Positions 1-64,000 of a stretch of DNA of 64,000 nucleotides are shown in pieces. The stretch comes from an uncultured Candidatus Rokubacteria bacterium (lineage in GTDB: Bacteria; Methylomirabilota; Methylomirabilia; Rokubacteriales; CSP1-6), in assembly GCA_963762145.1 (NCBI GenBank), contig CAVXJS010000009.1:800001-864000 (forward strand), read 5' to 3'. The translations under genes and the position numbers were made by a program. A model generated the notes under the pieces. The model was not told where the DNA came from and ran no database searches. It saw nothing but the letters and a program-made list of their open reading frames with translations. How positions within the stretch are numbered: position 1 is the stretch's first letter; the number at the start of each line of letters is the position of its first letter.

Positions 1-1346
1 ACGTCCTGCAGGAACCGCGCGCCCATCGCGCCGTCCATCACACGGTGATCACACGAGATCGTCAGCTTCATGCGGCGGCCCACGCGCAGCTCGCCGTCCT
101 CCACCACCGGCTTCTGCAGCACCGAGCCCACCGCGAGGATCGCGCCCTCCGGCGGATTGATGATCGCCGAGAACTCCTCGACGTCGTACATGCCCAGGTT
201 CGAGATCGAGAAGGTGGCCCCGGACATTTCCTGCGCTCGAAGCTTGCCTCCACGCGCTCGCTCGGCCAGGTCCCGCGACTCGACCGCGATGCGGGCCAGC
301 GACTTCACGTCGCAGTCGCGGAGGACCGGGGTGATGAGGCCCTGGTCGAGCGCCACCGCGATGCCGATGTGGGCCCGGTGGTACACCCGGATGGCCTGGC
401 CGTTGAGCTGCGCGTTGACGCCCGGGTTCTTGAGCAGGGCCAGCGCCACCGCCTTGATGACCATGTCGGTCACCGAGATCTTCGGCTGGCCGTCGAGCGC
501 GTTCAGCTGCTCCCGCAGCGCCCACGCCTCGTCCATCGCGACCTCGGAGGTGACGTAGAAGTGCGGGACGGGCGCCTTCGACATCGGCATGCGCTTGGCG
601 ATGGCCGCGCGCATCGGGGACATCGCCACGTCCTCGTACTCCGCCTCGGGCCGGGGCGGGATCACGAACTGCGGCCGCGCCGGGACGGCGGCCGGGCGCG
701 GGGGGCCCGCCGGCTGGGGCGCGGCCGCGGGCCGCGGCGCCGCCTTCGCGGCCTCGACGTCGCGACGGATGATGCGTCCGCCGGGACCCGTGCCCTCGAT
801 CAGCCGCAGGTCCACGCCGGTCTGGCCCGCGATCTTGCGGGCCAGCGGCGAGGCCTTCACCCGGCCGCCCGCCGGGCTCGGCGCCGCGACGGCAGGAGCC
901 GGAGCCGCCGCGGCGGCCGGCGCCATCGGCACCACCGCGGTGGTGGCGGGCACGGACTGGTAGCTCTCCATCGCGGGTAGCGGACCGCTCGCGGCCGCCG
1001 GCGCCGCAGCGGGGGCGGGCGCGGACGGCTTGGCCGCGGGCGCCGGGGCGGCGGCCGCCGGCGCAGGAGCCGCGGGCTTCGCGGCCGCCATGCTCGAGAT
1101 GTCCTCGGTCGGGTCCGCGATCACGCCGATCATCTCGCCCACCGGTACCGTCCCGCCTTCCTCCACCACGATCTTGCGGAGGACGCCGGAGCCGAAGGCC
1201 TCGATCTCGACGTTGGCCTTGTCGGTCTCGACCTCCAGGAGGACGTCACCGCCCTTGATCACGTCGCCTTCCTTCTTCAGCCACTTGATGACCTTGCCGG
1301 TCTCCATGGCGTCGGACAGCTTCGGCATGAACACCTTCGTGATCAT
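1..1346 (-). CDS. pdhC: Pyruvate dehydrogenase E2, dihydrolipoamide acetyltransferase (3' end runs off the window)
   Basis: Manual translation from ATG 1346 gives MITKVFMPKLSDAMETGKVIKWLKKEGD..EVETDKANVEIEA (lipoyl domain), an Ala/Pro linker, ASPLARKIA (E3-binding) and C-terminal SCDHRVMDG. Absent from the ORF track because no stop lies in the window. Confidence 0.95.
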   Translation of the reverse strand, partial: MITKVFMPKLSDAMETGKVIKWLKKEGDVIKGGDVLLEVETDKANVEIEAFGSGVLRKIVVEEGGTVPVGEMIGVIADPTEDISSMAAAKPAAPAPAAAAPAPAAKPSAPAPAAAPAAASGPLPAMESYQSVPATTAVVPMAPAAAAAPAPAVAAPSPAGGRVKASPLARKIAGQTGVDLRLIEGTGPGGRIIRRDVEAAKAAPRPAAAPQPAGPPRPAAVPARPQFVIPPRPEAEYEDVAMSPMRAAIAKRMPMSKAPVPHFYVTSEVAMDEAWALREQLNALDGQPKISVTDMVIKAVALALLKNPGVNAQLNGQAIRVYHRAHIGIAVALDQGLITPVLRDCDVKSLARIAVESRDLAERARGGKLRAQEMSGATFSISNLGMYDVEEFSAIINPPEGAILAVGSVLQKPVVEDGELRVGRRMKLTISCDHRVMDGAMGARFLQD

Positions 1347-2323
1347 GCGTTGCACACCTGCCGGATCGCGGCCGCGATCTTGGCCTTCGACGGCGTCTTG
1401 AGCAGCTCCAGGTTCTTCGCGTAGGGCATCGGCGCGTTCTCGCCCGTGACCCGCAGGACGGGCGCGTCGAGGTCGTCGAAGGCGGTCTCGGTGATCTGGG
1501 CCGCGATCTCGGAGCCCATGCCCGCGAACCCCGCACCCGCCTCCAGCACCACCGCGCGATGCGTCTTCCGGACGGACCCGATGATGGTCTCGGTGTCCAT
1601 CGGACGCAGGGTCCGCGGATCCACGATCTCCACCGAGATCCCGTCCTTGGCCAGCTCCTCCGCGACCTCGAGGGCGCGGTACATCATGCCCATGTAGGCC
1701 ACCACCGTGACGTCGGTGCCCTCGCGACGGACCACCGCCTTGCCGAGCGGGATCAGGAAGTCCGGATCCTCCGGCACCTCGCCCTTGACCGCGTACAGCG
1801 TCTCGGCTTCGATGAAGATGACGGGGTTGTCGTCGCGGATGGCCGACTTCAGCAGCCCCTTCGCGTCGGCGGGCGTCGAGGGCCGCACCACCTTGAGTCC
1901 GGGCACGTGGTAGAAGTACGTCTCCATGGACTGGGAGTGCTGCGCGGCGAGCTGGGCCGCCGGGCCGCCGGGACCGCGGATCACGAGCGGAATATTGTAT
2001 TGCCCGCCCGACATGTAGCACATCTTGGCCGCCGAGTTGACGATCTGGTCGAGGGCCAGGATCGAGAAGTTGAACGTCATCATCTCGACCACCGGGCGGA
2101 GCCCCAGCATGGCCGAGCCGACGCCCACCCCGGTGAAGCCGGATTCGCAGATGGGCGTATCGATGATGCGCTTGTCGCCGAACTCCTTGAGCAGCCCCTG
2201 GGTCACCTTGTAGGCGCCGTCGTAGAGGCCGACCTCCTCGCCCATCACGAACACCCGCGGGTCCCGCCGCATCTCCTCGCGGAGCGCCAGGTTCAGCGCC
2301 TCCCGGTACGTCATGACCGCCAT
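1343..2323 (-). CDS. pdhB: Pyruvate dehydrogenase E1 beta subunit
   Basis: MTYREALNLALREEM, DTPICESGFTG, AQHSQS motifs; between E1 alpha and E2. Confidence 0.95.
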   Translation of the reverse strand: MAVMTYREALNLALREEMRRDPRVFVMGEEVGLYDGAYKVTQGLLKEFGDKRIIDTPICESGFTGVGVGSAMLGLRPVVEMMTFNFSILALDQIVNSAAKMCYMSGGQYNIPLVIRGPGGPAAQLAAQHSQSMETYFYHVPGLKVVRPSTPADAKGLLKSAIRDDNPVIFIEAETLYAVKGEVPEDPDFLIPLGKAVVRREGTDVTVVAYMGMMYRALEVAEELAKDGISVEIVDPRTLRPMDTETIIGSVRKTHRAVVLEAGAGFAGMGSEIAAQITETAFDDLDAPVLRVTGENAPMPYAKNLELLKTPSKAKIAAAIRQVCNA

Positions 2324-2327
2324 GAGG

Positions 2328-3326
2328 TCAGTCCTTGTACACGTCGGTGAACAGCTCCGACGGCGGCGGCTCCGGCGAGGCCTCCGCGAAGGCCACCGCC
2401 TCGTCCGCGAGGTCGTTCACCGCCTTCTCGATGTTCCGGATGTCGACCTCGGTGAGGAGGCCGTCTTTCAGGCAGCGGTCGCTGAACAGCGCGATGGGAT
2501 CGCGCAGCTTCTCGCGCTCGACCTCTTCCTTGGTCCGGTAGACCGAGCCGGCCGGATCGCGCATCGAGTGGCCGCGGAACCGGTAGGTACGGGCCTCGAT
2601 GAGGGCGGGCATCTTGTCCCGCCGCGCCCGCTCGACCGCGCGGGCCACCACGTCGCGCACCGCGAGGACATCCATGCCGTCCACCGCCTCGCCGGGCATC
2701 CCGTAGGTCTCGGCGAAGCGCCAGATGTCGGTCTGGGAGAGGGCGCGATGGATCGCGGTGCCCATCGCGTAGCGATTGTTCTCGCAGATGAAGATCACCG
2801 GAAGCTTCCACAGGGCGGCCAGGTTCATGGACTCGTGGAACTCACCCTCCGGCACCGCCCCGTCGCCGAAGTAGCACAGCACCACCTGGTCGCCGCCCTG
2901 GTACTTGATGCCGAAGCCGGCCCCTGCCGCGAGCGGCAGGTGCGCGCCCACGATGCCGTGGCCGCCCAGGAAGTTGACGCTCTTGTCGAACAGGTGCATC
3001 GAGCCGCCCTTCCCCTTGCTGAGCCCGTCCATCCGGCCGAACAGCTCGGCCATGATCCGGCGCGGGTCGGACCCCTTGGCCAGGCAGTGCCCGTGCTCGC
3101 GGTAGGACGACACCGCGTAGTCGTCGACGCGCACCGTGGAGGTGGCGCCGACCGCAACCGCCTCCTGCCCGATATAGAGGTGGAGGAAGCCCCCGATCTT
3201 GCCCAGGGCGTACATCTCGGCCGCCTTCTCCTCGAAGCGCCGGATGAGCGCCATCTGCGTCAGCAGCCGCCGCGCCAGCTCCGCGTCGAGCCGGGTCTGG
3301 GCCACTGCGGTCTTGGTCTGCGCCAT
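2328..3326 (-). CDS. pdhA: Pyruvate dehydrogenase E1 alpha subunit
   Basis: GKIGGFLHLYIGQEA, TPP motif GDGA..ENN, TYRFRGHSM. Confidence 0.95.
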   Translation of the reverse strand: MAQTKTAVAQTRLDAELARRLLTQMALIRRFEEKAAEMYALGKIGGFLHLYIGQEAVAVGATSTVRVDDYAVSSYREHGHCLAKGSDPRRIMAELFGRMDGLSKGKGGSMHLFDKSVNFLGGHGIVGAHLPLAAGAGFGIKYQGGDQVVLCYFGDGAVPEGEFHESMNLAALWKLPVIFICENNRYAMGTAIHRALSQTDIWRFAETYGMPGEAVDGMDVLAVRDVVARAVERARRDKMPALIEARTYRFRGHSMRDPAGSVYRTKEEVEREKLRDPIALFSDRCLKDGLLTEVDIRNIEKAVNDLADEAVAFAEASPEPPPSELFTDVYKD

Positions 3327-3382
3327 TCCGCTCCTCCTGGAAGCCTTCCCGTTCCCGCTGCTACCGTGAGCTTCTCTTCTTG

Positions 3383-3440
3383 TATTCGCTCGGCTCGATT
3401 CTCTATATCTGCTCGGCTCGCCTTCGGCTCACCTCGCCCT
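3383..3440. repeat. Short interspersed repeat, partial copy (3383-3397) plus full copy (3406-3440)
   Basis: Core gctcggctcgccttcggct is identical at 3411, 10847 and 12252; flanks tat(t/c)c..(c)acctcgcc are also similar. Confidence 0.8.
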
Positions 3441-3497
3441 GCCACGGCTGCACCACAATCTTGCCGTTGCTTCTTCTCAACCGTCTACCGCCTCGCG

Positions 3498-3800
3498 CTA
3501 GCCGCGAAGGGTGCTCAGCTCGTCCACCGAGAGGCGGCGACGGAGCCGGAAGATCGTCACGATGATCGCGAGGCCCACCGCGACCTCGGCGGCGGCCACG
3601 CACAGCACGAAGAACACCAGGGCCTGACCATCGGTGGTGCCGTGCCGCTGGCCGAAGGCCACCAGGGCCACGTTCGCCGCGTTCAGCATGAGCTCGATGG
3701 ACATGAAGATCACCAGCGGGTTGCGCCGGATCAGGACCCCGAGCACGCCCATGGTGAACAGGACCGCAGACAGCGCGACGTAGTAGGACTCGGGAACCAT
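3498..3800 (-). CDS. nuoK: NADH-quinone oxidoreductase subunit K
   Basis: [29 protein letters not shown]; 100 aa. Confidence 0.95.
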
Positions 3801-3801
3801 C

Positions 3802-4293
3802 CTACGCCCTGCGCTTGGTCAGCGCCATGACTCCCACGATGGCGGCGAGCAGCAACACCGAGGTGACCTCGAACGGGAACAGGTAGTCGGTGAAGAGCAC
3901 GCGCCCCACCGCGTCCGTCCCCCCCGGCAGGTGCGGCCGGGGCGGGCCCGCGAACACGGTCGAGCGCAGCACCACCGCGACGAGGATCAGGAACACCGCG
4001 GCGATCGGCACCGCCAGCCAGCGCTGCCGGCGGAGCGGATCGGGCCCGGTCTCCTCCTTGCCCGGGATCAGCACCATGATCGCGAAGACGAAGAGGACCG
4101 CGATGGCCCCCGCGTAGATGATGATCTGCACCGCGGCCAGGAACTCGGCCCGCATCGTCAGGAAGAGCCCGGCCACCGAGATCAGGTTGATCGCGAGGAA
4201 GAGCGCGCCGTGGATCGGGTTCCTCCGCAGCAGCATGCCCGCCCCGGAGCCGATCGCGAGCAGGGCCAGCACCGCGAACGTGAAGAGGCTCAC
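3802..4293 (-). CDS. nuoJ: NADH-quinone oxidoreductase subunit J
   Basis: [35 protein letters not shown]; GTG start at 4293 overlaps the nuoI stop (the track ORF is over-extended). Confidence 0.92.
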
Positions 4294-4886
4294 CGGGGCC
4301 TCCGCGCGGGCGGGATCGGCACCGGCGAGGTTGGGACCCCGTTGGGCCCCGCCGGCTCGAGCGCGAGCAGCGTGTCCTTGGTGTAGACCATGCTCTGGCG
4401 GTCGTAGGCCGAGAACTCGAGGATGCCGGTGTCCATGCGGATGGCGTCCTCGGGACAGGCCTCCACGCAGTAGCCGCAGAACACGCACTTGCCCAGGTCG
4501 ATGTCGAACCGCTCGGGCACCTTCTCGATCTCGGGATTGGGGTGCTCGGTGGCCACGATGTAGATGCAGTGGGCCGGGCACACCGTCTCGCACATCATGC
4601 ACGCCACGCAGCGGGGCGAGCCGTCCTCCCGGCGCACCAGCCGGTGCAGGCTGCGCAGCCGTGGGGAGTAGGGCCGCCGCTCCTCGGGATACTGGATGGT
4701 GACCGACCCCCGCGCGCTCTTGACCCGGAAGACCACGTGCAGGGTGTGGCGCCCCATGTTGGCGAAGAAGTGCTTCGCGGTCAGGGCCAGCCCCACGAGC
4801 ACCTCGACCAGGTAGAACCGCTGGCGGAGGCCGAGGCGGCTCGAGTGCTTGGGATCGGCGGGCGTGTTGGTCGTCTGGTAGGCCAT
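4290..4886 (-). CDS. nuoI: NADH-quinone oxidoreductase subunit I
   Basis: Two CxxCxxCxxxCP motifs (CVACMMCETVCP, CVFCGYCVEACP); TIQYPEE. Confidence 0.95.
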   Translation of the reverse strand: MAYQTTNTPADPKHSSRLGLRQRFYLVEVLVGLALTAKHFFANMGRHTLHVVFRVKSARGSVTIQYPEERRPYSPRLRSLHRLVRREDGSPRCVACMMCETVCPAHCIYIVATEHPNPEIEKVPERFDIDLGKCVFCGYCVEACPEDAIRMDTGILEFSAYDRQSMVYTKDTLLALEPAGPNGVPTSPVPIPPARRPR

Positions 4887-4889
4887 GGC

Positions 4890-6014
4890 TCAGGGCTTCC
4901 CCACCGCCAGCAGCACGAGGCCGGTGACGAGGATGTTGAGGATCGACAGCGGGAAGAGGGCGAGCCAGCCGAGCCGCATCGCCTGGTCGTAGCGGAAGCG
5001 GGGCAGCGTCCACCGGATCAGCATGAGAAGCCAGAGCATCACGACGACCTTGGTGAGAAAGGCCCCGACCTGCATCCCCACCACCACCAGGTGCGGCAGC
5101 GCCACCGTCGCGCCCCAGGGGAATACGAAGCCGGAAGCCTGGAGATACGGGACCTGCCAGCCCCCCAGGAACAGCGCGGTGGTCATGCCCGAGATCACCA
5201 CCGTCTCCAGGAAGTCGGCCATCGCGAACATGCCGAACTTCATGCCGCTGTATTCCACGAAATACCCGATGATCTCCGACTCCCCTTCCGGGGTGTCGAA
5301 GGGAATCCGCTTGGTGGAGGCGATGCCCGCAGTCAGGAACAGGAAGAAGGCGAGGGGCTGAGTCAGGATGCCCCAGGCCGGAATCCAGTTTCCGAAGAGC
5401 TGCGGCAGCAGCGGCTGGCCCTGGCCGCGCGCGATGTCCTGCATGTTGAGCGAGCCATACACCATGACCACGCCCATGATCGAGGCGCCGATCGCGACCT
5501 CTGCCGAGATCATGAGAGCGGCCGCGCGCTGCCCGCCCAGGAGGGCGTAGTTGTTGGCCGAGGCCCAGCCCGCCATCATGAGGCCGTAGACGCCCAACGA
5601 GATCATGCCCAGGACATAGAGAATGCCCACGTTGAGCGTGACCGCCTGGAGCTGGATCTCGCGCCCGAGGATCTGCAGGGTGTCGCCGAACGGGATCGTC
5701 GCGAAGGCGGCCAGGCCGAAGAACACCGACACGAACGGGGCGAGCTTGAACATCAGCGTGTCCGCGCGCGCGGGGGTGAAGTCCTCCTTGGTCAGCATCT
5801 TCAACGCGTCGGCCAGCGGATGGAGCAGTCCCAGGACGCGGATGCGGAGACCGAACACGGAGATGGATGCGCGGTTGGCCCCGATCCGGTCCTGCATGAT
5901 CGCGGACTGCTTGCGCTCGACCCAGGTCAGGATCCCGCCGAAGTTCAGCACCACGAACATGACGAACCCGACCGGGATCGCCTGGAGCAGGAGATCGAGG
6001 GCGAGGCCGCTCAT
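4890..6014 (-). CDS. nuoH: NADH-quinone oxidoreductase subunit H
   Basis: WVERKQSAIMQDRIGANR, PFDTPEGESEI, RWTLPRFRYDQ; true start MSGLALD at 6014. Confidence 0.95.
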   Translation of the reverse strand: MSGLALDLLLQAIPVGFVMFVVLNFGGILTWVERKQSAIMQDRIGANRASISVFGLRIRVLGLLHPLADALKMLTKEDFTPARADTLMFKLAPFVSVFFGLAAFATIPFGDTLQILGREIQLQAVTLNVGILYVLGMISLGVYGLMMAGWASANNYALLGGQRAAALMISAEVAIGASIMGVVMVYGSLNMQDIARGQGQPLLPQLFGNWIPAWGILTQPLAFFLFLTAGIASTKRIPFDTPEGESEIIGYFVEYSGMKFGMFAMADFLETVVISGMTTALFLGGWQVPYLQASGFVFPWGATVALPHLVVVGMQVGAFLTKVVVMLWLLMLIRWTLPRFRYDQAMRLGWLALFPLSILNILVTGLVLLAVGKP

Positions 6015-7609
6015 GCCTTCACCACGAGGCCCGCGTCGCCCAACGCCCGGTAGGTCATGCCCGCGAACGCCGGGACCTGACCAGCGAGCGCGGTGAAGAC
6101 CTGCTCGGCCCGGGTCGCGACCAGGGCCGGATCCGCCGCACCCAGGGCGCGGCCCAGCCGGCCGAGGATGTCCCAGTCCGCCGCCGCGTCGCCCAGGGGC
6201 TCCACCACGGTGCGGAAGCGCTGTACCCGCCCCTGGAAATTCGTGAAGGTTCCCTCGCGCTCGACGTAGGCCGCGCTGGGCAGCACGAGGTGCGCCCCCG
6301 CGCTGGTGCCGTTCGCGCTCGGGCCCTGGAACACCACCATCTCGGCGGCGGCCAGCGCCGCGGTCACGTCCGCCACCGGCAGGCCGGACTCGAGGAGATC
6401 GTGCTGGAAGATCCACAGCAGCTTGATCCGCCGCTGCCGCGCGCCGTCGAGGATCCCGGCGGTCTCGCCCTGGGTGAGCCCGATCAGCTCGGCGCCGCGA
6501 CGATTGGGGTTCTTGTCGGCCCGGATCAGGAGGTCGTCGTCCTCGCCGGGCACGCGCGGTGGCACCCGATGGTCCACCGCCCGGACGCCGAGCTGATCGG
6601 CGATCCGCTGCAGCGCGAACAGGTCCTCGTTGGACATCTGGGGCGAGGCCAGGATCCCGATCTCCTCCGGCCGGTAGCGCCGGAGCGCGCCCGCGAGGTC
6701 CGCGACCGCTTCGTCCCAGCCGAGCTGGACGTCGGTGCCGCCCGCGCGCCGTACCGGCGAGAGGAGGCGACTGTCGTCGTCGATCCAGCGGAAGCCGTAG
6801 CGGCCCTCGTCGCAGATCCACCACAGGTTCACGTCGGGGTTGTGGCGCGGCTTGATGCGCGCGATCCGGCGGCCCTGGTTGTGGTGGAGCCGCCGCCGGC
6901 TGTTGTGCACCTCGATGTTGCAGCCCCGCGCGCACCCGTTGCAGACCGAGCGGGCGGTGTCGAGGTACCACACCCGGACCTGGAAGCGGAACTCCCGGTC
7001 GGTGAGCGCGCCCACCGGGCAGATGTCGATGACGTTGCCCGAGTAATTGTTCTCGAGCGTCTTGCCCGGGAAGAGCCCGATCTCCGAGTGGTCCCCCCGG
7101 TTGAAGATGCCGAGCTCGCCGGTGCCGGTCACCTCGTCGCAGAACCGCACGCAGCGCGAGCAGAGGATGCAGCGCTCCGCGTCCAGGATGACGTGGGGCC
7201 CGAGCGGGACCGCCTTCGGCTTGTGGACCTTCTCGTCCGTCATCCGCGGGTCGTAGAGCCCGTGCCGCATGTAGTAGATCTGCAGCCAGCACTCGCCCGC
7301 CTGGTCGCACACCGGGCAGTCGAGCGGGTGATTGACGAGGTGGAACTCCATGATGGACTTGCGGGTCTCGAGCACGCGCTCGGTCCGGGTGTGGACGACC
7401 ATCCCGTCGGCGGCCTGGGTGTTGCAGCCGATCTGCGGGCGCGGGTTCTTCTCGATGTCCACCATGCAGAGCCGACACTGGCCCGCGATGCTGAGCCCGG
7501 GGTGATAGCAGTAGTGCGGCACCTCGGAGCCGGCCTGCCGGGCCGCCTCGATGAGGTTGGTGCCCGGGGCGACCTCGACTTCCTTGCCGTCGATCGTGAG
7601 CTTAGGCAT
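6011..7609 (-). CDS. nuoG: NADH-quinone oxidoreductase subunit G (short form)
   Basis: PHYCYH..GQCRLC, NHPLDCPVCDQAGEC, RCILCSRCVRFC, CNGCARGC; 532 aa. Confidence 0.92.
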   Translation of the reverse strand: MPKLTIDGKEVEVAPGTNLIEAARQAGSEVPHYCYHPGLSIAGQCRLCMVDIEKNPRPQIGCNTQAADGMVVHTRTERVLETRKSIMEFHLVNHPLDCPVCDQAGECWLQIYYMRHGLYDPRMTDEKVHKPKAVPLGPHVILDAERCILCSRCVRFCDEVTGTGELGIFNRGDHSEIGLFPGKTLENNYSGNVIDICPVGALTDREFRFQVRVWYLDTARSVCNGCARGCNIEVHNSRRRLHHNQGRRIARIKPRHNPDVNLWWICDEGRYGFRWIDDDSRLLSPVRRAGGTDVQLGWDEAVADLAGALRRYRPEEIGILASPQMSNEDLFALQRIADQLGVRAVDHRVPPRVPGEDDDLLIRADKNPNRRGAELIGLTQGETAGILDGARQRRIKLLWIFQHDLLESGLPVADVTAALAAAEMVVFQGPSANGTSAGAHLVLPSAAYVEREGTFTNFQGRVQRFRTVVEPLGDAAADWDILGRLGRALGAADPALVATRAEQVFTALAGQVPAFAGMTYRALGDAGLVVKA

Positions 7610-8852
7610 CGCGCGGGATCAAGGCCTCGAATTCCTCGCGGAACTTCTCGATGTAGCTGACGTAGGGGCCGACCGCGCCGTCGTAGAAGGCGCAGATCGT
7701 GGTGCCGGCGCCGCGCTTGGCCACGTCCAGGATCGTGTCGAGGTCCTCCTTGCGTCCCTTCCCCTCCACGATCCGGTGGCTGATCTTGTAGATCCAGCCG
7801 GTGGACTCGCGGCAGGGCGTGCACTGCCCGCACGACTCGTGCGCGTAGAAGCGCGCCACCACCATCAGGGCCTCCGGGATCGAGACCGTCTCGTCCATCA
7901 CGATCACGCCCGCGGAGCCGATCATGCTGCCGACCGCCTTGAGGCCGTCCGCGTCCATGCTCACGTCGATCTCGTCCGCGGTGAGGATCGGGGCGGAGGA
8001 GCCGCCCGGCACCACCGCCTTCAGCCGTCGCCCGTCGCGGATGCCGCCGCAGTGGTCGTAGATGAGGGAGCGCAGGGTCACCGACACCGACGCCTCCACC
8101 ATCCCGGGCTTCACCACGTGGCCCGACACCGAGTAGAGCCGCGTGCCGCCCTGGGTCTTGGTACCGAGCCCGGCGAACCACTCCGCGCCCCGATTGATGA
8201 TGTGGGGCACCGCCGCGATGGTCTCCACGTTGTTCACGATGGTGGGCTGGCCGAAGGCGCCCTTGATGGCGGGGAACGGCGGCTTGATCTTGGGCCAGCC
8301 CTTCTTGCCTTCGAGCGACGACAGCAGGCCCGTCTCCTCGCCGCAGATGTAGGCCCCGGCGCCCCGGTGCACCACGATGTCGAAGTCGAAGCCCGAGCCC
8401 TGGATGTTCCGGCCCAGCAGCCCCGCGTCGTATGCTTCCTTCACCGCCCCGCTGAACACCTGCCACGGGTTCACGTACTCGCCCCGGATGTAGACGAAGC
8501 CCACGTGCGAGTCGATCGCCCGCGCCGCGATGATCATGCCCTCGATCAGGGCGTGGGGATCGCGCTCGAGCAGGTAGCGGTCCTTGAACGTGCCCGGCTC
8601 ACCCTCGTCCGCGTTGATCACGAGGTACTTCGGCGCCGTCGAGCCCTTGGGGATGAAGCTCCACTTCATGCCGGTCGGGAACGCGGCGCCGCCGAGGCCG
8701 CGGAGGTTGGACTTCTTCACCTCCTCGGTGATGGCGGCGGGCTCCATCTGCAACGCCTTGGGCAGCGCGGTGTACCCGCCGGTCTCCCGGTAGACGCCCA
8801 GGGTGTGCGAGCTCGGCCGGTCGAAGTTGCGGGTGAAGATCAGCTCGGCCAT
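7602..8852 (-). CDS. nuoF: NADH-quinone oxidoreductase subunit F
   Basis: LRGLGGAAFPTG, NADEGEPGTFKDR, GAGAYICGEET, ESCGQCTPCRE; start MAELIF at 8852. Confidence 0.96.
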   Translation of the reverse strand: MAELIFTRNFDRPSSHTLGVYRETGGYTALPKALQMEPAAITEEVKKSNLRGLGGAAFPTGMKWSFIPKGSTAPKYLVINADEGEPGTFKDRYLLERDPHALIEGMIIAARAIDSHVGFVYIRGEYVNPWQVFSGAVKEAYDAGLLGRNIQGSGFDFDIVVHRGAGAYICGEETGLLSSLEGKKGWPKIKPPFPAIKGAFGQPTIVNNVETIAAVPHIINRGAEWFAGLGTKTQGGTRLYSVSGHVVKPGMVEASVSVTLRSLIYDHCGGIRDGRRLKAVVPGGSSAPILTADEIDVSMDADGLKAVGSMIGSAGVIVMDETVSIPEALMVVARFYAHESCGQCTPCRESTGWIYKISHRIVEGKGRKEDLDTILDVAKRGAGTTICAFYDGAVGPYVSYIEKFREEFEALIPRDA

Positions 8853-9337
8853 CAGGAGAGCCCGTCCAGGATGCGGTCCACCTTCTCCGGCGTGAGCAGC
8901 CCCTCGTAGCGGTCGTCCACCTGCATCATCGGCGCCGCCTCGCACGCGCAGAGGCATTCCACCGTGAGCAGCGTGATGCGGCCGTCCGCGGTGGTCTCGC
9001 CCACCTCGACGCCCAGGCGTCGGGTCAGGTGCTCGACGATGGACTTGGAGCCGAGGAGGTGGCAGGAGAGGTTGTGGCAGACCGAGACCACGTGGCGGCC
9101 CGTCGGCTGCTGGAAGAAGAGCGTGTAGAAGGTGACGACCTCGTGCACGTGGGCCGGCGACATCTCGAACAGGCCGGCCACGTACTCCTCCACCTCGAGC
9201 GACACGTAGCCGAAGACCTCCTGGGCCAGACGCAGCACGGGTAGCAGCGCGCCCTGCTTGTCCGGGTAGAGGGCCTGGAGGCGGCGGACTTCTTGTAGCT
9301 GTTCTGCCGTGAACTCAGGCCGCTTTGGGTCAGCCAT
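8852..9337 (-). CDS. nuoE: NADH-quinone oxidoreductase subunit E
   Basis: VTFYTLF, CHNLSC and ECLCACEAAP [2Fe-2S] ligands. Confidence 0.95.
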   Translation of the reverse strand: MADPKRPEFTAEQLQEVRRLQALYPDKQGALLPVLRLAQEVFGYVSLEVEEYVAGLFEMSPAHVHEVVTFYTLFFQQPTGRHVVSVCHNLSCHLLGSKSIVEHLTRRLGVEVGETTADGRITLLTVECLCACEAAPMMQVDDRYEGLLTPEKVDRILDGLS

Positions 9338-9394
9338 TCGTCACCTGGGCAGACAGGTTGGGAGCTTGGGCAACCCCCTCTATTTTTCTAAGCC

Positions 9395-9414
9395 GGGCAC
9401 GGCGAGCCGTGCCC
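9395..9414. repeat. REP-like perfect palindrome gggcacggc-ga-gccgtgccc
   Basis: 9-bp inverted repeat in the AT-richer nuoD-nuoE spacer. Confidence 0.55.
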
Positions 9415-9439
9415 TCTGTAAGGTGCTTTCGCATCTTTT

Positions 9440-10810
9440 TTATCGGTCGAGCTCCCCGCCGATCATGTTGACGGAGCCGAAGGTGGGGATGATGTCGGCG
9501 ACCATCTCGCCCTCGATCATGGCCGGGATGGCGGCGACCGGGTTCATGCACGGCGGGCGGCACCGCACGCGGTACGGCCGGTCGGTGCCGTCGGACACCA
9601 CGTAGAAGCCCAGCTCTCCGTTGGCCCCCTCCGCCGCGAAGTACGCCTCGCCCGGAGGCGGACGAATGCCGTAGCCCTCCATGACCAGCATGAAGTGGTT
9701 CATCAGCCCTTCGATCGAGCCGTAGGCCTCCGCCTTCGTCGGCAGGACCACACGCTTGTCGGCCGCGTTCACGCGATCGTGCGCGCCGCGATCCTGGCCC
9801 TGCAGGTTGGGCGAGAGCTTGATGGGCAGGAGCAGCAGGCCCTCGGTCTTGCCCTGCTTGCCCATGTCCACGTAGGCGGCGGGATCGATGGCCTTCCCCT
9901 CCCAGTCCACCTGGATGGCGCCGCCCGGGAGGCCGTCGAGGGCCTGCTCCGCGATCCGCATGGACTGCTCCATCTCGGCCATCCGGACCAGGAAGCGGTC
10001 GAAGTTGTCGCCGTTCTTGCCGAGCGCGATGTCGAACGGGATCCGGTCGTACGCCCAGTAGGGCTGCGTCTTGCGCAGGTCGAACGGCACACCCACCGCG
10101 CGCAGCAGGGGCCCCGTGATCCCCCACGCGATCGTCTCCTCCCGGCTGAGCGCGCCCACCCCGACCATGCGGTCCATGAAGATCCGGTTGCCGGTGACGA
10201 GGGTGTGCACCTCCTCGAGCACCTGACGGGTCTCCGCGAACGCCTTCTTGACCTTCAGGTCGAACCCGGCCGGTAGATCGGCCTTCACACCGCCCACGCG
10301 CCCGTAGGAGATCGTCAGCCGCGCGCCGGTGACGTCCTCCACCAGCTCCCAGAGGAACTCCCGCGCCTTGATCATGTAGAGGAATACGGTGAAGGCGCCC
10401 AGCTCCATCGAGCCTGCGCCCACGCACGTGAGGTGGTCGCAGATCCGCGAGATCTCGCTCATGATCACGCGGATGTACTTGCAGCGGTCGGTGATCTCGA
10501 TGCCGAGCAGCTTCTCGATCGCCGAGGTGTAGCCGAAGTTGTTGATCAGCGGCGAGACGTAGTTGAGGCGATCCGTGTACGGAATCGCGTTGTTGTACGG
10601 GCCCGCCTCGCAGTCCTTCTCGAACGCGCGGTGGAGGTAGCCGATCTCCACGTCGGTCTTGACCACCGTCTCGCCGTCCAGCTCGGCGAAGATGCGGATG
10701 ATGCCGTGCATGGCCGGGTGCGCCGGCCCCATGTTGACGTAGAGATGCTGGGTGCCGTCGGCGCTCGACCCCTCGCCCAGGAACAGCTCGCGCGTCTTCC
10801 GCTCGGCCAT
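9440..10810 (-). CDS. nuoD: NADH-quinone oxidoreductase subunit D
   Basis: NMGPAHPAMHG, GYLHRAFEK, YTDRLNY, C-terminal GGELDR; no NiFe-binding CxxC. Confidence 0.96.
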   Translation of the reverse strand: MAERKTRELFLGEGSSADGTQHLYVNMGPAHPAMHGIIRIFAELDGETVVKTDVEIGYLHRAFEKDCEAGPYNNAIPYTDRLNYVSPLINNFGYTSAIEKLLGIEITDRCKYIRVIMSEISRICDHLTCVGAGSMELGAFTVFLYMIKAREFLWELVEDVTGARLTISYGRVGGVKADLPAGFDLKVKKAFAETRQVLEEVHTLVTGNRIFMDRMVGVGALSREETIAWGITGPLLRAVGVPFDLRKTQPYWAYDRIPFDIALGKNGDNFDRFLVRMAEMEQSMRIAEQALDGLPGGAIQVDWEGKAIDPAAYVDMGKQGKTEGLLLLPIKLSPNLQGQDRGAHDRVNAADKRVVLPTKAEAYGSIEGLMNHFMLVMEGYGIRPPPGEAYFAAEGANGELGFYVVSDGTDRPYRVRCRPPCMNPVAAIPAMIEGEMVADIIPTFGSVNMIGGELDR

Positions 10811-10841
10811 CAAGCCTCCGATTCCCTCTTAGTCATTTTCA

Positions 10842-10877
10842 TATTCGCTCGGCTCGCCTTCGGCTTCGTCTCGCCCT
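10842..10877. repeat. Short interspersed repeat copy in the nuoC-nuoD spacer
   Basis: tattcgctcggctcgccttcggcttcgtctcgccct, matching the copies at 3406 and 12247; touches the nuoC stop. Confidence 0.8.
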
Positions 10878-11373
10878 ACACTTTCGGGCCGATGAGGGGC
10901 TGGCGGCGATTGATCGGGTAGTCCTTGCGCAGGGGATGGCCCTCGAACTCCTCGTACATCAGGAGCCGGCGCAGGTCGGGGTGGCCGTCGAAGCGGATGC
11001 CGAACATGTCCCACACCTCGCGCTCCTGCCAGTTGGCGATGGGCCAGAGGGCGGTGGCGGTGGGAACGACGGGATCGTCCTGCTCCACCGGGACCTTCAG
11101 CCGCACACGATGGTTGTGCGGGACGGAATACAGGTGGTAGACGACCTCGAAGCGGGGCCCGTCCTCGCGGCCCGGGAACCGGCTGTAGTCCACCGCGGTG
11201 AGGTCCACGAGCATGTCGAAGGCGAGCGCGGCGTCGTCCCGGCAGAACGCGAGGGCCGGCACGATTCCCTCACGGCTCAACACCGCGGTGTGATCGCCGC
11301 GGTAGTCGTGGGTGGCGAGGACAAGGTCCCCGAAGCGCTCGCGCAGCCGGGCGAGAATGGCGTGGCCGTCCAT
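10876..11373 (-). CDS. nuoC: NADH-quinone oxidoreductase subunit C
   Basis: RFEVVYHL, ANWQEREVWDMFGIRFDGHPDLRR, GHPLRKDYP; start MDGHAIL. Confidence 0.95.
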   Translation of the reverse strand: MDGHAILARLRERFGDLVLATHDYRGDHTAVLSREGIVPALAFCRDDAALAFDMLVDLTAVDYSRFPGREDGPRFEVVYHLYSVPHNHRVRLKVPVEQDDPVVPTATALWPIANWQEREVWDMFGIRFDGHPDLRRLLMYEEFEGHPLRKDYPINRRQPLIGPKV

Positions 11374-11393
11374 GGCGGCTCCCGGGACCCGGA

Positions 11394-11852
11394 TCAGTAG
11401 CGCTGGGTGCCCGCCGCGATCTTGTCCTGGAGCTTCATCAGGCCGTCGATGACGCTCTCCGGACGCGGCGGGCAGCCGGGAATGTAGACGTCCACGGGGA
11501 TGATGGTGTCGATGCCCTGGACCGTCGCGTAGTTGTCGTAGAAGCCGCCGGTGCAGGTGCAGACGCCGAAGGCGACCACCCACTTGGGCTCGCACATCTG
11601 GTCGTAGATGCGCTTGAGCACGGGCGCCATCTTGTGACTGATCGTGCCGACCACGAAGAGCACGTCGGCCTGGCGGGGCGAGAAGCGCGGCAGCCCCGCC
11701 CCGAAGCGGTCCACGTCATAGTGCGAGCACGCGGTCGCCATGTACTCCATGCCGCAGCACGCGGTGACGAACGGATACTGGAAGATGGAGTACTTGCGGG
11801 CCCAGCCGATGGCCTCGTCGAGCTTCCCGGTGAAGAACGCGCCTACTCCCAT
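11394..11852 (-). CDS. nuoB: NADH-quinone oxidoreductase subunit B
   Basis: TACCGME, SPRQAD, PVDVYIPGCPPRPE; start MGVGAFF. Confidence 0.95.
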   Translation of the reverse strand: MGVGAFFTGKLDEAIGWARKYSIFQYPFVTACCGMEYMATACSHYDVDRFGAGLPRFSPRQADVLFVVGTISHKMAPVLKRIYDQMCEPKWVVAFGVCTCTGGFYDNYATVQGIDTIIPVDVYIPGCPPRPESVIDGLMKLQDKIAAGTQRY

Positions 11853-12193
11853 TCGAGCCCTCGCTTCTTCCAGATGTAGAGAAAGCCCAGCATCAGGATG
11901 CCCAGGAAGACGAGCATCTCCACGAACCCGAACCAGCCGAGCTGGCGATACATCGCGGCCCACGGCCAGACGAACACCAGCTCGATATCGAAGATGATGA
12001 AGAAGATGGCGATGGTGGAGAACTTGATCGCGAAGCGGCCCTCCGGCAGCATCACCGGGTCCTTGCCGCACTCGAACGGCTCCTGCTTGATCGGGAGGAT
12101 GCGCTTGGGCGCGATCAGCAGCGGGATGCCGATCAGCGCCCCCGCCACGCCGGCGGCGGCCGCGAAGACCATCAAGATGGGGATGTAGTCCAT
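11843..12193 (-). CDS. nuoA: NADH-quinone oxidoreductase subunit A
   Basis: PFECG, FIIFDIELVFVWPWA, LEWE. Confidence 0.95.
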   Translation of the reverse strand: MDYIPILMVFAAAAGVAGALIGIPLLIAPKRILPIKQEPFECGKDPVMLPEGRFAIKFSTIAIFFIIFDIELVFVWPWAAMYRQLGWFGFVEMLVFLGILMLGFLYIWKKRGLEWE

Positions 12194-12202
12194 GTTTGCG
12201 GT

Positions 12203-13192
12203 TCAGCGCTCCCCTGGTGGGCTCGCCTCCGTGAGCCCCCCTTTTGTATCCGCTCGGCTCGCCTTCGGCTGCACCTCGCCAAACCACTGCCCCGCGTTCT
12301 TGACGTTGTCGGTCTGCTTCTTGGCGTGATAGGAAGACCGGACGAGGGGGCCCGATTCCACGTGGGCGAAGCCCATCTCCCGGCCCCGGACCGCCAGCTC
12401 CGCGAACTCGTCGGGGTGGTAGAAGCGCGAGACCGGCAGGTGCTGGGCGGACGGGCGCAGGTACTGGCCGAGCGTGAGGATGTTCACGTCCGCCGCCCGG
12501 AGGTCCGCCATGGTCGCCAGCAGCTCGTCCCGCTCCTCGCCCAGGCCCAGGATGATGCCCGACTTGGTCACGAGCCGGGGCGCGGCCGCCCGGGCGCGCC
12601 GGAACAGCTCGAGCGTGCGCTCGTAGCGGCCGCCGTGACGCGCCACCTTGTAGAGCCGCGGCACCGTCTCGGTATTGTGGTTCAGCACGTCCGGCGCGGC
12701 CTCGATGACCGCCGCGAGGGCGGGCGCGCCGCCCTGGAAGTCCGGAATGAGCAGCTCGACGCGGCAGCCGGGGGCGTGGCGACGAATCGCCCGGGTAGTC
12801 GCCGCGAAGTGCGCGGCGCCGCCGTCCGCCAGGTCGTCACGGTTCACCGAGGTGATGACCACGTGCTCGAGGCCCAGCTCGCCCACCGCCCGGCCCACGC
12901 GCTCCGGCTCCTCGCGATCCTCCCAGACCGGCCGACCGTGGGTGACCGCGCAGTATCCGCAATTGCGCGTGCACACGTCGCCCAGGATCATGAAGGTCGC
13001 GGTGAGCTCCTCCCAGCACTCGCCGATGTTCGGGCAGTGCGCCTCCTCACAGACCGAATGGAGGTTCCACTCGCGCATCAGGCCCTTGAGCCGGATGTAC
13101 CGTGGTCCGCCCGGCGCGCGCACCTTAAGCCACGGTGGCTTGGGTGAGTCGGCGGGACGCTTGCTATCGAGAAGTGGTAGGGAAACTCCCAT
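12203..13192 (-). CDS. lipA: Lipoyl synthase
   Basis: CEEAHCPNIGEC, CTRNCGYC radical-SAM motif, RSSYHA; C-terminal tail carries a repeat copy. Confidence 0.96.
   Translation of the reverse strand: MGVSLPLLDSKRPADSPKPPWLKVRAPGGPRYIRLKGLMREWNLHSVCEEAHCPNIGECWEELTATFMILGDVCTRNCGYCAVTHGRPVWEDREEPERVGRAVGELGLEHVVITSVNRDDLADGGAAHFAATTRAIRRHAPGCRVELLIPDFQGGAPALAAVIEAAPDVLNHNTETVPRLYKVARHGGRYERTLELFRRARAAAPRLVTKSGIILGLGEERDELLATMADLRAADVNILTLGQYLRPSAQHLPVSRFYHPDEFAELAVRGREMGFAHVESGPLVRSSYHAKKQTDNVKNAGQWFGEVQPKASRADTKGGLTEASPPGER
12247..12280. repeat. Short interspersed repeat copy inside the lipA 3' coding region
   Basis: tatccgctcggctcgccttcggctgcacctcgcc; encodes GEVQPKASRAD in the lipA frame. 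Confidence 0.8.
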
Positions 13193-13224
13193 CACTATTG
13201 TCCTTTGCCCCCTCGGGCGGCGTC

Positions 13225-13253
13225 ATTATGGCACATCTTTCACAAGCCGCCAA
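13225..13253 (-). promoter_or_regulatory. Putative sigma70 promoter of the lipA-nuo-pdh operon
   Basis: TTGGCG-17 bp-CATAAT with extended TG, about 30 bp upstream of the lipA start. Confidence 0.5.
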
Positions 13254-13273
13254 CCGAGGGGCCGCAGGACGCC

Positions 13274-14428
13274 CTAGCGCCCGGCCGGGATGGCCGCGTG
13301 CACGGCGTTGCTGATCACGTCCATCCGCAGGCTGTGCCACGGATCCGCCACCCGACTGTTCGTCAGGTAGGCAAACGACACGCCCGAGTCCGGGTCCGCC
13401 CAGCAGTAGGAGGACCCCACACCGCCGTGGCCGAACGTCCGCGGGGAGGCGATGCTGCCGAGCCCCCGGATGGAGTCGGTCGTCCCCCGCACGTGGGGGC
13501 CGAGCGCGCGGTGCATCGGCATGCCCATGTAGCCGTCTACCCGGTCACCCGTGACGCTCCGCGTGACGTACTGGACCAGGCGGGGCGAGAGGAGCCGCCG
13601 GCCGTCCAGCGTACCGCCGGCGGCCAGCATCTGGTAGAAGGCGGCCATCGCGCGCGCGGTGGCGTACCCGCCCCCGCCCGGCGTCCCGGCGCGGCGGAAC
13701 TCGGCGTTGTTTTCTTCCTCTCTTCTCACCTGCCCTCGGTTCCCCTGGCCGGTCCCGGTCGTGGCGGGCTCGTGCATGTCCACGGCTCGGTCGTGATGGC
13801 CGTCCGGCAGGCCCACGAAGAGCTCGTCGCCGAGCCCGAGCGGCTCGATGACCTGCTCCCGGACGAACGCCCGGTAGTCGGTCTTGCTCAGGGCTTCGAT
13901 CAGCACCGCGGCCACCCAGTGGGCAGCCCGGCTGTGGTAGTGCACCCGCGAGCCGGGCGTCCACTCGAGCGTGAAGGCCGAGACCGTCCGGCGCAGCAGC
14001 TCGTGATCCTCCCAGGCCGCCTTCGGCACGTCGGCGTTGGGAAACCCGCCCTGGTGGCTCAGGAGCTGGGTGATCGTGATGTCCCCCTTGCCGTTGGCCT
14101 CGAAGCCCGGCACGTGGTCGGCGACCCGGTCCGTGAAGCGCAGGGCTCCCTGCTCCGCGAGGATCCACACCGCGCAGGCGGTGATGACCTTCGTGTTGGA
14201 GTAGAGCAGCCAGAGGGAATCCTCGCGCGCGGGCACCCGCACGGGGTCGAGGCGCGCGTCCCCGAAGCTCCGCACCAGGGCGAGCTTGCCCTCGCGCGCC
14301 ACCGCGATCTGGGCCGCCGGGTACCGGCCTTCGGCCAGGTGCTGCGTGATCAGCTCCTGCAGGCGCTCGAGCGCACGGGCGTCGAGGCCCAGGGACGACG
14401 GGGTGGCTGCGGACAGGGGGAAGGCCAT
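13274..14428 (-). CDS. Serine hydrolase, beta-lactamase class C/EstB-like family
   Basis: SxxK (YSNTK), LLSHQGG, YHS, FGHGG motifs. Confidence 0.88.
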   Translation of the reverse strand: MAFPLSAATPSSLGLDARALERLQELITQHLAEGRYPAAQIAVAREGKLALVRSFGDARLDPVRVPAREDSLWLLYSNTKVITACAVWILAEQGALRFTDRVADHVPGFEANGKGDITITQLLSHQGGFPNADVPKAAWEDHELLRRTVSAFTLEWTPGSRVHYHSRAAHWVAAVLIEALSKTDYRAFVREQVIEPLGLGDELFVGLPDGHHDRAVDMHEPATTGTGQGNRGQVRREEENNAEFRRAGTPGGGGYATARAMAAFYQMLAAGGTLDGRRLLSPRLVQYVTRSVTGDRVDGYMGMPMHRALGPHVRGTTDSIRGLGSIASPRTFGHGGVGSSYCWADPDSGVSFAYLTNSRVADPWHSLRMDVISNAVHAAIPAGR

Positions 14429-14437
14429 GGGGTCTCC

Positions 14438-14911
14438 TTACGAGGACTGCCTCAGGGAACTGACCAGATCCACCACGCGCACCAGCTCGCTACCGTCCCG
14501 CACCATGTGCCGATCGCCCGCCTGCCCCCAGCGGAGCACGCCGTCGCGATCGATCACGAAGGTGGACCGGTAGGCCACGTTGCGGTCGGCGTCGAGCACG
14601 CCGTAGGCGGAGATGACGGTGCGGTGCACGTCGCTCAGGAGCGGAAACGGGAACGGATGGGCCTTGAGAAAGGCGGCGTGACAGAACGGGCTATCGCCGC
14701 TGATGCCCAGGAGCACGGCACCACGGCGGGCCAGCTCGGCCGCGGCCTGGCCCAGGCCGGTGAGCTCCGGGGTTCAGATCCCGCCGAAGTCATAGCAGTA
14801 GAAGCCGAGGACGACGTCGCGACCCCGATATTCCCGGAGGGACATGGGGCGCCCCTCGGTGCTGGGCAGCTCGAAGTCCGGCGCGACCTGCCCCCACCGG
14901 AGCGGCATCAT
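14438..14911 (-). CDS. Peroxiredoxin (AhpC/TSA/BCP-like), probable selenoprotein with in-frame UGA at 14774-14776
   Basis: Track ORFs 14774-15247 and 14438-14716 share a frame. Joined they read MMPLRWGQVAPDFELPSTEG..VVLGFYCYDFGGI[U]TPEL..LLGISGDSPFCH..FPLLSD..AYGV..RSTFVIDRDGVLRW. The TGA sits at the peroxidatic Cys position. Confidence 0.82.
14733..14766 (-). promoter_or_regulatory. Candidate bacterial SECIS hairpin
   Basis: AGCTC-ACC-GGCCTG-GGC-CAGGCC-GCGGCC-GAGCT starts at +8 after the UGA; G-first apical loop 21 nt downstream of the UGA. Confidence 0.6.
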
Positions 14912-14987
14912 GCCCGGGATTCTCGTGGATGCCGGCCCCCGGGTCAAGACCACCCCGTGGGCGCCCCGCGGGATTACAATTGCCGGA

Positions 14988-16052
14988 ATGAAGACTCGCG
15001 ACCTCCGGATCGAGCGCATCCAGCCCCTTCTGCCCCCGGCGATCCTGATCGAGGAGCAGCCGCTCTCCGAGAAGGGGTCGCTCATGGTCACGCGGGCGCG
15101 CGAGGAAGTGGCCGACATCCTCGCCGGCCGGAGCGACCGCCTCCTCGTGGTGGTCGGCCCGTGCTCGGTCCACGATCCGGCCGCCGCCCAGGAGTACGCG
15201 CTCCGCCTCCGCCGGCTGGCCGACGAGCTGGCGCCGGATCTCTGCATCGTGATGCGCGTCTACTTCGAGAAGCCGCGCACCACGGTGGGCTGGAAGGGGC
15301 TCATCAACGACCCGCACCTCGACGGCAGCTTCGCCATCAACGTGGGATTGCGACGGGGCCGCCGGTTCCTGCTCGATCTCGTCGACATCGGGCTGCCCGC
15401 GGGCTGCGAGTTCCTCGACCCGATCTCCCCCCAGTTCATCACCGACCTCGTGACCTGGGGCGCCATCGGGGCGCGCACGACCGAGAGTCAGGTTCATCGG
15501 GAGCTGGCCTCCGGGCTCTCGATGCCGGTCGGGTTCAAGAACGGCACCGACGGCGGGGTGCAGATCGCCATCGACGCGGTGCGGGCCGCGGCCCATCCGC
15601 ACAGCTTCCTGGGGGTCACCGAGCAGGGTCTCGCCGGCATCGTCTCCACCCGCGGCAATGTGGACTGCCACGTGATCCTGCGCGGCGGGCAGAGCGGTCC
15701 GAACTACGACGCGGCGAGCATCGGGGAGGTGCTCGCCGCCCTCCGCGCCGCGGGGGTGCCGCCCCGGCTGATGATCGACACGAGCCACGGGAACAGCGAG
15801 AAGGACTACCGACGTCAGCCCCAGGTCGCGCGGGAGATTGCGGCCCAGGTCGCCCGGGGGGAGCGGGGAATCGTCGGTGTACTGATGGAGAGCTTCCTGG
15901 TCGACGGGCGTCAGGATCTCGCGGATCCCGCGCAGCTCGTCTATGGCCAGAGCATCACCGACGCCTGCATGGGCTGGGACATGACGGTGCCGGTCCTCCG
16001 GGAGCTGGCCGCCGCGGCGCGCGAGCGCCGCGTGGACGGCCGCTCCACCTGA
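14988..16052 (+). CDS. 3-deoxy-7-phosphoheptulonate (DAHP) synthase, class I-alpha (AroG/F/H type)
   Basis: GPCSVHD, MRVYFEKPRTTVGWKG, IGARTTESQVHR, GFKNGTDG, SHGNS, SITDAC; start MKTRDLRI. Confidence 0.95.
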   Translation: MKTRDLRIERIQPLLPPAILIEEQPLSEKGSLMVTRAREEVADILAGRSDRLLVVVGPCSVHDPAAAQEYALRLRRLADELAPDLCIVMRVYFEKPRTTVGWKGLINDPHLDGSFAINVGLRRGRRFLLDLVDIGLPAGCEFLDPISPQFITDLVTWGAIGARTTESQVHRELASGLSMPVGFKNGTDGGVQIAIDAVRAAAHPHSFLGVTEQGLAGIVSTRGNVDCHVILRGGQSGPNYDAASIGEVLAALRAAGVPPRLMIDTSHGNSEKDYRRQPQVAREIAAQVARGERGIVGVLMESFLVDGRQDLADPAQLVYGQSITDACMGWDMTVPVLRELAAAARERRVDGRST

Positions 16053-16064
16053 AAGGTCGGTCCG

Positions 16065-16775
16065 ATGGACTACCATCCGTTCAAGGCCCGCCTGAACCGC
16101 TTCATGCTCCGCTACGTGGGCGGCGACCGGCGCCCCGCGTTCTTCGAGGTGAACGATGCCTATCCCTCGCTCGGGCACGTCACACGTGCGTACCCGGCGA
16201 TCCGCGAGGAGTGTGCGCAGCTCCTCGCCCGCCGCGAGAAGCTCCCGCGCTATCACGAGATCGACCCGGGAGAGCGGGCGATCTCGAGCGTCGACTCGGA
16301 TCGCCACTGGTACGTGTTCATGCTCTATATCCTGGGTCACAAGCCCGAGGCCAATCGCGCGCTCTGCCCGGCCACGTGCGAGGCGCTCGCCCGGGTCCCG
16401 AACCTGGTCCAGGCGTTCTTCTCCATACTGGACGCCGGCAAACGGGTCCCCCGCCACGAGGGCCCCTACCTCGGGTACCTGCGCTATCACCTCGGGCTGC
16501 ATGTCCCGCAGGATGACCCACCCCGGTTAGTCGTGAACTCGCAGGAGTACGTCTGGAAGGCGGGGCAGGCCATCATGTTCGATGACTCGTGGCCGCACGA
16601 AGTCATCAACGAGAGCCGCGAGCCGCGCGTCGTGCTGATCGTGGACGTGCTCCGACCGCTGCCCCTCCTGCCGTCTCTGGTCAACCGGCTCGTGATGCAC
16701 GGCCTCGCGCGCCCGACCTACGGTCGGTCGGTCGCGCGGCGTGTCGCCCGCTCGACCTTCATCAGTACCGGCTGA
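16065..16775 (+). CDS. Aspartyl/asparaginyl beta-hydroxylase family Fe(II)/2OG dioxygenase (LpxO-related family)
   Basis: AFFSILDAGKRVPRHEGPY, LRYHLGL, FDDSWPHEV, RVVLIVD. Confidence 0.85.
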   Translation: MDYHPFKARLNRFMLRYVGGDRRPAFFEVNDAYPSLGHVTRAYPAIREECAQLLARREKLPRYHEIDPGERAISSVDSDRHWYVFMLYILGHKPEANRALCPATCEALARVPNLVQAFFSILDAGKRVPRHEGPYLGYLRYHLGLHVPQDDPPRLVVNSQEYVWKAGQAIMFDDSWPHEVINESREPRVVLIVDVLRPLPLLPSLVNRLVMHGLARPTYGRSVARRVARSTFISTG

Positions 16776-16999
16776 CGAGCGGCGGACGCAGGGCGGTGGT
16801 CCCGGAGGCCCGCAACCGACCACAATCTGCCCTCCGCGGGCCGCCGAGTGGGCGCGCGCCGCGGTGTGATGGTAGGATCAACCGCGGTGTGCTGGCTTGA
16901 CCCCAGGCCGCCTCTGGACTTCCGGAGGTCGCCCGACCACGACCCGCGAGAAGCCGCAGACGCCGCCGGCTCCGCCGGGGCTCCGGAGGAAGAGACAGG

Positions 17000-18039
17000 A
17001 TGGCCGACCCTCGGTTCTTCACGGTCGCCGGACCGTTCAGCGTGAGTCGGCTCGCCGAGATCGCCGGCGCCCGCCCGGCCCCGGGAAGCGACCCCGACCG
17101 CCTGATCGAGGACGTGGCGCCGCTGGACGCCGCCGGGCCGGCGCATGTGAGCTTCCTCGACAACCGCCGCTACGTAGCCGCCTTCGCGGCCAGCCGCGCC
17201 GGGGCCTGCGTGGTGCAGCCGGACCTCGCGGCCAGGGCTCCCGCCGGGATGGCGCTGCTGCTCACCGAGGAGCCCTATCGGGCCTATGCTCGCATCGCGC
17301 AGGCGTTCTACCCGGTGATGGCGCCCGAGGCCGGCGTCTCCCCGTCGGCCATCGTCGACCCCACCGCGCGCCTGGCGCCGAGCTGCCGGATCGAGCCCGG
17401 AGCGGTGGTCGGCGCGCGGGCGGAAATCGGCGCACGGACGGTGATCGGCGCGACCGCCGCGATCGCTCCCGGTGTCGTGATCGGCGAGGACTGCATCGTC
17501 GGCGCGGGAGCGACCATCTCGCACAGCCTGATCGGCAACCGCGTCGCCATCTATCCCGGCGCGCGCATCGGCCAGGACGGCTTCGGCTTCGCCATGGGAG
17601 CCGGCGGTCACCTCAAGGTGCCGCAGCTCGGCCGCGTCATCGTCGAGGACGACGTCGAGATCGGCGCCAATACCACGATCGACCGCGGCGCCGGGCCCGA
17701 CACCGTGATCGGAGCCGGCACCAAGATCGACAACCTCGTGCAGATCGGGCACAACGTTCGGCTCGGGGCGGGCTGCGTCCTCGTCGCCCAGGTGGGCATC
17801 TCCGGAAGCACGCACCTGGGCGCGTTCGTCGCGGCGGGCGGTCAGGTCGGCATCACCGGCCACCTGCAGATCGGCGCGGGCGCCCGCCTCGCGGCCCAGA
17901 GCGGGGTGATGCGGGACATCGAGCCCGGCGGGACCGTCGCCGGACTCGCCCGCGATGCCGGCCAAGGAGTTCTGGCGGCAATGCGCCGCGCTGGGCCAGA
18001 CTCGCCCGGCGCCGCGTGAGGAGCCGCGTGACGGCATGA
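17000..18039 (+). CDS. lpxD: UDP-3-O-acylglucosamine N-acyltransferase (apparent frameshift near the 3' end)
   Basis: [46 protein letters not shown] hexapeptide repeats. Confidence 0.9.
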
Positions 18040-18042
18040 GCC

Positions 18043-18844
18043 GTGACCGTCCATCCCACCGCGGTGGTCGAGCCGGGCGCGAAGCTGGGTGAAGGCGTCG
18101 CGATCGGGCCGTACTGCGTGGTCGGCGGCGACGTCAATCTCGGCGACGGCGTCACCCTCGTCTCCCACGCGGTGGTCGCGGGCCATACCGAGATCGGGGC
18201 GGGCACGCGGATCTTCCCCTTCGCGTCCGATCGGGCACCAGCCCCAGGACCTCAAGTACCAGGGCGAGCCGTCCCGGCTGATCATCGGCCGTGACAACAC
18301 GATCCGCGAGTACGTGACCATGAATCCCGGGACCAAGGGCGGCAACATGGCGACGCGCGTCGGCGACGGCGGCTTGTTCATGGCCGGCACCCACGTCGCG
18401 CACGACTGCACGATCGGCGACGGCGTGATCATGGCCAACAACGCGACGCTCGCCGGGCACGTGACGATCGGCGACCACGCGGTGCTGGGCGGCCTGTGCG
18501 CGGTGCACCAGTTCGTGCGCATCGGCACGCTGGCGATGGTCGGCGGCCTGTCCGGCGTCGAGTTCGACGTGATCCCCTACGGCTCGGTGATCGGCAACCG
18601 CGCGTGGCTGGCTGGGTTGAACCTCGTGGGCCTGCGGCGCCGCGGCGTCGCGCGCGAGGACATCCACGCGCTGCGCCGCGCGTACCAGGAGCTGTTCGCG
18701 CCGGAAGGCACGATGGGCGAGCGACTCGAGCGCGTCGCCGAGCAGTACCGCGACTCGCCCCAAGTCGCCGAGGTGGTGGCGTTCATGCGGGCCCGATCGC
18801 AGCGGGGCATCTGCCAGGCGAAGCTGGAGGACGGGGCCGACTAA
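18043..18844 (+). CDS. lpxA: UDP-N-acetylglucosamine acyltransferase (apparent frameshift ~18230)
   Basis: [19 protein letters not shown] in one frame; [29 protein letters not shown] in the next. Confidence 0.88.
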
Positions 18845-18880
18845 TCGGCCGGGAGCCGGCCGGGAGACCGCGGCCCGGCG

Positions 18881-20087
18881 ATGCCTCACCGAAGCACCGA
18901 TTCCGGGTCGCCCCTCTGATCTACGCCGGCCCCTCTTCGTGGCCGGCGAGCCCTCCGGGGACCTCGTCGGCGCGCACCTGATGCGGGCGCTGCGCAGGAG
19001 ACGGGGCGGGCCGTGTCCGCTTCGCCGGCGTGGGCGGCGAGCAGATGGGCGAGGAGGGCTTGCGGAGCCTCTTTCCGCTCGCCGACATCGCGGTCATGGG
19101 GCTCCTCGAGGTGCTGCCGAAGGCGCCCCTGGGGCTGCGGCGAGTGCGCGAGACGGCGCCGACATCGAGCGGCAGCGGCCCGCGGCGCTGGTGAGCATCG
19201 ACTCGTGGGGCTTCAGCGGGCGTGTGGCCAAGCGCCTGAAGGCGGCGGGCTCCCGGACGCCGCGCATCCACTACGTCGCGCCGATGGTCTGGGCCTGGCG
19301 GCCGGGCCGCGCCCGCGTGCTCGCGCGGCTGCTCGATCACCTCCTGTGCCTGCTGCCGAACGAGCCCGCGTACTTCGAGGCGGTGGGCCTCGGCGCAACC
19401 CACGTCGGCCACCCGGTGATCGAGAGCGGTGCCGAGCGCGGCGACGGCGCCGGGTTCCGGCGCCGCCACGGGATCGACGGCCGAGTGCGCCGCTTCTCTG
19501 CCTGCTGCCCGGGAGCCGGGCCGGCGAGGTCGCTCGCCTCCTGCCGATCTTCGGGGAGCCCATTCGTCGGCTGCGGCCGAGTACCCCGGCCTGCGCGTGG
19601 TGATCCCGACCGTCGACATCGTCGCCGCGCAGGTGGGGCGCGCGGCCGCCGGCTCGACGGCGTCGTCGTGCGCGGGCGGCGGAGAAGTACGACGCGTTCG
19701 CCGCCGCGGACGTCGCGCTCGCCGCTTCGGGTACGGTGGCGGTGGAGCTGGCTCTGGCCGGAGTGCCCGCGGTCATCACCTACCGCGTGGCTCCCCTCAC
19801 CGCCGCGATCGCCCGACGCCTGCTCAAGATCCGGTACGTGAGCCTGGTCAACATCGTGCTCGATCGGCCGGCCGTGCCGGAGCTGCTTCAGGAGCACTGC
19901 CGTCCGGAGCGGCTCGTCGAGGCGGTGTCGACGCTCGCTCACGGACCCGGCCGCGCGGGAGACCCAGCGCGCGGCGGGACGCGAGGCGTTGGCCCGCCTG
20001 GGCTACGGGGGACCGCCACCGAGCGCGCGCGCGGCGCGGATCATCCTCGACCTGGTAGCGCGGCAGGCGGCCGGTCGGTCAGCGTGA
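18881..20087 (+). CDS. lpxB: Lipid-A-disaccharide synthase (several apparent frameshifts)
   Basis: AGEPSGD, IDSWGF, HYVAPMVWAWR, VGHP, LLPGSR, ASGTVAVELALAGVP, SLVNI, PELLQ spread over frames. Confidence 0.85.
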
Positions 20088-20112
20088 TCGTCGCAACGGA
20101 TCGTTCTGCTGT

Positions 20113-20133
20113 TCAGTGGTGCCGAAGGGGGGA
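20113..20133 (-). repeat. att site: duplicated tRNA-Leu 3' end
   Basis: Identical to 44917-44937; extends to 25 bp with one mismatch. Confidence 0.88.
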
Positions 20134-20262
20134 TTCGTTCGGGCCGCCCTTCGGCACATCCAGCCATGCGCCGGATTTTCGTGGATTCTGCTCGATGCGT
20201 CAAGCACTTCCGCGGTTCAGGTGGTTTATACCGGGTGACACGGACTGACCCTGTTTGAGACC

Positions 20263-20281
20263 AGTTCCCGATTTACTCTCG
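20263..20281. promoter_or_regulatory. Putative integrase arm-type sites (left end)
   Basis: agttcccg-att-tactctcg resembles tactcccg-aaa-tactcccg at 44849-44867, with the same 11-bp period. Confidence 0.5.
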
Positions 20282-20651
20282 CTCGAACCCCCGGAATCCA
20301 GGTTGGGATTGTCAGACCCGCCCACAGGACCCTGCTTGGACACGTGACTCATCGCTATACGTTACGATACGCGCGTTTCGAGGCTCGGCCCGACTCGCGG
20401 CTTCCCGATCGGGGCGGATGGCCATGAATGACTCGGTCCGAGTAGAGTTCGAGTCAACCAGGCAGGGCTATGTGTCTGGCGGCAGACCAGTCAAGCAACA
20501 GGATGAGGGTGCGTCGCGGTTCGTGCCTGCTCGCTGCCTTGCTTTCGACGGTCTGACGCCGCCTTCGGCCTCCCGGCATCCTATGTGCTCACGGCATTCA
20601 TTCGGCAGGCGACTGCGCACAGAGCGCTACGAAGACCGGAGGCGTGGAGAA

Positions 20652-21448
20652 ATGGCGATAGCGACGCGTCAGCATCGAGGGCGGGCGAGGGCCGGCAAGC
20701 AGGACGCGCGGCGGTTCCCGCGCCAGGCCGTGTCGTGGCTCGTCACCGTTTCGATCGGGTCGCGTCAGCTCCAGGGGCGGACCAAAGACACCAGTGCGGC
20801 CGGGCCAAGATCCTCATCGACGAGCCGCCGCCGCTGGGCAGTCAGGTGCGCCTCCAGTTCCGGCCGACGGGCCGATTGCCCGTCGAAGCGCAGGGCCTTG
20901 TCTGGCGACTCGATGCCGACGGGTTCGCCTGTGTGTTCGTGGGGACTCTAGCGCCGGGGTTCCTGGCGGCCGTGGCTCCCTCGCGGGTGGAGGCCCCGCT
21001 GGTCCGCCCACCCGAAGTCAACGCCCGTCGGACGGTGCTGCGACCCCGCGGTGCGGCAGACTGGCCCTGGCCGCCCTCAGCGCCCGAGGCTACACCGTGC
21101 TCGATGCAGGGCCGCAGCCACTGCTGGCCCTACGCTTCGCCCACGAGCATCCGGCGCCCATCGATCTCCTCCTTGTCGACGTAGAGCTCCCGGCTGATGA
21201 ACGGGGAGCGCCTGGTGCAGCAGTTGCTGTCACACCGGCCGGCCGCCAAGGTGTTGCTCATCCCTCAGGGCTCGGCCCCACGTCCCACGGTTCCGGGAGC
21301 CTCCTGGCTACCCGCCCCGTGCGGCCAAGAGGATCTGGCCGTGTGCGTGCGTCAGGTACTCGTGGTGGAGACCCAGGCCGACGCTCCGGCTCAGAGCGCT
21401 GGCGAGCCCTCCGACGTGACCCGGTGGCCCTCACCAGCCGCGAGATAA
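20652..21448 (+). CDS. PilZ domain-receiver domain fusion protein (frameshifted)
   Basis: RRFPR and DTSAAG PilZ motifs, then RGYTVLDA..PIDLLLVDVELP(L)MNGERL receiver motifs across frames. Confidence 0.65.
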
Positions 21449-21604
21449 GCACGGACGCCGCGGCGACCACATGTCACCGGGTCGCCTGGGTGCCCGACAT
21501 CTGGTGGCCGTCCGCGCGGGGCGTCGCTCTCGAATCGCGATGATGCAGGATGGTCACCTCTTGGGCTCGGGAAGCCCCGCGGCCACCGCTGCGGGAGCGA
21601 CGAT

Positions 21605-21982
21605 CTATGACCGGTGAAGGATCTCGTGTACGCGGCGCGTGAGCTGGTCGAGATCGAACGGCTTGAGTAGCACCGGCACCTTTGTCGCCTCCAGGAAGCC
21701 GGCGTACTGCGGGGAGTCGACGAACCCTGACATGAAGAGCACGTGGGGTCGGCAGTCGGGCCAGCGGCGACTCACCTCCAAGTATAGGCTGGGACCGTCC
21801 AGCTTCGGCATCTTGAGATCGCTCACGATGAGGTCGTAGGGCGTCGGTCCCTCGAGCAGCCGGAGCGCCGCGGCGCCATCGGGCGCGGTGGTCACGTGAT
21901 GGCCGTCGGCGGTCAGGGTCGCGGCGACCAATTCCCGGATGGCAGCCTGGTCATCGACGACAAGGATACGGCCCGTGGACAT
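21605..21982 (-). CDS. Single-domain response regulator (receiver)
   Basis: RILVVDD, DLIVSDLKMPKLDG, FMSG, LLKPF. Confidence 0.9.
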   Translation of the reverse strand: MSTGRILVVDDQAAIRELVAATLTADGHHVTTAPDGAAALRLLEGPTPYDLIVSDLKMPKLDGPSLYLEVSRRWPDCRPHVLFMSGFVDSPQYAGFLEATKVPVLLKPFDLDQLTRRVHEILHRS

Positions 21983-22570
21983 ATCGTACGAGGGAGCAAG
22001 TCTTGTTCCAGGCTCAAGGGACTCAAGCAACCCGGGTGGTTACAGCAGACGGAGCGGTCACTACGGGGACGATGGCGGCATCCTGTTGACAATCCCTGTC
22101 GACGGCGTGAGCCTGCGGGCTCTGCGTGACCAGGAGACGTAGCAGAAGCTGCGCATGCAGCCACCTGAGTTCGCCACTAGCCGGCGCACCGGGACTGGCT
22201 GCTGCGGGTGTGGACGTTCAGAAGATGGGCTCCGACGCTCGCGAGGCTTTCGCGCTCAAGGTCGCCTCGCTGAGAACGTCCGTTTGGCCCTGGGGCGGCA
22301 GCGGCTCACCTGGATCCGGTCTCTCACGCTGAGTGGACCAAAGGCCGCGATGCAACCCAACGCGCAGGCTTTCGACCTTCACCTTGTCCCTCATGTCCGC
22401 AGCCGTGCTACGAGTGACGGCCGGCCGACAGCCTTACTGACGGATTCGAAGCGTATTGGGGACAGCTCGAACAGGGGCCGTACGCTAAGCGACCGTGAAG
22501 TCACACTGTAGTCCCCGCGCAACGACTTGGCAGACGGCATGCAACACCAGGACCACTACGCCAGGACTTA

Positions 22571-23041
22571 ATGCGCAGGAGGTCCCTCGATATGATGCTA
22601 GTGCTCGCACTCACCGCGATCTTCGCTCTCGCGGTCGTCAGCCCGGTGGCGGCCGATAACGTCAGCATTGGCGTCAAGATTGGCGTGCCGGCGCCGCCGC
22701 GGGTTGTCGTCGTGCCTCCACCCCCGCCGGTCGTCCTCGTGGCGCCCCCCAAGCTCGTTGTTGTCCCGGGCTCACCCGTGTTCTATGCGCCGGGCGTCAG
22801 CGCCAATTTCTTCGCCTACGGCGGCCGGTACTACAGCTTCCACGAGGGGGCGTGGTTTGTCGCGACGGCACATGGCGCCCCGTGGGCGACGATTGCACCG
22901 GGTCGAGTGCCGCAGCCAGTCCTCGCGGTTCCAGTCGCGTACTACAAGATTCCTCCGGGGCACGCGAAGAAGATGGGGGGCCGGAGTGAAGCGCCAGGAC
23001 GCGGCTGCCCGCCTGGGCTCGCCAAACAGGGGCGCTGCTAG
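22571..23041 (+). CDS. Secreted proline-rich hypothetical protein
   Basis: Signal peptide ending VAA, PPP/VVV repeats, PPGHAKK and PPGLAKQGRC tail. Confidence 0.75.
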   Translation: MRRRSLDMMLVLALTAIFALAVVSPVAADNVSIGVKIGVPAPPRVVVVPPPPPVVLVAPPKLVVVPGSPVFYAPGVSANFFAYGGRYYSFHEGAWFVATAHGAPWATIAPGRVPQPVLAVPVAYYKIPPGHAKKMGGRSEAPGRGCPPGLAKQGRC

Positions 23042-23043
23042 TC

Positions 23044-23393
23044 ATGCGTTTCGTCATCGCGGTAGCACTCACCGCAGGCATCGTACTCGTCGCCGGGCAG
23101 GTGGAGCGCTCAGTACCGATACACGGACGACAAAGGGGTCAGTAAGATGACCCAGTACAAGCTGCTAGGTCCCCGCTCCCTATCGCGACAGCGGCCGTCT
23201 GGATCGGACCAACCGGTGTTGGCCATCCAGACTTGAGTGAGGAACAGCGGCAGGTGGAAGCGGCGTGAAAACGCATACCGCCGCATCGGGGACGGCGATC
23301 GAACCCAGAAGAGATCGGCTGGCGGAACAATCGGTCAGGCTTCAGCGGAAAGCCGTAGAGCTAGAACGCCAGCGCCAGTTGCGAGCTGATTAG
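23044..23393 (+). CDS. Small secreted hypothetical protein, DUF4124-like N-terminus (frameshifted)
   Basis: MRFVIAVALTAGIVLVAG signal, then QYRYTDDKGVSKMTQYKL..PAPYRD..VWIGPTG in shifted frames; not in the ORF track. Confidence 0.45.
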
Positions 23394-23903
23394 CGTTCCT
23401 GCCCGGCGCGGGCCCGACGAGCCCAGCCTCGGGATTCGCGATCATCCCGTTTGAGCGCGCCCACGGCGCGCGGGTCGACCGGCGTCATGCGGTGGTCCCG
23501 ATGGCGGCGATCCCCGAGCAAGAACGAGGACGCGGAGAAGGGAGTCACGGGTACAAGGCAGGTTCGCGCTCCTGCCCACGGTGGATCACGTGACGGCTGC
23601 GGCAACGGAGCGAGGAGTGGCCAACCGGACATTGCGCCGAGACCGCTGGCTGACGTTCGCTTGCCGCTGCCGCTTGCCTTGGAGCTTAGAGCGCCGAGGT
23701 TTCAGGCCTACCCACCGGCCAAAAGGAGGACTTCCAATCCTGGAGCCGGTTCCCGAGAGCGCGCCTAGGCCCCGAGAGGTTGGGGCACAACCCATAACGC
23801 CGGAACCGTGGCGTTATGTACAGGAACCGCGCGATGTACGATCGTTGCGGAGGGCTTGCACCCGCTGTACGCCTTCGACGCTGGTGCCAGTCTGTCGAGC
23901 ACA

Positions 23904-24295
23904 CCTATCGTGTGCCAACGAGGACGGGCTGGAAGAGGCAGCCGTCGATCCGGCGGCACCCGCGTGAAACCCGCCTCCTCCATCAGGACCGCCATGCGCT
24001 CGATGCTGATCGCAAAGTATGTCGTTCGGGCGTCCGAAGGACGACTCCCTTGTCATTCGTCACCAACTCAAAGGCCACATCGTAGAACTGACCTCGCCAT
24101 CGGCGGGTTTGCCGCAGGCGGTACAGGCGCGCAGACCAGATGCGGTCCCCATAGCCCGGGTCTCGACCGTCCCGGGCGACGGAGGCGCGCCGTAATCCCG
24201 CATCGAAATTACGCAGCCGCCCCGAGGCCGAATGCACCGGAAGCATTCCCGGAAGGCACTTTGGATGTCATTCTCGGTAAGCAGGTGCGGGCCTC
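23904..24295 (-). pseudogene. C-terminal remnant of a class I SAM-dependent methyltransferase
   Basis: PHLLTENDIQSAFRECFRCIRPRGGCVISMRDY..YFAISIERMAVLMEEAGF..FQPVLVGTR; the N-terminal GxGxG region is missing. Confidence 0.6.
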
Positions 24296-24528
24296 CCGGA
24301 GGCCGGGGCGCAGTGCAAGCTCGTACCAGGTGACGTCGCCGACCTCTTCCTGGAGGAGACGGATGAACGCGTGGCTGCCGGTTCCCGCCCACGAGTGGGC
24401 GAACGTCGCCTGGTCGACGCCGTAGTGCGGATAGAAGTCCTCAAAGACATCGCAGAAGTCGAAGAAGGCAACTTTCAGTCGCGCTCGGCTCGCGGGCTCG
24501 ACGGCGGGGGAATGGGCGCGCTAGTCAC
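24296..24528 (-). pseudogene. Truncated 5' fragment of the last gene of the glycan operon (possibly GT-B)
   Basis: LKVAFFDFCDVFEDFYPHYGVDQATFAHSWAGTGSHAFIRLLQEEVGDVTWYEL, then an abrupt switch to methyltransferase sequence. Confidence 0.4.
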
Positions 24529-25759
24529 GGGGCCTCATCGCCTCCTCCACGAGGCGGGCCAGAACCCGGTCCGAGTCGAAGTATTCGGCGGCGAACGCCC
24601 GCGCGGCCCGCGCGTGCCGGCGGTATCTGGCAAGGACATCGCGGATCGCGTCCACCGCCTCGTCCGGCGACGAGAAGGCGACGACCCCCTCGCCAGTCGG
24701 GAGCACCGCGCTGAAGCCGGTGTCCTGGACGACGACCGGGCGCCCCGCCGCCAGGTAGCAGGCCGAGCGGCAGCTGAACCACCCCGGCCGGCCGACGACG
24801 TAACCATGCTTGGCGACACTCCACTCGGCCTTGGAAGTCGTGATGTAGCGGCGATAGCGCTCCAGACTTCCGGCGACCCGCCGGGCCGAGGTGACCCGCC
24901 ACCCCGCCCGGCGCAAGACCGCCTCGGGCGGGATCGGGCCGGGCCGCACCGCGCCGGGGGTGGTCTCCCAACCCGCGTGGCCCGTGCCCCCTAGCGCGAG
25001 CTCGAGTCGAGCTGGCCGTACCGCGGCGGCGATGCCCAGATAGCGCCGCAACTCGAGATCCTTCTGCCCGTACCAGCGGCCCTGGTGACGCAGCGGCTTG
25101 TAGCTCGTCCAGCTCAGGACCGTCGTGAACATCTCGCGCGTGGGTTCTTCCGGCCGCCATTCAGAGAGGAGGACCGGCTGGCGGGTGGGGCGCCAAGGAA
25201 TGCCGTTCGCGTACTCGGTCTTGCCGATGCGCTCGCCGAAGCTGAAGGCCACGTCGTGGGCGGAGAATCGCTTCTGGAATTTGCGTTCACCTTGCCGCAG
25301 CCGGAGCTTGACCTGCGTGAAGACCGGATCGGAGTCGACGTAGGCGAGCCGCGAGATGGCGCGGTAGTCCGAGGGACGGCGGAGTGTGCCCGAGACGTTG
25401 ATGAGCAGGTCGGCGCCCGAGAGCACCTCGCGCCGCCGCGGCCCGGAGAGGCCATACCAGCGCCCGGTGATGGGGAAGCGGTACATCCAGCGATCCGCAA
25501 GGTGGAAGCGGTCCATCACCGTCGCCAGGTGACGCACGTTTGCACTCGGATCGTAGGCGATCCGGCTCTCCTTCGTCTCGCCGCCGTCGAGTCGGTAGGG
25601 CCACTGGCCGGAGTCCTCGAGATAGTAGACGTCGTGGCCGAGCCGGGCGAGGCCGGCGGGATACTGGGCATAGTCCCACGCGACCCCTCCGAGCGAGGGA
25701 TGCTGCGCGATCAATCCGGTCACGACGATACGAAGGGACGAGTTCGAAGCGGTCGTCAC
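24521..25759 (-). CDS. Putative GT-B-fold glycosyltransferase, paralog A (intact)
   Basis: GGVAWDYAQY..LGHDVYYLEDSG; EWSVAKHGYV..GWFSCRSACYLAAGRPVVVQDTGFS. Confidence 0.75.
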   Translation of the reverse strand: MTTASNSSLRIVVTGLIAQHPSLGGVAWDYAQYPAGLARLGHDVYYLEDSGQWPYRLDGGETKESRIAYDPSANVRHLATVMDRFHLADRWMYRFPITGRWYGLSGPRRREVLSGADLLINVSGTLRRPSDYRAISRLAYVDSDPVFTQVKLRLRQGERKFQKRFSAHDVAFSFGERIGKTEYANGIPWRPTRQPVLLSEWRPEEPTREMFTTVLSWTSYKPLRHQGRWYGQKDLELRRYLGIAAAVRPARLELALGGTGHAGWETTPGAVRPGPIPPEAVLRRAGWRVTSARRVAGSLERYRRYITTSKAEWSVAKHGYVVGRPGWFSCRSACYLAAGRPVVVQDTGFSAVLPTGEGVVAFSSPDEAVDAIRDVLARYRRHARAARAFAAEYFDSDRVLARLVEEAMRPRD

Positions 25760-25784
25760 GAAAGGACTTCGGGGCTCGCTCGAG

Positions 25785-26810
25785 TCACGGCCCGGGCGCG
25801 CCGGCGCGGAGCGCCGGGATCGCTTTTGCCAATCCGTCGTGGTAAACGCGGAACTGGGACATCGACCGCGGGAGGACCCTGGTCGCGCCATGCCCGGCGA
25901 GGCCCTCGCAGGCCCACTTCACCGAGTCGATCAGCCGGAAGATCGTGCCGAGGTTCATCAGAACGGCCAGGTCGGCGCCGCCGCGCGGCCAGGACTGGCC
26001 GACCACGGAGCGATACACGCTCATCTCCGGGCTCGCCGAGAGCGCGACCGATTCGTCCGCGGGGCCGACGATGCTCGCGGTAACGAGGTCGACGGTCGGC
26101 AGCCCCCACCCGGCCGTTTCCCAGTCCAGAGGCAGCAGGACTGGACCGGTGGGGGCGGCACGGATGGGCACGTTCTTCCTGACGAAGTCGCCATGCACGA
26201 GCGTGCGGGCCTCCGACGCGCACGCCCGCTCGATCTTGGTCCAGTGCGCTCCCAGCAGATCGCACTGCGCCACGAGCGATTCCAGGGTGTACCGGTCGTG
26301 CGCCTCGAGGGGAAGCTCGGCCAGGACGCGGGCGATCACGGCTCGCGCCGATTGCAACCGGGCTCGGTAGTGGTTCGGGCCACGGTCGGGCAGCCCGTCC
26401 GCCACCGTTACTGTGGCCGTGGAGGCGTGCAGACTCCGAGCCACCGCGCCGCGACCAGCCGCTGCTTGTCGCTCGCCGGGAGTATCGCTCGCGGCCGGCA
26501 TCCTCGACGAAAATCCAGTGACGCTGGTCTTCCGACGGCAGGAACCCATAATAGTGCAGACGGGCCAGAGGTAGCTGCGGAAGGACCCCCTCGTAGACAA
26601 TCCGCTCCACCACGGCGTTCTCGACCGGTACTGCTTGGCGATTACCGCCGAGCCCCCGATGCCGACCCCGGCGATCCGGTAGACGCCAGACTTGTTCGTC
26701 TCCTGCAAGGTCTCGAGTCCCGTGAGCCGGCGCCGCTGTGGGTGGAGAACGCGCCAGGCCTGGATGGCGGGGTGGTCCTCGAGCCTCCCGCTCCGGGGCA
26801 TCTCCGCCAT
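25785..26810 (-). CDS. Aminoglycoside-phosphotransferase/choline-kinase-like kinase (internal frameshifts)
   Basis: VIAKQ, LVHGDFVRKNV, LDWETAGWG. Confidence 0.75.
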   Translation of the reverse strand: MAEMPRSGRLEDHPAIQAWRVLHPQRRRLTGLETLQETNKSGVYRIAGVGIGGSAVIAKQYRSRTPWWSGLSTRGSFRSYLWPVCTIMGSCRRKTSVTGFSSRMPAASDTPGERQAAAGRGAVARSLHASTATVTVADGLPDRGPNHYRARLQSARAVIARVLAELPLEAHDRYTLESLVAQCDLLGAHWTKIERACASEARTLVHGDFVRKNVPIRAAPTGPVLLPLDWETAGWGLPTVDLVTASIVGPADESVALSASPEMSVYRSVVGQSWPRGGADLAVLMNLGTIFRLIDSVKWACEGLAGHGATRVLPRSMSQFRVYHDGLAKAIPALRAGAPGP

Positions 26811-26816
26811 CGGGGG

Positions 26817-28586
26817 CTAGACATCGACGCGGCCCGCCGGGTGGGTGGCGCCGGAGCCCATGGGCGTCCAGGCGTTCACTAGTCGGCCGCCTTCGATCCG
26901 GAGCGGCACGTCGCAGCCGCCGCGGGCTCGGGCGGTGGGCGATCAGGAAGGTGGTGCGGCCGCGCATCGAGCTCCATCGCCTCCATGATCGCGGCCTCGG
27001 TCTCGCAGGTCGACCGAACTGGTCGGCTCGTCGAGGATCAGGATCGGGGCGTCCTTCAGGAACGCGCGGGCCAGCGCGATGCGCTGCCGCTCGCCGCCGG
27101 AGAGCCGCATGCCGCGCTCGCCGACCCGCGTCTCGTAGCCCTCGCGGCAGCCGCGACGATGAAGTCGTGGGCGTTGGCCGCCCTCGCCGCGGCGACGATC
27201 TCCTCTCGGCTGGCGCCGGGCCGGGCGTAGGCGATGTTCTCGGCGATGCTGGTCGAGAACAGCACCGGCTCCTGCAGGACGATGGCGAACTGGTTGCGCA
27301 GGTCGGCCAGCCGGTAGTCGCGCAGGTCGACGCCGTCGAGCAGGATCTGGCCCGCGGTCGGGTCGTAGAAGCGGGTCAGCAGGCTGACCAGGCGTGGTCT
27401 TGCCCGCCCCGGTCGCGCCCGCGATGCCGACGCGCGGTCCCGGCCGGGACCTCGAAGGAGACGCCGTGCAGGACCGGCGCGGTCCGTCGCGTAGGCGAAG
27501 GAGACGTCGCGGAAGGTGACGGCCCCCGCGGCGCGCGCGAGCGGGCGGGCGTCCGGCCGCTCGGCGACGTCCGGGGCCTCGTCGAGCAGCGCGAAGGCCC
27601 GCTCGGCGCTGGCCAGGTGGCGACTGCAGGCTGCCGCCTTCTTGCTCATGGTCTTCAGCGGCGCGTAGAGCTGCGACAGGTAGCCCATGACCAGGAGCAG
27701 CTCGCCCAGGGTGAGGGGCCCGCACTGGACGTGGCGGACGCCGATGAAGAGGACGGCGGCCGTCCCCGCCGCGGTGGTCAGGCCGACCAGGAGGCCGAAG
27801 CCGCCCTCGGCCAGGGCGAAGCGGAGTGCGGGCCCGCATGCCCTCGCTGGAGCGGTGGACGAAGCGCCTCTCTTCGCGCTCCTCCTGTCCGAACGCCTTG
27901 ACCACGCGGAGGCCGCCAGCACCTCCTGGACCACCGACAGGGCCGCGCTCTCGAGCTTCTTCACCTCCCGCGAGTGCGTGCGCAGGCGCGCCGATAGGCG
28001 TGCGAGACCAGAGAACAGGACCGGGGCGACCGCCAGCGCGACCAGGGCCAGCTGCCAGTCGAACCGGCGGTGACGTAGATCATCGCCACCAGGGTGCGAG
28101 GCGGTGACCAAAGGGATGACGCCGTCGATGGCGATGTACTGGATGGCGGGGGCGTCGTACTGGATCCGGTAGGTCGAGTCGACGGTCCCTCGACGTCGTG
28201 GTACGCGAGCGAGAGGCGCTGGAGCGTGGCGGAAGAGCTGGCGCGGAAACGCCAGGACCAGCCTCTCGCCGGTGTACGCGCGCAGCACGAGGGCGAGCGC
28301 CTGGAGCTGGCTCAGCAGGGCGACGGCCACCAGGAGGCCGGCCGCGAGAGCAGCACGCGCCGTCCGGAGCGGTGACCGCCGCCGGCAGGCAGCACGTCGA
28401 AGAAGCCGCGGGAGCGGCTGGGAGCCGAGGACGCTGTCGACGGCGATCTTCAGCGGCAGGGGCGTCAGCAGCGCCAGCGGGCGTCGACAGCAGGCTGAGC
28501 AGGAAGATGCCCGCGATGTGGGGCCAGTAGGGCCGCGCCTGTCGTGCCAAGCGATGGGAGAGGGCCGGTCCCGCCGTCACGGGCAC
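26817..28586 (-). CDS. ABC exporter, fused TMD-NBD (MsbA/NdvA-like), frameshifted
   Basis: TM segments, VKAFGQE, Walker [33 protein letters not shown]; ends approximate. Confidence 0.8.
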
Positions 28587-28590
28587 GCGG

Positions 28591-29733
28591 TCACCATTGC
28601 CCGATCGAGGAGCGAGCGGAGCACCGGCGTCGAAGTGGGAGGCCGCAATCTCGCGCGCGGACGCGCATGGGCGGGCAACCGCGCCTCGATCTCTTCGAGC
28701 GCCGCGGGCGCCTCTCGGGCGAGGTGAAGGCGAGCAGACCTTCACCGGTCGGCAGCCATTGGTTGAAACCGGTGTCCTGGCGAACAACGGGGCGACCACT
28801 TGCGAGATAAGCCGCGCTGCGTTCGCTGAACCAGCCGCAGCGGCTCGTCACATAGCCGTGCTTGGCCACGCTGAATTCGCCCTTGAGAACGCCGGATGTA
28901 GCTGCTGGTAAGCCCACGGATCGCGGCGTCGTTGAGCGGATCGCGCAGGCGCCAACCGTTTTCGCGAAGCTGGGCGCGGGGGGCCGGTCCGCCGCCCACC
29001 GCCAGCTCGAAACGCCGCCTCGCGAGCGCGCCGGAAGTCCAGGTAGATGCGAAAGAGTCCGACTTCATCCCGAAGCGCCGCCCGCATGTATTCCGCGCGG
29101 GGTAGCTATCCCACTGCATCACGGTCGTGAACGGGCGTCGGCGGGGCCGGGCGTTACGGCCAGGCGTCGAGGACAATCGGCTGGCGCGTGGCTTGCCACG
29201 GCAAGCCATCGTCCGGTAATTCACATCCGGCGGAACCGATGTTCAGCCGAAGGTAAAGAAACGATTGTGTCTTTCGGCAAGTGTCTTCCGGACGGGGTCG
29301 GTGAGGTGGCGGATCTGGGTGAACAGCGGATCGGTATCTATCGACGCGCACCGGGACATCGTCGAACCATGGTCTAGCGGCGTGTGAGCCGGAGAGGTTC
29401 ATCAAAAGATCCGCCCCGGAGATGATCTCCCTGATCTGTGTTGCGGCCGGGCCATGCCAACGATGGCTATGAGCATCGTAGTACGCCCAGCACTCGCCCA
29501 GACCGACGCGTTCGAAGCAGTCGGCCGCAAATTTCAGGCCGTAGGTGGGGTTCTGGTCGGTGACACCGCGGGTGGGGTCATAGCAACAGTATTCCGTGTC
29601 GCCGCTGTCTTCGAGAAACCATACGTCGTGACCGAGTTCGCGCAGGCCCATTAGATATTGGAGATGGTGCCAGGCCATGCCACCCATCGGGCCGCGAACC
29701 AGATAGCCCAGCACCAGAATGCGCAGGGAGCAT
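28591..29733 (-). CDS. Putative GT-B-fold glycosyltransferase, paralog B (frameshifted)
   Basis: GPMGGMAWHHLQYLMGLRELGHDVWFLEDSG; GEFSVAKHGYV..GWFSERSAAYLASGRPVVRQDTGF. Confidence 0.7.
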
Positions 29734-29739
29734 GATCTC

Positions 29740-30882
29740 TTAAATCCCGATCTCATTGAGAAATTTTGTAGGATAACCTCGGCATCGAGGTACTCGCAGG
29801 CGATTTCCCGGGCTTTCCTTGAGTGGCGGTCGTAGTCGCCCTCGATCTCGTCCAGGGCGGCGGCAGCTTCCTCGACGTACGGACGGCGAAGAGCCCCTCG
29901 CCCACCGGCAGATGCCGGCTGAAACCGGTCTCCTGCAACACGACCGGCCGCCCGCCGCCAAGTAGGCGGCGCTGCGGTCGCTGAACCATCCGCTATCCGT
30001 CGCCACGAACACGTTCTTGCACACGCTGAACTCGCCCCGGGAGGCTACGGATATAGTCAAGGTAGGCGTCGTAGGAGACGGTGACATCGTGAGCATCGCG
30101 CGCGTGCCGGAGCCAGCCAGCCTCGGCCGCAGCCATCGGGACCTTCAGCCCCGGCGACGGCGAGCTCAGCGGACGCGCACGTGCGGCGGCAGGTCCATGA
30201 ACCGCGCGAACTCGACGTCCTTCTGCCCGTAAGTCCCGACCGTCGAAGCGATCGATCGGGTGGGCGCTGCCAGTTCATGACGGTGGTGAACGGGGCATCG
30301 GCGGCGGCGGAGGCGGTCGAACAGATCCGGGACGACCGGGTTGAACACCTGGCGCCAGGATCCTCCCGGCGCTCGGCGCGGTGCTCGCGGCGTGCCGACG
30401 TTCTGGCCCGATCGTGTAGTGAAGTCGTACTCGCGGCACCTCGCCCGAGGCGAGATGCTGCTCCACTTCATCTGGGTGAACCCCGGCTCGCCTCCACTAG
30501 CACCGCGAGCCTGGCCGTCGCGGCCTCCCGCAGCCAGGACCCGTGCGTCCCAGGTCGACGAACAGATCGGCGGAGCGGAACACCGCCTTGATCTCGCCGC
30601 GAGCCAGCCCGTGGTACTGCCCCGCCGCGTCCACGTAGCACCACCGGCTCGCTCGAGCCCGAAGCGCTCGAGCAGATCGTGGACGCACGGCACGCCGAAC
30701 GTGCAGTCGTCGCCCATGACGTTGCCGACCGGATCGAAGCACGAGTTCGGGTAGCCGCTCTTCTCGACCAAGTAGACGTCGTGCCCGAGCCGGTGGAACC
30801 CGACGAGCCACTGCAGCACCCAGGACAGATTACCGCCAAGCGGGTAGCGGACCATGTACGAGCCGAGAACGATCCGCGCCAC
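29740..30882 (-). CDS. Putative GT-B-fold glycosyltransferase, paralog C (frameshifted)
   Basis: YPLGGNLSWVLQWLVGFHRLGHDVYLVEKSG; YGQKDVEF; GEFSVCKNVFVATDSGWFSDRSAAYLA. Confidence 0.7.
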
Positions 30883-30886
30883 CCGA

Positions 30887-31775
30887 CTAGACTGCCTTCC
30901 CGCTCGTGTCGAGCGACGCCAGGACCTCGTGTTCGAGAGTACGGAGCGTCTCCACCGATCGACGTCGACATTCGGCGCGCGAGCCCTTGCGCCTCGCGGG
31001 TCAGGCAGTAGTCGAGGGCCCGTGCGAGCGCGTCATCGGTGAGCGACTCGGCCGCGAGAAGAACGGGCCATCCAATCGCCCCCGCCTGGCGCCGAAGCTT
31101 TGCCCCTCCGGCGATCGGATCGACAGCGACGGGCGGTACTCCGTGCTTGATCGCGAGGACAAGGCCGTGGAGGCGCGTGGTGACGACGGCGTCCATCCGG
31201 GCGACGAGCGACTCCACCTGGGCAGTGGTCCTCAGCCCGGTCGCGTTGACATCCAACCGGGTGTCAATGCGCACCACCACCACGTCTTGCCCGGCGATCA
31301 CGCGGTGGATGGCGGCGTCCACCGCGCCGTGAAGTCCGCCGTGGTACTCTTTCTGCGGGTGTACGAGGATCACTCCTACGAGCGGAACCATCGCCGACTT
31401 CGCCAGAAAGGTAAGATCCGGCCGCGCCCCTTCCGAGCTGTCCCGCGCGAAGAGCGCGTGAAAAGGGTTCCAGGTATCGAGCGGCGCGAGCATCGAGAGG
31501 TTGAGCCCGACGAGGCGGCTTCGCGCGAAGCGGGCGAGAAAGTCGGTGAGAGGCCAACCGTTGCCGAAGGGGCCACACACGAAGATCACGTGCGTGTACC
31601 GCTCCGGGTCGGCGGCGCGCCAGTCGACACCTCCCGGGAACGGGGGAGCGTGGGCGACGTCGTAGGGGTGACCCGCCCGCTCGAGCCAGGAGCAGGCGAC
31701 GTCCCGGGCGAGCAGGTCACCGGCGGTGGCGCCCATGTTTTCGAAGCTGAACCAGCCCGCGACGAGTGTTCTCAC
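30887..31775 (-). CDS. Polysaccharide pyruvyl transferase family protein (3' end approximate)
   Basis: GWFSFENMGATAGD, VVTTRLHGLVLAIKHGVP. Confidence 0.7.
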
Positions 31776-31799
31776 CGAGGAGCTCGCGCGAGACGGTCC

Positions 31800-32905
31800 T
31801 CATCCGGCCAACTCCACGACTCGCGTTGTGACGCGGCGCGCATCGAAGTGCTCCTCGGCTAGCACGCGGGCAAGGGTCGACTGGTGCGCGTAGTCGTCGA
31901 TGGCGCGCTGCAAGAGGACCCCGGCCTCATCACAACCGCGGAAGCGGAGGAGGCCGGCGTCGTCAGGGAGAGTACCGAGCTCGGGCCCGTGTATTCGACC
32001 ACCGCCGGCTTGCCGCTGGCCAGGTAGCACAGCGTGCGATCGCTGATCCAGGCGTTTCCGAGGCGCGTGTACGCCGGTTTGGCGCAGCTGAACTCGCCCA
32101 GGGAATTCTGCACGTAGCGCTGGTAGTCCCACGGGGTGCCGGCCACGACCTGCGCGTCGCGGACCCGCCAGCCGCGGGCCTGCAGGAGCCGCGCCTGCGG
32201 GTCGTCGACGGGGAGGTCGAGAGCCAGCTCGAGCGGACGCGCCGCGCTGCGCGGGAGGTCGAGGAGAGGGAGGAAGCCGCTCCGCTTGTCGTCCGAGGTC
32301 TCGTCGGTGTCGATCCACCCACCCGCGTACCAGTGCGCCACGGTCGTGAAGGATGCTCCCGCGGGTGCCGGGCGAGGCGACCACCAATCGAGATTCACGC
32401 ACGGTGGCACGTGGTGCCAGGTTCTGGCTGGATCGCGCACCTGCTCGCCGATCGTGAAATAGACGTCGTGGTCTGCGACGTCGATGAGGCCCTTCGCGAT
32501 CCAGATCTGGAGCAGGCCGGGGTCGATATCGATGAGCGCGGAGCGTCGGAAGCGACTCACCACCTCGCGCGCGAGGCTGTAGCGGAAGTTGACCAGGAGC
32601 CCAGCCTCCGCGGCCGCGGCCAGGTCGAGGCAACTCGCCGCGACCGCCGCCGGCACGTGGTTGCCGGGCGCCGCGTAGAGGGCGAGCGTCTCGGCAAGCC
32701 CATACGGTCGCAGGCGATCCTTGAGCGCCTCCGTGAGGCCGTGGATCCTCTCCGCGCCGAGGCCGGCCGGAATCCCCTCGAGCCAGACGATATCGTAACC
32801 GGCGGCTCGAAGGCCGAGCGCCCAGTTCAGGAAGATCCAGAGGTAGCCGCCGCCGTTCGGATAGGGCAGACACGAGCGCGGGGCCAGACAGACGGTGAGG
32901 CTCAT
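31800..32905 (-). CDS. Putative GT-B-fold glycosyltransferase, paralog D (divergent; frameshift near the 3' end)
   Basis: YPNGGGYLWIFLNWALGL..GYDIVWLE; GEFSCAKPAY..WISDRTLCYLASGKPAVV. Confidence 0.7.
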
Positions 32906-33827
32906 GCGGCCGCCCGGCGCGCGGCCACGACGCGCCGGAGACGCCTCCGGGAGACCCACGAACTCTCTTTGAAGCCGGCGGCGCCAGACCCGCAGCCAGC
33001 TCGGGATGAACGCGGCGTAGCAGCGGACCCGCTCTCGGAAGTCGAGAGGGGCACGCTTGATCGCGACGAGGTGGTGGGCGAAGAGCGTCCAATACTCCAG
33101 AATGACGCGCGCGCCGCTCCCCGGCTTCTGCCACTCGGCGACCGCCGCGAGCGTGGGATTGGCTCGGCGGGACACCTCCGGGTGGTAGCGCTTGAGAAAG
33201 AGGAATTCCTGTACCTCGCGGAACTCGCCGAGCAGCGCGGAGCTCGGCGAGAATCACGTAGTCGGGAGACAGGATCGGGAGGTTCCCGCGCGTGCGCCGG
33301 AGCGCGCTCGTCCGGATGAGCCCGAAGAGAGAGGTGCCCATGGTCGGTGGATTCCGGACAAGCCGCCTGAGCCGCTCGTGCGGTGTCGATTCGCACAAAT
33401 CGAGGCCGTCCCAGTGATCCCAGAGGACGGCCCCGTGCTCGTCGATGACCCGGCTGCGGGGATAGACGAGCACGACCGCGGGCATCACGGAACGAAAGGT
33501 CTCGACGCATCGCTCGAGGAAGGTCGGCGCGCAGAGGTCGTCGTGAGAGGCCCACTTGAAGAACTCGCCCCTCGCGAGGTCGAGGACCTGGTTGTGGTTC
33601 CGGGCCGCGCCCTGATTGAACGGGTTGCGCCGATATCGGACCCGCGCGTCGAGGCTGGCCCGATCACGGCAGATCTCCTCGGTCATGTCCGTCGACGCGT
33701 TGTCCGAGATGATCAGCTCGAAGTCGGCGAAAGTCTGGGCGAGCATCGAGTCGATCGCCTCGACGAGGAACCTCTCGCCGTTGTACACGGGCAGGCCGAT
33801 GCTTACGAGCGTCGACGGGCTTGTCAC
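32902..33827 (-). CDS. GT2 glycosyltransferase (frameshift ~33235)
   Basis: VSIGLPVYNGERFL, ELIISDNASTD, FKWASHDD. Confidence 0.82.
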
Positions 33828-36365
33828 GCGCCTTGTCTCGGCCGGACCGATTCGAGGGCCTCGAGGGTGACGGCGGTAGCCACGCCGCAGTCCACCACGG
33901 TCCGCACGACAAGGAAACCGGAGGTGGAGGCGAGCGCCGCGGCGCGGCCCACGCTCCGTCGACCCCGGCCAAGGCCGCGAGCGACGCGAATAGGAGCGCG
34001 AGCGTCGCGACGCCGCGCGAACAACGGGGCCACGACCGGAATCTCACGTACTGGGTGCCGGCGCCGTGGTCCTCGACCGCCATCAGGAGGCGGACCACCC
34101 CGAAAGACCCTCCCGGAATCTGGAGATCCCAGCGGTCGTAATCGCCGCCGCGCCGCCGTGACGCCTTCCGGAGCAGCGCCGACTCGATCGACCGAAGCCG
34201 CCGCTCGGGCTCCTCCCAGTTCGGAGTCCAGAGGCCCCGCCCGGGGCCACGGCATCGAGAATCAGCGGCCCGGGCGCGCCGCCACGGCGTGAGGCCCCGG
34301 CTCAGGCGGCCATGGAGGCGGGCGAGCGGCTGCAGCAAGTGGAGCACGGTGGTCAGCGCATACGCGGAAGCCGGGCACGGCGGATCGAGGTGCGTCGGCG
34401 AACCGCGCCCGCCCGGCGCGCGTCCGCGCCTGGACCACGAGCGTGCCGACTGCGAAAGCGAGGAGGGGCAGGGCGAGCAGCAGCGGCGCCCACAACGAGC
34501 CCGAGCAGTGAAACGGCGGCCAGGCCGAGCGATGCAGCAGGTACCACTCCGGCATATGAGGCAGCGAGCGAGCAGGCCTGACTGCCGGCTGGTACAGGGA
34601 CTGGAACGGCGCGCTGCCCCAGATGCCGTGGTAGATGCGGCGCCGCGTCCGCGCGAGAAGCGGCGCGGGTCCGTTGCCGTACATGCGCCCGGCCCAGGCG
34701 CAGGTGGCCGACGCGCGTTGTATTTCTCCGGCCACTTCCGCTCGAGCATCGCCTCGGCCTCGCCGTAGCCGAGCTGCTGCTGCCAGTACGCGCGGACCGT
34801 GCTGCGGCGGTGGTGCCAGACGATCGCGCCGGGGCTGAAGCCGAGCGTCCAGCCGCGCTCCTGCAGCCGCCAGCAGACGTCGACGTCGTCGCCGGCGGTG
34901 CGGAACTGCGGGTCGAACCCGCCGATCGCCTCGCAGCGCCGTCCTTGCGGAACGCCATGTTGCAGCCGGGGATGTGCTCGGCCTCCGTGTCGGAGAGCAG
35001 CACGTGGATCGGGCCGCCGGGCGCGTTGGCGACGCAGTCGGCGATCAGGCCGTCGCCGGGCGGCGGCGATGTTCGGCCCGCCGACGCCGGCGTGCGTCGT
35101 GCGTCATGAAGGTGCGCGGCGAGGTAGGTGCAGCCAGTGCGGATCGGGGTAGGCGTCGTCGTCGATGTAGGCGACGATCTCGCCGCGTCGCCGCCTCGCA
35201 GCCCGGTGTTGCGGGCGGTGCTCAGGCCCGCGGTTCTCGGTGCTGATCAGGCGGAACGCCGTACTCCCTGCGCGATCGCGGCCGTGTGCGTCGGTCGAGC
35301 CGTCGTCGACGACGATCACCTCGAAGTCCGGGTAGTCCAGCTGCTGCAGCCCGTCGAGGCAGTCGCGGATGCGTGCGCGCGCCGTTGTAGCTGCAGACGA
35401 CGACCGAGATGCGCGGCCAGCGCCGGTCCGGCGGGAACGGCACCTCGGCGAAGGCGCTCGCGCACCGCGGCCAGCGCCGGCTTGGGCGCCGCTCGCGGTC
35501 GGTGAGGCCGAAGTCCCAGTCGTCGACGTCGGCGCCGCCGCGGTACCACTCGTCGGTCCAGGAGAACACGAACGCGCCGGCGCAGCCGGCCGCGAACGCG
35601 GTGCGCACCTGCCAGTCGAGCGACTCGCCTGCGCGTCCTCGCCGTTGCGGAGGCTGTCGAGCCCGAGCTCGCCCATGAGCAGCGGCCGATCGCCGGCGAG
35701 GTTCTGCAGCCGCGCAGGTAGGCCGTCGAGCCGCTCCGGCGCTCGAGGTAGACGTTGAAGCAGACGAAGTCGAGGAACGGCAGGTCGCAGGTACTCGGTG
35801 GACGGGTAGTTGACGTAGGTGACCAGTCCCGTCCGGGTCTTCGCTCCTTGACGACCCGATCCAGGCGCTCGAGGAAGCGCTCGACGCGCCGCGCCCGTGC
35901 CAGCGCACGACGCGGCGCCGGGATCTCGTTGCCGATCGCGTAGCAGAGCAGGGCCGGATGCCCGCGCACGCGCGCACCTTGCGCGCACCGCGCCTCGATG
36001 TCCGGCGCGTCGTGCCGGTCGTCGAGGAACGCGACGTGCTGCTCCCCCGACAGGCCCACCATCACCCGCAGCGCCGTGGCGCTGCGCGATGTCGAGCAGC
36101 GAGCGCGGCGGCATGGTGTAGGATGCGCACGGCGTTGATGCCGTTCGTCGGCCATCGCGGCGAAGTCCCGCTCGATCTGCTGGGCGTCGTGGTATTCCGC
36201 GCCGTCGGCCGTCGGACGGAACGCGCCGTAGGTGACGCCGCGGATCCAGAGCTTCTCGTCGCCAACGTAGAGAAACTTTCCGCGGACGGAGGGCCGGACG
36301 GCATGCTGGGGCGAGGGCGCGGTTGGGCCGCTCCGCGATCCGAGATGTAGAGCCTTTGAACCCAT
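33824..36365 (-). CDS. Fusion of a clan GH-A (GH2-like) TIM barrel, a GT2 domain and TM helices (many frameshifts)
   Basis: GKFLYVGDEKLWIRGVTYG, CYAIGNEIP, MGELGLD, FSWTDEW; then ISVVVCSYNG, VVDDGSTD, YIDDDA, GCNMAFR, GDDVDVCWR; hydrophobic C-terminus. Confidence 0.75.
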
Positions 36366-36550
36366 TTCAGATTAAACCCGGAACGAGCACAAGGTCAGGG
36401 AAAATGTGGAAATAGTCAAGGGCCTAAAATCAATATGTTACGACGGCATGCGCCGCCACCCCGGGAACTCAAGTTCCTTGATTGGTGAATCTGGTTGCTC
36501 AGCTGTGACAGAATCGCCCACCGAGTGAGCACGCCGGGGGGAGCCTATCG

Positions 36551-37264
36551 ATGAGCAACGGTAATGGGATCCTGCCGGGCAGGCGTATCGTACTGACGGG
36601 CGTCAGCCGTGGGATCGGGCTGGCGGTCGCGAGGCGATTGCTGGAGGAAGGGGCGGAGCTACTGGGAGTCGGCCGCACTCTCTCCCACCTGGCCCGGGCC
36701 CAGGTCGAACTGGCCCGGTTCGGCTCCGCGCTTCAGTTGTTGCGTGCAGACGTGAGCACACCGGAGTCGGCCGAGTCGATTACGCGCGCGGTGGAGCAGC
36801 GCTGGGGGGCGCTCGACCTGCTCATCAACAACGCCGCCATCATGATTCGATCGCGATCATTCGAGGCGGAGGGGCCTTCGGATCTCGCGACAACCCTGGC
36901 GACGAATCTCCTTGCGCCTCATCGCCTCATCCTCGCGCTCTTGCCGCTCCTGCGACGAGGAAACCTGCCTCGCATCATCAACGTCTCCTCGGCGGCGGGC
37001 ATGCTGGCGGACCGCGGAAGCGACTTTCCGTCCTACCGCCTCTCCAAGCTGGCCCTCAACCGACTGACCCTGCTGCTGGCCGACCAGCTGAAGGGTGAGG
37101 TATCCGTGCTGGCGCTCGATCCGGGCTGGGTGAAGACCGAGATGGGAGGTGACGACGCGCCCGACGAGGTTGAAGCCGCGGCGGAGAGAACGGTCGCCGC
37201 GGTCGTCGCATCCCCTTCGCTCAGCGGGAAATTTCTCAAAGGTGCGACCGAGATGCCGTGGTAG
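36551..37264 (+). CDS. SDR family oxidoreductase
   Basis: TGVSRGIG, NNAA, YRLSK, PGWVKTEM. Confidence 0.88.
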   Translation: MSNGNGILPGRRIVLTGVSRGIGLAVARRLLEEGAELLGVGRTLSHLARAQVELARFGSALQLLRADVSTPESAESITRAVEQRWGALDLLINNAAIMIRSRSFEAEGPSDLATTLATNLLAPHRLILALLPLLRRGNLPRIINVSSAAGMLADRGSDFPSYRLSKLALNRLTLLLADQLKGEVSVLALDPGWVKTEMGGDDAPDEVEAAAERTVAAVVASPSLSGKFLKGATEMPW

Positions 37265-37274
37265 TAGAAAGTCC

Positions 37275-38153
37275 ATGCAGCGACCGGCGCTCCGGGCCCC
37301 CGATCTCAGCGTCATCATCCCCTGCCGGAACATGGGCACGACCATCGGCGCTCAGCTCGAGGCCCTGGCTCAACAGGCTTGGTCGCAGCCGTGGGAAGTC
37401 ATCGTCTCCGACAATGGATCGAAGGATGACTCGGTCCAGGTCGTGCAGCGATACGCGGCCCGGTTGCCTCAATTGCGGCTCGTGTACTCATCCGACCGGC
37501 TTGGCGCCGCCCACGCGCGCAACGTCGGCGCCCGGGCCGCTACCGCACCCGCTCTGGCCTTCTGCGACGCGGACGACGAGGTGGGGACGGGTTGGCTGGC
37601 GGCGATGGGTAACGCACTTGCCCGGCACGATTTCGTTGCGTGCCGCCTCGACACCGGGACACTTAATCGGGAGTGGGTGCGCCATCCACAGGAGTACGGT
37701 CTCCAGGAGCTGTGGTATCCACCGTATCTCCCGGTGGCCGGGACGTGCGGCCTGGGTGTGAAACGCTGCCTGCACGAGGCGGTGGGAGGATTCGACACAT
37801 CACTGCGGCGCCTCATGGACACGGACTACTGCGTGAGGATGCAGCTGAGGGGCACTCCGCTCGTATTCGTGGCTGATGCCGTCGTCCACTACCGTCACCG
37901 TGGAGGCACCGGCATGACGTTCCAGCAGGCGCGCCTATGGGCGGAGCACAACGTGCTCATGTACAAACGCTACCGCGGGAGCCTGAGAGTGGCCCAGCCC
38001 TGGAAGCGGTACCTGATGGGTTGGCCGCGGTTGCTCCGGAGGTTGGCTGCGATTCGCCGAGAACAGGACCTGTACGAAGCAATCGGGAAACTGGGCTGGC
38101 AGCTGGGCCTACTCGTGGGCAGCCTGAAGCACAGAACCGCTCCGGTGCCCTGA
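37275..38153 (+). CDS. GT2 glycosyltransferase
   Basis: LSVIIPCRN, VSDNGSKD, ARNVG, FCDADD, VGGFD. Confidence 0.88.
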   Translation: MQRPALRAPDLSVIIPCRNMGTTIGAQLEALAQQAWSQPWEVIVSDNGSKDDSVQVVQRYAARLPQLRLVYSSDRLGAAHARNVGARAATAPALAFCDADDEVGTGWLAAMGNALARHDFVACRLDTGTLNREWVRHPQEYGLQELWYPPYLPVAGTCGLGVKRCLHEAVGGFDTSLRRLMDTDYCVRMQLRGTPLVFVADAVVHYRHRGGTGMTFQQARLWAEHNVLMYKRYRGSLRVAQPWKRYLMGWPRLLRRLAAIRREQDLYEAIGKLGWQLGLLVGSLKHRTAPVP

Positions 38154-38175
38154 CCGGTCATCAGAGGACGAGCAA

Positions 38176-39177
38176 ATGGATCGCAGGGTCCAGCCCCTGG
38201 TCAGTGTGATCACACCGGTCTACAACAGCGAGCGATACTTGCCGGAATGCATCGACAGTGTGCTGGCACAGACTTATGGTCACTGGGAGTACGTGATCGT
38301 CGACAATCGCAGCACCGACCGTTCTCTGGAGATCGCCGAGGGGTACGCACGGCGCGACGCGCGGATCCGCGTCCATCGAAACGCGCAGTTCATCAGCGTC
38401 TGGCAGAATCACCACGTCGGGTTCCGACAGATGGCCCGGGAGAGCACGTACTGCAAAGTGGTGCATGCGGACGATTGGTTGTTCGCCGACTGCATCCGAC
38501 AGATGGTCACGGTCGGGGAAGACCATCCGTCGATCGGGATGGTCGGTGCCTACCGTCTCGACGGTGAATGGGTCGATCTGGGCGGTCTCCCATACCCGAG
38601 CACGATCACGCCCGGCCAGGATATTTGCCGCCGGACGCTGCTGCGGTGGGCCTACGCGTTCGGGTCGCCGAGCTCGCTACTCATCCGGGCCGATTGCATT
38701 CGGGGGCGGGAGGACTTCTACGATGAAGGACGCTTCCCTCGGCACGCGGACCTGGCAGCGTGCTACGAAACCTTGCAAAGGTGGGACTTCGGCTTGTCCA
38801 CCAGAGTTCTGACGTACATCCGGAGGCCTGTCGAAGCGCTGACCTCCTTCAATCGGATGGTCAACAGCCACTTGGCCGAGGGCGTGGCGATGCTGAGGCA
38901 GTATGGTCCGGTCTTTCTGGATCGGGCGGAGTGTGAGCAGAGTCTGGATCAGTGGATGAAGTCGTATCGACGATTTCTGGGCAGGAGCATGCTGCGGCGA
39001 CACGGCAAGCCATTCTGGGACTATCACCGAGCGATGCTGGACACCCTGGGCTGCCACCACAGTCGGGCCAGACTCCTGGGGGCTTTGCTTTCTGACGCGC
39101 TTGATGCCGTGGTGTCTCCCGCGAGAGCCGTGTGCAGGAGGCTCGTGTCTGGCAAGACTCCGGCTCGCAACCCTTGA
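38176..39177 (+). CDS. GT2 glycosyltransferase
   Basis: VSVITPVYNSERYL, IVDNRSTD, VHADD. Confidence 0.88.
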   Translation: MDRRVQPLVSVITPVYNSERYLPECIDSVLAQTYGHWEYVIVDNRSTDRSLEIAEGYARRDARIRVHRNAQFISVWQNHHVGFRQMARESTYCKVVHADDWLFADCIRQMVTVGEDHPSIGMVGAYRLDGEWVDLGGLPYPSTITPGQDICRRTLLRWAYAFGSPSSLLIRADCIRGREDFYDEGRFPRHADLAACYETLQRWDFGLSTRVLTYIRRPVEALTSFNRMVNSHLAEGVAMLRQYGPVFLDRAECEQSLDQWMKSYRRFLGRSMLRRHGKPFWDYHRAMLDTLGCHHSRARLLGALLSDALDAVVSPARAVCRRLVSGKTPARNP

Positions 39178-39610
39178 AGCCGGCGAACGGAACCGCCGCT
39201 CTCAAGACGCTTCTCAAGGTCCTCGGCGTGAGTGTTGTCATCTTAGCTGTCGCCGAATCGGCAGTACGGTTGGCCTATTACGTCAGGAACTCCATGGTGG
39301 ATACGTCCCCCTTCCGTATATGCTTCCGCGCGCGGAGGGGCCGATCCCTCCGTGGCGCGATCAACTCTCGATCATGGCCCGTGATGACGTCATTCTGCGG
39401 AAGTACAAGCCCCATAGCCGGCGAAAGTACCTGAGCATCTTCGGTCCGGCTGACAGCGTCGAGCTGCTCCGCGCCATCTTTCGCGAATTCATTCCGAGCG
39501 CCCGCCCGGCCTGGCGACCGGACCCGTATGGGAAACGTCCTTGAACGCTGACGGATTCCGCGATGACGAGTTCGTGCGCGAGAAGCCGCCGACCGCCTTT
39601 CGGATCAGCG
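39174..39610 (+). pseudogene. 5' fragment of a membrane-anchored SGNH/GDSL-like protein truncated by the IS end
   Basis: N-terminal TM ending AESAVRL, then LNADGFRDDEFVREKPPTAFRI, which normally precedes the GDS motif; stops at the IS boundary. Confidence 0.6.
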
Positions 39611-41368
39611 CGTAGGAAACACTAGCACGCTCCGGCGGCGTCCGCCCCCCCCGTGGCCTCCCTCCCGGCGACATAATCTCCCAGGCTCGGACGCGGAACG
39701 CCGCAGGAGCCGATGCCACAGTGCACATCAGCGCCCTTCTCGCGGGTCGAGCGAGCCGGCCCGGGTGAGCGACATGCTAGGCCAGACAGACCGCCGCCGT
39801 CAATCGACCGGTGGACCGGCCGAATCAGCACAAATGCCACCTCGCGGCGCCAGCACGACGGCGTCCGCCGCGCCCGTGACCCGATCCGATCAGGACGCGG
39901 CGGCGCCGGACTCGGGAGGGGCGGGGCCGGGACTCTGCCCCGAGCGGCGAGGGCGAGGTGCGCGAGGATCTTCCGGATGACCGCGGGATCGTGCAGCGTG
40001 GCGATCAGCCGTAGGCGGCCTCCACAATGGGCACACGCCAACACGTCGATGCCGAACGCCCGGTGCATCAGGGCCGCCCAGCTCCAGGCGCGCGGACTGG
40101 CGGTCTTCACCCCCGTGCCGTCCGGACCTGCGGCCAGCGGCGCCGTCGAGGCCGTGGGCTCGGGCACCGCGCCGGCCATAGACGACCACTCGCGCGCGCC
40201 ACCGGGCGCGCGGGGCCAACACGCCATGGCAAATCAGCAAGTTGGTTTCCGGCCGCGGCGTCATCGCCGCCAGACGCTCCAGGAACTCCAGCGGCTCGAA
40301 GACCAGCTCTCGCGTCCCGTCGTGCCACGCCCTCTTCAGCTCCAGCGCGACGCGGCCGTCGCCCCGCAGCCGCAGCCGCTCCTGCGCGAAGGGCGGACGC
40401 AAGACGTAGCGGCACAGCCGCTCCAGCCCCGCCCGATCGTTCGCCGACACCCACACGTTGGCGTGCAGGTCGAACCCCTCCAGGTGCGCCTGCCGCGGCC
40501 CGCGCGACATCATGGCCTCTGCGTCGCGCGCGTCCCGAGCCGCCGCACCCGCGCCCCCGCGCGCGAGCCCAGCGCCACCCGCCCCTGCACCGACGCGCCC
40601 ACCATCCCCGCCAGCAGCGGCGACTCGTCCGCGAGCCGGATCCGCCGGCCCCGCGCGTCGTCCTCGGGCGCCAGCCCGCGGCGTACCAGCAGCCGCCGCA
40701 CCCGCGGGCGGATCGTCGCGAGCGCTGCCGCCACCTCGGCGTCGCTCGGGCCCGGCGCCGGATGAAACTCCAGCCCGCCCCCGCCCGCCTCGCAAAACAC
40801 CCCATCCAGCACGAGGGTATGAAAATGCGGATTCACGTTCCGCCGCTGCCTCCGCGCTGCATCACCGTAACGCTGCCGGTCCGCCCACCCGCATGCCGCG
40901 CGCCCGGGCGCCGCGCGCATAGACGTCCAGCAGCACGCGCGTGTACACCCGCAGCACCGCCCGGCTCAACCCGTGGTTCCACGCCATCCGGTAGCGCAGC
41001 CGGTACGGAACCGTCAGCACCCACTGCCGCACCGGGACCCACGGCAGCACCGCGTCGACCAGATGCGCGGCCCGCTCCGTCATCCGCCGGCCGCCGCAGC
41101 TCGGACACCACCCCCGGCCTTTACACGAAAACGGCACCAGGTGCTCGCGCCCGCAGCCCTCGCACTGAAACCGCGCCACGCCGTGCTTCGAACACCCCGC
41201 ACCGCAGAAACTCCCGGAACTCCCGCTCGACGAACTGCGGCAGGCCCGCGCCGTCGCCGGCCTCCGCCACCGCGCGCAGGAAGGTCTCCAGATGCTCGGC
41301 GATGACCTGGTGCAGCACGGTGTGCTCGGCGTCTCGGGGCGCCGGTAGACCGCCGGCTGGAGGGCCAT
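39610..41368 (-). mobile_element. ISCR/IS91-like rolling-circle insertion sequence (terIS not identified)
   Basis: HUH transposase plus an oriIS-like end GCGTGCTAGTGTTTCCTACGC about 280 bp downstream of the stop. Confidence 0.72.
39890..41368 (-). CDS. IS91/ISCR-family transposase (frameshifted)
   Basis: Zinc domain [27 protein letters not shown] motif [23 protein letters not shown]-terminal [12 protein letters not shown]. Confidence 0.85.
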
Positions 41369-41792
41369 GGCCCCCCAGGTGGGGTGACGGCGCCTACTGG
41401 GACAATGCTGAGAGAGTGATACGCCGATCAGGGTGGGGATGGCGGCGGCCGAACCGCTGCCGGCGGTGCGTCTACGTTCCGGAACGGTGGGGAGGGCGGC
41501 CTCGCGCGCGCGGCGATTGCGTGGTATGACCCGGGGAGGGCAGTGGTTTGTGTGTCCTTGGCGTCTGGCCGGAGCGGCATGGTCCTCCCCGCCTCCAGAG
41601 CACATCGAGCTTCTGGGGTAGCCCAGGCAGTGCGCAGGGAACGTCAGCGGCGCATGTTTCAGTGGCGTGCTGTTGTCGAGCTGGCGTCGACCGCACAGGT
41701 TCTGACACATTTGGTGAACACGTGGTCGTGACTGAAACACGGATTTAGATCGGGATCTCGAAGCAGAAGCTCAGCGACCTGTTTGCCGGCAA

Positions 41793-41816
41793 GTGGTTGC
41801 AGGCCCCTGCAACCAC
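41793..41816. repeat. Perfect 11-bp inverted repeat gtggttgcagg-cc-cctgcaaccac (att-like)
   Basis: Seen directly; the minus strand reads SVVAGACNH. Confidence 0.6.
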
Positions 41817-41878
41817 CGACATTGACCGCCAGCGCCCCCTAGACGATCGAGCCCTCACTTCCGGCCGCGGTTGCATGC

Positions 41879-42265
41879 TTACGATTCGCGGTCCGCGGGA
41901 TCCTCGGCGTCGCCAGACCGTGATTCCGCAGGGGCGGACTCGCGCTCGTTCTGTAGCACAACGCTGTAGGGCTCGCCGCAGTCCGGACACATGAGCTCCG
42001 GCACGGCCAGCGGCCGGTAGAAGGTCGCGCCACATTCGCTGCAGGTTTCCTTCGAGAGCGCGCGACGCAGGATCTGCGACATCATGGCGAGGGTGTAAAC
42101 CGGGGCGTCCAGCGCCGGTGACGCCTCGCCCGCGAGCACGCGATGCACGGTGGAGCGGGAGACGCGGAGGCGTCGCGCAATCTCCGCTTTCTGCACTCCC
42201 TGACGGGCGTGAGCATGGGCCACTCTCCTTACGCTACTCCCTCGGGGTAGGGGTCGTTGTCGCAA
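41879..42265 (-). CDS. HTH DNA-binding protein with C-terminal zinc ribbon (start uncertain)
   Basis: KAEIARRLRVSRSTVHRVL helix-turn-helix; CSEC..CPDC. Confidence 0.6.
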   Translation of the reverse strand: MRQRPLPRGSSVRRVAHAHARQGVQKAEIARRLRVSRSTVHRVLAGEASPALDAPVYTLAMMSQILRRALSKETCSECGATFYRPLAVPELMCPDCGEPYSVVLQNERESAPAESRSGDAEDPADRES

Positions 42266-42406
42266 TGCGACGGATTTTGAGTCGCGTTCGCGCCGATTGT
42301 GCGGCGCGTTTGCACCGCTTGTCGGTCAGGTCGACGACGAATGGGACACGGGCTGGGCGAATGTGGAACGGGTTTGGCGCAGAGGTGCCGCGGCTCAACC
42401 CGTCGG

Positions 42407-42733
42407 TCATCGGGTGTCACCCTCCTGCTCCAGATTGGACCGTTCATCACCTGCGCCCGGCCGGGGCGGCCTGGCGCTGGTGGAGGGCGGCCGTGGGGTC
42501 GAGGTTCCCCGGGGTGGGTCGATCGACCGCGCGCGGGTCTCGACGCGGTGAGCCTGGAGATACTGTTCGAGATCGTCCCGGTCGAGGACGATCCGGCGCC
42601 CGACGCGGTAGTAGGGCAGCCGGCGTTGTCGGATCAAGGAGCGGACCATATAGACGGACACGCCCAGGACGGGCGCGGCCTGTCCCACCGAGAGGCGGCG
42701 CGCTTGCCTGCGCGGCGTGATCACCGTCGGCAT
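42407..42733 (-). CDS. Excisionase-family HTH (HTH_17-like) protein
   Basis: LSVGQAAPVLGVSVYMVRSLIRQRRLPYYRVGRRIVLDRDDLEQYL. Confidence 0.78.
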   Translation of the reverse strand: MPTVITPRRQARRLSVGQAAPVLGVSVYMVRSLIRQRRLPYYRVGRRIVLDRDDLEQYLQAHRVETRARSIDPPRGTSTPRPPSTSARPPRPGAGDERSNLEQEGDTR

Positions 42734-42830
42734 CCCCCTCTTTGCCGCATGTTGCTGCTTGCATTGAAACAGATTCCTAGATATACAGTGAGTCGCCTTA
42801 GCGTATACCCATTAAGGTGCGGGGAGGCGC

Positions 42831-43724
42831 ATGCACGCGAGCATCAAGACACGCCGCGCAGGGCCGGGTCTGTCGGGCGAGGACTGGTGGACGGCCTTCG
42901 AGCTGGAGTGGCCCCGACCCGGCTATCGGATCTGGATCCCCCACGGGTCGTCGGGAGGCGCTCTGGCGGCCCTCCCAGCGCGCCACGTGCGGATCGGGCA
43001 GCCCACACCTCCTGCGCCTTGGGCGTGGGCGCGACACGAGGCCCCCGTGGGAGATTCCGTCTATGGACGCCCTCTCGGCGTGGTCGAGTCCCTCGGCTGG
43101 CGAGACCGTGAGCGTCTTCACCCTGGGCTGGCCGGCGGGCGGCCTCTTCGTCCCAGAGGACGGCAGCGCCTCCCCGCACCTATCGGCCGCTCCCCATCGC
43201 GGCCACGATCCTGCTCGATGCCCAAGATGTAGCCCCGGACGATCCGAGGCGCTGCTGCGGTTCGTCAACCGATGGGGACGCCGGCGTCGGCATCCCGGGG
43301 GACGAGCCTTTGAGGCCGACGGCGTCGTCCGAACCGGTGAGTGCCTGCGCGAACTGATCGGCTGGGTTGCGACGCTCCATGCCCTCCAACACAAGCAGCC
43401 CACCACGGCGACCTGGCCGGCCTTGGCCGCCCTCTTCGAGACAAGCTCGGCGGCGTGCAGTTCGGCGCTCAGCCGGCACGCCAGGGCCTGGTCCCGCTGT
43501 TTCCCCTTCGGCGGCTCCTGGATGCCCTCTACCTGGAACTCTGGGGGCTGGCGACGGGGGCGAAGCGGCTGCGGCAATGCCGGCGCTGCGCGCACTTCTT
43601 CATCCGGGGGCGGAGGATCGAGATCTTCTGCACGGGCCGGTGTGCCCGGCTCTGGCACGTCAAGCGGTGGAAGCAGCGCGCGCGGCAGCAACGGAGATCA
43701 CGTCGTCACAGGGAGGGCAGCTAA
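42831..43724 (+). CDS. CGNR-type zinc-finger protein (frameshifted)
   Basis: LLDALYLELW..RLRQCRRCAHFF..FCTGRCARLWHVKRWKQR; stop overlaps the integrase ATG (TAATG). Confidence 0.55.
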
Positions 43725-44891
43725 TGGCGGTCAAGCGCACACGGACGGGCTATCAGCTCTGGTGGTATGACAGCGACGGGCGGTTCAGAAAGCGCACCTT
43801 CCGGGGGATCGGCCGGGACGAAGCCGTCCGCATCGAGCGGAAATCCTCGCCGCGCGCGATCGGGGCGAGCGCCCGCCGGATGAGCGACACGCGCCGTCCT
43901 TTGCCGCCTTCGCCGCGGCGTGGCTCGACGAGTGCCGCTCCGGATGGAAGGCGCCGACGCTGGCCCAGTATCAGCAGATCCTGAAGTCGCAGCTCCTGCC
44001 CGTCGTCGGGCGCTCCGGGTGAGCGCGATCACGGAATCGCGAATCCGTCAGCGATCACGGGCTGCGCGATACCGGACTGTCCGCGCGCCGCACCAACCTC
44101 ACGCTGCTCGTGCTCAAGATGATCCTGCGCACGGCGCTGCGCCGGCGCTACCTCCGCGACGACCCGACCGAGACCATCCGCTCGCTGCGGGAGCCCCGGA
44201 CGGAGGTCGATCCGCTCGACCCGGACGAGGTGACCGCCTTTCTGGCGGCGTGCCCGGCCTGGTGGCGGCCGTACTTCACGGTCGCCTTCTCAGGGGCCCG
44301 GCAGAACGAACTGGCGGCGCTGCGATGGGGCGACGTCGACGGGGGCCGTGGCGTCGTCCGCATCCGGCGCGGGCCGCTATCGCGGGAAGGAGGGCCCCCC
44401 CAAAACGGCCACAGCGTGCGGGATATCAACCTGTCGCCGCCCGTGCTCGACGCCCTCAAGGCCCAGAAGGCGCAGCAGGCGGCTGAGCGGCTCAAAGCCG
44501 GCCGGGGAGCGCCCGAGCCGGGCCAGGATTACGTGTTCACGGGGCCGGAAAGCGGCCTGCTGAACGTGAACGCCCTCCGAGACCGGACCTGGTACCCGAC
44601 ACTCACCCAGGCGGGCCTGCGCCGCCGCATCATGTACCAGACCCGGCACACCTTCGCGTCGAACGCCCTGGCCGCGGGCAAAGCGCCGTCGTGGGTGGCC
44701 GCGATGCTCGGGCATGCGAGCCCCGAGATGCTCTTCCGCGTGTACGCGCGCTACATCCCGAACCGGACCGCCGCGACGGCAGCGCGCTGCTGAGCCGGAT
44801 GACGGAGCGGAAGGACGCGGGACGCAACCGAGGTCGCGGGCGCTGCCGTACTCCCGAAATACTCCCGGTGAGACCGCGCGCTTCCGGGTAG
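43724..44891 (+). CDS. Tyrosine recombinase/phage integrase (frameshifted; 3' end 44793 or 44891)
   Basis: N-terminal arm-binding-like YQLWWYDSDGRFRKRTF; GARQNEL, YQTRHTFAS, MLGH, YARY catalytic motifs. Confidence 0.88.
44849..44867. promoter_or_regulatory. Putative integrase arm-type sites (right end)
   Basis: Tandem tactcccg-aaa-tactcccg about 50 bp inside the att core. Confidence 0.55.
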
Positions 44892-44920
44892 ACTCGGCTG
44901 GTCGATGCCTTACAGATCAG

Positions 44921-45005
<85 letters not shown>

Positions 45006-45019
45006 GCCAGCGAGCAGAA

Positions 45020-45048
45020 AGTATGCCGTCGGGCCGCGTTCCTGTCAA
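45020..45048 (-). promoter_or_regulatory. sigma70 promoter of tRNA-Leu
   Basis: TTGACA-17 bp-CATACT just upstream of the tRNA 5' end. Confidence 0.65.
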
Positions 45049-45069
45049 TGAACGCGTGCGGCCCGCTCG

Positions 45070-45960
45070 CTAGCGGCCGAGGCGCAGGATGCGTCCCACG
45101 CGCGACTGGCGCAGACGCGGGTCGAGGGCGTCGCGAATCCCCTCCCCCATGAGGTTGTACGAGAGCACCGTGACGAGGATGGCGAGGCCCGGGTAGAGCG
45201 TCATCCACCACGCGATCTCGATGTAGTCGCGCCCGTCGTTGAGGATATTGCCCCACGTGGCGTAGGGCGGCTGGACACCCAGCCCCAGGAACGACAGCCC
45301 GGCCTCGGTCAGGATGGCGGCGGGAATCCCGAGGGTCATCGCGACCAGGATGGGCGCGATGGCGTTCGGCAGGATGTGGCGGAAGATGATGCGCATCGCC
45401 CCCGCTCCCACCGACTCCGACCAGATCACGAATTCGCGCTCGCGCAGGGTCAGGAACTCCGCCCGCACGAGCCGGGCCACGCCCATCCAGCCGGTCAGGC
45501 CGATCACGGTCATGATGGTCCAGATCGACGGCTTGAGGAACGCGAGCACGGCCAGCAGCAGGAAGAAGCGCGGGAACACCAGCATCAGGTCCACCAGGCG
45601 CATCACGATGTTGTCCACCGTGCCGCCGTGATAGCCGGCGGCCGCGCCGAGCAGGACTCCGATGAGGGCCGCGATGCCGACCGAGACGAAGCCCACCGCG
45701 AGCGAGATCCGCGAGCCGTAGAGCACGCGCGAGAGCACGTCGCGCCCGAGGGGATCGGTGCCGAGCCAGTGGCTGCTCGACGGCGGGGTCAGGATCTTCT
45801 TGGTGTCGGGCCGGTTGGGATCCCACGGGGCGAGCAGCGGGGCCAGGATCGCCAGGGTGACCAGCACCAGCACCACCGCGGCGCCGCACACCGCGAGCTG
45901 GTTGCGGGAGAACGTGCGCCAGAACTGGCGTATCTCCCCGCGCGAGGACGTCGGGGCCAC
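45070..45960 (-). CDS. Peptide ABC transporter permease (OppC/DppC type)
   Basis: HWLGTDPLGRDVLSR, HILPNA, LSFLGLG. Confidence 0.92.
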   Translation of the reverse strand: MAPTSSRGEIRQFWRTFSRNQLAVCGAAVVLVLVTLAILAPLLAPWDPNRPDTKKILTPPSSSHWLGTDPLGRDVLSRVLYGSRISLAVGFVSVGIAALIGVLLGAAAGYHGGTVDNIVMRLVDLMLVFPRFFLLLAVLAFLKPSIWTIMTVIGLTGWMGVARLVRAEFLTLREREFVIWSESVGAGAMRIIFRHILPNAIAPILVAMTLGIPAAILTEAGLSFLGLGVQPPYATWGNILNDGRDYIEIAWWMTLYPGLAILVTVLSYNLMGEGIRDALDPRLRQSRVGRILRLGR

Positions 45961-45961
45961 G

Positions 45962-46954
45962 TCAGCGATTCCGCCGCCGTCCGCCGAAGCGGATGCGCGG
46001 GTCCACGAGACCGTAGGTGATGTCGGCCACGAGGTTCGCCACCAGGGTCAGCGTCGCCACGATGACCAGGTTCCCCATCACCACCGGGTAGTCGCGGGAG
46101 AAGACCGACTGCACCATGAGCTGGCCCATCCCCGGGATGGCGAAGATGGACTCGATGATGACGCTGCCGCCGATGAGCCCGGGCAGGGCCAGGGCCAGGA
46201 TCGTGACCACCGGCAGCAGCGCGTTCCGCAGGGCGTGCTTGCTGATCACCATCCGCTCCGACAGTCCCTTGGCCCGAGCGGTCTGCACGTAGTCCTGGCG
46301 CACCACCTCGAGCATGCTCTGCCGCATGTAGCGCGAGAAGCCGGCGAGCCCGCCGAAGGTGGCCACCACGATGGGCAGGACCAGGTGCGAGAAGAAATCC
46401 CACTGCTGCTGCCAGAACGACAGGTACTCCCAGTTCAGGGAGCGCAGGCCCGAGATGGGCAGCCAGCCGAGCTGCACCCCGAAGAGAATCATCAGGAGCA
46501 GGGCCAGCCAGAAGTCCGGGGTGGCGAAGCCCACGAACACGAAGATCGTGGTGATCTTGTCGTAGAGCGAGTACTGCCGGGTGGCCGAGAGCACCCCGAT
46601 GGGGACCGCGAGCCCCACGATGATCGCCATCTCGATCAGGTTCAGGAACAGCGTGACCGGCAGTCGCTCGCCGATCTTGGCGAGGACGGGGCGGCCGTCG
46701 GGCAGGAAGGAGCGGCCGAAGTCCAGGCGCACCGCGCGCTTCAGCCACTGCCAGTACTGCACGTGGATGGGCTGGTCCAGCCCGAACTCCTTGATCAGCC
46801 GCTCCTTGACCTCCACCGAGGCGTTCGGGTCCTCCGGGGTCAGGAAGTCGAGGGGCCCGCCGGGCGCCAGGCTGATGACCACGTAGGAGACGAAGGTGAT
46901 GCCGAGCAGGAGCGGGATCGCGAGGAGGAGCCGGCGGAGCGCGAAGAGCGCCAT
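45962..46954 (-). CDS. Peptide ABC transporter permease (OppB/DppB type)
   Basis: QDYVQTARAKGL, HALRNALLP, ESIFAIPGMG, DPRI. Confidence 0.92.
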   Translation of the reverse strand: MALFALRRLLLAIPLLLGITFVSYVVISLAPGGPLDFLTPEDPNASVEVKERLIKEFGLDQPIHVQYWQWLKRAVRLDFGRSFLPDGRPVLAKIGERLPVTLFLNLIEMAIIVGLAVPIGVLSATRQYSLYDKITTIFVFVGFATPDFWLALLLMILFGVQLGWLPISGLRSLNWEYLSFWQQQWDFFSHLVLPIVVATFGGLAGFSRYMRQSMLEVVRQDYVQTARAKGLSERMVISKHALRNALLPVVTILALALPGLIGGSVIIESIFAIPGMGQLMVQSVFSRDYPVVMGNLVIVATLTLVANLVADITYGLVDPRIRFGGRRRNR

Positions 46955-48620
46955 CTAGCCGGAGGTATATCGCTGCTGTTGCTTCGGGACGAACCACTCG
47001 GTGAAGTTGTGGAGGATGCCCGACGGCGCCGGGCTCACGCCGTGGATCCGCCCGGCGACCACCGGCAGTGCGTCCGCGGTGTAGAGGAAGATCATCGGCA
47101 GGTCCTCGGCGAGGATCTGCTGGATGCGGTGATAGTACTGCACCCGCTCCGCCTGGACGCACGACGAGCGCCCGAGCTCCAGGAGGCGATCCACCTCGGC
47201 GTTGGCGTAGCCGGTCCGGTTCATCTGGTCCGGACCCCGCTGGGAGGAGTGCCACACCACGAACTGGTCCGGGTCGGTGCCGCTGCCCAGGCCCAGCACC
47301 ACGACCTCGAATCGCCGCGGCTTGACGAATTCCTTGATGAACGCGGCCCATTCGATGAGCTGGATGTCGACCTTGATGCCGATCTCCTTGAGGCGCTGCT
47401 GGATGATCTCGGCGATCTTCTTCCGCTCGTCGTTGCCCTGGTTGGTGCGGATGGTGAGGGTGAACGGCTTGCCGTCCTTGTCCTCGATGAGGCCGTCCCC
47501 GTCGCGATCCTTCCACCCCGCCTCCGCCAGCAGGGCCTTCGCCTTCTCCGGATCGAACGGGAAACGCTTCACGTCGTCGGTGTAGGCCCACGTGCCGGGC
47601 CGGACGGGGCCGGTGGCCTCCCGGGCCAGGCCCAGCCGGACCCCGTCGATGAGCTCCTGCTTGTTGACCGCGTGGGCGAAGGCCTGGCGAACCCGCAGGT
47701 CCGCGAACCGGGGATCCTTGAGGTTGAAGCCGACGAATGTGTAGCCGCTCCCCGGGTAGCGGAACTTGTGGTAGGACTTGCGGAACGCGGGATACTCCGT
47801 CTGACGCGCGTACTGGATGCCGGTGAGGCTGCTCGCGTAGTCCACGCCCTGGGCCTTCAGCTCGAGAAAGATGGTGGCCTGGCTCGGGATGACGCGGTAG
47901 ACGATCCGGCTGAGGTACGGCCGGCCCTCGAAGTAGTCCGGGTTCGCGACCAGGACCACCTTCTCGCCCGGCTTCCACTCCTGGAACCGGTACGGGCCGG
48001 TGCCGACGGGATGGCTGTTCTGGGGCGATTCGCGCAAGGTGCCCGCCTCCGCGAAGGACTGCAGGGGGTGCTTGGGCAGCATGTAGGTGTTCCACGTCTC
48101 GAGCGCCCGCGCGTAGGGCTTGTCGTAGGTCACCCGCACCGTGTATGGATCGGGCGCCTGCACGTCCTTCACGAGCAGGAACCCTTCCTTGAAGGGCGCC
48201 GGGGTCTTCGGATTGATCATCGTCTGGTACGTGAACAGCACATCGTCGGCCGTGAAGGGCCGGCCGTCGTGCCACTTCACGTCCCGGCGCAGCTTGAAGG
48301 TCAGCTCGAGACAGTCGGGGCTATAGGTCCACGACTCCGCCATCGACGGAACCATCTTGAGATCCCGGTCGAGCTTGACGAGCCCGTCGTAGATCATCCC
48401 GCCAACCTCGTGCGAGGACGCGTCGGAGGTGAGGCTCGGAATCAGGCCGCCGATGTCGCCGATGGATGCCTGGATGAACGTGTCGCCGTAGGCGGGCGCG
48501 CCGCCCGTGGTCGGCCCGTCGTCCGACCGGCTCTCGATCGGCCCGTTGCAGGCCGCGGCGAGCAAGCCACAAGCGAGCCCAGCCCAGGAGGGAGCGACCG
48601 GGCGCCCGATGTCTCGGCAT
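46955..48620 (-). CDS. Peptide ABC transporter substrate-binding lipoprotein (family 5)
   Basis: VKWHDGRPFTADDV, PVGTGPYRF, lipobox LAAAC; the likely ATG at 48620 is one base out of frame within the signal peptide. Confidence 0.9.
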
Positions 48621-48632
48621 GAGGGCCGGCGG

Positions 48633-48992
48633 CTATTTCTGCGGAGCGGGCGGAGCCGGCGCCGGGGTGGCCGCGGGAGCGCCGGGAGTGACCGCGGGCG
48701 CGCTGGGCGCGGCCGGGGTCGCGGGCGCCGCGGGGCCCGATGCGGGCATGATCGACTGCGCCCGATGGTGCGACATCATGGAGAGCCCGAACGAGGTGAT
48801 CATGAACAGGGCCGCGACCACCCCGGTCGCCTTGCCGAGCACGGTGGGCGTGCCCATGGAGCCGAACACCGCCTGGCTACCGCTGCCGCCGAACGCGGAG
48901 CCGATGTCGGCGCCCTTCCCGGCCTGGAGCAGCACGAGCCCGATGATCACCAGGCTGACGATGACGTGGATGGTGATGAGGAGAATGAACAT
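48633..48992 (-). CDS. secG: Preprotein translocase subunit SecG
   Basis: VLLQAGKGADIGSAFGG; follows tpiA. Confidence 0.93.
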   Translation of the reverse strand: MFILLITIHVIVSLVIIGLVLLQAGKGADIGSAFGGSGSQAVFGSMGTPTVLGKATGVVAALFMITSFGLSMMSHHRAQSIMPASGPAAPATPAAPSAPAVTPGAPAATPAPAPPAPQK

Positions 48993-49001
48993 GGCGAAGC
49001 C

Positions 49002-49781
49002 TTACTCCTTCGAAGTGCCGCTGCGGGCGGCCGACTTCTTTGCGATGGTGATGAATCCGGGCGCCTGCAGGCTGGCGCCGCCCACGAGGACCCCGTCGAT
49101 GTCGGGCTGCTCGGTGAGGGCCTGGGCATTGTCGGGCTTGACGCTGCCGCCATAGAGGATGCGCATCGACTGCGCCAGCTCCTTGGACGCGACCTCGGAG
49201 ACGAGCCCGCGAAGGTACCCGTGCACCTCGGCGGCCTGGCCCGGGGTGGCGTTGACGCCGGTGCCGATGGCCCAGACCGGTTCATAGGCGAGCACGCAGC
49301 GCGCGAGATCGTCGGGCGAGAGCCCGGCCCAGCCGGCGCGGAGCTGTCCCTCCACCACCGTGAAGGTGAGTCCCTGGCGCCGCTCCGCTTCCGTCTCGCC
49401 GACACAGAGCACCGGGCGCATGCCGTGGCGCAGGGCCGCGCCCACCTTGCGGTTGATCTCCTCGTCGGTCTCCCGGAAGACGTGGCGGCGCTCCGAGTGC
49501 CCGATCAGGACCCAGCGGCAGCCCAGCTCCGCGAGCATGGCGGGCGAGATCTCGCCGGTGAAGGCGCCCTGCTCCTCCCAGTGGCAATTCTGTGCCCCGA
49601 GCGCCACCGCGGCGCCCTTGAGGATCTCGGCCACCGCGGGGAGCGCGGTGAAGGGCGGGCACACCACCACCTCCACGCCCCGCGGACGCTTGAGTCCGTC
49701 GCGGACGGACTGGGCGAGCTCCCGCGCGGCCGCCTGCGTGCCGTGCATCTTCCAGTTGCCGACCACGAGCGGCGTGCGCAT
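49002..49781 (-). CDS. tpiA: Triosephosphate isomerase
   Basis: GNWKM, IGHSERR, AYEPVWAIGTG, YGGSV. Confidence 0.97.
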   Translation of the reverse strand: MRTPLVVGNWKMHGTQAAARELAQSVRDGLKRPRGVEVVVCPPFTALPAVAEILKGAAVALGAQNCHWEEQGAFTGEISPAMLAELGCRWVLIGHSERRHVFRETDEEINRKVGAALRHGMRPVLCVGETEAERRQGLTFTVVEGQLRAGWAGLSPDDLARCVLAYEPVWAIGTGVNATPGQAAEVHGYLRGLVSEVASKELAQSMRILYGGSVKPDNAQALTEQPDIDGVLVGGASLQAPGFITIAKKSAARSGTSKE

Positions 49782-50968
49782 CAGGCCGCCTCGTCGAGCG
49801 CGGCGACCCCCGGGAGCACCCGACCCTCGAGGAACTCGAGGAACGCGCCGCCCGCGGTGGAGACGTAGCCGATCCGGTCCATGACGCCCGCCTGCTGCAC
49901 TGCCGCGATCGTGTCGCCGCCCCCGATCACCGAGAACGCGCCGGAGTCCGCGACCGCGCGCCCCACTCCGAGCGTGCCCGCCGCGAACGGCTCCTTCTCG
50001 AAGACCCCCATCGGGCCGTTCCAGATGATGGTCCCGGCGCCCTTGAGGGCGGTGGCGAACTGGATGACCGTCGCGGGACCGATGTCGAGCCCCATCAGAT
50101 CCTCCGGGATCTCTCGGATGGCTACGGTGCGGAGGCCGGTCACCGCGTCCAGCCCCGAGGCCGCCACGACGTCCACCGGCAGCCGGAGCGGGATGCCGCG
50201 GGTGCGGGCCCGCTCCAGGATGGCGCGCGCAGCGTCCAGGCGGTCGGGCTCGAGCAGGGAGCGCCCGACGCCGTGGCCCATCGCCTTCAGGAAGGTGAAC
50301 GCCATGCCGCCGCCGATGGCGAGGCCGTCCACGCGATCGAGCAGGTGCTCGACCAGGCCGAGCTTGTCGGACACCTTGGCCCCGCCGAGCACGGCCCAGA
50401 GCGGGCGCTCGGGCCGCTCGAAGATGCGCTCGAGCGCGGCCAGCTCCCGCGCCATGAGCAGTCCCGCCGCCGCGGGCTTGAGATGGCGGGCGATGCCCTC
50501 GGTCGAGGCGTGGGCGCGATGGGCCGCCGCGAACGCGTCGTTGACGTAGACGTTCGCCAGCCCGGCGAGCGACCGCGCGAAGGCGTCGTCGTTGGCTTCC
50601 TCCTCGGCGTGAAAGCGCAGGTTCTCGAGAAGCACCACGTCACCCGGCCGGAGGGCGCGCGCGCGCTCCTCCACCTCCGGGCCCACGCAGTCCGGGAGCA
50701 GGGACACCGGGCGGCCCAGCAGCGCCTCGATCCGCTCGGCCACCGGACGCAGCGAGTACTTCGGATCGGGCTTGCCCTTGGGCCGCCCGAGATGAGAGGC
50801 GAGGATCAGCGCGGCGCCGCCCTCGAGGCAGCAGTCGATGGTGGGCCGCACCGCGGTGATCCGCGTGTCGTCAGTCACCCGCGCGCCGTCCAGGGGCACG
50901 TTGAAGTCGGCCCGCAGGAAGACGCGCTTCCCGGACAGGTCGAGCTGATCGACGACGAGCTTCGCCAC
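49781..50968 (-). CDS. pgk: Phosphoglycerate kinase
   Basis: DFNVP, SHLGRPKG, LENLRF, GGAKVSDK, WNGPMG. Confidence 0.97.
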   Translation of the reverse strand: MAKLVVDQLDLSGKRVFLRADFNVPLDGARVTDDTRITAVRPTIDCCLEGGAALILASHLGRPKGKPDPKYSLRPVAERIEALLGRPVSLLPDCVGPEVEERARALRPGDVVLLENLRFHAEEEANDDAFARSLAGLANVYVNDAFAAAHRAHASTEGIARHLKPAAAGLLMARELAALERIFERPERPLWAVLGGAKVSDKLGLVEHLLDRVDGLAIGGGMAFTFLKAMGHGVGRSLLEPDRLDAARAILERARTRGIPLRLPVDVVAASGLDAVTGLRTVAIREIPEDLMGLDIGPATVIQFATALKGAGTIIWNGPMGVFEKEPFAAGTLGVGRAVADSGAFSVIGGGDTIAAVQQAGVMDRIGYVSTAGGAFLEFLEGRVLPGVAALDEAA

Positions 50969-50996
50969 GGAGACGGCGGCGCGGCCGCGGGCCCGG

Positions 50997-52971
<1,975 letters not shown>

Positions 52972-53986
52972 CGGTCAACCCAGCGCGCGTGGGCGGCGCC
53001 GCACACCGTGCACCGGTGCGGCCATTCGATCCGATCGCTCTCGCGGAGCGCACGCCGGTACTCCTCCATCGCGTCCCGGAACTGTCCCCGCCGCTCGAGG
53101 ATCGCCCCGAGGTAGGCGTGGATGAGGGGCAGCTCGGGGGCGCGTACCTCCATCTTCTGGAATTGCTCCGCCGCCTCGTCGAGCATCGCGAGCTCGAAGT
53201 AGACACGGCCCAGCCCGAAGGCGAGCGCCAGGTTGTCGGGCTGGCGCGCGAGCGCGTCCTGGTAGAGCGAGATCATCCGCGTGGGCCGGCCCTCGGCCCG
53301 ATGCAGCTGCTCGATCCGCGAAAGCACCGGCAGAGCCGGGTGCGCAGCCTCGGCCGCCCGCTCCCAGACCCGCAGCGCCTCGCGCGGCTCGCCCGCCTTG
53401 AGATGCACCTCGCCCAGAAGCAGGGCCGCGGGGACGAAGTCGGGCTGGGTCCGGAGGGCGTCCTTCAGATGCGAAGCCGCGCCGGCCCGATCCCCCTTCT
53501 CGAGCCGCTCCCGGCCGATCTCGTAGTGCAGGCCCGCCAGCAGCGCACCCTCCGCCGCCCGCTCTTCCCGCGGGGCCGCCTGCACCACGCGCGCCTGGAT
53601 CTCGAGCGCCTCCGCGAAGCGCCGGCGCTCGATCAACGCGTCGCGCCCCGCCTGCGGGGCCGCGGGACGCGCGGGCTCGCGCGAAGCCTCCGGCTCGCGG
53701 ACGGGAGCGGCCGGCGCCGGACGCGGGGCGCTCTCGATCGGCTCGGGGCGCCGCGCGTAAGAGCGGGTGACGTCGCGCAGGATGCCGAGCAGCAGGGCCA
53801 GAGCCGCGCCCGCCCCGAACACGACCGCGATCAGGGCCATCAGGGGCATGTCGAAGGCCCAGTCGCCGCCGAGGGCGACGTGCACGCGACTGGGATTGAT
53901 GGAGGTCAGGTAGGTGACGACAATGGCGAAAAGAAGGCCGACGACGAGCCCGAGGCGGATCGACACGACGGAGCGGAGCGGCCGCG

Positions 53987-54352
53987 CTAGCGGGCCGCGG
54001 TGCGCTCTTCCTCTTCGATCGCGCGCTGGCACTCGATGCAGTAGCGCGCGTCCGGCACCGCGTCCAGGCGCTTGTCGGCGATCGGCTCGCCGCAGCGCTC
54101 GCAGTCCCCGAACCCGCCCTCGGTGATCTTCTGCAGCGCGAGCGCGACCTCCTTCAGCCTCCGGCGCTCGCCGTTGCCCAGCTCGAACAGGAACTCGCGA
54201 TTGTAGGCGGAAGAGGCCTGGTCACCCAGGTCCTTGATGGAATCGTCTTCGGGGCCCTTCCCATAGAGGACGTTCCGGCCCACCTCCTCCTCGAGCTGGC
54301 GATGCTTCTCCTCCAGCTTCTTCCGGAGCTGAACCAAACGGTCTTTCTTCAT
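53987..54352 (-). CDS. TraR/DksA family C4 zinc-finger protein
   Basis: DLGDQA coiled-coil tip, CERCGEPI..RL..P.ARYCIEC. Confidence 0.9.
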   Translation of the reverse strand: MKKDRLVQLRKKLEEKHRQLEEEVGRNVLYGKGPEDDSIKDLGDQASSAYNREFLFELGNGERRRLKEVALALQKITEGGFGDCERCGEPIADKRLDAVPDARYCIECQRAIEEEERTAAR

Positions 54353-54421
54353 CTCTGGCCTCCTATCGCTTCACGCGGCGTCGCCGCTAGTCGCGCAGGC
54401 TACCATGGGGTCCTACTCAAA

Positions 54422-54790
54422 TCAATCCCGGGCGCGCGCTCCCTCGACCGAGACGAGCGGCGCGTCCCCCCACAGCCGCTCCAGCGAGTAGAACCCGCGC
54501 GTTTCCTCGAGAAAGACGTGGATCACCACGTCGGCGTAGTCGAGGAGAAGCCAGCCGCTCTCCGCGCTGCCCTCGTTGTGCCGCGGCCGCACGCCCTCCG
54601 CGCGGAGCGCGCCGCGGACCGCGTCCGCGATGGTGTCGGCCTGCGGAGTCGATCGCGCGCTGCAGACGAGAAAGAAGTCGGCCACGCTCGACAGCCCCTC
54701 CAGGTTCAGCACCACCAGATCGATCGCCTTCTTCTCCAGGGCCGCGCGGGCGGCCACCCGGACCACGGCTTCGGCGGACAGGATGGCCAT
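54422..54790 (-). CDS. rsfS: Ribosome silencing factor
   Basis: EKKAIDL, DFFLVCS, WLLLDYADVVIHVF, FYSLERLW. Confidence 0.93.
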   Translation of the reverse strand: MAILSAEAVVRVAARAALEKKAIDLVVLNLEGLSSVADFFLVCSARSTPQADTIADAVRGALRAEGVRPRHNEGSAESGWLLLDYADVVIHVFLEETRGFYSLERLWGDAPLVSVEGARARD

Positions 54791-55437
54791 CAGGCCTCCG
54801 GACGGTAGAGGTGCTGGTCGCGGATGTAGGACACCACCGCCTCCGGCATGCGGAAGGCGAGGCTCCGGCCCTCGCGAGCGCGCCGGCGCAGGTCCGAGCC
54901 CGAGATGGGCAGGGACGCGGCGTGCAACAGCATCGGGGCCGGATCGTCCTGAGGCTCGACCCCGGCGCGCACGAAGCCGGGCAGGCCGAGCTCGCGCATC
55001 ACCTTGAGCGCGGCGGGGGTCTCCGGGTCGAACGCCATCCCGTTGCGCGGGATCACCACCAGGCGCGCGAGCGCCGCGACCCGCCGCGGCTCGCGCCAGC
55101 TCAGCAGATCCAGGAACGTCTCGGATCCGATGACGAGGTGGAGCCGTCCCCGGTCCTGCAGCGCGGCCAGGGTGTCCACCGTGTAGGACGGGCCGCTCCG
55201 CTTGATCTCGACGTCGGAGACCTCGAAGCGCGGGTGCTCGCGGACCGCGAGCGCGGTCATCCGGTACCGATGGGCCGCCGGCGCCAGCTCGGCCGCCGGC
55301 TTGTGAGGCGGCTGCGCCGCCGGCACCAGGAGCAGGCGATCGAGGGCAAGCGACTCGCAGACTTCGTCGGCCACGAGGAGGTGGCCGAAGTGGATCGGGT
55401 TGAACGATCCACCGAAGACGCCGACGCGCGGCTGCAG
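54790..55437 (-). CDS. nadD: Nicotinate-nucleotide adenylyltransferase
   Basis: RVGVFGGSFNPIHFGH lies in frame upstream of the track start; PPHK, SYTVDTL, ISGSDLR; candidate CTG start at 55437. Confidence 0.92.
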   Translation of the reverse strand: MQPRVGVFGGSFNPIHFGHLLVADEVCESLALDRLLLVPAAQPPHKPAAELAPAAHRYRMTALAVREHPRFEVSDVEIKRSGPSYTVDTLAALQDRGRLHLVIGSETFLDLLSWREPRRVAALARLVVIPRNGMAFDPETPAALKVMRELGLPGFVRAGVEPQDDPAPMLLHAASLPISGSDLRRRAREGRSLAFRMPEAVVSYIRDQHLYRPEA

Positions 55438-55441
55438 GCGG

Positions 55442-56715
55442 CTACTCCCGGATATGCCCGTCGCCCCACACCACGAACTTGGTGGTGGTCAGCTCGCGCA
55501 CCCCGACCGGTCCCCGGGCGTGAACGCGGGAGGTGGAAATGCCCATCTCGGCGCCCATCCCGAACTGGCTGCCATCCACGAGCCGCGTCGACGCGTTGAC
55601 CAGCACCGCCGCCGCGTCCACCTCCTGGGTGAACCGCCGGGCGCGCCGCAGGTCACGGGTGACGATGGATTCGGCCAGTCCCGAGCCGTGCCGCCGGATG
55701 TGGGCGACCGCGTCCTCGAAGCTCTCCACCACCCGCACCGCCAGGACGTAGTCGAGATACTCGGTGTCCCAGTCCGCGGGCTCGGCCGGGCGGGCGCCGG
55801 GCATGAGGGCCCGGGCCGCCGTGTCCGCGCGCGTCTCGACGCCCGCCTCCGCGAGCCGGGCGGCCAGCCGCGGCAGGAACGCGGGCGCGACGGCCGCGTG
55901 CACGAGCAGGGTCTCCAGCGCGTTGCAGACGCTGACCCGCTGGGCCTTCGCGTTGACCGCCACCGCCACCGCCATGTCGAGATCCGCGCTCTCGTCCACG
56001 TACAGGTGGCAGAGCCCCTTGTCGTGCTTGAGCACCGGGACCGTCGAGCGCTCCGCGACGAGCCGCACGAACTCCTCGCCCCCGCGCGGGATGATGAGGT
56101 CGAGGTAGCGGTCGAGCGTCAGCATCGCCAGCACCGCGGCGCGGTCCGCCGTCTCCACCGCCTGGATGATCTCGGGCGGCAGGCCCGCCTTTTCCACCGC
56201 CCGGGCCAGGATCTGGGCCAGCATCATGTTAGACTCCAGGGCCTCGCTCCCGCCGCGCAGCAGCACCGCGTTGCCCGACTTGAGACAGAGGCCGGCCGCG
56301 TCGGCGGTCACGTTCGGACGCGACTCGTAGATGAAGCCGATGACCCCCAGGGGAACGCGCACGCGCGCGATCTCGAGGCCGGAGGGTCGGCGCGAGGTCT
56401 CGACGGTCTCGCCCACCGGATCGGGGAGGCCGGCCACGTGGCGCAGGCCCGCCGCCATCTCCTCGATGCGACTCTCGGTGAGCGTGAGGCGATCCACGAA
56501 GGCGCGGGGGTGGCCCGCGGTGCGGGCGCGCTCCAGATCCTGCCGGTTGGCCTCCAGGATCGCCCCCGACTTCTCCTCGAGGCCGCGCGCCATCTGGGCG
56601 AGGGCCTCGTTCTTGGTCCGGGTCGGCGCCAGCGCGAGCACCCGCGCCGCGTCCTTGGCCGCCCGGGCCTTCGCTTCCACGTGTGCCGCCGCGTCCATGG
56701 TCCCTCTCCCCACGC

Positions 56716-56719
<4 letters not shown>
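55442..56719 (-). CDS. proA: Gamma-glutamyl phosphate reductase
   Basis: IYESRPNVT, IPRGG, VCNALET, NASTRL, EMGIST, HARGP. Confidence 0.96.
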
Positions 56720-58868
<2,149 letters not shown>

Positions 58869-59129
58869 TCAGGCGGTCTGCTGCTGGGCGATGCTGATGT
58901 ACTTGTCGTCGCCCTTGCGCTCGAACTTCACGTAGCCGTCGGCCTTGGCGAACAGCGTGTGGTCCACGCCCAGGCCCACGTTGGTGCCCGGCTTGAACCG
59001 GGTCCCGCGCTGCCGGACGAGGATGCTGCCGGCGGTGACGAACTGCCCGCCGAAGCGCTTCACCCCCAGCATCTGGGGATTGGAATCGCGACCGTTCCTC
59101 GAGCTGCCGACACCCTTCTTGTGCGCCAT
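58869..59129 (-). CDS. rpmA: 50S ribosomal protein L27
   Basis: [16 protein letters not shown]. Confidence 0.97.
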
Positions 59130-59132
59130 GGC

Positions 59133-59444
59133 CTAGACCTCGATCTTGGTGATGCGCACCGCGGTCATGGTCTGCCGATGCCCGCGGTGACGCCGGTAGT
59201 TCTTCCGCCGCTTGAACTTCACGACCAGGACCTTGGCGCCTCGACGCTCGGCCACCACCTCGCCGGTGACCTTGGCCGAGGCGAGCGCCTTCGAATCGAT
59301 CGTCACCTGCCCGTCCTGGTTGACCAGGAGGACCTCGGTGAACTCCACCGCGGCGCCCTTGTCCTTGCCCAGCCGCTCGACCCGGATCACCTGCCCCGGA
59401 GCCACGCGATACTGCTTGCCTCCTGTCGCGATCACCGCTTCCAT
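59133..59444 (-). CDS. rplU: 50S ribosomal protein L21
   Basis: [24 protein letters not shown]. Confidence 0.97.
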
Positions 59445-59612
59445 GCCGACGACCTTTCTATCCCCTGCTGCGGTTCGTGGTCCAGTTCGTGTGGCCGGTT
59501 CGTGAATGCCGCTCGTGGGATGCCACTGCGTCCGTCGCGTAGACTTGCCGCGAGCGCCTATCTGACCATAGGCGCGGGCCGAAAGTCAAGCCGGACGGGG
59601 CTTTAGGCGCCC

Positions 59613-60254
59613 TCAGGCCGTCTTCATGTAGTCGCCAAGCTTCTGGCGCAGGAACAACCGCGAGCGGTGAACGCGCGACTTCACGGCGGGCAGGCTGATG
59701 TGCAGCGTCTCGGCGATCTCCGGGTTCGAGAGCCCTTCCACGTCGTGCAGCAGGAACGCGGTCCGGTAGTCTCCCGGCAGATCGTCGATGGCGGTGGTCA
59801 GCAGCTTGCGGAGCTCGGTCTGGAGCGCGGGCTCCTCGGTACGGCCCGACCAGTCGCGCACCGGCTCCGCGTGCTGGCCGAGCTCGTCGAAGCCGGGCGT
59901 GAGCGCGTCCCAGGAGATCTCGTTGCGCTGGCCGTGCCGGCTGCGGAGCTTCTGGTAGGCCGCGTTCGCGGTGATGCGGTAGACCCAGCTGCCGAAGGCC
60001 GACTCGCCCTTGAAGGTATCGATCTTGCGGGCGGCGGTCCAGAGCGCGTCCTGCACCACTTCCTCCGCGTCCTGCTCGTTGCTCGTGATGCGGATGGCCA
60101 GCCGGTAGACCCGGTCGCCGTAGGTGGCGATCAGCTCTTCCGGCGCGCCGGGCTCCTGCGCGCGCAGGCGCGCCACCAGCTCGGCGTCCCGATCCACCTT
60201 CTTCGGGCCTCCCGCGGTGTCCTGATGTCCGTTCGGTGCGTGCAGCGTCGTCAT
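59613..60254 (-). CDS. ECF RNA polymerase sigma factor
   Basis: DAEEVVQD, FGSWVYRITAN, EGLSNPEIAETL..VKSRVHRSR; ATG overlaps the TetR stop (ATGA). Confidence 0.92.
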   Translation of the reverse strand: MTTLHAPNGHQDTAGGPKKVDRDAELVARLRAQEPGAPEELIATYGDRVYRLAIRITSNEQDAEEVVQDALWTAARKIDTFKGESAFGSWVYRITANAAYQKLRSRHGQRNEISWDALTPGFDELGQHAEPVRDWSGRTEEPALQTELRKLLTTAIDDLPGDYRTAFLLHDVEGLSNPEIAETLHISLPAVKSRVHRSRLFLRQKLGDYMKTA

Positions 60255-60907
60255 GCTCGGTTCCTGTAGAGCGTGAGGTGCGCCTTCAGCTCCTCGACGC
60301 ATCGTTCGATGACCGTGATGTCCCGGGTGACCTTGCCCAGGAGAATGGCGCCCTCGAGTCCTCCCACGAGGAATTGCGCCACCCGCGCGGCGTCCGCGTC
60401 CGCGCGGAGCCGGCCGCTTCGCTGGCCTCGGCGAATCGCCTCCGCGAGATGGTCGCGGTAGACGTCGAAGATGCCGGCGAGCTGCTGGCGGAAGCCCTCG
60501 TGCACGTCGGAGAGCTCGGAGGCGAGATTGCCCATCGCGCAGCCGCCCACGCAGTTGCGCTGCCGCTGCGAATCGAGCACCCGATCGAAGAACGCGTGGA
60601 GCTGGTCGACGGGATCGGCCTCCGCGTCCTGGAAGGCGGGCCCCAGGCCCCGCTCGATGAAGGCGCGCCGGATTCGATCGATGATCGCGTAGCCGAGGTC
60701 TTCCTTGCTCTTGAAGTAGTAGTAGAAGTTGCCCTTGCCGACGCCGCTCTCGCGCAGCACGTCGTCGAGCGAGGTGGACTGGTAGCCCTGCACGTGGATG
60801 AGGCGGGACGCCGCGTTGAGGATCTGATCGCGGGTCGCGGCGCCCTTCTGGCTCTTGGTCTCGGGCTGGGGCTTGACCTCGCTGACTACCGCGCTCTCGC
60901 TTGCCAT
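60251..60907 (-). CDS. TetR/AcrR family regulator (NemR/LmrA-like C-terminus)
   Basis: GVGKGNFYYYFKSKEDL HTH; NCVGGCAMGNLASEL. Confidence 0.92.
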   Translation of the reverse strand: MASESAVVSEVKPQPETKSQKGAATRDQILNAASRLIHVQGYQSTSLDDVLRESGVGKGNFYYYFKSKEDLGYAIIDRIRRAFIERGLGPAFQDAEADPVDQLHAFFDRVLDSQRQRNCVGGCAMGNLASELSDVHEGFRQQLAGIFDVYRDHLAEAIRRGQRSGRLRADADAARVAQFLVGGLEGAILLGKVTRDITVIERCVEELKAHLTLYRNRA

Positions 60908-60929
60908 CGTCTCGCTCCTGTTTGGGCTA

Positions 60930-60945
60930 TACCGACCAGTCGGTA
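60930..60945. promoter_or_regulatory. Putative TetR operator taccgac-ca-gtcggta
   Basis: Perfect 7-bp inverted repeat between the -10 box and the TetR start. Confidence 0.75.
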
Positions 60946-60949
60946 CAGA

Positions 60950-60978
60950 ATAGTAGCGGGCGGTTGACCGCTTGTCAA
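60950..60978 (-). promoter_or_regulatory. sigma70 promoter of tetR-ECF sigma
   Basis: TTGACA-17 bp-TACTAT. Confidence 0.7.
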
Positions 60979-61015
60979 ATACTCCACTTAATTCTTAATT
61001 CGATAATCTCGGCAG

Positions 61016-61909
61016 TCACTTACCGTCCGACAGCGAGAGCAGCTTCAGCAAGTCGGCGGTCAGGTCATAGAGCTGAGCACATCCAGAGCCTCCACCGAGC
61101 GAGGTCTGGATCTTCTTGCGGAGCAGCGCGTCAACCGGCTGGTCCAGGAGCGACCGGATCTTGCCCTGGGGCTCGCCGCAGATTCCGGCGTACGGCAGCC
61201 GCGAGGTCACCGAGTCGGCGGCCACCACGGTGCCCCGATCCAGGTCCAGCTCGTAGTGCAGGTCGAAGCCGTGCACGTTGTCGTGCATCGAGTGGAAGAG
61301 GTGCAGGCGCCGATCGGTGAGCACCAGCCGCGCGACCTTCTTCCTCGCGAACACCTTCCGGGCGCCGGGCGGCGGGGAATACAGCGTGGCCACCATCGGG
61401 GTGGTGACCGGCCGGGTTCCGAAGAGGGCGCGGCCGGCCTCACTGTACGTGAAGCAGGAGTCGGGCAGGTCCACCCAGCCCGTCGTGTCGAGCCGCCAGC
61501 ACGCGAGGGCATCGGTCGGGTCGAGCGCGGAGGTGACCGCCGCGGGCAGCTTGGTGACCTGGCGGGCCAGCCGGGCCACCTCGATACCCGCGTCGACGAA
61601 CAACCCGGCGCCCCTTCGGCCGCCACACAGCTCGGCGAGGCGCCTGGTGAAGCCGCCCACCATGCGCGTGCCCGCCAGCCCCGGGAAATCCGCGGCGATA
61701 CTCGCATCGACCCCCGCCAGCGGACGAGCGGTTGCGGCCTGGACCTCGTAACCGGGCGACGGGGTCGCGACCAGGCTGACCTCGACGCCGCCGTCCGGAT
61801 CGTTGATCCGCACGGTGTGGGTGAAGGCGGTGTCGTGGGTGTTGTCCACCCACCCCTCCATCACCCGCTCGTACCGGTCGCGCCCGGCGAGGAACGGCGA
61901 CCCGATCAC
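61016..61909 (-). CDS. Hypothetical protein with DUF2889-like domain(s)
   Basis: C-terminal half DNVHGFDL..RLPYAGIC..LGGGSGCAQLYDL; N-terminal half looks like a degenerate repeat; internal DSCFTY. Confidence 0.65.
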   Translation of the reverse strand: MIGSPFLAGRDRYERVMEGWVDNTHDTAFTHTVRINDPDGGVEVSLVATPSPGYEVQAATARPLAGVDASIAADFPGLAGTRMVGGFTRRLAELCGGRRGAGLFVDAGIEVARLARQVTKLPAAVTSALDPTDALACWRLDTTGWVDLPDSCFTYSEAGRALFGTRPVTTPMVATLYSPPPGARKVFARKKVARLVLTDRRLHLFHSMHDNVHGFDLHYELDLDRGTVVAADSVTSRLPYAGICGEPQGKIRSLLDQPVDALLRKKIQTSLGGGSGCAQLYDLTADLLKLLSLSDGK

Positions 61910-62052
61910 TTACGGAGATATTTCCCGGGATCGGCGTCGAACCGGGTCTTGCAGCCGACCGCGCAGAAGTAATACGTCTGCCCCTGGTGCTGCGACTGCG
62001 CCGCCGCGTGCTTCGGGTCCACGTCCATCTGACAGACCGGATCCTTGGCCAT
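61906..62052 (-). CDS. YHS domain small protein (48 aa)
   Basis: Manual translation MAKDPVCQMDVDPKHAAAQSQHQGQTYYFCAVGCKTRFDADPGKYLRK; RBS AAGGAG; below the ORF track cutoff. Confidence 0.9.
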   Translation of the reverse strand: MAKDPVCQMDVDPKHAAAQSQHQGQTYYFCAVGCKTRFDADPGKYLRK

Positions 62053-62103
62053 CGTGGTCGCTCCTTTCAGCGGGAATGGGTAGCCGGATCGAGCATACCG
62101 CTC

Positions 62104-62382
62104 CTAGCGTCCGGAGAACCGGGAGAAGACGTCGAGGAGCTCGTCCATCTTCCGCTGGCGATCGCGCGTGCTCGGGGCGCGGACCGCCTCCGCGACACAC
62201 ACCTCGAGGTGCTGACCGAGCAGGAGCTTCTGCACCTGCTCCACCGCGCCCTGGACCGCGGCGAGCTGCAGCAAGATGTCCACGCAGGACTTGTCCTCCT
62301 CGACCATCCGCTGGATCCCCTGCACCTGGCCTTCGATCCGGCGCAGCCGGCCCAGCGCCTTTGCGGTCGTCTGACTCTCCAT
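62104..62382 (-). CDS. CsoR/RcnR family metal-sensing repressor
   Basis: RLRRIEGQVQGIQRMVEED, SCVDILLQ, HLEVCV (C-H-C ligands). Confidence 0.9.
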   Translation of the reverse strand: MESQTTAKALGRLRRIEGQVQGIQRMVEEDKSCVDILLQLAAVQGAVEQVQKLLLGQHLEVCVAEAVRAPSTRDRQRKMDELLDVFSRFSGR

Positions 62383-62393
62383 CGTTCGTGTCC

Positions 62394-63149
62394 TCAGGCC
62401 GGCCGGCGGTGCCAGAGCATGCGCAGCACCCAGTACCCGGCGAGCGCGGCCAGCAGATGTTTGAGCGTGTGCCCGCTGACCACGCGGGTCGCCGAGAGAA
62501 TCCACCCGTCCAGGAGCTCCGGCCCCTTGGCCGCCGTGTAGGTCGCCGCCGCGGCCAGGAGCGCGCCCCCGCGCGTGTAGCGCGGCGGAAGCCACCACAG
62601 CATCAGCGGGATTGCCACGACGGGATAGAACTGGACCAGCGCGTACGGGCGCAGGTCGCCCGCGCCGCGCTGCTCGGTCCAGTGCCAGTAGACGACGGAG
62701 CCCACCGCGATCGCGACGAGCGGACCCAGCAGCCACGAGCCCGCCTTCACCCCGATCCGCTCGGTGATGGTGGCGGCGAGAAGACCCATCAGGGTGATCG
62801 CCAGCGGCAGCCGGTCCCACGCCAGCCGCGCGTTGCCGGGCTCCCAGTGATAGTAGGCGGAGCCGACACCGGTCAGGACCAGGCCCCCGAAGAAGACGAC
62901 GTACGGCCACCGCTCGGCCGGCTCCTGGAAGGCGCGGCCGCCCGCGACGAACGCCACGCCCAGCCCCCCGACCAGGAGAAAGCCCACGTTGGACAGCACG
63001 TTCAGGACATTGGGGATGCCGAGCCACGAACGGGTATCCGCCAGGTGGTGGTAGGCGGGATCCTGGGGAATCGGCGGGACCAGCAGGAAGGCCGCGGCGG
63101 CCAGCCCCGCGAGCCCTCCGATCAGCCCGATCGCGCTCTGCCGTCGCAT
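62394..63149 (-). CDS. Alkaline phytoceramidase-like (CREST superfamily) membrane protein
   Basis: PQDPAYH.LAD, NVLSN, GSAYYH, WDRLP, SGHTLKH; about 7 TM helices. Confidence 0.8.
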   Translation of the reverse strand: MRRQSAIGLIGGLAGLAAAAFLLVPPIPQDPAYHHLADTRSWLGIPNVLNVLSNVGFLLVGGLGVAFVAGGRAFQEPAERWPYVVFFGGLVLTGVGSAYYHWEPGNARLAWDRLPLAITLMGLLAATITERIGVKAGSWLLGPLVAIAVGSVVYWHWTEQRGAGDLRPYALVQFYPVVAIPLMLWWLPPRYTRGGALLAAAATYTAAKGPELLDGWILSATRVVSGHTLKHLLAALAGYWVLRMLWHRRPA

Positions 63150-63189
63150 CCGCCCTCCCAGCTTATACCCGAGGCGAGTCGGCGCGGGG

Positions 63190-63540
63190 TCAGAGCTCGG
63201 GGAACAGGGAGGCTTGAGCGGCGGCCGCCGCCGGGCGCGGGCGGCGGCCGACCCGGCGTTCGGCGGCCCGCTTTGGCTTCGGCTTGCGCGGCTCTCGCGG
63301 GATCTTCACCCACCCCTTCTGGTGCGCGATCTTGTCGCCCTGCTTGATCACGGTCAGGTCCACGAGGCGCGCGAGGGGATGCGTCAGGAGCTGCATGTAC
63401 TTCTGCCAGTATCGGGGCGAGTACGCCCACGTCTTCATCTGGTCGACCGCGAGCGTCAACGCCGCGCGATCGCCCTTCTTGGCGGCGAGCCGGAGCTGCC
63501 CGACGATGACGCTGCGGCTGATGCGAGAGGGTCGCGTCAC
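63190..63540 (-). CDS. Hypothetical basic protein
   Basis: Host-like codon usage; co-oriented and tightly packed after RNase E/G. Confidence 0.6.
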   Translation of the reverse strand: MTRPSRISRSVIVGQLRLAAKKGDRAALTLAVDQMKTWAYSPRYWQKYMQLLTHPLARLVDLTVIKQGDKIAHQKGWVKIPREPRKPKPKRAAERRVGRRPRPAAAAAQASLFPEL

Positions 63541-63556
63541 GGGTCTCGCCGTAGCA

Positions 63557-64000
63557 CTACTTGACGGTCAGCTCGTACTGCTCGCGATGGTAGGAGCCCA
63601 TCGCCTGGATCGCGATCTTTCGCCCGATCAGGGCCTGCAGCTTCTCGAGACCCTCGCGCTGGCTCGCCTCCAGGTGATGGGCCATCTCGGGGTGGACGCG
63701 GATCACCACGTCCCGGCCGGCGCCCTCCCGGTGCTGCGCCTGGATCTTGCGGAAGATCTCGGCGGACAGGGTCGCGTCCGACTTGACCACCCCGCTGCCT
63801 TTGCAGGTCGGGCACGGAGCGCAGAAGAGCGACTGCAGGCTCTGCCGGACGCGCTTTCGCGTCATCTCGACCAGGCCGAGCTCCGAGATCTCGAGCACGT
63901 TGGTACGGGCCTTGTCGTCGGCGAGCGCGCGGGTGAGCGCCTTGAAGACCTGATCGCGGTGCTCGGCCCGCTCCATATCGATGAAGTCGATGATGATGAT
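63557..64000 (-). CDS. Ribonuclease E/G family, C-terminal part (5' end outside the window)
   Basis: IIIIDFIDM, ISELGLVEMTRKR, CPTCKGSG. Confidence 0.92.
   Translation of the reverse strand: MIIIDFIDMERAEHRDQVFKALTRALADDKARTNVLEISELGLVEMTRKRVRQSLQSLFCAPCPTCKGSGVVKSDATLSAEIFRKIQAQHREGAGRDVVIRVHPEMAHHLEASQREGLEKLQALIGRKIAIQAMGSYHREQYELTVK

Follow-up and report, generated by a model that had tools for sequence, protein, structure and literature searches.

The locus raises the question of whether two neighboring open reading frames on the minus strand of an uncultured Candidatus Rokubacteria bacterium are separate genes or one selenoprotein gene read through a UGA codon for selenocysteine (Sec), and what reaction such a protein would catalyze. 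The window (the whole stretch of DNA analyzed, 64,000 nucleotides) contains at 14438–14911 (minus strand) a gene for a protein of peroxiredoxin (Prx) fold, with 157 codons from an ATG at 14911 to a TAA at 14440–14438. Its sole in-frame TGA (14776–14774, codon 46) lies within FYCYDFGGI*TPEL, and the table-11 ORF listing breaks the gene there into 14774–15247 and 14438–14716. A first, sequence-only reading had proposed a single frame broken only by this TGA, which was confirmed. The read-through protein matches Pfam AhpC-TSA (PF00578) with 123.7 bits over residues 7–128, spanning the TGA. The predicted Sec46 (14774–14776, minus strand) falls in the column of the peroxidatic Cys, where Prx2 and 2ywn have their catalytic Cys.

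The protein databases hold the gene mostly in pieces. Among the best 120 of 1,154 matches, 109 were C-terminal halves starting at query residues 49–70, scattered over this range with no common restart, and all 44 short N-terminal matches stopped at residue 45. The remaining 11 longer matches of these best 120 carried Trp (8), Leu (1) or a deletion (1) at the Sec column, or had an unrelated N-terminus (1); none had Cys at this position.

One scan of a species-level genome collection confirmed 171 relatives, of which the best 80 (64–96% identity) were compared; Rokubacteria, Rokuibacteriota or Methylomirabilota(-ia) is named in 66 of these 80 record titles. The sequence-only reading had proposed inspecting homologues for Cys or TGA at this column, and TGA was present in 80/80 of these loci (best 80 of 171), while TAA, TAG, TGG or TGY occurred in none. 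The terminal stops of the same 80 genes varied (TGA 43, TAA 21, TAG 16). Since TGA terminates the gene in 43 of 80 loci while the internal TGA is invariant, TGA still acts as a stop and only the internal one is frozen. Judged from this alignment, the internal TGA is to be read as a conserved codon rather than a lesion. Compared with the 10 closest loci, dN/dS was 0.17 upstream of the TGA, 0.09 downstream of it, and 0.05 over the 19 codons that follow it; compared with all 80 loci, the values were 0.32, 0.23 and 0.33, respectively. These ratios point to purifying selection on both halves of the gene, and the conserved in-frame UGA is flanked by coding conservation on both sides (dN/dS 0.05–0.33).

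Some relatives deviated from this pattern or carried unexpected names. Locus L013 (9960–10140) has an N-terminal frameshift in the selenoprotein gene and was for this reason omitted from the TGA-type alignment, and database protein P0003, whose N-terminus is very similar to that of L013, carries Leu in place of the Sec; sequencing errors or a rare loss would account for both. Six loci (L003, L004, L007, L010, L016, and L019) are titled as unrelated taxa (Acidoferrum, Limnocylindria, Verrucomicrobiia, Nitrosocosmicus, and others), and their genes nonetheless fall within the Rokubacteria clade; these are probably mislabelled metagenome-assembled genomes (MAGs). As L003 and L004 are about 90% identical to, and collinear with, the window, several of the 14 loci without Rokubacteria or Methylomirabilota titles are probably mislabelled.

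Bacterial Sec insertion uses the UGA and a SECIS element immediately downstream of it. A bacterial SECIS-type hairpin was located at 14743–14759 (minus strand), beginning 21 nt past the UGA, with a 7-bp stem (strands 14759–14753 and 14749–14743) and a 3-nt loop, GGC, at 14752–14750. Counted from the UGA, the stem pairs +15 to +21 with +25 to +31, and the first G of the loop is 14752. Folding of the single sequence (70% GC) gave z-scores of −1.38 to +0.41 in five of five folds, and alternative folds competed with the hairpin. The hairpin suggested by the sequence-only reading was thus right in its G-first loop and its distance of 21 nt, but taken alone it is not above chance. As single-sequence folding was unsupportive, comparative tests were used instead, and the hairpin is significant only by comparison.

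In 81 ungapped sequences, RNAalifold returned one 7-bp stem with a 3-nt loop as the consensus. The stem was paired in 98.2% of 567 cells. Column shuffles gave 91.1%, with none of 500 reaching the observed value, and controls in which the stem was slid along the alignment gave 12.7–44.8%. This stem ranked first among the 3,143 candidate 7-bp stems that the gene alignment allows; the runner-up independent of it reached 87.7%. Three stem pairs showed two-sided, compensatory changes. At pair +17/+29, GC (37), AU (31), and GU (13) occurred and A-C never (76 of 160,000 independent pairs in a tree simulation), and at pair +21/+25 a change from GC (57) to CG (17) ties a synonymous position in a Leu codon to a switch between Gln and Glu (1 of 160,000 simulated). 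A cruder same-branch co-change metric ranked these two pairs only 14,206 and 190 of 33,451, and in 494 of the 33,451 variable column pairs composition gives a complementarity of at least 90% anyway; both observations count against the covariation case. The third codon positions +18, +27, and +30 were invariant in 81/81 sequences, the only other invariant third positions among 153 codon columns being those of the TGA, Trp128, and Met136, and pS was 0.18 within the stem versus about 0.5 elsewhere.

The first loop base was G in 81/81 sequences and the second G or U in 76/81; the minimum free energy (MFE) was −11.2 for the hairpin of the window and at or below −7.5 kcal/mol in 78/81. Published constraints for bacterial SECIS elements are a loop of 3–9 nt, a stem of 4–16 bp, G in loop positions 1–2, a spacing of 16–37 nt and an MFE of at most −7.5 (PMC13188914), and the values found here (loop 3, stem 7, G in 81/81, spacing 21, MFE −11.2) lie within all of them. 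The 3-nt loop, 7-bp stem, loop-first G and 21-nt spacing also agree with the bSECISearch consensus; in contrast to that consensus, a conserved lower stem is not present here (PMC13188914). No lower stem was recovered from the alignment of 81 sequences, whose consensus is the 7-bp hairpin only. By its conservation and covariation, the hairpin is best read as a bacterial SECIS.

The genes needed for Sec insertion were sought in the window and the flanks of the 80 loci. No selA, selB, selC or selD was found in these 1.28 Mb, and neither was tRNA-Sec by ARAGORN; Rfam returned only a tRNA-Leu, and no tRNA-Sec, in the window. A scan for SelA, SelB, SelD, and SelU with short motifs, crude and of low sensitivity, found nothing in the window and flanks. 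This absence counts against the selenoprotein reading; sel genes need not be linked to selenoprotein genes. No second convincing selenoprotein was found among 167 coding-like in-frame TGA sites in the window and flanks; these sites were rejected as selenoproteins, the hits looking like gene-boundary stops or non-coding frames. Sec use is on record elsewhere in the phylum: one cited Methylomirabilota MAG has 63 genes predicted to encode selenoproteins (PMC13188914), and Methylomirabilia MAGs with SelA, SelB, SelD, and tRNA-Sec are tabulated in a supplement, where they are placed in Methylomirabilales or left unplaced, not in Rokubacteriales (PMC13582414).

Taken together, the gene very probably encodes a real selenoprotein. 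With nearly the same assurance, we consider the product to be a single 157-aa selenoprotein of a Prx subfamily centered on Rokubacteria and Methylomirabilota, with Sec delivered by SelB. By analogy with established bacterial recoding, SelB would, with comparably high likelihood, bind the G-loop hairpin and Sec would enter at position 46. The proposal of the sequence-only reading, a 157-aa selenoprotein split by annotation pipelines, is well supported by the TGA in 80/80 loci, the covarying stem and the halves in the databases.

Transcription signals and neighboring genes were examined in the same loci. A sigma70-like promoter, TTGACC-17-GAGAAT (14919–14947, minus strand), ends 7 nt before the selenoprotein ATG; two such promoters were found in the window (14919–14947 and 13225–13253, both minus strand) versus 0.1 expected. 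The same −35/−10/7-nt/start spacing is repeated in L001–L005, L009, L011, L012, L063, and L073. Because the promoter lies 7 nt from the ATG and this spacing is recurrent, the selenoprotein mRNA is probably leaderless, which also supports the start codon. A gene for a beta-lactamase-family serine hydrolase (13274–14428, minus strand) begins 9 nt past the selenoprotein stop and is probably co-transcribed with it; it was present within the flank in 29/80 loci, adjacent in 13 and about 4.7 kb away in 16. The second promoter lies just upstream of lipA, which was within the flank in 13/80 loci, lipA/nuo occurring only in the closest 9–13. In about 19 loci (L069:10497–12800, L044:10497–11432, and related ones) an ATPase-looking ORF, which we take to be MoxR-like, and a 441-aa ORF lie downstream in place of the hydrolase.

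The surrounding DNA carries further features. A 1,103-aa ORF on the plus strand (13205–16516), antisense to and overlapping the hydrolase, selenoprotein, and DAHP synthase genes, is probably a GC-rich shadow frame. The sequence-only reading had regarded the surroundings as free of other lesions; this holds for the immediate neighbors (serine hydrolase, lipA, and DAHP synthase), but 2–5 kb away homologues of lpxD, lpxA, and lpxB are each apparently frameshifted into overlapping ORF pieces. Together with an Asp/Asn beta-hydroxylase, they lie on an insert (16065–20250) that is absent from the equivalent position in close relatives. This second insert lies outside the att repeat of a genomic island (20113–44937), which is integrated at a tRNA-Leu(GAG) (44921–45005, minus strand) and contains a phage-type integrase (44110–44793), a 21-bp direct repeat of the tRNA 3′ end (20113–20133), and glycosyltransferase, ABC, and IS91-like cargo. 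In the close relatives L001–L004 and L009, 16.03 kb is joined directly to the tRNA region.

The active site of the predicted protein departs from that of known Prx. These enzymes are defined by the motif Pxxx(T/S)xxC and a distant Arg (PMC8945050, PMC3337327), and the motif of Sec-containing Prx (Sec-Prx) has been given as PxxxTxxU (PMC13188914), T/SxxU/C (PMC1794560) or TXXU (PMC1088965). The 81 sequences share C-[YF]-D-[FW]-G-x-I-U, i.e., CxxxGxxU. Cys39 (14795–14797, minus strand) stands at the signature Pro site, which is Pro in the aligned Prx structures, and is Cys in 81/81 sequences; Gly43 (14783–14785, minus strand) stands at the Thr/Ser site and is Gly in 81/81. The canonical Pxxx(T/S)xxC/U motif as defined in PMC8945050 is therefore lacking in every sequence. 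Of the Prx motif that the sequence-only reading had aligned here, the TGA at the peroxidatic Cys stands, while Pro and Thr do not. Arg115 (14567–14569, minus strand), which corresponds to the conserved catalytic Arg of Prx, aligns with the Arg of AYRGLF in Prx2 and is present in 81/81 sequences, a count partly selected for, as the residue lies within the scan pattern RNVA[YW]RSTF; it is also invariant in 30 Cys-type outgroup rows. Glu49, following the Sec, is likewise retained. A second Cys, Cys77 (14681–14683, minus strand), is Cys in 65, Ser in 15, and Val in 1 of 81 sequences; judged by this replacement in 16/81, it is unlikely to be essential and would be a weaker resolving candidate than Cys39.

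An AlphaFold2 model built from a 110-row alignment reached a mean pLDDT of 93 and placed residue 46 where a helix begins; it superseded a first model (pLDDT 75.7) whose alignment held mostly C-terminal halves. VIA-align matched the model to AhpE (5id2) with Z 24.2, an rmsd of 1.7 Å over 151 residues and 34% identity, with Prx6 (6q5v), PRDX4, and PRDX3 tied within 1 Z. The product thus has the AhpC/TSA domain, the Prx fold and the catalytic Arg, and true Prx (Z 22–24) are its closest folds, followed by DsbE/ResA-type proteins at Z up to 18. In a quick tree of 58 rows (28 of the 80 TGA-type and 30 Cys-type), a long branch (0.86, SH-aLRT 100) separates the TGA clade from the other rows, and the W128–R138 region contains invariant residues specific to the family.

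Outside this clade, the UGA column is Cys in 53 of the 61 representative rows that cover it (distant, 30–43% identity), and these nearest Cys-type representatives are mostly canonical, with P-T/S-C in 39/61. Within the clade, no Cys-type member was found among the best 120 of 1,154 database matches or among three in the region search (which had only 4 candidates), and the family motif occurred in 0 of 150 representatives. One protein, P0164, was considered as a Cys-type member and rejected; it has a CxxC-type domain with C/G/C at these columns and lies outside the clade.

From these features a catalytic cycle can be proposed. The gene would be transcribed from its own promoter, probably as a leaderless mRNA, and SelB on the G-loop hairpin 21 nt 3′ of UGA46 would deliver Sec-tRNA-Sec. 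Sec46, at the N-terminus of helix 2 in the modelled Prx fold, would be the attacking selenolate, assisted by Arg115, and a hydroperoxide would oxidize it to the selenenic acid. Cys39, which takes the place of Pro in the active-site loop, would resolve the selenenic acid as an intramolecular Se-S bond, which a thioredoxin-type or small-thiol system would then re-reduce. The Pro normally found at this loop position shields the catalytic atom, and the higher intrinsic reactivity of a selenolate may have made the Thr dispensable. We lean slightly towards a hydroperoxide reductase/peroxidase as the function of the protein, and more tentatively suggest Cys39 as the resolving residue. The substitution of Pro and Thr, two of the four signature residues, casts doubt on peroxidase activity.

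As the main rival on function, the selenoprotein might instead have no peroxidase role, with Cys39 and Sec46 acting as a redox pair on disulfide, sulfoxide, N-oxide or metal(loid) species, a reading that we hold to be possible but somewhat doubtful. The replacement of the Pro and Thr of the Prx peroxide-binding site (PMC8945050, PMC3337327) in 81/81 sequences speaks for it, as do the long branch and the family-specific residues described above; the retained catalytic Arg and Glu49, and the greater structural likeness to true Prx than to DsbE/ResA-type proteins, speak against it. A conserved redox partner gene that would hint at another substrate was not found in the neighborhoods of the 80 loci, which vary, and gene context does not decide between a peroxidase and an enzyme for another substrate.

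SECIS-dependent read-through could place Cys rather than Sec via tRNA-ReC (SelC*), which reads UGA as Cys when a SECIS lies downstream and whose GCA form is listed for one Methylomirabilia MAG in the supplement of that study (PMC13582414). The same MAG, however, also has two tRNA-Sec entries and SelABD (PMC13582414), and TGY revertants, expected if Cys sufficed, are the codons seen in 0/80 loci (best 80 of 171), making this route improbable. More improbable still is that the TGA is a true stop, in a split gene with two polypeptides or in a pseudogene. Public gene-caller annotation does show two halves, and the L013 frameshift and the Leu of P0003 would fit; but, unlike at the terminal stop, TAA or TAG never replaces the internal TGA (80/80), purifying selection acts on the codons from the TGA to the predicted restart, the predicted restarts themselves are scattered, and a stop would remove the catalytic residue itself. 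That TGA has been reassigned to Trp or Gly throughout the genome (tables 4/25), as the Trp at the column in 8 full-length database proteins might suggest, is effectively refuted, as TGA terminates the selenoprotein gene itself in 43/80 loci and, in the window, is also the stop of nuoH, with the next ATG following directly, and in 5 of the 8 Trp proteins (P0005, P0006, and P0008–P0010) another Trp follows at the position where L077 and L031 end in TGA, which points to code-4 gene calling and not to a real TGG.

With Sec at position 46 as the preferred reading, the family can be placed among known systems. It shares the AhpC/TSA domain (PF00578), the peroxidatic UGA, the Arg and a bacterial SECIS in the coding region with Sec-Prx (TxxU; PMC13188914, PMC1088965; NF040737, peroxi_PrxU), a class for which 43 genes have been reported (PMC1088965). 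It differs from their PxxxTxxU (PMC13188914) in its CxxxGxxU, and from the PrxU profile in length (157 aa versus 233 positions), scoring 74 bits against a cut-off of 270. Size and fold agree with those of AhpE-type 1-Cys Prx (Mycobacterium tuberculosis AhpE, 5id2/1xvw) and archaeal BCP/PrxQ (2ywn, 2cx3), and a C-terminal arm with a resolving Cys is absent in both cases; unlike these, the family has Sec for Cys, Cys for Pro, Gly for Thr, and an extra invariant Cys in the active-site loop. Other redox selenoproteins of thioredoxin/Prx fold, mostly found computationally as well, are the Prx-like UxxC/UxxU, AhpC/TSA UxxS (SelL-related, NF040769), Prx-SUH CxxU (NF045827), and TsoC GxxU (NF045708) subfamilies, from which it differs in Sec position or motif. 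It scored 18.3 bits against NF040769 (cut-off 120), NF045827 and NF045708 were absent from its 13 NCBIfam matches (E ≤ 0.01), and no NCBIfam model, PrxU, SelL-related, and Prx-SUH included, was matched above its cut-off.

No Prx-type family with CxxxGxxU appears in the accessible part of a 119-entry inventory of 2026 (PMC13188914), and nothing on Prx or Rokubacteria was found in the accessible part of deep-Sep (PMC12013277) or in the main text and one supplement of BSepDB (PMC13326102). In the literature searched on Rokubacteria/Methylomirabilota selenoproteins and on non-canonical Sec-Prx the family is undescribed; Haft and Tolstoy 2025 and Deng et al. 2026, with their supplements, may list it, and members may already be among the generic "Prx" calls of selenoprotein-prediction tools. 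Both Sec-Prx and the use of Sec in Methylomirabilota are already known; what is new is the invariant rewired active site and the apparent lack of a Cys form. The most fitting place for the family is as a new subfamily within the known Sec-Prx class, one that passes the selenoprotein-gene criteria examined and fails the canonical Prx motif.

The finding corrects a systematic mis-annotation, hundreds of database entries being half-proteins of one gene family, and adds independent covariation-level evidence for UGA recoding in Rokubacteria-type bacteria. It also shows the SECIS constraining the protein: Gly/Asp52 varies with Ala/Val56 and the Leu53 codon with Gln/Glu55, a clean example of amino-acid covariation driven by RNA structure. 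For the Prx mechanism it offers a natural test, as all members seen lack the "universal" Pro and Thr, a change confined to the Sec form; whether Pro and Thr can be spared when selenium is present, and whether Cys39 represents a resolving residue of a new kind, are testable questions. The complete picture, of a Sec-only, lineage-wide Prx-fold selenoenzyme of Rokubacteria with CxxxGxxU, a Cys39-Sec selenenylsulfide and no Thr, hidden in databases as halves, is put forward tentatively. If true, it would mean either a peroxidase without the Thr/Pro pocket, selenium compensating for it, or a Prx scaffold turned to another redox reaction.
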